A stretch of DNA of 64,000 nucleotides from Uncultured Candidatus Berkiella sp. (GTDB taxonomy: Bacteria > Pseudomonadota > Gammaproteobacteria > Berkiellales > Berkiellaceae). Position 1 is the stretch's first letter; each line of letters begins with the position of its first letter. Below the pieces are notes generated by a model. It saw nothing but the letters and a program-made list of their open reading frames with translations. It had not been told where the DNA came from and searched no databases. The position numbers and the translations under genes are program-made. Below, one piece after another: positions 1 through 64,000 of this stretch. Location: positions 9,645 to 73,644 of the forward strand of contig CAZSGE010000010.1 in NCBI GenBank assembly GCA_964606325.1. The letters run 5' to 3'.

Positions 1-136
1 GAATATGCTTATTCACAATTTGCTGAATTTGTGGTTCAGGTGTGGTAACAGCAGTTATATCCTGATAAAGCCCTGCTCTTGAAACAACTTCTTTGAGCAT
101 TTTTGCATACGTTAATTTTTCTTTATCATTCGTCAA
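1..136 (-). CDS. 5' part of a hypothetical protein running off the left edge
   Basis: Manual translation from TTG at 136 (MTNDKEKLTYAKMLKEVVSRAGLYQDIT...) is open to base 1, with GAGGA just upstream. Not in the ORF track. Confidence 0.35.
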   Translation of the reverse strand, partial: MTNDKEKLTYAKMLKEVVSRAGLYQDITAVTTPEPQIQQIVNKHI

Positions 137-619
137 TTCCTCTAAAGACTTAATCATGGATTTTTCAAGATTTATCCTAAATGATTGAAGCTCAGAGCTA
201 TGTTTTTGCAAGATCACTTTTTTAGATACATATGCCCAACATTTTAACATTTTGTTTATATTTGGTTTATATGCACTTATTTGCATAGATTGATTTGAAT
301 CTAAAATAGGAAAATTTGGGTTTAACCATTTTGAAAAGAAATCTAATTTACCTAGGAAAGGTAGATCTGAAAATTGCTGTTTAGAAAATTTTATAGCCCC
401 TAAAAGAAGGATCTGTTGCTTAAAATATGACATAAATACTACTCCTGCAAAAAGACGATGCTATCTGCGCCATACTTCAAGATCAAGGAAATGAGGAAAA
501 ATTGTTAGTTGGATTTCTTTATTTCGTGACTTTTTAATATAGTAATGACAGCCAATCATTACCTAGGTAAAATGTCATTTATATTAAGTTACTTGTTTAC
601 CTTTATTGGTGATTTTGAG

Positions 620-3073
620 ATGACAGCACTTCTCTCCTTACTTAGCCAGCATTTTGAGCCTCTTTCGCTGTTAAAAAAGACGGTGAAGCTTCTATTTGCT
701 CTTGTCGCTGCGGTAAGTTTATTTGGGCTCTTTCTTATTTTCACACCAAAGGGTAACCAAATTGCTCTGACACTAATTTCCGAATTAACGCCCTATCAAG
801 TTCAGTTTTCTTCGATGAAAGGTAATCTCTATAATCATGTTTTATTCGAAGATCTACAAATAAAGGGGCCGGAACTGGTGGTAAAATCCAAGCGCTTAGA
901 AATGCGCTGGGACATCAATCAAATACTCAATCAAAATAAAACAATACAGTCGCTTGATGCCACGGACTTATTGGTTTGGTATGAAAATAAAAAAATTGTT
1001 CTACCTAAGCATTATGACGATTCAACAATCAGCCAAGCACAAGACGAAATTAAGAAGTCATTGCCCTTTGCATTAATGATTGAAAACATATCAATACATC
1101 AAGCACAAATACATTGGAATAATATTGATCATACTCTGAGCGAATTTAGCATTAAAAAAGCATCCAGCAATCTAGCGACTGTTGAAGAAGTTCACTATCA
1201 AGGCGCCTTCGGCTCTTTTGATGCATATTTAAAAGATGCCATTAAAATAAACTGGGATCTGAATCTTGCAAAAAACCCTTATCTGCTTTCGCTTCAATCA
1301 AGCGCTATCACAACAAAAGGGCAAATTTTGCTCCCAACCAAACACATTGATGATCCACAAAATCAATTTGAAGTAAGCGTGCAATCAAAGGAATTTAGAC
1401 AAGGCAAGCATCATGTAGAAAATGCCAATCTAAGTATCAAAGGCACCTTAGCAAAACATCAGGTGAATGTAACTGGCCTTTATAACCATGCGCCAGTTAA
1501 AAGCACTATTACCGGACAATTCTCCACACACGAGTGGAGAGGTAAGTTAACCACCCTAAAAGTTAATCATGAAAGATGGCAAAAAATAGGCAACTCTACA
1601 GGCGATATCCTCATCAATTGGCAACATCCCGCTATCTCTTCATCATTAGCTTTAGTGTTAGGTGAAAAGTATCCCGTGATGGTTGAAGTCGCTATAGATA
1701 AAAAGCAACCCTACAACTTAAAGGGAACCACTAAAGCGCATTTTAACCAAATCAAATCGCTCTCTACACTCATTCCATCTGTGTCGAATTTACGCGGACA
1801 ATTGGATATCGATTTAGCGCTTTCCGGCACACTTTTAGCGCCCCAATGGCTTGGCTATGTTCAATTGAAGGATGCAAAATTACCCGCTACCTCTCTTGGC
1901 AAAAAAGCTATATTAAATGATCTCCATTTAAGCTTTCTACCCGACAACAAAATGACAGTCACAGGTAAAGGGCTTTGGGGTAGTGGCGAATTTACCATTG
2001 AAGGCAACGGCAAATTGCTTGCCAGCACACCAAGCTTTGATATCAAGCTAAAGGGCGAAAATTTGCTCCTTAGCGACACCCCCGAATACTACATCATTGC
2101 TAATCCTGATTTAAATTTAACTTTATTTAATGGCCAAGTAAAACTAACAGGATCTATTGTGATCCCTGAAGCCGAGATCAAGAGCTTAAAAAGCCCTGAT
2201 ATGGCTAGCGCATCTGATGATGTGGTTGTTATTTCCAAAAAACAACATAAACTTCCCAAACCACTTGTTGAAAATGGTTTGAGCACGCACATCGCTACAC
2301 ACATCGATTTAATTTTAAAAGATAAAATAACTTACAAAGGTCATGGCGTTTCTAGTAAAGTTGGCGGTAGATTGGAAATTAACCAACAACCTGGCCAACC
2401 TCCTTTGGCAAAAGGAAAACTTCATCTTACGCAAGGTACCTATAAAGCCTATGGTAAAGTATTTGATATCAATTATGGGCAAATACTATTTACCGGAGGT
2501 CCAATTTACGATCCCATCATCGATTTTAGAGCCCAAAGAACCATTGAGCCACAATCTACCTTAGCTTCTTTTAAAAGTAATCAAGCTATTTTAGCGGGCG
2601 TCACTTTCAGTGGTAACTTAAAATCACCCAAAATTGGCTTTTACTCTAACCCCAGCATGCCGGATAACGATATTATTTCTTATCTAATTGTCGGGCGCCC
2701 ACAAAGCCAAATTAACGAAGCACAAGCAGAATTACTTTTTCAAGCTGTTTCACAGCTTGCTAATGTCATGGGTGGAAATAGAAAAGATGTTCAATTTAAT
2801 TTAGCCGAAAAATTAAAACTGGACCAACTTGGTTTCTCCAAAAAGCAAAATTATATCCCAACTCCGGGTTCTCACAATCCATTAGAAGACACCGTGTTTG
2901 TATTAGGAAAGCAACTGTCATCAAAACTCTATTTGAATTACAGCGTGGGCCTTGTTGATTCGGCAAGCCAATTTGGTATGCGCTATTCGGTTGGTAAAAA
3001 CATGACCATTGAAGCTGCTACAGGCACACAAGGATCTAGCGCGGATGTGTTGCTGTCTTTCGAAGGACGTTAA
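620..3073 (+). CDS. tamB: Translocation/assembly module TamB (DUF490) family protein
   Basis: N-terminal TM anchor, beta-rich body, C-terminal DUF490-like motifs (YGQILFTGGPIYDPIIDFRA, ISYLIVGR, GKQLSSKLYLNY). The ORF track starts at 545; ATG 620 follows GGTGA. Confidence 0.85.
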   Translation: MTALLSLLSQHFEPLSLLKKTVKLLFALVAAVSLFGLFLIFTPKGNQIALTLISELTPYQVQFSSMKGNLYNHVLFEDLQIKGPELVVKSKRLEMRWDINQILNQNKTIQSLDATDLLVWYENKKIVLPKHYDDSTISQAQDEIKKSLPFALMIENISIHQAQIHWNNIDHTLSEFSIKKASSNLATVEEVHYQGAFGSFDAYLKDAIKINWDLNLAKNPYLLSLQSSAITTKGQILLPTKHIDDPQNQFEVSVQSKEFRQGKHHVENANLSIKGTLAKHQVNVTGLYNHAPVKSTITGQFSTHEWRGKLTTLKVNHERWQKIGNSTGDILINWQHPAISSSLALVLGEKYPVMVEVAIDKKQPYNLKGTTKAHFNQIKSLSTLIPSVSNLRGQLDIDLALSGTLLAPQWLGYVQLKDAKLPATSLGKKAILNDLHLSFLPDNKMTVTGKGLWGSGEFTIEGNGKLLASTPSFDIKLKGENLLLSDTPEYYIIANPDLNLTLFNGQVKLTGSIVIPEAEIKSLKSPDMASASDDVVVISKKQHKLPKPLVENGLSTHIATHIDLILKDKITYKGHGVSSKVGGRLEINQQPGQPPLAKGKLHLTQGTYKAYGKVFDINYGQILFTGGPIYDPIIDFRAQRTIEPQSTLASFKSNQAILAGVTFSGNLKSPKIGFYSNPSMPDNDIISYLIVGRPQSQINEAQAELLFQAVSQLANVMGGNRKDVQFNLAEKLKLDQLGFSKKQNYIPTPGSHNPLEDTVFVLGKQLSSKLYLNYSVGLVDSASQFGMRYSVGKNMTIEAATGTQGSSADVLLSFEGR

Positions 3074-3113
3074 TCCAATTACTTTTTTAAAGGTTTTTTG
3101 TTTGAAAAACCCT

Positions 3114-4163
3114 CTACTGAAAAAAGACAGCTTCAGTCAAACCTCGGTTTAAGAGCAATCCCTTAAGAAAAGTTAATGCTTCTACTTGAATTTGTCTGAC
3201 TCGTTCACGCGTTAAGCCAATTTCAGCCCCAACATCTTCTAAAGTGGCCTGTTCAAAACCACGCAGACCAAAGCGACGGGTGATCACTTCACGTTGTTTT
3301 TCATTTAATTGATCTAGCCAGCTATCCACTTCACGCATAAAATCTACTTCACCAAGTAAATTGACGGGATCTTGGCTCACATCGTCCGCAACACTTTCTA
3401 CTAGAGATCGTTCGGTTTCATTTGCTAAAGGAGAATCAAGGGAGGTCACTTTTTCATTTAATCCCATTACCATTTTAATGGTGTTGGGATCTTTTTGCAC
3501 AATATGTGCAATATCATCTGGTCGGGGCTCATGGTCTAATTGCTGAGTTAATTCACGTCCGGTACGTAAATATACATTCAGTTCTTTTACCACATGAATG
3601 GGAAGACGAATTGTGCGTGTTTGATTCATTAAGGCACGTTCGATGGTTTGTCTTATCCACCATGTGCCATAAGTAGAAAACCGAAAGCCCTTTTCAGGAT
3701 CAAACTTTTCAACGGCGCGAATCAATCCTAAATTACCTTCTTCGATTAGATCAAGCAAAGGTAAACCGCGATTTAAATAACGTCTGGCAATTTTAACAAC
3801 TAATCTTAAATTACCTTCAATCATTCTATTTCTGGATTTAATGCAGCCTTGTTGTGCTAAACGTGCAAAATGTACTTCATCATCTGCTGTGAGCAAAGTG
3901 GAATAGCCTATTTCACCCAAATATAGTTGCGTAGCATCAAATGATTTTTTGGCAAGGTGAGCGGCTTCCTCGCTATCTACTTTTTCTAACCATTCTTCAC
4001 TTGCGCACAGCGCTTCATCTAAAGGATCGAACGCTTCAGTTTGGATTTGCACAACATCATGAATATCTTCATGCTCATCTTCATCTTCTATTTCTGCTTT
4101 GGCTAAATCAGAATCGGTGAATTCTTCTTCAACCAAAGCAAAATCTTCCCAATTTTTTGCCAT
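3114..4163 (-). CDS. rpoS: RNA polymerase sigma factor RpoS
   Basis: [90 protein letters not shown] 4163 follows GGAG; the track ORF starts at 4187. Confidence 0.93.
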
Positions 4164-4225
4164 TGCGAGGCTCCATGCACATGCCATTTATTAACGTGTT
4201 CCATCACGTAAACATTCGCGCTCAA

Positions 4226-4678
4226 CTACATTTCAGAAATGATTTTGGTTAAACCATCGAGCTCTTTTAAAGTGTGCTCATAGCGTTCTTGCCCTAATCC
4301 TGAAATGATTTTGCTTTGCGCCCCCTGCCATAGCGGGATCCCTTTCATTAACGTCTCACGCCCTCTTTCAGTTAAGGCATAGGCCTTTGAGCGCTTGTCC
4401 CTTGGCTCTACGGTTTCAATGAAACCTAACTTTTCAAGCGGCTTTAAGTTACGTGTTAGAGTTGTTCTATCCATGACAAGCGTACTTGCCATTTCAGTTA
4501 ACGTACGAGCAGACACAGAGGCCATAGAAACAAGCAAGGTAAATTGCGTTGCTCTAATCCCAGCTGGTTCTAAGCAGTGATCATAGAACTGCGTCACAGC
4601 TCTGGCTGCTTTACGTACATTGAAACAGCAGTCCTTGGCATTGATCAGTCTGTGGTTAATTTGTTCGTTAGCTTCCAT
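4226..4678 (-). CDS. MarR family winged-helix transcriptional regulator
   Basis: C-x-C-type N-terminus (DCCFNVRKAARAVTQFYD), GIRATQFTLL, LVMDRTTLTRNLKPLEKLG, DKRSKAYALTERG. Confidence 0.9.
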   Translation of the reverse strand: MEANEQINHRLINAKDCCFNVRKAARAVTQFYDHCLEPAGIRATQFTLLVSMASVSARTLTEMASTLVMDRTTLTRNLKPLEKLGFIETVEPRDKRSKAYALTERGRETLMKGIPLWQGAQSKIISGLGQERYEHTLKELDGLTKIISEM

Positions 4679-4894
4679 GAGTTTCCCCCCTCACAAAAAA
4701 GTGTAGTCTCCCGTTCCCCTAAATTTCAACAAAACAAGTCAGTTTTCCTAAATATTTTTTGCAAAGGGCTAAAAGGTGTACATATTAGGAGGACATTCGC
4801 ATATATTATTAAATGGGAATAAACTAACTCTTCTAAAGAACCGTATTTTTATAGTGTTGTACTGAGTGTCGACTCAGTATTTTGGGAGGCTGGA

Positions 4895-7645
4895 ATGAAA
4901 GACAGTTTTAAGACTGCACAAACGTTAACCGTCAATGGAACGGACTATGAAATTTTTAATATAAACAAGTTACCAGCCAAGTACGATGTCGCAAGGCTCC
5001 CTTTCTCTCTCAAAATCTTGTTAGAAAATTTATTGCGTACAGAAGATGGCATTACTGTCAGAAAAGAAGATATTGAAGCATTGTTAAATTGGGATCCTAA
5101 AGCCACTCCCAATACTGAGATTGCCTTTACACCTAGTCGCGTTATTTTACAAGACTTCACCGGCGTACCAGCCGTGGTCGATTTAGCGGCCATGCGTGAA
5201 GCGATGAAAAAATTAAAGGGTAAGCCAGATAAAATTAATCCACTCTCACCAGTTGAGTTGGTTATCGATCATTCCGTGATGGTTGATTATTTTGGAAATC
5301 AATCTGCTTTCGCCAAAAATACCGCTATTGAAATTGAACGCAATCATGAGCGCTATGTTTTCTTGAGATGGGGCCAGCAAGCTTTCCAAAACTTTAAAGT
5401 TGTTCCACCAGGAACCGGCATCGTGCATCAAGTCAATTTGGAATATCTTGCACGTGTTGTCTTTGGTGAGAAGCGTAATGGTAAAATGCAAGCATTCCCC
5501 GACACTTTGCTAGGAACGGATTCACACACCACCATGATTAACGGCTTAGGTGTGCTGGGTTGGGGGGTAGGTGGGATTGAAGCCGAGGCGGCGATGCTTG
5601 GTCAGCCTGTTACCATGCTCATACCTCAAGTGATTGGTTTTGAAATTAAAGGTCAATTGCCCGAAGGCGCAACAGGCACCGATCTTGTGCTTACTGTAAC
5701 TGAAATTCTACGCAAAAAAGGCGTGGTAGGTAAGTTTGTTGAATTTTTTGGCGATGGACTTGAATCGTTATCTTTAGCGGATAGAGCCACTATCGGTAAC
5801 ATGGCACCAGAATATGGCGCAACTTGTGGCATCTTCCCTATCGATGAAGAAACATTGAACTATCTTGCATTATCAGGTCGCAATGAAAACCAACGCGAAC
5901 TGATTAAAGTCTATGCTAAAACACAAGGCATGTTTAGAGAAAATAAAGCAAGAGTAGCAGATTATACTGAAGTGCTCACTTTAGATTTAGCTGAAATAAC
6001 ACCTTGTATTGCCGGTCCAAAACGTCCGCAAGATAGAATAAATTTACGAGACGTTAAAAAAACATACAAAACAGTTATTGATGAATTGTTAGACGGTATT
6101 AAAATTAATACCAATGGGCAAACCAAAAAAGATATGGAACGTAGTTTAAATGAAGGCGCTCATATCGATCTCAAAAAAGCACCACCACCTGTCAAACCTG
6201 AGGACGGTAATACCAAGCTACATCATGGCGCAGTGGTCATTGCGGCCATCACTAGCTGCACCAATACTTCTAACCCTGCTGTCATGGTTGCCGCCGGCTT
6301 AATTGCAAAAGCTGCTCATGAGCGCGGGTTAAAACCTAAGCCCTGGGTTAAAACCAGTTTAGCGCCAGGCTCGCAAGTCGTAACCGATTACTTGCAACGT
6401 GCAAACTTGATGGATCATCTTGATGCGATTGGTTTTGACTTAGTGGGATATGGTTGCACAACTTGCATCGGTAATTCTGGTCCTTTGCCCGAAAATGTCA
6501 GTAAAGAAATCAAAGAGGGCAATTTAGCGGTCGCTGCTGTGCTTTCTGGTAATCGCAACTTTGAAGGTCGTATTCATCCTGAAGTACGCCATGCCTTTTT
6601 GGCATCCCCTCCTTTAGTTGTCATCTATGCACTTGCCGGCACCATGGATATCGATTTGTATCAAGAGCCTTTAGGTAAAGATAAAAATGGAAAAGACGTA
6701 TTCATGAAGGATCTTTGGCCAACACAAAGTCAGATCTATCATGTGATGAATACCGCCATTGAGCCTAAAATGTTCTCTTCACGTTATTCACATGTATTTG
6801 CTGGTGATGAACAATGGCGTAGTTTACCTGCCCCCAACTCAGAATTATTTGTGTGGGAAAAAGATTCTACATACGTTAAAAACCCACCTTACTTTGAGAA
6901 TATGCAACAAGAAGTGCCACCATTGAATGATATTCAAAATGCACGCGTATTAGCTAAGCTTGGAGATTCAGTCACTACCGATCATATCTCTCCTGCTGGA
7001 TCAATCAAAGCAGATTCTCCTGCCGGACAATATTTACAAAGCTTGGGTGTGAGCGTTAAAGATTTTAATTCTTATGGGTCACGACGTGGTAATCACGAAG
7101 TCATGATCCGTGGTACCTTTGCTAATATCCGTTTACGCAACCAATTAGCACCTGGCACGGAAGGTGGTTGGACAGCATTTCAACCATCCAATGAAGTGAT
7201 GACCATTTATGATGCAGCAATGCGATATAAAAACGATAACACGCCATTAATTATTTTAGCAGGTAAAGAATATGGTTCTGGTTCATCACGAGATTGGGCT
7301 GCCAAAGGTACCAATCTATTAGGCGTTAAAGCCGTAATAGCAGAAAGTTATGAACGCATTCACCGTTCTAATTTAATTGGTATGGGCGTGCTGCCTCTTG
7401 AGTTCTTACCCGGAGAAAATCCTGAATCACTGAAGCTTTCGGGTAAAGAATCCTATTCTATTTCTTTACAAAACCTCAAACCTGGCGAAGATATTACGGT
7501 TAAGGTAAAAGACGATAATGGTAGTGAGCGACAATTCAAGGCTAAAATCCGTATCGATACGCCAAAAGAATTTGAATATTATGAGCATGGCGGGATCTTG
7601 CATTATGTCTTGAGACAATTGACCAAACAGGTAGGTGCAGCATGA
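4895..7645 (+). CDS. acnA: Aconitate hydratase AcnA
   Basis: [78 protein letters not shown]. Confidence 0.97.
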
Positions 7646-9030
7646 GCAAACCACAAACACGTGTCGTTAAAGATTCCATGGGAGAACTACAAGTACCAGA
7701 ATCGGCACTGTATGGCGCACAAACCCAGCGAGCTATTAACAATTTCGCTGCCAGTGGTCTTGTGATGCCAAGAGGAATGATTGAAGCAGTTTGTTTGATT
7801 AAAGCTTGTGCGGCCAAAGCAAATCAAGACTTAGGCTTGCTTGAGGCAAAAAAAGCAGAAGCGATTATTAAAGCAGCGTACTTAGCGGCATCAGGGGAAT
7901 ACGACAAGGAATTCCCTGTTGATGTTTTTCAAACCGGCTCTGGCACCAGCACCAACATGAATGCGAATGAGGTCATCTCGCAATTAGCTAAAATCGGTTC
8001 AAACATTGATGTTCATCCCAATGATGATGTCAATATGAGCCAAAGTAGTAATGATGTTATTCCCTCCGCAATACATGTTTCTGCTAGCATCGCTGTGCAT
8101 TCTTATTTACTGCCGTCTTTGTCGCATTTATACGAAACGCTACAAAAACGTGCAAAGGAATTGAACAACATTACAAAAACGGGTCGAACGCATTTAATGG
8201 ATGCCATGCCCATCACCATGGGACAAGAAATCAGTGGTTGGGCAGCCCAAATTAAAGCTAACATTGATTCGATTGGAAAAATTTTAACAGGCATTGAAGC
8301 CCTTGCCATTGGTGGCACCGCTGTCGGAACGGGAATTAACGCACATCCTGAATTTGGACAACGTTTAGTAACCATCCTTGGCCAAAAAGTAAATATCAAA
8401 TTCACCGTCAGTGAGAATCGTTTTGCTAGCATGAGTTCTCAAGATGCAGCTGTTTCCTTGTCAGGACAACTTAAAACCTTAGCTGTATCTCTCATGAAAA
8501 TTTCTAACGATTTGCGTTGGATGAATAGCGGCCCTCTGGCAGGCCTGGGCGAAATTGCTCTACCCACGTTGCAACCTGGTAGCTCTATTATGCCTGGAAA
8601 AGTGAATCCAGTGATCCCTGAGGCGGTTGCCATGATCTGCGCACAAGTCATGGGAAATGATTTAACTATCACTATTGGCGGGCAATCTGGCAATTTCCAA
8701 TTAAATGTCATGTTACCTGTGATTGCGTATAATTTATTACAGAGTATTCATTTATTAAGTAACGCCGCCACTGAATTAGCAGATAAAGCCATTGCTGGTT
8801 TCACTGTAAATAAAGCGCGCATCGATGAGCAATTATCCAAAAACCCGATCTTGGTAACGGCTCTTAACACAGTCATAGGCTATGAATTAGGCGCTAAAAT
8901 CGCCAAAAGGGCTTATGAAAAAGGCGTGCCTTTAATGGATGTGGCTAAAGAACTAACGCAGCTTTCCGAGGCTGAATTAGTGCGCTTATTAGATCCGGCT
9001 AAATTAACGAAAGGTGGGATCCCTGAATAA
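7642..9030 (+). CDS. fumC: Class II fumarate hydratase
   Basis: [25 protein letters not shown] and the signature [15 protein letters not shown] overlap with the acnA stop. Confidence 0.96.
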
Positions 9031-9037
9031 TAAGGTA

Positions 9038-9068
9038 ACTGTTATGCAAGATACACTTGCATAACAGT
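9038..9068. terminator. Perfect 13-bp stem-loop after fumC (terminator or 3' stabiliser)
   Basis: ACTGTTATGCAAG-ataca-CTTGCATAACAGT; no U-tract. Confidence 0.55.
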
Positions 9069-9094
9069 CTTACATTGCTGACTGAGGAGTTACT

Positions 9095-10588
9095 TTGAAT
9101 ATCTTCTCATTTTCAAAAAAAGCTATCCTTAGCTATGTCATATTTATCTGCATCATTCAGTTAACTTTTTTAGGCGTGCTCTATTTTTATTGGAATATAT
9201 TTTCACTCCTTTTACTTCTCTTAAGCTCTTTATTAATTATCACGCTACTCTCTTTCGGTGCCGTGTTACTTTTTAATAAACTGACACTTCAATTTTCAGA
9301 ACAAAGCCAATACGATCCCATCACTCAGTTGCCCAATCGCCCTTATTTTTTTAATTACCTTAATCGGGTCTTAGAAAACAATGAGTCTAAAGCATTTGGA
9401 GTGATGACCATTGGTATAGATAGATTCCCTCAAATCAATCAAGCGCTGGGTTATCAAGTTGGGGATAGATTGTTAAACCATGTGGCGCAAAGATTAAAAT
9501 CTCAACTTAGCGAAGCACAGATAATTGCCCGCCTTGCGAGTAATGTTTTTATCGTCCTAATACCAGGATTAAATCAAAAAAATTATAGCGAAGTGGTTGA
9601 TAAAGTAATGGAAGTATTTTCAACCCCCTTCAGTGTCTATACCGTACAAATTGATTTGGATGTTTTAGTAGGCATGAGCTTCTATCCAATCGATGGTACT
9701 CAAGCGGCCCCGCTCATCCAAAAGGCTGATTTGGCTTTATATGCGGCAAGATTCTCTGTTGAGCGATGTGAATTTTATCAAGAAAACAAAGATCCTCATC
9801 ATCACAATAAAATTTCGCTAATGAGCGAACTGCGTGAGGGTTTAGGGCAAAATGAATTTCAGGTATTTTATCAACCAAAAGTTAACCTAACTTCTAACAA
9901 AGTAACCCAGGTAGAAACGTTAATTCGCTGGTTTCATCCAACCAGAGGCGAAATGACACCGGATCAATTTATCCCATTAGCTGAAGAAACGGGCCATCTT
10001 AAGAAATTAACGCTATGGTTGCTTGAAAAAAGTATTGTTCAAGCAAGCGCCTGGCAAACACAATCCAACTCGCTTGGGGTGTCGATTAATTTATCGGTTA
10101 AAGATTTACTCAATAAACAATTGCCTGAATATATCTCAGGCCTCATCAAAGACCATCACTTGAATCCTGAACTACTGACACTTGAGATCACGGAAAGCGC
10201 TTTTATGAGAGAACCTGAAAGTGCCATTTTGGCAACCAAAAAACTTATACAATTAGGCGTTAATTTATCCATAGATGATTATGGCACCGGCTACTCTTCT
10301 TTGAACTATTTAAAAAAATTACCTGTCAATGAAATAAAGTTAGATAAATCTTTCACCCAAGATATCCTGCAACATGAGCGTGTTGCCCACATTGTGCAAT
10401 CAACCATCCGCTTAGGGCACAGTCTAGGCATGCAAGTCGTTGCCGAAGGCGTCAACGATGAGGACACCCTTAATATGTTGAAGCAATTTGGTTGCGATAT
10501 GGGGCAAGGATTTTACTTTAGCCAGCCACTGCCCTTAGATGACTTCTCAAAATGGTTAACCACATCAAGCTTTGGTATTCATTCTTAA
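9095..10588 (+). CDS. Membrane-anchored GGDEF(degenerate)-EAL c-di-GMP phosphodiesterase
   Basis: Two N-terminal TM helices, YDPITQLPNR, GGDEF site reads ASNVF; EAL domain has YQPK, ETLIRW, LEITES, DDYGTGYSSL and VAEGV. TTG start. Confidence 0.88.
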   Translation: MNIFSFSKKAILSYVIFICIIQLTFLGVLYFYWNIFSLLLLLLSSLLIITLLSFGAVLLFNKLTLQFSEQSQYDPITQLPNRPYFFNYLNRVLENNESKAFGVMTIGIDRFPQINQALGYQVGDRLLNHVAQRLKSQLSEAQIIARLASNVFIVLIPGLNQKNYSEVVDKVMEVFSTPFSVYTVQIDLDVLVGMSFYPIDGTQAAPLIQKADLALYAARFSVERCEFYQENKDPHHHNKISLMSELREGLGQNEFQVFYQPKVNLTSNKVTQVETLIRWFHPTRGEMTPDQFIPLAEETGHLKKLTLWLLEKSIVQASAWQTQSNSLGVSINLSVKDLLNKQLPEYISGLIKDHHLNPELLTLEITESAFMREPESAILATKKLIQLGVNLSIDDYGTGYSSLNYLKKLPVNEIKLDKSFTQDILQHERVAHIVQSTIRLGHSLGMQVVAEGVNDEDTLNMLKQFGCDMGQGFYFSQPLPLDDFSKWLTTSSFGIHS

Positions 10589-10695
10589 CAGCATTCTTAA
10601 CAGGACATCCATCTTATAGTTTATTATAAAACTCACTTTCAGATGAGTGTCCTAACACTAACCACAACACCACTTTACTATGGGTGTCCCAACAC

Positions 10696-11718
10696 TCACT
10701 CATAATTCACGGCATTCCACACAGCTTGTTTTGCCAACTCGCCTGCTTTTAAGCCTAGGTAAAAACGTTTGGCATTTAAGTCCGCTTCAATCTGCTCACC
10801 TGGTGCATAGATATCACTCACTTCACTGCCTGTACTCACCGTATAAAGCACATCCCCATCTAGTATGGTGGCATAGGGATAAATCACATGCGATAGCGCA
10901 TGATGTACCTGACGGCCGATTTGCTGTAGATGCCGTGGGCTAAGCTTTTCATTAATCACCACCAACGTTAAGGTTGTGTTGCCAGCGCCTGCTGGGTTAA
11001 AAGCTTTTTTAGGTTCTTGTAACAGTGTATGGCTTTTTTCAAGTAGTTCTTTTTTTGAAAGCGTTGAGCCATGCACCACTTCGCCTTTATCATTTAAAAT
11101 AACACCCACGGCATTCACCACCGTGAACACAGCAATTTTAGTTTTACCAATTTGTCCAAACGCAGCGCCTTGCCCTGCGCTTGTAAAGCTATCACCAAAA
11201 AGTTTGCCATTGGTGGCAGAAACACCTGCCCCATGGCGACCTTGCGGGAATACGCCGCTCTTTAATTTTGCAAAAGCTTCTTGCCCTAATGCTTTATCAG
11301 GGTAATGTCTATTTGAACGTGGCGTAAAATCAAAAATCACCGCGCCTGAAATCAGCGGCATTTTGGAAAAATGGGTTTTATTTTCTTTGGCGTATAAACT
11401 CGATACGGCACCTGCAATCGCTTCCATGCCTAAAATACCACCCCCAGCAAAGGCAACACCATCTAAATAGGCTTCACCTTGATGCATTTTTTCTTGGGTG
11501 AAAAATGTGCCAACTGAACCACCGCGAATATCGACTGCCGCCTGTGCCCCATTTGGGAAATAAAATAACGTGATCCCTGTAGGCCCTTTGGGGTTTTCTG
11601 CTACACCGACTTGCACATCAGGAAAATCAAAATGAAGAGTTTTATCTTGCGATGGATTGTTTTTTGCGAAAGAAAGTGTGGAAAAAAGACATAAAATTAA
11701 AAGTGTTACTGCTTTCAT
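10696..11718 (-). CDS. Signal-peptide-bearing P1/S58 (DmpA/NylC-like) Ntn hydrolase
   Basis: FDFPDVQVG, GPTGITL, VDIRGGSVG, YPDKALG, FPQGRHGAG, GQGAAF, GNTT autocleavage motif, LDGDVLY. ATG 11718 follows GAGG and starts MKAVTLLILCLFSTLSFA; the track ORF starts at 11799. Confidence 0.85.
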   Translation of the reverse strand: MKAVTLLILCLFSTLSFAKNNPSQDKTLHFDFPDVQVGVAENPKGPTGITLFYFPNGAQAAVDIRGGSVGTFFTQEKMHQGEAYLDGVAFAGGGILGMEAIAGAVSSLYAKENKTHFSKMPLISGAVIFDFTPRSNRHYPDKALGQEAFAKLKSGVFPQGRHGAGVSATNGKLFGDSFTSAGQGAAFGQIGKTKIAVFTVVNAVGVILNDKGEVVHGSTLSKKELLEKSHTLLQEPKKAFNPAGAGNTTLTLVVINEKLSPRHLQQIGRQVHHALSHVIYPYATILDGDVLYTVSTGSEVSDIYAPGEQIEADLNAKRFYLGLKAGELAKQAVWNAVNYE

Positions 11719-11771
11719 TATTACCTCATGGTGGACACGTCTTTCAACGTTGCCCCCGATAATTTTAAGAT

Positions 11772-11804
11772 GGTGGACACGCCTGTTGGCTTTGTCCACC
11801 CTAC
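11772..11804 (-). repeat. GTAG-type REP-like palindrome, copy 1
   Basis: Minus strand GTAG-GGTGGAC-aaagccaacaggcgt-GTCCACC; intergenic. Confidence 0.7.
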
Positions 11805-11837
11805 ATTTTTTATTTCTCTCTCAGACGGGTAAGCGCT

Positions 11838-13127
11838 TTAAGCGCTAGCCTTAGCCTCTTCAATGGCTGATTGAAGCGTTTCTTCCTTGTTTGCTTCGTA
11901 TTGGTTAATTGTCGGGCGTAATTGTATAAGTAAAATTAATCCTGGGATAGCAAACACGATGGTCCATAAGAAAAATTCTTCCCAACCCACAGCTTTCACC
12001 ATATACCCTGCTGCTGGCCCAACAAAAACACGCCCCACAGCAGCAAGCGCACTAATGAGCGCAAACTGTGTTGCGGTAAATCGCGGGTTACATAAACTCA
12101 TCACTAAGGCCATAAATGCAGCAGTGCCTAAACCACCACCAAAATTTTCTAAGCAGACAGTTAATACCAGCATGCCGGTATTTGGGCCCATCATGGCCAG
12201 TATATAGAACAAGAAATTAGTAAGCGCTTGGATAATCCCAAAAATAAGTAAGGAGCGAAAAAGGCCTAATCTAACCATGAGCACGCCGCCCACAAACACA
12301 CCAAATAACGTGGAGATTAAGCCACCGGTTTTGTTGATGTAGCCGACTTCTTTTAAAGTAAAGCCAACACCTTTCAGTAAAAAAGCGGTGGTTAATGTAC
12401 TTGCAAAAGCATCGCCTAATTTATATAGCACGACAAAAGCTAATAGCATGATTGCCGACTTGCGGCTTAAAAATTCTTTAAAGGGTTCAATGCAAGCTTT
12501 AAGGAAGGAAGGCGTGACATCACGGTGCGCCAACGGCTCTTTAGCCCAAAGTGTAGCGAAAACGCCAATCCCCATTAATGCTGCCATTAAAAAGTAGGTA
12601 AAAGAAAAACCTGCGTAATCGGCAATGATAAGCGTTAACCCACCACTCACTAGCATGGCAATGCGATAGCCACTCACAGCCATGGCTGTGCCCATTCCCC
12701 TTTCTTCGGGTTTAAGCAATTCGGTACGATAAGCATCAATCGCAATGTCTTGAGTAGCAGACAAAAAAGCTAAGCACAGTGCTAAAAAGGCTAGTTGATA
12801 CGGCGTGCTGGTAGGATTTAACAGCGCCATTCCACAGAGAACCCCGATTAAACCTATTTGAGTGGTGATCATCCAACCGCGTCTTAAGCCCAGAAATGGC
12901 AGACGGTACTTATCCATCATGGGTGCCCAAATAAATTTATACACATAGGGTTGCCCAACCAGGGCTAAAAATCCTATGGTAACAACATCAACGTTATCCA
13001 TGGCGTACCATGCTTGCAGTGCGGTACCACTTAAACCCAACGGAAGACCTGACACAAAACCAAGTAAAAGGATTAACATCATGCGTTTTTGCATTAACAA
13101 ACTTAGCCAGGTGGGTTTTTTATTCAT
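11838..13127 (-). CDS. ampG: AmpG family muropeptide MFS transporter
   Basis: LLGFVSGLPL, YVYKFIWAPMMD, GLRRGWM, SATQDIAIDAYR, LYKLGDA, TATQFAL. Confidence 0.92.
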   Translation of the reverse strand: MNKKPTWLSLLMQKRMMLILLLGFVSGLPLGLSGTALQAWYAMDNVDVVTIGFLALVGQPYVYKFIWAPMMDKYRLPFLGLRRGWMITTQIGLIGVLCGMALLNPTSTPYQLAFLALCLAFLSATQDIAIDAYRTELLKPEERGMGTAMAVSGYRIAMLVSGGLTLIIADYAGFSFTYFLMAALMGIGVFATLWAKEPLAHRDVTPSFLKACIEPFKEFLSRKSAIMLLAFVVLYKLGDAFASTLTTAFLLKGVGFTLKEVGYINKTGGLISTLFGVFVGGVLMVRLGLFRSLLIFGIIQALTNFLFYILAMMGPNTGMLVLTVCLENFGGGLGTAAFMALVMSLCNPRFTATQFALISALAAVGRVFVGPAAGYMVKAVGWEEFFLWTIVFAIPGLILLIQLRPTINQYEANKEETLQSAIEEAKASA

Positions 13128-13937
13128 ATGTTGAATAACTTACTTAGGTTGAATAAATTAACAAGCTTAATGCTTATTCTACTCACACAACCCATGATCT
13201 CCAAAGCTGATAACGCGAATTATCGTTTTACAGAGCAAGTTGTTTGTGACTTTCGTCACTTTTATAGCATGAGCTCCCTTTCCCAACGAGCAATAGGTTA
13301 TGGTGTGGGTACAATAGAAGCCAATACCGATATGGATCCGCAATTTCGCCTTTATTGGCAACAAAAGATCCGCAATGATTTTAGCGATAAAATCTCAACG
13401 ATAATTAACGACTATAGCAAGATAGCAACCTACCCAATTTCAGTTCCTGCTTATATGGCCACGCTTTGGTTAAGTAATAAAGCATTTTCATTAGAACCTA
13501 ATAGCCAGTTGGGATGGTGGGCAAATCATTCTTTGCGAACCGTTATTGTGGGTGTCCCAGAACAAGCGCTATTCACACACTTGCTAGGCAGTGGTCGACC
13601 ACCGTCCGGACAGCATGCATGGCATTTGTTTGATCAGCATCGTGCAGTCAGTGGCCACGCTTTCTTTGGCGCCATCCCCTTAATAAATGCGGCCAAACAA
13701 ATTGAAGCTCCTTGGTTAAAAACATCCATATATGTACTATCAACGTTACCAGGACTTGCCAGAATTAACAGCGATAAACATTATCTATCACAAGTCTGGT
13801 TAGGTTGGTGGCTTGCCTATAGCACAACCCAAGCAGTTTGGCATGCAGATAAAGTTAGCAAAAAACCACAGAACGTATCATTACAAATGCTTCCACTCGA
13901 AAATGGAATTTATTTAGGATTGGCTAAAAAACTTTGA
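13128..13937 (+). CDS. PAP2 family phosphatase
   Basis: PAP2-like motifs GSGRP, VSGH and ARINSDKHYLSQV. Start uncertain. Confidence 0.75.
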   Translation: MLNNLLRLNKLTSLMLILLTQPMISKADNANYRFTEQVVCDFRHFYSMSSLSQRAIGYGVGTIEANTDMDPQFRLYWQQKIRNDFSDKISTIINDYSKIATYPISVPAYMATLWLSNKAFSLEPNSQLGWWANHSLRTVIVGVPEQALFTHLLGSGRPPSGQHAWHLFDQHRAVSGHAFFGAIPLINAAKQIEAPWLKTSIYVLSTLPGLARINSDKHYLSQVWLGWWLAYSTTQAVWHADKVSKKPQNVSLQMLPLENGIYLGLAKKL

Positions 13938-13980
13938 TATATTACATTATCTTAACCAAGTTGATTAAAAGGATAGATCA

Positions 13981-14757
13981 ATGAAACGTGCACTGCTCAG
14001 TCTAGCTACCGCGAGTATGTTTTTATTAGCTCATAACACCTGGGCTGATGCGAACAAAGGTGGCCAACTCAAAGATAAAAAAGATAAAATCAGTTACAGC
14101 ATCGGTGTTGATGTTGGCAAAAGCATCATGAAGCAAAAAATTGAAATCAATGCAGAACCCTTCATGGCTGGTTTCAAAGATGGTCAAGCTGATAAAACCA
14201 CGCTAATGACCGAAGAAGAAATTCGTCAAACCTTAATGGCACTACAAACAGAAATGTTAGAAAAGCAAAAATCTGATATGAAAGAAACCGCTACGAAGAA
14301 TCTTTCCGCTGGTGAAAAATTCCTTGATGAGAACAAAAAGAAAAAGGATATTGTGACACTCCCAAGTGGTCTTCAATATCGCATCGTTAAAGATGGTAAA
14401 GGTGATTCACCAAAAGCCACTGACGTTGTAACAACCCACTATCGTGGAAAATTAATTGACGGTACTGAATTTGATAACTCCTACAACCGTGGCGAGCCTG
14501 TTAAATTTGCTGTTAATGGCGTTATTCCTGGTTGGACAGAAGCGCTTCAATTGATGAAGCCAGGTGCAAAATGGGAATTGTACATTCCTTCTAAACTTGC
14601 TTACGGCGAAAACGGTGTTGGCCAAATCATTGGACCAAATTCAGCTTTAGTGTTTGAAGTTGAATTGCTCACCGTAGAAAAAGGTGACAAAGCTGCTGAT
14701 AAACAAGAGAAAGCAGATAAGCAAAGCAAAGCAGCGACAACCCATAAAAAAGGTTAA
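13981..14757 (+). CDS. mip: Mip/FkpA-type FKBP peptidyl-prolyl isomerase
   Basis: Signal peptide, dimerisation domain (KDKISYSIGVDVG) and FKBP domain (LPSGLQYRIVK, HYRGKLIDGTEFDNSY, VIPGWTEALQLM, YIPSKLAYG). Confidence 0.9.
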   Translation: MKRALLSLATASMFLLAHNTWADANKGGQLKDKKDKISYSIGVDVGKSIMKQKIEINAEPFMAGFKDGQADKTTLMTEEEIRQTLMALQTEMLEKQKSDMKETATKNLSAGEKFLDENKKKKDIVTLPSGLQYRIVKDGKGDSPKATDVVTTHYRGKLIDGTEFDNSYNRGEPVKFAVNGVIPGWTEALQLMKPGAKWELYIPSKLAYGENGVGQIIGPNSALVFEVELLTVEKGDKAADKQEKADKQSKAATTHKKG

Positions 14758-14770
14758 TTGCGCTTTCTTT

Positions 14771-14800
14771 AAAAAAGCCTCCGAAAGGAGGCTTTTTTTT
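14771..14800. terminator. Bidirectional intrinsic terminator
   Basis: AAAAAAGCCTCC-GAAA-GGAGGCTTTTTTTT between convergent genes. Confidence 0.9.
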
Positions 14801-15935
14801 ATCCAAATTTCAGTTTCTCTACTTCAGATTCTAATCCTTGCATTTGCGGATCTGACTCTAAAAGCAAATCTTGTAAGGAATGACTCTTTGAAATGCGTTT
14901 CATCTGCGATGATGAAACAAAAACAGGCAGTGGTTTTAGACATTCTACTTCGGGCGACTTTTCTGTTTGATGGTTTTCTACTGCAGCAATACCAATGGTT
15001 AACAACTTTTTGAATTCAGGGAACATGGTTTCAATTCTAAACGTAGGCGTTCCCTTGTCGTCTTTCTTATGTGGAAAGGTTTGCTGTGCGTTATCATCGT
15101 CATTTTCCAAAGGCAAGGGAGGCAGCGATAAATTGGCAAATCCACGATATTGTCTAGCAATTGAAGCAAATTTATAGCGTTCAAAAAAGACGCTTAACTC
15201 TTCAAAATCAGCATCTGTGAATAAAGGATGTTTGTACGCCACCATAGCGCCATTACCTATCCACTGAGTGCACAGATTGATATTTTTCAATACCATCTTC
15301 GCAAAGATGCGATCTGATGCAAACAATTCATGCAACCTTGTTACAAAAGCCCTGTATTTTTCAACTTTAAAGTTTTGAGCACTAACATGTTTTACAATAC
15401 TTTTTAATACTTCATCTACCCAACCCTTTTTAGAATTATCTTCCTGGATGTTCAATAGTGAATCTAGAACATCATTTGAATAGATAGGTTGTGCACGCAA
15501 AAATTTGCCAACATGATAGGGTTCAAGGTGCACTAAAAAATCTTTTGTAACAATATGCTGTGCCAATTGTGCATTTAGATGCGTATACTTTAAATAAGTA
15601 GGGTATCCCAATGTTCTGCACCAATAAGAATTTTGAGCAAGTGTTAAAATAACATTTTGCCATGCTTCATCATCTTTTGATGATGCATGATCTAGCAAAA
15701 CACATAACTGTTCTGAGAGTACGAGTTCAGGTTTATCTGTCGTTTCCAGATAGCCTCTCAATTTCGAAGGCGCTGCAGCACTCAAAAGTCTGTCAAAACC
15801 GGCCTTAGCTAGTTCTCGGTTTCGATGATAATAAAGATAAGAAAATGAAGCGGTAAAATCGCCAGATGCGAGGCCTTCAGTTAACAAACGATCAAATGCT
15901 TGAATGATGGTCGGATCAATTCCTTTAAGGGACAT
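14799..15935 (-). CDS. Hypothetical helical protein (effector-like)
   Basis: 378-aa ORF with GG-rich RBS; no family recognised. Confidence 0.7.
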   Translation of the reverse strand: MSLKGIDPTIIQAFDRLLTEGLASGDFTASFSYLYYHRNRELAKAGFDRLLSAAAPSKLRGYLETTDKPELVLSEQLCVLLDHASSKDDEAWQNVILTLAQNSYWCRTLGYPTYLKYTHLNAQLAQHIVTKDFLVHLEPYHVGKFLRAQPIYSNDVLDSLLNIQEDNSKKGWVDEVLKSIVKHVSAQNFKVEKYRAFVTRLHELFASDRIFAKMVLKNINLCTQWIGNGAMVAYKHPLFTDADFEELSVFFERYKFASIARQYRGFANLSLPPLPLENDDDNAQQTFPHKKDDKGTPTFRIETMFPEFKKLLTIGIAAVENHQTEKSPEVECLKPLPVFVSSSQMKRISKSHSLQDLLLESDPQMQGLESEVEKLKFG

Positions 15936-16257
15936 GTTATACCTTTTGTTAGTAAGATGAACTGGGTGAGTTTACCTGGGGAGCTTACTTGAAATAGAGG
16001 TTTATATCAATTTAGAGCTTAGCTAAGATCAAAATTCTTATCCTATCTAATGAAATTTTTATCGTAGCAGTCGTCTTGATGAGGCTCTATAAGAAAGTTT
16101 GTTAGTCAAAAACTCTTTGGGAGCTATTATTTGTAAATGTAATATTTTTTATGTCATATTACATTTGACCACAAAGATATAGTCTGGTAACTTTCACCAT
16201 ACCTGATAACACCTGTTTAAGTTCTTCGATAACAGAAGCAATATAAGTGTGTAAAAA

Positions 16258-17601
16258 ATGCCTAGCCCCAAAAATATGCGAAAAGCATCAGATGCTCCAG
16301 AACCAGAATGCTTAGAAATCGATTGGAATTTCATTGAGAAAAGAAATCCAGAATTGCGTTCCTTTGTTATTAACAATTTTCGAGATCTTTACTACGAACA
16401 CTTAAAAACACCTCATTTATTTGATCAATTTAATGTTTTTAAAAATCCCGGTTTATTTTACACGATAGAAGTATACCTTATTGCCTTAATAACGGATTTC
16501 ACTGCACATGGATATACTCAACAAGCCGAAGCACTTCACCAGTTTTTAGCATCTGCGAAACAAACCATCGAATCAAGTAGTAGCACACAAGAACAAGGCT
16601 TAGCATTAAATAGCCTAGGAAATTCTTTGTTAAAAGGATTACATTTAGACGATGAACAAGATAGCAAACTTGTTGCTTTTGCCACATCCATGCTGAGTCA
16701 AACACTAAAACACCCTGTATTGAGCGAGGACTATGATGTAAACATCTATTTACTCTATGCTCAATTAAATGAACAATGCGCTAAAACAAATTTAGCAATA
16801 CTTACTAATACACATTTAGCCTCAAGCGATGAGCAAGCACTATTTAAAGAACAACTAGACAGACATTATTTTGATATTTTGAGCGAATTTTTTCCCACAA
16901 CAGGATATATGGTAACTCAACACCCCGTAAATCCGAATGCTGATATTAGAGAGCAAGCCGTATTGAATTTTTTTGTCAATGCTGTTGCAAGGCTATGTCA
17001 ATTTGAACGTGCCTCACAGGGACAAGATATTCATAACGCGATTTATTTACTTGGGAAAATGTATGACGCGGATAAAGATAGCGCCTCAAGAAATCACTTG
17101 TATACTAAAGTCCTAAGGCAAATTCTACAAATTCCCTCAAAAGAAGCACAAGTCGATAGCATGTTTGATGAGGTGGTAGTCAAATTTATTTTAGGTGGTG
17201 AACCTAACAGACATTTCAAAATCCCCTTTGACTTGAGCCAATATGTGCTTAGCATCACGCAAACCCGCCAGTTTAGTCAGTCTATTCAAACAAGACTTCA
17301 CCAAGCGGAATATGAACTTCGCCAGTTAAAGATAACCCATCAAAGCTTAGAAGACAGGCTCCTGCACTGCGAAGCAGAACTTGCGCAACTCAAGTTCAAC
17401 CAGTTGACTCTTGAGAATGAAGAATCAACCTCACCTGAGCTCTCTCCATCAGCATCACGGAAATTTTTGAAAAAGTTCAAACGAGAAAAAAGATCGCTCG
17501 AAGAGCCACCCGCTATGCCAAAGCTGGTATCCTTGGCAACGCGCACGTTCAGTGATAGTGAAATTGTGAAAAAGCCTCATCGAAGGAAAATGACTTCTTA
17601 G
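16258..17601 (+). CDS. Hypothetical protein with C-terminal coiled coil and basic patches
   Basis: 447-aa ORF; heptad-like RLHQAEYELRQLKITHQSLEDRLLHCEAELAQLK, followed by a K/R-rich tail. Confidence 0.72.
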   Translation: MPSPKNMRKASDAPEPECLEIDWNFIEKRNPELRSFVINNFRDLYYEHLKTPHLFDQFNVFKNPGLFYTIEVYLIALITDFTAHGYTQQAEALHQFLASAKQTIESSSSTQEQGLALNSLGNSLLKGLHLDDEQDSKLVAFATSMLSQTLKHPVLSEDYDVNIYLLYAQLNEQCAKTNLAILTNTHLASSDEQALFKEQLDRHYFDILSEFFPTTGYMVTQHPVNPNADIREQAVLNFFVNAVARLCQFERASQGQDIHNAIYLLGKMYDADKDSASRNHLYTKVLRQILQIPSKEAQVDSMFDEVVVKFILGGEPNRHFKIPFDLSQYVLSITQTRQFSQSIQTRLHQAEYELRQLKITHQSLEDRLLHCEAELAQLKFNQLTLENEESTSPELSPSASRKFLKKFKREKRSLEEPPAMPKLVSLATRTFSDSEIVKKPHRRKMTS

Positions 17602-17782
17602 TATTGACAAAGCAATACCACAGAGCATACCGCAACTATCAAAAAGTTACTTAACCTTATGATTTTACTCATCTAATTATTGACGCCAAATACGTAGTGT
17701 GGTAACTTACAACATAATGCAATGTGCCCCATAATATTTTTTATCAAATCGTAACGGCTAACGCCAACCTTGATTAAATAAC

Positions 17783-18286
17783 TTGAGTAAGAGAAACAGA
17801 ATGTATTATTTTTATGATTATAAAATTAAAGGTTTATTGGCTTTCATCAAAGCAAAAGAGCATGCTCTGGCAATTTTAGAAAAACAAAATGAAAATTATC
17901 GGCTATTAGCGCCCATGGTGACTGATGATAGCGATTTAACTCCAATTATTAAAACTATTACTCAGTTACGCGAATTTATTGCGTTTATGAATAGTATTGA
18001 ACAAGGTAAATCATTCTCTAAACCATGTATTGATTTATGGCGTGAAGAAATGAAAGGACAACCGGTTTTTTTAGATTTTTTATCTTATTTTAAATTAAAA
18101 TCACTTCAAAATGAGCCAAAAATCGCAGCGGAAAACCTTTATCGAGCCACGCTCTTAAACAATTACAAGTTAAAATTGCAACAGGCACAATCAACTGAAA
18201 ATAATTCGCTCAATCAGACAATCGAAACAATCGCAAGTGAGATTGAAAACGTTCAATTTAAATTACAAAAACTTAAAGCCAACTAG
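17783..18286 (+). CDS. Hypothetical protein
   Basis: 167-aa ORF, TTG start (possibly ATG at 17801); helical C-terminus. Confidence 0.55.
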   Translation: MSKRNRMYYFYDYKIKGLLAFIKAKEHALAILEKQNENYRLLAPMVTDDSDLTPIIKTITQLREFIAFMNSIEQGKSFSKPCIDLWREEMKGQPVFLDFLSYFKLKSLQNEPKIAAENLYRATLLNNYKLKLQQAQSTENNSLNQTIETIASEIENVQFKLQKLKAN

Positions 18287-18356
18287 AGCAAGATAATCTG
18301 AATGAATAGTGACTTCAGCTGAACGCCTACATCTGGACCTAAGGATATTCGCTTTA

Positions 18357-28611: not shown

Positions 28612-30042
28612 TTAACGCTTTGCAACACCTTGATAAATAAACAACAACTGATCAACAACTTGCTTAGCACTTTCTAAACCTGAAAGATAAGCTGCTTGTA
28701 AATTTGAAGGAGAACGATGCGTATGTTCGCCTGCAAAAATTAATCGACCTAATGGTGTTGCAATAACAGAATTATCCTCTAAAGAACTACCCGCTGGGTG
28801 ATAGCAATACGAACCTAATGAAAAGGGATCTTTATCCCAATGTGTTACCCATGATTTTTTAAGTGGTCTGAATGTATTGGTATAGATATCTTTAAATAAA
28901 TTGACGCAGTGATTTATCAGATACTTATCTTCTGGTAAATCTTTATTAGAATTCGCGTAAATTGATGCAACTAAAACTGGCTTTTTTTCAGTTGTGAAAT
29001 GCTGTAAATTAACAACATCAAGCCAGGCTTCAAGGGTAGGATCAAATAACACCACAAAATGAGAATAATCATCCCAAAATGTCTCTTCAAACTGTAGAAT
29101 CACCTTATTATGATTTGCACAGCTCAATGCGTTAATGGCTTTTGTTTTAGATAGAGGTAATGGCGGTTCAAAAATAACATTCCCTTTTTGTAAGACACCC
29201 AATGGTAGCGTACAGATAGCCGCATCAGCTCGATGAGCACTACCCGTGTGAGTGTGAACGATAATTTCCTCGCCAGTATGATCAATTTTGAGAACTTCAT
29301 TTGAAAGAAAGACTTGCAGCAAACCCGTTTTTTTAGCTTCTGAATACATACCCTCGGTTACTTTGTCATAACCATTCATGACTAAAAAATTACTTTCACT
29401 TTCCTTTTTATTTGTTCCCATTTTATACGAAAATAACTTTTCTTTTTTTAATTCTTTGATACTAATCATTTTTGCCAAAGATTCTAAATCGCCAGACTGA
29501 ATAGCTTTTTGTTTCAATAGTTGGGTATCAATATATTGGAGATCAGCAACGGTAAAACGATCTTTATCATCTGAAAGTCGCGTCAATGTTAACGCTTTTA
29601 TCTGCTCTTTGTATTCATCTACTAAATCCGTGAGCTGTGTTTTATCTATCTCATGCCCTTGCATGTCGAAAACAGCCCAATTACTTCTGACATAAGGCTT
29701 AACATCAAGATGATAGTGCTCTGATATATTAAAAAGCGGATTATTCTTAACGCCATGAACAAATTGCGCTCCTAATTCAATAAAGGAGCCATCTTCTATA
29801 TGCAAACTATGAATTCTGCCACCAACGCGATCTCTTGCTTCAACCAAAATAACATTAAGCCCATGGTGGGTTAATTCCTTTGCGGCAGTAATCCCTGATA
29901 AACCTGCGCCGATAATGAGTATAGTTGGCTTATCTTTACTAGGGTGTGCCTTGATAGCGGGATGCTGTTTACTTTTTAAATGTAAGTAAAAGTGACACAG
30001 ATCTTTTACCGTATTGTTAGATATCACTGGTATCTCTGTCAT
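28612..30042 (-). CDS. Flavin-dependent amine oxidase (polyamine oxidase/LSD1-like family)
   Basis: IIGAGLSG dinucleotide fold, EARDRVGGRI, ELGAQFVHG, TLPLGVL, HNKVILQFEETFWD, WDKDPFSLGSY, FAGEHT. Confidence 0.9.
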   Translation of the reverse strand: MTEIPVISNNTVKDLCHFYLHLKSKQHPAIKAHPSKDKPTILIIGAGLSGITAAKELTHHGLNVILVEARDRVGGRIHSLHIEDGSFIELGAQFVHGVKNNPLFNISEHYHLDVKPYVRSNWAVFDMQGHEIDKTQLTDLVDEYKEQIKALTLTRLSDDKDRFTVADLQYIDTQLLKQKAIQSGDLESLAKMISIKELKKEKLFSYKMGTNKKESESNFLVMNGYDKVTEGMYSEAKKTGLLQVFLSNEVLKIDHTGEEIIVHTHTGSAHRADAAICTLPLGVLQKGNVIFEPPLPLSKTKAINALSCANHNKVILQFEETFWDDYSHFVVLFDPTLEAWLDVVNLQHFTTEKKPVLVASIYANSNKDLPEDKYLINHCVNLFKDIYTNTFRPLKKSWVTHWDKDPFSLGSYCYHPAGSSLEDNSVIATPLGRLIFAGEHTHRSPSNLQAAYLSGLESAKQVVDQLLFIYQGVAKR

Positions 30043-30271
30043 GATTCACCACCACTCTTGGCTGTTCAACGCTTTCTTTATATACATGTGTGACTCTGTG
30101 TATTTGCAAATAGTTCCCTAGGTGATAGATTCGAGTTTAAAATTTGACCTACCACCAATTTAGTCTGCTGCATTATTATGTAGCAACAACGTTTTATAGC
30201 GTCATCTAAAGAATAATATTTTTGGTTAAGCTAAATTGAGATAAAGTAAAATCAGCGGAGAATAAGATTTC

Positions 30272-30838
30272 ATGACTACCATCAATGTAACCCAGCAATC
30301 TGTTTCTGTTGTTGTGGACAGAGAGGTGTTGCCTGGAAAGAAGGAAGAGTTTGAAAATGTTTTAAGAGGCATCATTGATGCTTGCAAAACATTTCCGGGT
30401 TACCTAGGCACAGATGTTCACCTACCACAAATAAAAGGTGGTATGCACTATCGCATTGTTTTTCGCTTTGCCACATTAGATGAGCTTAAAAATTGGGAAC
30501 ATTCACCAGTACGACAGGAATGGGTTCAAAAAATTGATAAGCTCATTAAAGAGCCGACTAAACTACAGATCATCAGTGGATTAGAAACCTGGTTTGCGCT
30601 GCCTCGCTGTAATGCGATAATTCCGCCTAAACGTTATAAAATGGCGATTGTTACCTGGTTAGCCATCACTCCCTTATTGATAGCTTTTAATCTTGCAACC
30701 CAACCACTTCTTGGAAATTTACCCTTGGTACTGCGAATTTTAGTCACTACACCAATTATAGTAATTTTAATGACCTATGTCGTGATGCCTTACATGGCAA
30801 AACTATTTGCCAAATGGATGTATCCTCCTTCCACATGA
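30272..30838 (+). CDS. ABM (antibiotic biosynthesis monooxygenase)-like domain protein with C-terminal TM helices
   Basis: FPGYLG, YRIVFRF, WEHSPVRQEW, SGLETWF, PKRYKMAIVTWLAI pattern. Confidence 0.8.
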   Translation: MTTINVTQQSVSVVVDREVLPGKKEEFENVLRGIIDACKTFPGYLGTDVHLPQIKGGMHYRIVFRFATLDELKNWEHSPVRQEWVQKIDKLIKEPTKLQIISGLETWFALPRCNAIIPPKRYKMAIVTWLAITPLLIAFNLATQPLLGNLPLVLRILVTTPIIVILMTYVVMPYMAKLFAKWMYPPST

Positions 30839-30900
30839 TTTTAAATTAGCAAACTCAAAAGTAAATGAGGGCTCAAAAGAACCCTCAAATTCCATACAAG

Positions 30901-32307
30901 TTATTTGATAGCCAATCTAGAAAATACCTCTGTCAGCTCACGCCCCTCTTGTTCAGCATGAGCTTTTTCACGATCTTCTATTGTTTGTAGACATTTCACG
31001 CGCTCTTCTACTGATTTGTCCTTATCTAATTCCATTAGCTGTTTATAGCGTGCCGTTGTGAAGTTGCTATCTTTACTTTTATCAGAATATTCAGCTTTAT
31101 CTTTCTCAAGACGACTTTTAAATATATCAACAAGTTCTGGATCTTTAGTAAATACTGAATGCGCAAAGAATCGCTTAGGCACAGCATCTTCTAATACCGC
31201 TACCGCTTTAGTACGCCTTTCAGGATAGGTAACTGCTTGATAATCTGGATAGTCCGTTCTTTTTAGATCAGGATCTAGTCGAGCACGACTTGGCTTAGGT
31301 TTAAACTTTTTGACTGGATAATCGGCATAAATTGATTCTTTATCCACTTCAAGTATTTCGGTTTCAAAATCATTTTGCCATTTACCAATTCCCACTAATC
31401 CGCCTGCTTTTGCCAATAACCCTTCTTGGCGAGTAGCAGAAATAGGAAGGATCCCTAACCTTTTTTGCATCAATATACGTTCTCTCTCAGTATGTTCACT
31501 CATTTGTCTATGGGCGGTTTGCTTTGCAGCACTAAAGCGCTTTTCCGTTGCCCATGCAACAGCGGCATCTTCTCTGTAATCACTAACAGGCTGAAAACCA
31601 CGCACTTTACTGCGAGCTTCATCTCGTGTTTCTTTGTCTTCTTTGCTTAGCGGTTCAAAGCTTCTCAATTGATCTCTGTGATTCATTTGCTGATAGGTTA
31701 AAGGCTCTGGTGATATAGAAAACCATTCTTCTACTTTAGCTACCATATCGCCTAAAGCTTTCTTTTTAGCTACGATTTGTGCATTCCACACATCATTTGC
31801 CATAACGCCGGCAGTTTCTGCTTCTTTTGATGAACTGCTATCAGATATCTCAAAATAACGGACTTCATCGGCAATAATGCTAGGAATGGTTAACGCATGT
31901 GTTAAATAGGCCAGCAACAATGGAGAATCAATGGTTGTGGCTACCTTAGATCCGCTTTCTGGAGCCGGTGCAGCATCCTTCACAGCGGGTTGTACAAGAA
32001 TGCCTGCCTGAACTGCCATTCTCATTTCTTGTTCTTCAATCCAGTTTCTAATCACCTCAAACACATTTTTAGGATTAGGTTCTTTGCCTGCTAATCTCAT
32101 TTTGATAATAGGGATAACCTGCAACGAAAGTTCTACACGATCGTTAAAATCAGGCACAAGAATGTCATTGTATTTTGTACGGTTTCTTACTTTTTTAGGT
32201 GTGTCAATCGAAATTTCTTGTGAATGGCCAGAACTAGAGGGTATATTTTCCGTAAGGGAGGAATCTGTTGATGATGAGCTTCCAGAACGAACGCCGGGTT
32301 TAGACAT
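30901..32307 (-). CDS. Hypothetical charged protein (effector-like)
   Basis: AAGGAG RBS before ATG 32307, Ser-rich N-terminus; the track ORF starts at 32334. No family recognised. Confidence 0.72.
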   Translation of the reverse strand: MSKPGVRSGSSSSTDSSLTENIPSSSGHSQEISIDTPKKVRNRTKYNDILVPDFNDRVELSLQVIPIIKMRLAGKEPNPKNVFEVIRNWIEEQEMRMAVQAGILVQPAVKDAAPAPESGSKVATTIDSPLLLAYLTHALTIPSIIADEVRYFEISDSSSSKEAETAGVMANDVWNAQIVAKKKALGDMVAKVEEWFSISPEPLTYQQMNHRDQLRSFEPLSKEDKETRDEARSKVRGFQPVSDYREDAAVAWATEKRFSAAKQTAHRQMSEHTERERILMQKRLGILPISATRQEGLLAKAGGLVGIGKWQNDFETEILEVDKESIYADYPVKKFKPKPSRARLDPDLKRTDYPDYQAVTYPERRTKAVAVLEDAVPKRFFAHSVFTKDPELVDIFKSRLEKDKAEYSDKSKDSNFTTARYKQLMELDKDKSVEERVKCLQTIEDREKAHAEQEGRELTEVFSRLAIK

Positions 32308-32583
32308 AACAATCTCCTTTGCATGAATTGACACATTGAACTGTGTTAAATATCACATTGTATTTTTATGATGTAGTCTTGATGTCATATTTCATGAAAC
32401 AATCGCACATTGATTTGATAAGTGCAACTTGGATTGAAATGAGTGAGATGAAATTGATTTGGATTGCTTATTAATCCCGTAACAAGCAAAACCCAGTTAA
32501 ACTCATATCTAATATTACGAGCGACTTGAAACTACTTACATGAATCTCAACATTGCGCAAATGAAAATAGCATCAGAAATGCA

Positions 32584-32624
32584 TTACCTTAAGTGAACAA
32601 TTTCACAATGTTCACTTAAGGTAA
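32584..32624. terminator. Perfect 16-bp inverted repeat 3' of the pilin-like gene
   Basis: TTACCTTAAGTGAACA-9nt-TGTTCACTTAAGGTAA, 3 nt past the stop of 32628..33209. Confidence 0.55.
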
Positions 32625-32627
32625 GAT

Positions 32628-33209
32628 TTAATTACATTTGTAAATATTAGAGTTACATGCAACTAATCCAGAGCTAACATAAGTTGGCGTTTGATTAAGA
32701 AGCTTATAGGTCACATTAATGACCGAGCGCCCATCTTGTCTTGCCTTAGCTCTACATGCATCAAATCCAGCTGCAGAAAGCACACTTGAATCACATGCTT
32801 GTAATTTATCTTGAAGATAGTAGTGAACATTTGTCACACCTGCCGTGGTTTGAGCGAATATGCTTTTGGAGCAACTAGTTTGTATGATCTGGGCTTGCAG
32901 GGCTGGATTTGAATTATATGTTTGTAATAATTCTATTTGAGGAAGTATCTGGTCGTAAACGTAAACCTCACTTTGAACAATAGATTTTAAATTTGAATCC
33001 ACTAAGCATTTACTGTTTAGCGCATTCTCTATTTTTAAAACTTCAGCATCTTTGATTGCTGTTGCATTGGGGCCTACAAAGGTCAAAGGTTCAACAACAT
33101 AGTGACTCATCAAAGGTAACATCACAGGAGCAGCACTGATACCACCGAGCAACGCCACGACTACAGATAGCTCAATCAACGAGAAACCTTTTTGATTAAA
33201 TCTACGCAT
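32628..33209 (-). CDS. Prepilin-type N-terminal cleavage/methylation domain protein
   Basis: MRRFNQKG/FSLIEL class III signal peptide plus hydrophobic helix; Cys-containing C-terminus. ATG 33209 follows a G-rich RBS. Confidence 0.8.
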   Translation of the reverse strand: MRRFNQKGFSLIELSVVVALLGGISAAPVMLPLMSHYVVEPLTFVGPNATAIKDAEVLKIENALNSKCLVDSNLKSIVQSEVYVYDQILPQIELLQTYNSNPALQAQIIQTSCSKSIFAQTTAGVTNVHYYLQDKLQACDSSVLSAAGFDACRAKARQDGRSVINVTYKLLNQTPTYVSSGLVACNSNIYKCN

Positions 33210-33428
33210 TTTTCCCCCTAACCGCCAAAAAGCTGTGTAAATCTTTATTAGATTACCATGCATTTATGCCAGTCGACAAACATATTTTACGGGTTAATTA
33301 AACAAGCGACATACCACTAAACAATAATTTGGTATGTAGTAAATATTTTTGTCAAACAGTGATTAATCTAGAGGCTAGCGGTTCAATTTTAACTGTAGTG
33401 CTTGAGAAATTGATGTTGGACGGCGCTG

Positions 33429-34052
33429 TTAATTTGTTGGAAAGTTCAAAATAGCACGCTTAAAACCTCTTGTAGGCGGATATGGCCCAATCCAAGTTCT
33501 AAGTAGCATATTAAAAAATGATTTCCCGTGGGACCAATGGCGATGAACATCACCATTCACTATCATCAGGACGCCATTTTGAGGAGAATAATAAAAACCG
33601 AGTGTATCTCCAGCATTAAAGGTTCTATCAATGGCCTGCTTTAATTCCATCACTTTGGCTTTATCTAATTTTTTATCATGCCATCCGCCATTGTTCACCA
33701 AAATCGATTCCGTTAAGTATTTACTCAACATTTGTGGGGTTATATCATCGCGCACAAAATAAAACATCATGGCAAGTGGCTCATCATTCACCAGTAGCAT
33801 TTCCGCTTTTTTTTCATTTTGCGAGGTATAAAGCGCGGCAACAAAGGCTTTAGAGCCCCATATATTCACTGCCGAATGTCCATTCAAATTAACCATTTCA
33901 TTTGTTTGCTCAAGCTTTAATTGATAAGGCAGAGCAACACCTAAAACTTCTGTATAGCTCTGTGATGAAAAAACAGGTTTGACCAAACCTAACAACAAAA
34001 AAATTAGGTAAATACTTTGTTTAATCACGGCGTAACTTATCTGAAGCTGCAA
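33429..34052 (-). CDS. Chalcone-isomerase-like (Chalcone_3) exported protein
   Basis: Signal peptide, VNLNG, FVAALY, GDTLGFYYSP, FFNMLLRTWIGPYPPTRGFKRAIL. Overlaps the end of the upstream gene, so the start may be later. Confidence 0.75.
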   Translation of the reverse strand: MQLQISYAVIKQSIYLIFLLLGLVKPVFSSQSYTEVLGVALPYQLKLEQTNEMVNLNGHSAVNIWGSKAFVAALYTSQNEKKAEMLLVNDEPLAMMFYFVRDDITPQMLSKYLTESILVNNGGWHDKKLDKAKVMELKQAIDRTFNAGDTLGFYYSPQNGVLMIVNGDVHRHWSHGKSFFNMLLRTWIGPYPPTRGFKRAILNFPTN

Positions 34053-35187
34053 TCGGGGTAGGATAGCGGTTCACAATCCAATAGGATGAAACAATAAATG
34101 TTATAATGGTTGACACTTGAATTAAAGAATAGGCTGCATCTGTGATTAAATTATTTTTTTCTGCGGTATAACCCACCAGCAATGAAAATTCACTGATTTG
34201 CCCAATTCGAACCCCAACTTCCCAGGCCGCAGGTTTATTGGGGGCTATTTTGCCAAGTAATTGTCTAAATACAATGGGTTTGGCGACCAGCATCAATGCG
34301 CCTAAGAATAATGCCCATTGCCATATTTCTGAAAGCTTGTCTAAATTCAGTTTGGCTCCCACAGAAAAGAAAAATAAAATTAAGAAAAAATCTCGAATGG
34401 GACGTAAACTTTCTGCAATAAAACGCGAGACTGGGCTTTGGGCAATGGAGATCCCAGCAATAAAGGCCCCAACCTCGAATGACAATTTTAAAGATTCTGC
34501 TAATTGACCAAGCCCCAAGCACCAGGCGATAGCGACTAAAAACATAAACTCATGAATGCGACTAAATCGTTGAATCAGCTTGATAAGTACAAAACGTTCA
34601 ACCAAGAAAGCAAAGACAACTAAACAAGGCAATGCTATAGCGACCTTCGCGAGCTCTGCTAAATGTAAGCCACCTTCGTTGGCAGCATGCAGCAATAATA
34701 AGGTAAAAATAGCAATCATATCTTGCAACAATAAAATACTGATCACGATTTCACCAGTACGTTGATGATGCAGTACCGTGGTTGGCAATAATTTCAAACC
34801 AATAATGGTACTTGAAAACATCATTGCTGCCCCAATCACCAAAGCATCGACAGTCGAAAAATTGGCAGCTAAGGCAACCCCATATCCCATCGCGCCAAAT
34901 AGGCAGGAACTGACCACCGTAATAATGGTTGCTTGGCGTAGTAGTTTGAGTAAATTCTGCGGTTGAAGATTAAGACCGAGCAAAAATAAAAGAAAGATGA
35001 TCCCAATATCACCTACATCTTTTAAAATAACCGGATCTGAGACTAAACTCATACCGCTTGGTCCAATCAAGACACCTAAAATTATATAGGCAACCAACAA
35101 CGATTGACGAGTGTAAAGTGCCAGTGTTGCTAATATTGCGGCACCACAGAAGATCAAAAATATAGAAAAGATGATATGGTTATGCAT
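34021..35187 (-). CDS. CPA2 cation:proton antiporter
   Basis: AYIILGVLIGP, GIIFLLFLLGL, FSSTIIGLKLL, ILLLQD, VGAFIAG, RDFFLILFF, GQISEFSL. Confidence 0.9.
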   Translation of the reverse strand: MHNHIIFSIFLIFCGAAILATLALYTRQSLLVAYIILGVLIGPSGMSLVSDPVILKDVGDIGIIFLLFLLGLNLQPQNLLKLLRQATIITVVSSCLFGAMGYGVALAANFSTVDALVIGAAMMFSSTIIGLKLLPTTVLHHQRTGEIVISILLLQDMIAIFTLLLLHAANEGGLHLAELAKVAIALPCLVVFAFLVERFVLIKLIQRFSRIHEFMFLVAIAWCLGLGQLAESLKLSFEVGAFIAGISIAQSPVSRFIAESLRPIRDFFLILFFFSVGAKLNLDKLSEIWQWALFLGALMLVAKPIVFRQLLGKIAPNKPAAWEVGVRIGQISEFSLLVGYTAEKNNLITDAAYSLIQVSTIITFIVSSYWIVNRYPTPIAASDKLRRD

Positions 35188-35242
35188 TGTTGCTTATACT
35201 GGCTAAAGCAAGGTACGTATATATTAGAGTATTCCAAAGCGT

Positions 35243-36778
35243 ATGACAAAAAATCAACAAACTGATATCAACCAGAAGCTGGAGCAAGCATTTGCTTTAC
35301 AGCAACTTAATCATTTAGATGAAGCAGCTGATCTGTTTGAAACTGTTTTAAAGGATAACCCAGATCAACCCGATGCCTTACATGGCCTAGGCATGGTGTA
35401 TGCTCAACGTAAACGCTTTCCCGAAGCCGTGGAATACTTACTCAAGGCCGTCAAACAAGCTCCTACCATCGCCGAATTTCATAACAATTTAGGGAATGCC
35501 TTTCAAGCAACCGGAAATACTGAAAGCGCCATGCGCCATTACTTCGAAGCATTGCGGCTCAAAAATGCTTATCCTCAAGCATTAAATAATTTGGGAACAT
35601 TACTCTATCGTCTAGGGAAATATAGTGAGGCTGCAACTTACTTTCAAAAATCACTGCGTATTGATCCGCAAGCAGTGGACACTCATTACAATCTGGCCAA
35701 TTGCTATATTCAATTAGATAAATTGCAAGAAGCGGTGCCCCATTACCAAGAAGTACTCAAGCTGCGATCTGATCATCTAGGTGCAACACATAATCTAGGC
35801 ATTACGTTGTGTGGCTTAAAACGCTTTAATGAAGCTGAGCCTTTGCTAGCCACCATGACTATCAAAGAGCCCAACAATATAGATGCGTGGTTTCACTTAG
35901 GGGTCATTTATAGTGGATTAGCACAAGCTAATGAGGCCATTGAATGCTACCAAAAAGTATTAAGCCTGAATCCTAACCATGCCCATAGCCACCATAATTT
36001 AGCCACGGTATTTCTGCATCAAGGTGATAAATCCAAAGCCTTAGAACACTACCGACGCGCGTATACCCTCGAACCTGGCAATAAAACCGCTGAGCATATG
36101 ATTGCAGCATTAAGTAATCAAACATTAGAGAAAGGCGCACCCGCAGAATATACCCGCGCACTTTTTGATCAATATGCTTATAGCTATGACAAACAAGTCA
36201 AAGAAAAACTCAAATATCGCGTTCCCCAACTACTCAGGGAAGCTATCACCCCGTTTCTACCAAATCACCCGATGGATATCTTAGATTTAGGCTGTGGCAC
36301 TGGACTATGCGCACCGCTGTTTGCAGATGTTACAAGCAAAATAGTAGGTGTAGATCTTTCGCCGAACATGATAGAGGTTGCCCGCTCATTAGGTGGATAC
36401 AACAAATTAATTGTCTCAGATATTTTGAGCTATTTAAGCAATCGAGCAAATGAATGTGATTTAGTGATAGCAGCAGATGTTTTTGTTTATTTTGGTGGCT
36501 TAAATGAGGTCTTGCAAGCATGTTTGCGTGTTCTTAAAGAAGATGGCTTATGTTGCTTCTCCATCGAAACATTAACAAGTGATGAGCTTATTGCAAACCC
36601 TACTTATCAAAATTTTCAATTACGGACAACAGGCCGCTATGCTCACAACCCTGTTTATATTCAAACACTGTGTAAACAAATCGGATTTGATGTCTTGATC
36701 GAAAAATCGGAGACGCTTAGATATCAGGAAGAATCTCCAATGGCTGGGAATATTTACGTTATTCGTAAAGTCGATTAA
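35243..36778 (+). CDS. TPR-repeat class I SAM-dependent methyltransferase
   Basis: About 8 TPRs (HNNLGNA, LNNLGTL, HYNLANC), then LFDQYA, DILDLGCGTG, GVDLSPNM, AADVFVYFG. Confidence 0.9.
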   Translation: MTKNQQTDINQKLEQAFALQQLNHLDEAADLFETVLKDNPDQPDALHGLGMVYAQRKRFPEAVEYLLKAVKQAPTIAEFHNNLGNAFQATGNTESAMRHYFEALRLKNAYPQALNNLGTLLYRLGKYSEAATYFQKSLRIDPQAVDTHYNLANCYIQLDKLQEAVPHYQEVLKLRSDHLGATHNLGITLCGLKRFNEAEPLLATMTIKEPNNIDAWFHLGVIYSGLAQANEAIECYQKVLSLNPNHAHSHHNLATVFLHQGDKSKALEHYRRAYTLEPGNKTAEHMIAALSNQTLEKGAPAEYTRALFDQYAYSYDKQVKEKLKYRVPQLLREAITPFLPNHPMDILDLGCGTGLCAPLFADVTSKIVGVDLSPNMIEVARSLGGYNKLIVSDILSYLSNRANECDLVIAADVFVYFGGLNEVLQACLRVLKEDGLCCFSIETLTSDELIANPTYQNFQLRTTGRYAHNPVYIQTLCKQIGFDVLIEKSETLRYQEESPMAGNIYVIRKVD

Positions 36779-36808
36779 GCGTAAGCGTACCAACCGGTAT
36801 TAGTTGAT

Positions 36809-36839
36809 GGTGGACTCAGCAATGCTTTGTCCAGCCTAC
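36809..36839 (-). repeat. GTAG-type REP-like palindrome, copy 2
   Basis: Minus strand GTAG-GCTGGAC-aaagcattgctga-GTCCACC; shares GATGGTGGAC and GCTTTGTCCA-CCTACA with the 11772 copy. Confidence 0.68.
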
Positions 36840-36915
36840 AATGTAAATACACGATTACACTCTCAAAATAAATATATACTAAATAAATATATCTCTTAAT
36901 GCGTGGGGCTTTCAT

Positions 36916-37503
36916 ATGGAGATGTCATCTGTCACAAGCTATGTATCAATAGGCATAGGTACCTTCTTATTGATATATTTCGTTGTCATTTTCAACAATC
37001 TGGTTGCGCTCAAAAACAACGCTAAAAAAGCTTGGGCCAACATCGATGTCTTGTTGAAGCAACGTCACGATGAGTTACCCAAACTCATTGAAACCTGTAA
37101 ACAATATATGCAATATGAAAGTCAAACCCTTGAGAAAATCACCCTAGCCAGGCAAAAAGCTGTGCAGGCTCGTCAATCGGGTGATATCCAGGCGATGGGA
37201 CAAGCAGAATCCTATTTAAAAGGCATGTTGGGTAATTTGTTTGCCCTGGCAGAAAATTATCCCGATCTTAAAACCAATGAAACTTTTACTCATTTACAAA
37301 AACGCATTTCAGGCTTGGAAAACAGTATCGCCGATAGGCGCGAACTTTATAATGAAAGTGTGACTTTAAACAATATCAGAATTGAACAGATCCCTGACAT
37401 TATCATCGCCAAACTATTTGGCTTCAAACACCTGGAAACATTAGAATTTGCAAGTGATGAGCTGCGCGACATTGATGTGGGCGCTCAGTTCAAGCAAACT
37501 TAA
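36916..37503 (+). CDS. lemA: LemA family protein
   Basis: N-terminal TM, FNNLVALKN, WANIDVLLKQRHD, AENYPDLK, ENSIADRRELYNESV. Confidence 0.93.
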   Translation: MEMSSVTSYVSIGIGTFLLIYFVVIFNNLVALKNNAKKAWANIDVLLKQRHDELPKLIETCKQYMQYESQTLEKITLARQKAVQARQSGDIQAMGQAESYLKGMLGNLFALAENYPDLKTNETFTHLQKRISGLENSIADRRELYNESVTLNNIRIEQIPDIIIAKLFGFKHLETLEFASDELRDIDVGAQFKQT

Positions 37504-38288
37504 TGGCACTATCTATGGTACAGTTACAAGCGTATTTACAACAATACGGTTTAAATTCTCATTCAATTAAACAAATCCCAGAACTAGCTTTTTTCATCAT
37601 TCTTAGCTTTTTCAGTTTATTTGCGTTGTATTTCTTTTTCCAATGGTACAAAAACTTCAAAAAAGCCAGGAATATAGAAGATACCCCAACGGCAAAAATC
37701 CGCTCTGCCGCTCAAGGATATGTTGAAATCGAAGGCAAGCAAAAATACCTCAATAAGCTGCCAACGACAGCTCCACTTTCTCAATTACCATGTACTTGGT
37801 ATCGATATACGATTGACCATGGCGTGAAAAATAAATGGTACCGTGTTGAACAGGGGGAATCTACTCAGTCCTTTATGCTAGTAGATGACACAGGCGAAAG
37901 CATTGTCGATCCTGTTGGCGCTCAAGTAACCTGTGCATTAAAAGATAGTTGGTATGGCTTTAAAAAATACCCCAAAGGTAAACCCACTAATATAATTTGG
38001 CGAATTATAGGCACTTTTGGAAATTATCGATATATTGAGTGGCGAATGCATGAAGACCACTACCTTTATGTAGCAGGGAATTTTTCAACACAAAATGATC
38101 CCACTACTCACGAGAGTTATCATTTTATTAGCAAAAAAGGGCTCAATAAAAGTTCACCTTTTCTTATTTCTTCGGTTGATCAAAAGAAACTCATTTTCCA
38201 ATATAAGCTAGCTGCTTTTGCTTTCTTAATTGGTTATAGCATTCTTTTGTTTATTATTGGCTGGATGCTGGTTGGTAGATTTTTTTAA
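37503..38288 (+). CDS. GIDE-domain-like membrane protein, translationally coupled to lemA
   Basis: TAATG overlap; IEDTPTAKIRSAAQGYVEIEG, CTWYRY, FMLVDDTG; TM helices at both ends. Confidence 0.7.
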   Translation: MALSMVQLQAYLQQYGLNSHSIKQIPELAFFIILSFFSLFALYFFFQWYKNFKKARNIEDTPTAKIRSAAQGYVEIEGKQKYLNKLPTTAPLSQLPCTWYRYTIDHGVKNKWYRVEQGESTQSFMLVDDTGESIVDPVGAQVTCALKDSWYGFKKYPKGKPTNIIWRIIGTFGNYRYIEWRMHEDHYLYVAGNFSTQNDPTTHESYHFISKKGLNKSSPFLISSVDQKKLIFQYKLAAFAFLIGYSILLFIIGWMLVGRFF

Positions 38289-38689
38289 TGGGCAGATGTT
38301 ATGGAAAAATTGGGTCCCATAGAAACGAGCTGTTCTAACTCTTTTAATCTTTTAGCATAATATGAGCTTTGCTGAAATTTATGCTTTTCGTGTTCAATCA
38401 CAACCATTAATAATGAATAATTGCTTCGCGGATCTCTTAAAAATTTATCCAAATGGGTGTAAACCCTTACCCAACTACGACAACATTTTTGATAATGAGC
38501 GCGGCCAAGGGATAAAAAGAACCAATTACGGCCAAAGTTATATAGATAATGATTTATTTCATCAATAATGTCGTGTAACTGTTTGTCACACACATGAACA
38601 TCAAGAATATCGGCTGTGAAACCGATTGTCGTGCTACTCACTGCCATAACATAACCACTTCGGGGTTTATGGTTATATAAAAAAGGCAT
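38285..38689 (-). CDS. Hypothetical protein
   Basis: 134-aa ORF; stop overlaps the stop of the convergent gene (TTAA). Confidence 0.55.
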   Translation of the reverse strand: MPFLYNHKPRSGYVMAVSSTTIGFTADILDVHVCDKQLHDIIDEINHYLYNFGRNWFFLSLGRAHYQKCCRSWVRVYTHLDKFLRDPRSNYSLLMVVIEHEKHKFQQSSYYAKRLKELEQLVSMGPNFSITSAH

Positions 38690-38853
38690 AACACTCTTAC
38701 TTCCATGTAACTACATTCAAATGAATGTTTGCCTACTCCTATTTAGCTTATCACCCTTTGGGTAGTATGTTAACTATCTTTATATTGTATTTTGCCCCAC
38801 TTAAATATTGTGGGTACTATAGAAGCAACTACACGAATAAAGGGAGACCCAGC

Positions 38854-64000: not shown

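Follow-up and report, generated by a model that had tools for sequence, protein, structure and literature searches.

A predicted exported NylC-type amide hydrolase, close to the nylon hydrolase Nyl12, encoded beside ampG in an uncultured Candidatus Berkiella sp.

Introduction

The stretch of DNA analysed here (64,000 nucleotides from an uncultured Candidatus Berkiella sp., hereafter the window) carries a minus-strand gene, nyl, whose product a preliminary description made from the sequence alone had taken to be an exported NylC-like Ntn hydrolase. The locus raises the question of whether the protein does belong with NylC rather than with the aminopeptidases of the same family, whether it leaves the cytoplasm, and whether nylon has any bearing on what it does for the bacterium. 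The main point of reference is Nyl12, which has been expressed and crystallised, hydrolyses PA6 and PA66 (nylon-6 and nylon-6,6), and forms a tetramer of cleaved alpha and beta chains with Thr233 as nucleophile (PMC11601465, PMC13015463). It is the wild-type nylon hydrolase with the highest reported product titre and has been named as an engineering starting point (PMC13015463). In a 95-enzyme panel, whose members were 30–50% identical, about 40% of the homologs were active and activity did not track phylogeny (PMC11601465).

Results

The ORF list and its translation showed nyl to be an intact ORF with an ATG start at 10696–11718 (minus strand), encoding 340 amino acids followed by a stop codon (10696–10698). 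An identical 340-residue product was annotated on three metagenome contigs by independent gene calls. A Shine–Dalgarno-like GAGG was read at 11724–11727 (minus strand), 5 nt 5′ of the ATG at 11718, and the arrangement GAGGTA[A/G]TAATG is kept in the related locus L001. The sequence blocks that had been picked out as characteristic of NylC were all present and collinear: LHFDFPDVQVG (aa 28–38), GPTG (45–48), VDIRGGSVG (62–70), YPDKALG (139–145), FPQGRHGAG (157–165), GQGAAF (182–187), AGNTTL (245–250) and LDGDVLY (286–292).

The protein matched Pfam PF03576 (Peptidase_S58, family P1/S58) over aa 31–337 (E=1e-15; 58.5 bits against a cut-off of 23.9), and a search of NCBIfam gave neither a match nor a curated name. 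When the PDB was searched with phmmer, Nyl12 (9Z0A/9Z0B) was found at E=2.4e-146 and NylC at about 1e-55, and on the Pfam and PDB matches the CDS was assigned as the precursor of a Nyl12/NylC-type Ntn hydrolase. Pairwise alignment gave 72.8% identity to Nyl12 over 316 aa and 42.2% to NylC over 294 aa; similarity to both is far beyond chance. The AlphaFold2 model (pLDDT 85.9, pTM 0.86), compared with the PDB by Foldseek, gave NylC chains for all of the top 24 matches (TM 0.75–0.82, E about 1e-32, 37% identity), and Nyl50 was matched with TM 0.74–0.83. In a midpoint-rooted neighbour-joining tree without bootstrap the window protein fell inside the clade containing Nyl12; NylC belonged to the second large group.

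We defined the Nyl12 clade as the 38 sequences with at least 50% identity within the group, after which there is a gap to at most 47% identity and the score falls from 340 to 262 bits (following P0037). The clade was confined to Berkiella-like Gammaproteobacteria recovered from metagenomes of sludge, wastewater and biofilm, and relatives with at least 55% identity were seen only in Berkiella, Coxiellaceae and unclassified gammaproteobacterial MAGs. The accession of Nyl12 was sought in the supplement of PMC11601465 and was not found there; its identity was taken instead from the PDB chain, which is 100% identical to OJV88492.1 of Gammaproteobacteria bacterium 39-13, encoded on locus L006.

The residues expected of a self-cleaving enzyme of this type were then located by alignment and translation. 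Asn247 (10978–10980) and Thr248 (10975–10977), at the coordinates originally proposed for them, align with N266/T267 of NylC and N232/T233 of Nyl12, so that at the sequence level the self-cleavage site is present; T248 and T249 are invariant in the clade (38/38) and N247 occurs in 37 of its 38 members. This alignment delimits a predicted alpha subunit (aa 19–247, 24.0 kDa; 10978–11664, minus strand) ending in Asn247, and a predicted beta subunit (aa 248–340, 10.3 kDa; 10699–10977, minus strand) beginning with the putative nucleophile Thr248. The Lys (TNGK), Asn (VVNA) and DGD elements said to be kept were likewise found, all on the minus strand and each invariant in 38/38 sequences: Lys172 (11203–11205), equivalent to Lys156 of Nyl12 and Lys189 of NylC; Asn202 (11113–11115), equivalent to the oxyanion-hole residue Asn186 of Nyl12 and Asn219 of NylC; and Asp287-Gly288-Asp289 (10852–10860), equivalent to Asp272-Gly-Asp of Nyl12 and Asp306-Gly-Asp308 of NylC. 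The lysine is named as conserved in the Nyl12 work, where Phe113, Asn186 and Thr233 are the key active-site residues (PMC13015463).

Two positions depart from one or other of the characterised enzymes. Pairwise alignment confirmed that a Phe stands where NylC has a Tyr: Phe129 (11332–11334, minus strand) occupies the position of Phe113 in Nyl12 and of Tyr146 in NylC, which we take to be the proposed catalytic Tyr of that enzyme, and within the clade the position is Phe in 35 members and Tyr in three. The loss of the Tyr is no argument against activity, because active Nyl12 also has Phe here; a Tyr at this position is dispensable for nylon hydrolysis. The other is Gly175 (11194–11196, minus strand), which, in an ungapped alignment between the invariant K172 and G182, lies at the position of Arg159 of Nyl12. 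Gly is found here in 31/38 clade members and Arg only in the Nyl12 cluster. The Nyl12 authors proposed Arg159 as a carboxylate 'hook' that aids product release (PMC13015463). Since the proposed hook is replaced by Gly, product release or product spectrum of the window protein may differ from that of Nyl12. The confidence of the model falls to pLDDT 70–74 over aa 231–250, in agreement with the disorder of the alpha-chain tail in Nyl12 crystals (PMC13015463).

The N-terminus reads MKAVTLLILCLFSTLSFA followed by KNN, with one Lys, a hydrophobic core (best 9-residue Kyte–Doolittle mean 3.17) and a small-x-small S-F-A, features from which a Sec signal peptide of aa 1–18 (11665–11718, minus strand), cleaved after S-F-A, is predicted. 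Such heuristic features mark about 30 of the 38 clade sequences as signal-like at the N-terminus, among them the full-length gene call of Nyl12 (P0121); the native Nyl12 gene, like that of the window, encodes such a segment, hidden by a truncated gene call, and it is this truncated form, by chance starting near the mature N-terminus, that was published as the Nyl12 sequence. The signal-like features first noted in the preliminary description are present and conserved in the clade, and the secretion that it claimed stands as a prediction. A lipoprotein signal at Cys10 was also considered and rejected, as the Leu at −1 is at odds with a lipobox and the Cys is not kept across the clade.

These results make it highly likely that nyl encodes the Sec-exported precursor of a NylC-type Ntn amide hydrolase of family P1/S58 close to Nyl12, a view that comes from comparison of sequences. 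Clustering with generic DmpA/BapA enzymes away from NylC, the outcome named in the preliminary description as speaking against its assignment, was looked for by profile search and fold hierarchy and was not seen; sequence, profile, fold and tree all placed the protein on the NylC side of P1/S58, apart from DmpA and BapA. The idea that it might nevertheless be a generic aminopeptidase of the DmpA/BapA type, exo-acting and trimming N-terminal D- or beta-amino acids instead of acting as an endo-amidase, draws on the shared Pfam family (PF03576), on the label 'L-aminopeptidase/D-esterase-like protein' given to many homologs by JGI, and on the fact that Foldseek does retrieve BapA and DmpA. We consider it very unlikely. 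The retrieved chains show TM of about 0.6 and 14–16% structural identity, against about 0.8 and 37% for NylC; DmpA and BapA chains in the PDB were reached neither by the single sequence at E≤1 nor by the profile of the 38 clade sequences at E≤10, whereas that profile found NylC at E=8e-69; and DmpA and BapA are exo-acting enzymes with a Ser nucleophile, whereas the nucleophile position here is Thr, as in NylC and Nyl12. The predicted export could be questioned on other grounds, as some public gene calls (NCBI/Logan) start at an in-frame GTG 5′ of the ATG (11797–11799, minus strand) and give a product of 367 aa. The reading frame stays open back to 11799, and tblastn with the long form detected an in-frame extension into the region 5′ of nyl in L001 and L002. 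Such a start would bury the signal peptide; with the hydrophobic stretch inside the protein, the enzyme would stay in the cytoplasm or be anchored in the membrane instead of being exported and processed. However, the 27-residue extension has no counterpart among the clade proteins, whose N-termini begin with a signal-like segment 26–28 residues before LxFDF, and the stretch of L001 that resembles it in frame falls on a conserved DNA motif, ACGTGTCCACCAT-GAGG, and not on a protein feature. Furthermore, the GAGG is placed 5 nt ahead of the ATG whereas the GTG has no well-spaced Shine–Dalgarno sequence, the ampG stop and the nyl ATG are just 25 nt apart in L003 and L005, and the three independent gene calls agree on 340 aa. 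The GTG is probably a false start, and it is quite improbable that the 367-residue form is the true product.

The gene adjoining nyl upstream, on the same strand (11838–13127, minus strand), is ampG, encoding an AmpG-family muropeptide MFS transporter (TIGR00901, 469.7 bits against a cut-off of 350). The two genes are also adjacent in L001, L002, L003, L005 and L006, with gaps of 25–227 nt, and the order fumC, GGDEF-EAL, nyl, ampG, PAP2-like, FKBP is common to L006 and the window. Promoter and terminator sites predicted over 10400–13400 did not outnumber those in shuffled sequence, and the ampG–nyl gap contained none; a search for RNA runs bearing on expression or on transcription across ampG and nyl listed none. 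The two genes are possibly co-transcribed. The GC content of nyl (0.437) is the same as that of ampG and fumC, and the scanned neighbours are housekeeping genes. A search of all ORFs of at least 220 aa between 545 and 56994 with NCBIfam and Pfam detected no nylA- or nylB-type genes and no mobile-element genes, nor was an antibiotic biosynthetic cluster seen around nyl among the scanned ORFs of the window. The nyl gene is chromosomal and stands alone.

Discussion

By analogy with Nyl12, the 18-residue signal peptide would be removed during export to the periplasm, and the proenzyme of about 34 kDa would assemble into a tetramer and cleave itself between Asn247 and Thr248, aided by Asp287 and Asp289, to yield a 24-kDa alpha and a 10-kDa beta chain. 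The freed Thr248 would then act as nucleophile, with Lys172, Asn202 and Phe129 completing the active site and oxyanion hole; this site would sit in a tunnel at the subunit interface, and the bonds cut would be amides inside flexible, unbranched aliphatic chains. Self-cleavage, oligomeric state and activity of the window protein are thus presumed from its characterised relative, and its export from the N-terminal sequence. The suggestion of a 'possible polyamide-depolymerising use' finds support in the same comparison, since the 73%-identical Nyl12 was shown to hydrolyse PA6 and PA66, and the window protein very probably acts on nylon-6 and nylon-6,6 oligomers and polymer surfaces in a similar way.

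Hydrolysis of nylon is most likely a promiscuous activity, with nylon not the native substrate. One could imagine that nyl serves a pathway specialised in nylon-oligomer catabolism and selected by synthetic nylon waste, as NylC does on plasmid pOAD2, the more so as debris of synthetic fibres occurs in the habitats (sludge, wastewater, biofilm and indoor) whose metagenomes contain the source organism. This is extremely unlikely, because neither NylA-type (amidase) nor NylB-type (beta-lactamase-fold) nor mobile-element genes were found among the scanned ORFs of the window, the GC content of nyl equals that of the neighbouring housekeeping genes, and the gene, conserved across a whole bacterial lineage in which it has diverged to as little as 50% identity, must be far older than nylon. 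The panel authors likewise concluded against nylon as the family's native substrate and against nylon selection (PMC11601465). If the enzyme is exported, its native substrate must be met in the periplasm or outside the cell, and the proximity of ampG suggests a candidate: the protein could be a periplasmic partner of AmpG, cutting peptides derived from peptidoglycan, for instance stem peptides that contain gamma-D-Glu or meso-DAP amide bonds, either ahead of cell-wall recycling or in the course of it. The predicted periplasmic location is compatible with this proposal, as is the fact that in the window, and likewise in the five loci listed above, ampG comes directly upstream of nyl with the same orientation; the 25-nt gap in L003 and L005 suggests co-transcription, and in L008 and L009 ampG is 1–5 kb away. 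However, in those genomes the whole region is syntenic (fumC, GGDEF-EAL, PAP2-like, FKBP), so that the adjacency may reflect shared ancestry only, and six other clade members (L004, L007 and the loci of P0006, P0010, P0015 and P0017) have unrelated surroundings that include no AmpG-like gene. No biochemistry that ties P1-family enzymes to muropeptides is known to us. Since ampG and nyl adjoin only where genomes are closest and broadly syntenic, we downgraded the coupling to AmpG and regard it as unlikely. Equally doubtful is the broader proposal that amoeba-associated Berkiella-like bacteria use the exported Nyl12 clade for a specific native role, either in their cell envelope or at the interface with the host. 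If true, this would give a NylC-type enzyme its first assigned native function; periplasmic cleavage of peptidoglycan- or host-derived non-alpha amide bonds, feeding the AmpG encoded upstream, would be one example of such a role. The predicted export signals, together with confinement of the clade to Berkiella-like bacteria of an intracellular type, narrow the search for the native substrate of this NylC-type hydrolase to the outside of the cytoplasm.

Among known enzymes, DmpA (PDB 1B65) and BapA (PDB 3N2W and others) have the Pfam family and the general alpha-beta-beta-alpha fold in common with the window protein; the Foldseek matches included the BapA S250A precursor entry 3n5i, consistent with a Ser nucleophile in that enzyme. 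ThnT, the pantetheine hydrolase of thienamycin biosynthesis (PDB 3S3U, 3TM1), is a self-cleaving P1 Ntn hydrolase with a Thr nucleophile acting on a non-alpha amide bond, and shows 23–25% identity, TM 0.67 and a profile E of about 1e-20. The nylon-6,6-selective Nyl50 (PDB 9CXR/9DYS) and Nyl10 (PDB 9YYS) share the family, the fold, the Thr nucleophile and the tetramer of cleaved chains; they are far more distant than Nyl12 (clade-profile E=2e-39 and 6.5e-24, respectively; 27–28% structural identity for Nyl50). Their tunnel residues are different and smaller, and Nyl10 is without the conserved Lys (PMC13015463).

NylC itself (Arthrobacter sp. KI72; PDB 3AXG, 5XYG, 7YU0 and others) has the same fold as the window protein (Foldseek TM 0.79–0.82), and equivalents of its Asn/Thr self-cleavage site, Lys189, Asn219 and Asp306-Gly-Asp308 are kept. 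It differs in an N-terminal extension of about 45 residues that does not align with the window protein; this extension is not known to be a signal peptide, whereas the window protein has a predicted export signal. NylC is encoded on a plasmid with nylA and nylB (PMC11601465), in contrast to the solitary chromosomal gene described here, and its products are mainly diads, whereas enzymes of the Nyl12 group give longer oligomers (PMC11601465, PMC13015463).

The closest comparison is with Nyl12. The two proteins share a tree clade, their structural likeness being expected from sequence, and Q57, Y66, F101, M104, F113, K156, N186, N232/T233, D272-G-D, I295 and L299 of Nyl12 are all identical in the window protein; of these, Q57, Y66, F101, M104, I295 and L299 line the tunnel and the others belong to the active site or cleavage site. 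Their loci share the same neighbourhood, with ampG upstream and GGDEF-EAL and fumC downstream, and because the loci are syntenic the window gene is probably the ortholog of Nyl12. The differences amount to 27% of residues, including Gly175 for Arg159; two residues are deleted from the loop that precedes F117, and a further small indel lies ahead of the cleavage site. The existence of a characterised, 73%-identical enzyme from a syntenic locus strengthens the functional assignment and at the same time removes most of its novelty: the window protein is a close relative of Nyl12, not a new kind of enzyme, and beyond the proposed hook and the predicted export signal nyl is an ordinary family member. 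As a natural variant, 27% diverged, that keeps the whole active site and lacks the proposed Arg159 hook, it would add sequence diversity for engineering and is a natural point of comparison for the hook part of the proposed mechanism.

Results

Gene structure and predicted export

The gene that the preliminary description had read as an exported NylC-like Ntn hydrolase is an intact minus-strand ORF of 340 aa that starts with the ATG at 11718 and ends with the stop codon at 10696-10698. Its translation contained every sequence block that had been described, in the same order and at the same coordinates, with Asn247 at 10978-10980 and Thr248 at 10975-10977; TNGK (K172), VVNA (N202) and D287-G-D289 were all kept, and in IFDF (F129) the position of NylC Tyr146 is indeed Phe. 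The ATG lies behind a GAGG at 5-nt spacing, and the N-terminus that it specifies (MKAVTLLILCLFSTLSFA followed by KNN) has the features of a predicted Sec signal peptide. Similar N-termini, 26-28 residues ahead of the LxFDF block, were found in about 30 of the 38 closest proteins (the clade, which includes the nylon hydrolase Nyl12), and the members without one look like truncated gene calls. The same ORF is open as far as a GTG at 11799, a start (367 aa) that is used by some public NCBI/Logan gene calls and that hides the predicted signal peptide, while the 340-aa product is called on three other contigs (ENA/Logan). As relatives lack any equivalent of the 27-aa extension, and a repeated DNA motif overlaps it, the GTG start is considered a mis-call. 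The predicted masses are 34.3 kDa for the proenzyme, 24.0 kDa for the alpha chain (aa 19-247) and 10.3 kDa for the beta chain (aa 248-340).

Relationship to Nyl12 and NylC

The protein matched Pfam Peptidase_S58 (E=1e-15, aa 31-337) and none of the NCBIfam models. By far its best match in the PDB was Nyl12 (9z0a/9z0b, annotated 'nylon6 and nylon66 hydrolase'; E=2.4e-146, aa 23-339), followed by NylC (~1e-55), Nyl50 (1.5e-29), Nyl10 (4e-13) and ThnT (~1e-12); pairwise identity was 72.8% to Nyl12 (316 aa) and 42.2% to NylC (294 aa). A profile of the 38 clade proteins gave the same order (Nyl12 2e-174, NylC 8e-69, Nyl50 2e-39, Nyl10 6.5e-24, ThnT 1e-20) and reached none of the DmpA/BapA aminopeptidase chains in the PDB, even at E<=10. 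The AlphaFold2 model (pLDDT 85.9, pTM 0.86) aligned with NylC at TM 0.79-0.82, with Nyl50 at 0.74-0.83 and with ThnT at 0.67, but with BapA/DmpA at only about 0.60 (14-16% identity). Sequence, profile and fold matches thus favour Nyl12/NylC over a grouping with DmpA/BapA, and the placement on the NylC side holds. In a midpoint-rooted neighbour-joining tree without support values, the protein and Nyl12 fell within the clade and NylC in the other large group.

Nyl12 came from a panel of 95 NylC homologs and hydrolyses both PA6 and PA66, with linear trimers and tetramers as its chief products from PA6 (PMC11601465); the highest titre among wild-type enzymes has been reported for it (PMC13015463). 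In its crystals, self-cleaved alpha and beta chains form a tetramer in which Thr233 is the nucleophile; the conserved Lys156 and the trio Phe113/Asn186/Thr233 are the key residues, Phe101 sits on a mobile active-site loop, and Arg159 is proposed to 'hook' the product carboxylate (PMC13015463). Pairwise alignment showed identical residues at Q57, Y66, F101, M104, F113, K156, N186, N232/T233, D272-G-D, I295 and L299 of Nyl12, which correspond to Q75, Y84, F117, M120, F129, K172, N202, N247/T248, D287-G-D289, I310 and L314 of the window protein, and the catalytic residues were invariant over the clade. Since Nyl12 also has Phe at the position of NylC Tyr146, this substitution is no argument against activity. 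The sole clear difference was Nyl12 Arg159, which is Gly175 here, a correspondence that is firm because the alignment has no gap between the invariant K172 and G182; the position is Gly in 31 of 38 clade members and Arg only in the Nyl12 cluster. Model confidence dipped at aa 231-250, in agreement with the Nyl12 crystals, where the alpha-chain tail that precedes the nucleophile is disordered (PMC13015463).

GenBank OJV88492.1, from 'Gammaproteobacteria bacterium 39-13', matches the PDB chain of Nyl12 at 100% identity, and its contig is our locus L006. This deposited sequence (328 aa; Nyl12 source locus, L006 7968-9002) is among the clade members without a signal-like N-terminus: it begins at an internal Met, so that the enzyme as studied is, by accident, near its mature form. 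A 349-aa call of the gene (MBN9289136.1) starts with MASSIQSIIASFCICIWGSLA at an upstream in-frame ATG, and its 21 additional residues look like a signal peptide, which neither PMC11601465 nor PMC13015463 mentions.

Distribution and gene neighbourhood

Of 2733 homologs in the database search, 37 formed a tight group at >=50% identity, the next match being at <=47%. In the species-representative genomes, only MAGs labelled Candidatus Berkiella sp., Coxiellaceae or unclassified Gammaproteobacteria carried relatives at >=55% identity; the next (<=45%) came from Bacillota, Chloroflexota, Gaiellaceae, Planctomycetota and others. DNA of the window was detected in sludge, wastewater, biofilm and indoor metagenomes.

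The hydrolase is surrounded by housekeeping genes, in the order TamB-like, RpoS, MarR, AcnA, FumC, GGDEF-EAL, hydrolase, ampG, PAP2-like and FKBP/Mip-like. The window ORFs that were scanned included no nylA- or nylB-type genes and no mobile elements, and the GC content of the hydrolase gene (0.437) is that of ampG and fumC, all of which agrees with the panel authors, in whose view such enzymes have a native substrate other than nylon (PMC11601465).

The position of ampG, directly upstream on the same strand (gap 119 nt), suggested a role in muropeptide processing. The adjacency recurs in other genomes (L001, 58 nt; L002, 122 nt; L003 and L005, 25 nt; L006, 227 nt), with ampG at 1-5 kb in L008 and L009. 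The whole region is syntenic in the genomes with the adjacency, however, so that it may be merely inherited, and in six further members of the clade (L004, L007 and the P0006, P0010, P0015 and P0017 loci) the context was unrelated and ampG was absent. A role together with AmpG is accordingly given a low probability.

The ampG-hydrolase gap (11719-11837, minus strand) contains ACGTGTCCACCAT twice (11728-11740 and 11770-11782, 42 nt apart). Just upstream lies an inverted partial copy, GGTGGACA, which pairs with the distal copy in an 8-bp stem; the proximal copy abuts the GAGG ribosome-binding site and is kept in L001. At <=2 mismatches the window has four occurrences against 0.7 expected, the two good ones both in this gap, and the motif may be a regulator binding site or an RNA hairpin. 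In L006 the gap (7741-7967) carries three tandem copies of a ~35-nt unit with a short inverted repeat (CTCCCGCAGGCGGGAGAG-like), a unit absent from the window. Where the hydrolase and GGDEF-EAL genes converge, AGTGTT[A/G]GGACAC occurs twice between their ends on the minus strand (10647-10659 and 10684-10696, 37 nt apart; 0.08 expected), the first copy touching the stop codon. Each copy is a short imperfect palindrome and may be a bidirectional terminator or small repeat element.

Elsewhere in the window, a flavin-containing amine oxidase gene (28612-30042, minus strand) lies ~17 kb from the hydrolase. A giant minus-strand ORF (18357-26540, 2727 aa), in which a single cadherin domain is combined with RTX calcium-binding repeats, probably encodes a secreted adhesin or RTX-type protein. 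A row of eukaryote-like, effector-type genes (37503-55201) encodes a GIDE E3-ligase-like protein (37503-38288), a PKMT-type protein methyltransferase (38725-40443), a PTP-like phytase/phosphatase (40626-41585), a RhoGAP (42660-43838), a Sec7 Arf-GEF (47283-48050) and two eukaryotic-type protein kinases (51868-53100 and 53231-55201), which fits an intracellular, amoeba-associated, Legionellales-like lifestyle.

Discussion

The NylC-like reading of this gene was real and correctly interpreted, and the protein adds one more member to an enzyme group that has been characterised before. The analysis establishes its sequence, conserved residues, predicted fold, clade membership and synteny. By analogy with Nyl12 and NylC, the protein would be exported by Sec with removal of its signal peptide, assemble into a tetramer and cleave itself between N247 and T248, leaving Thr248 as the nucleophile in an interface tunnel where amide bonds of flexible aliphatic chains would be endo-cleaved. 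Its native substrate should be periplasmic or extracellular. With 73% identity to Nyl12 and a fully conserved active site, it is likely to be active on nylon-6 and nylon-6,6, and the missing Arg (Gly175) may alter product release. What it mainly offers is a naturally occurring variant of Nyl12 on which the Arg 'hook' model can be tested and which enzyme engineering can use.
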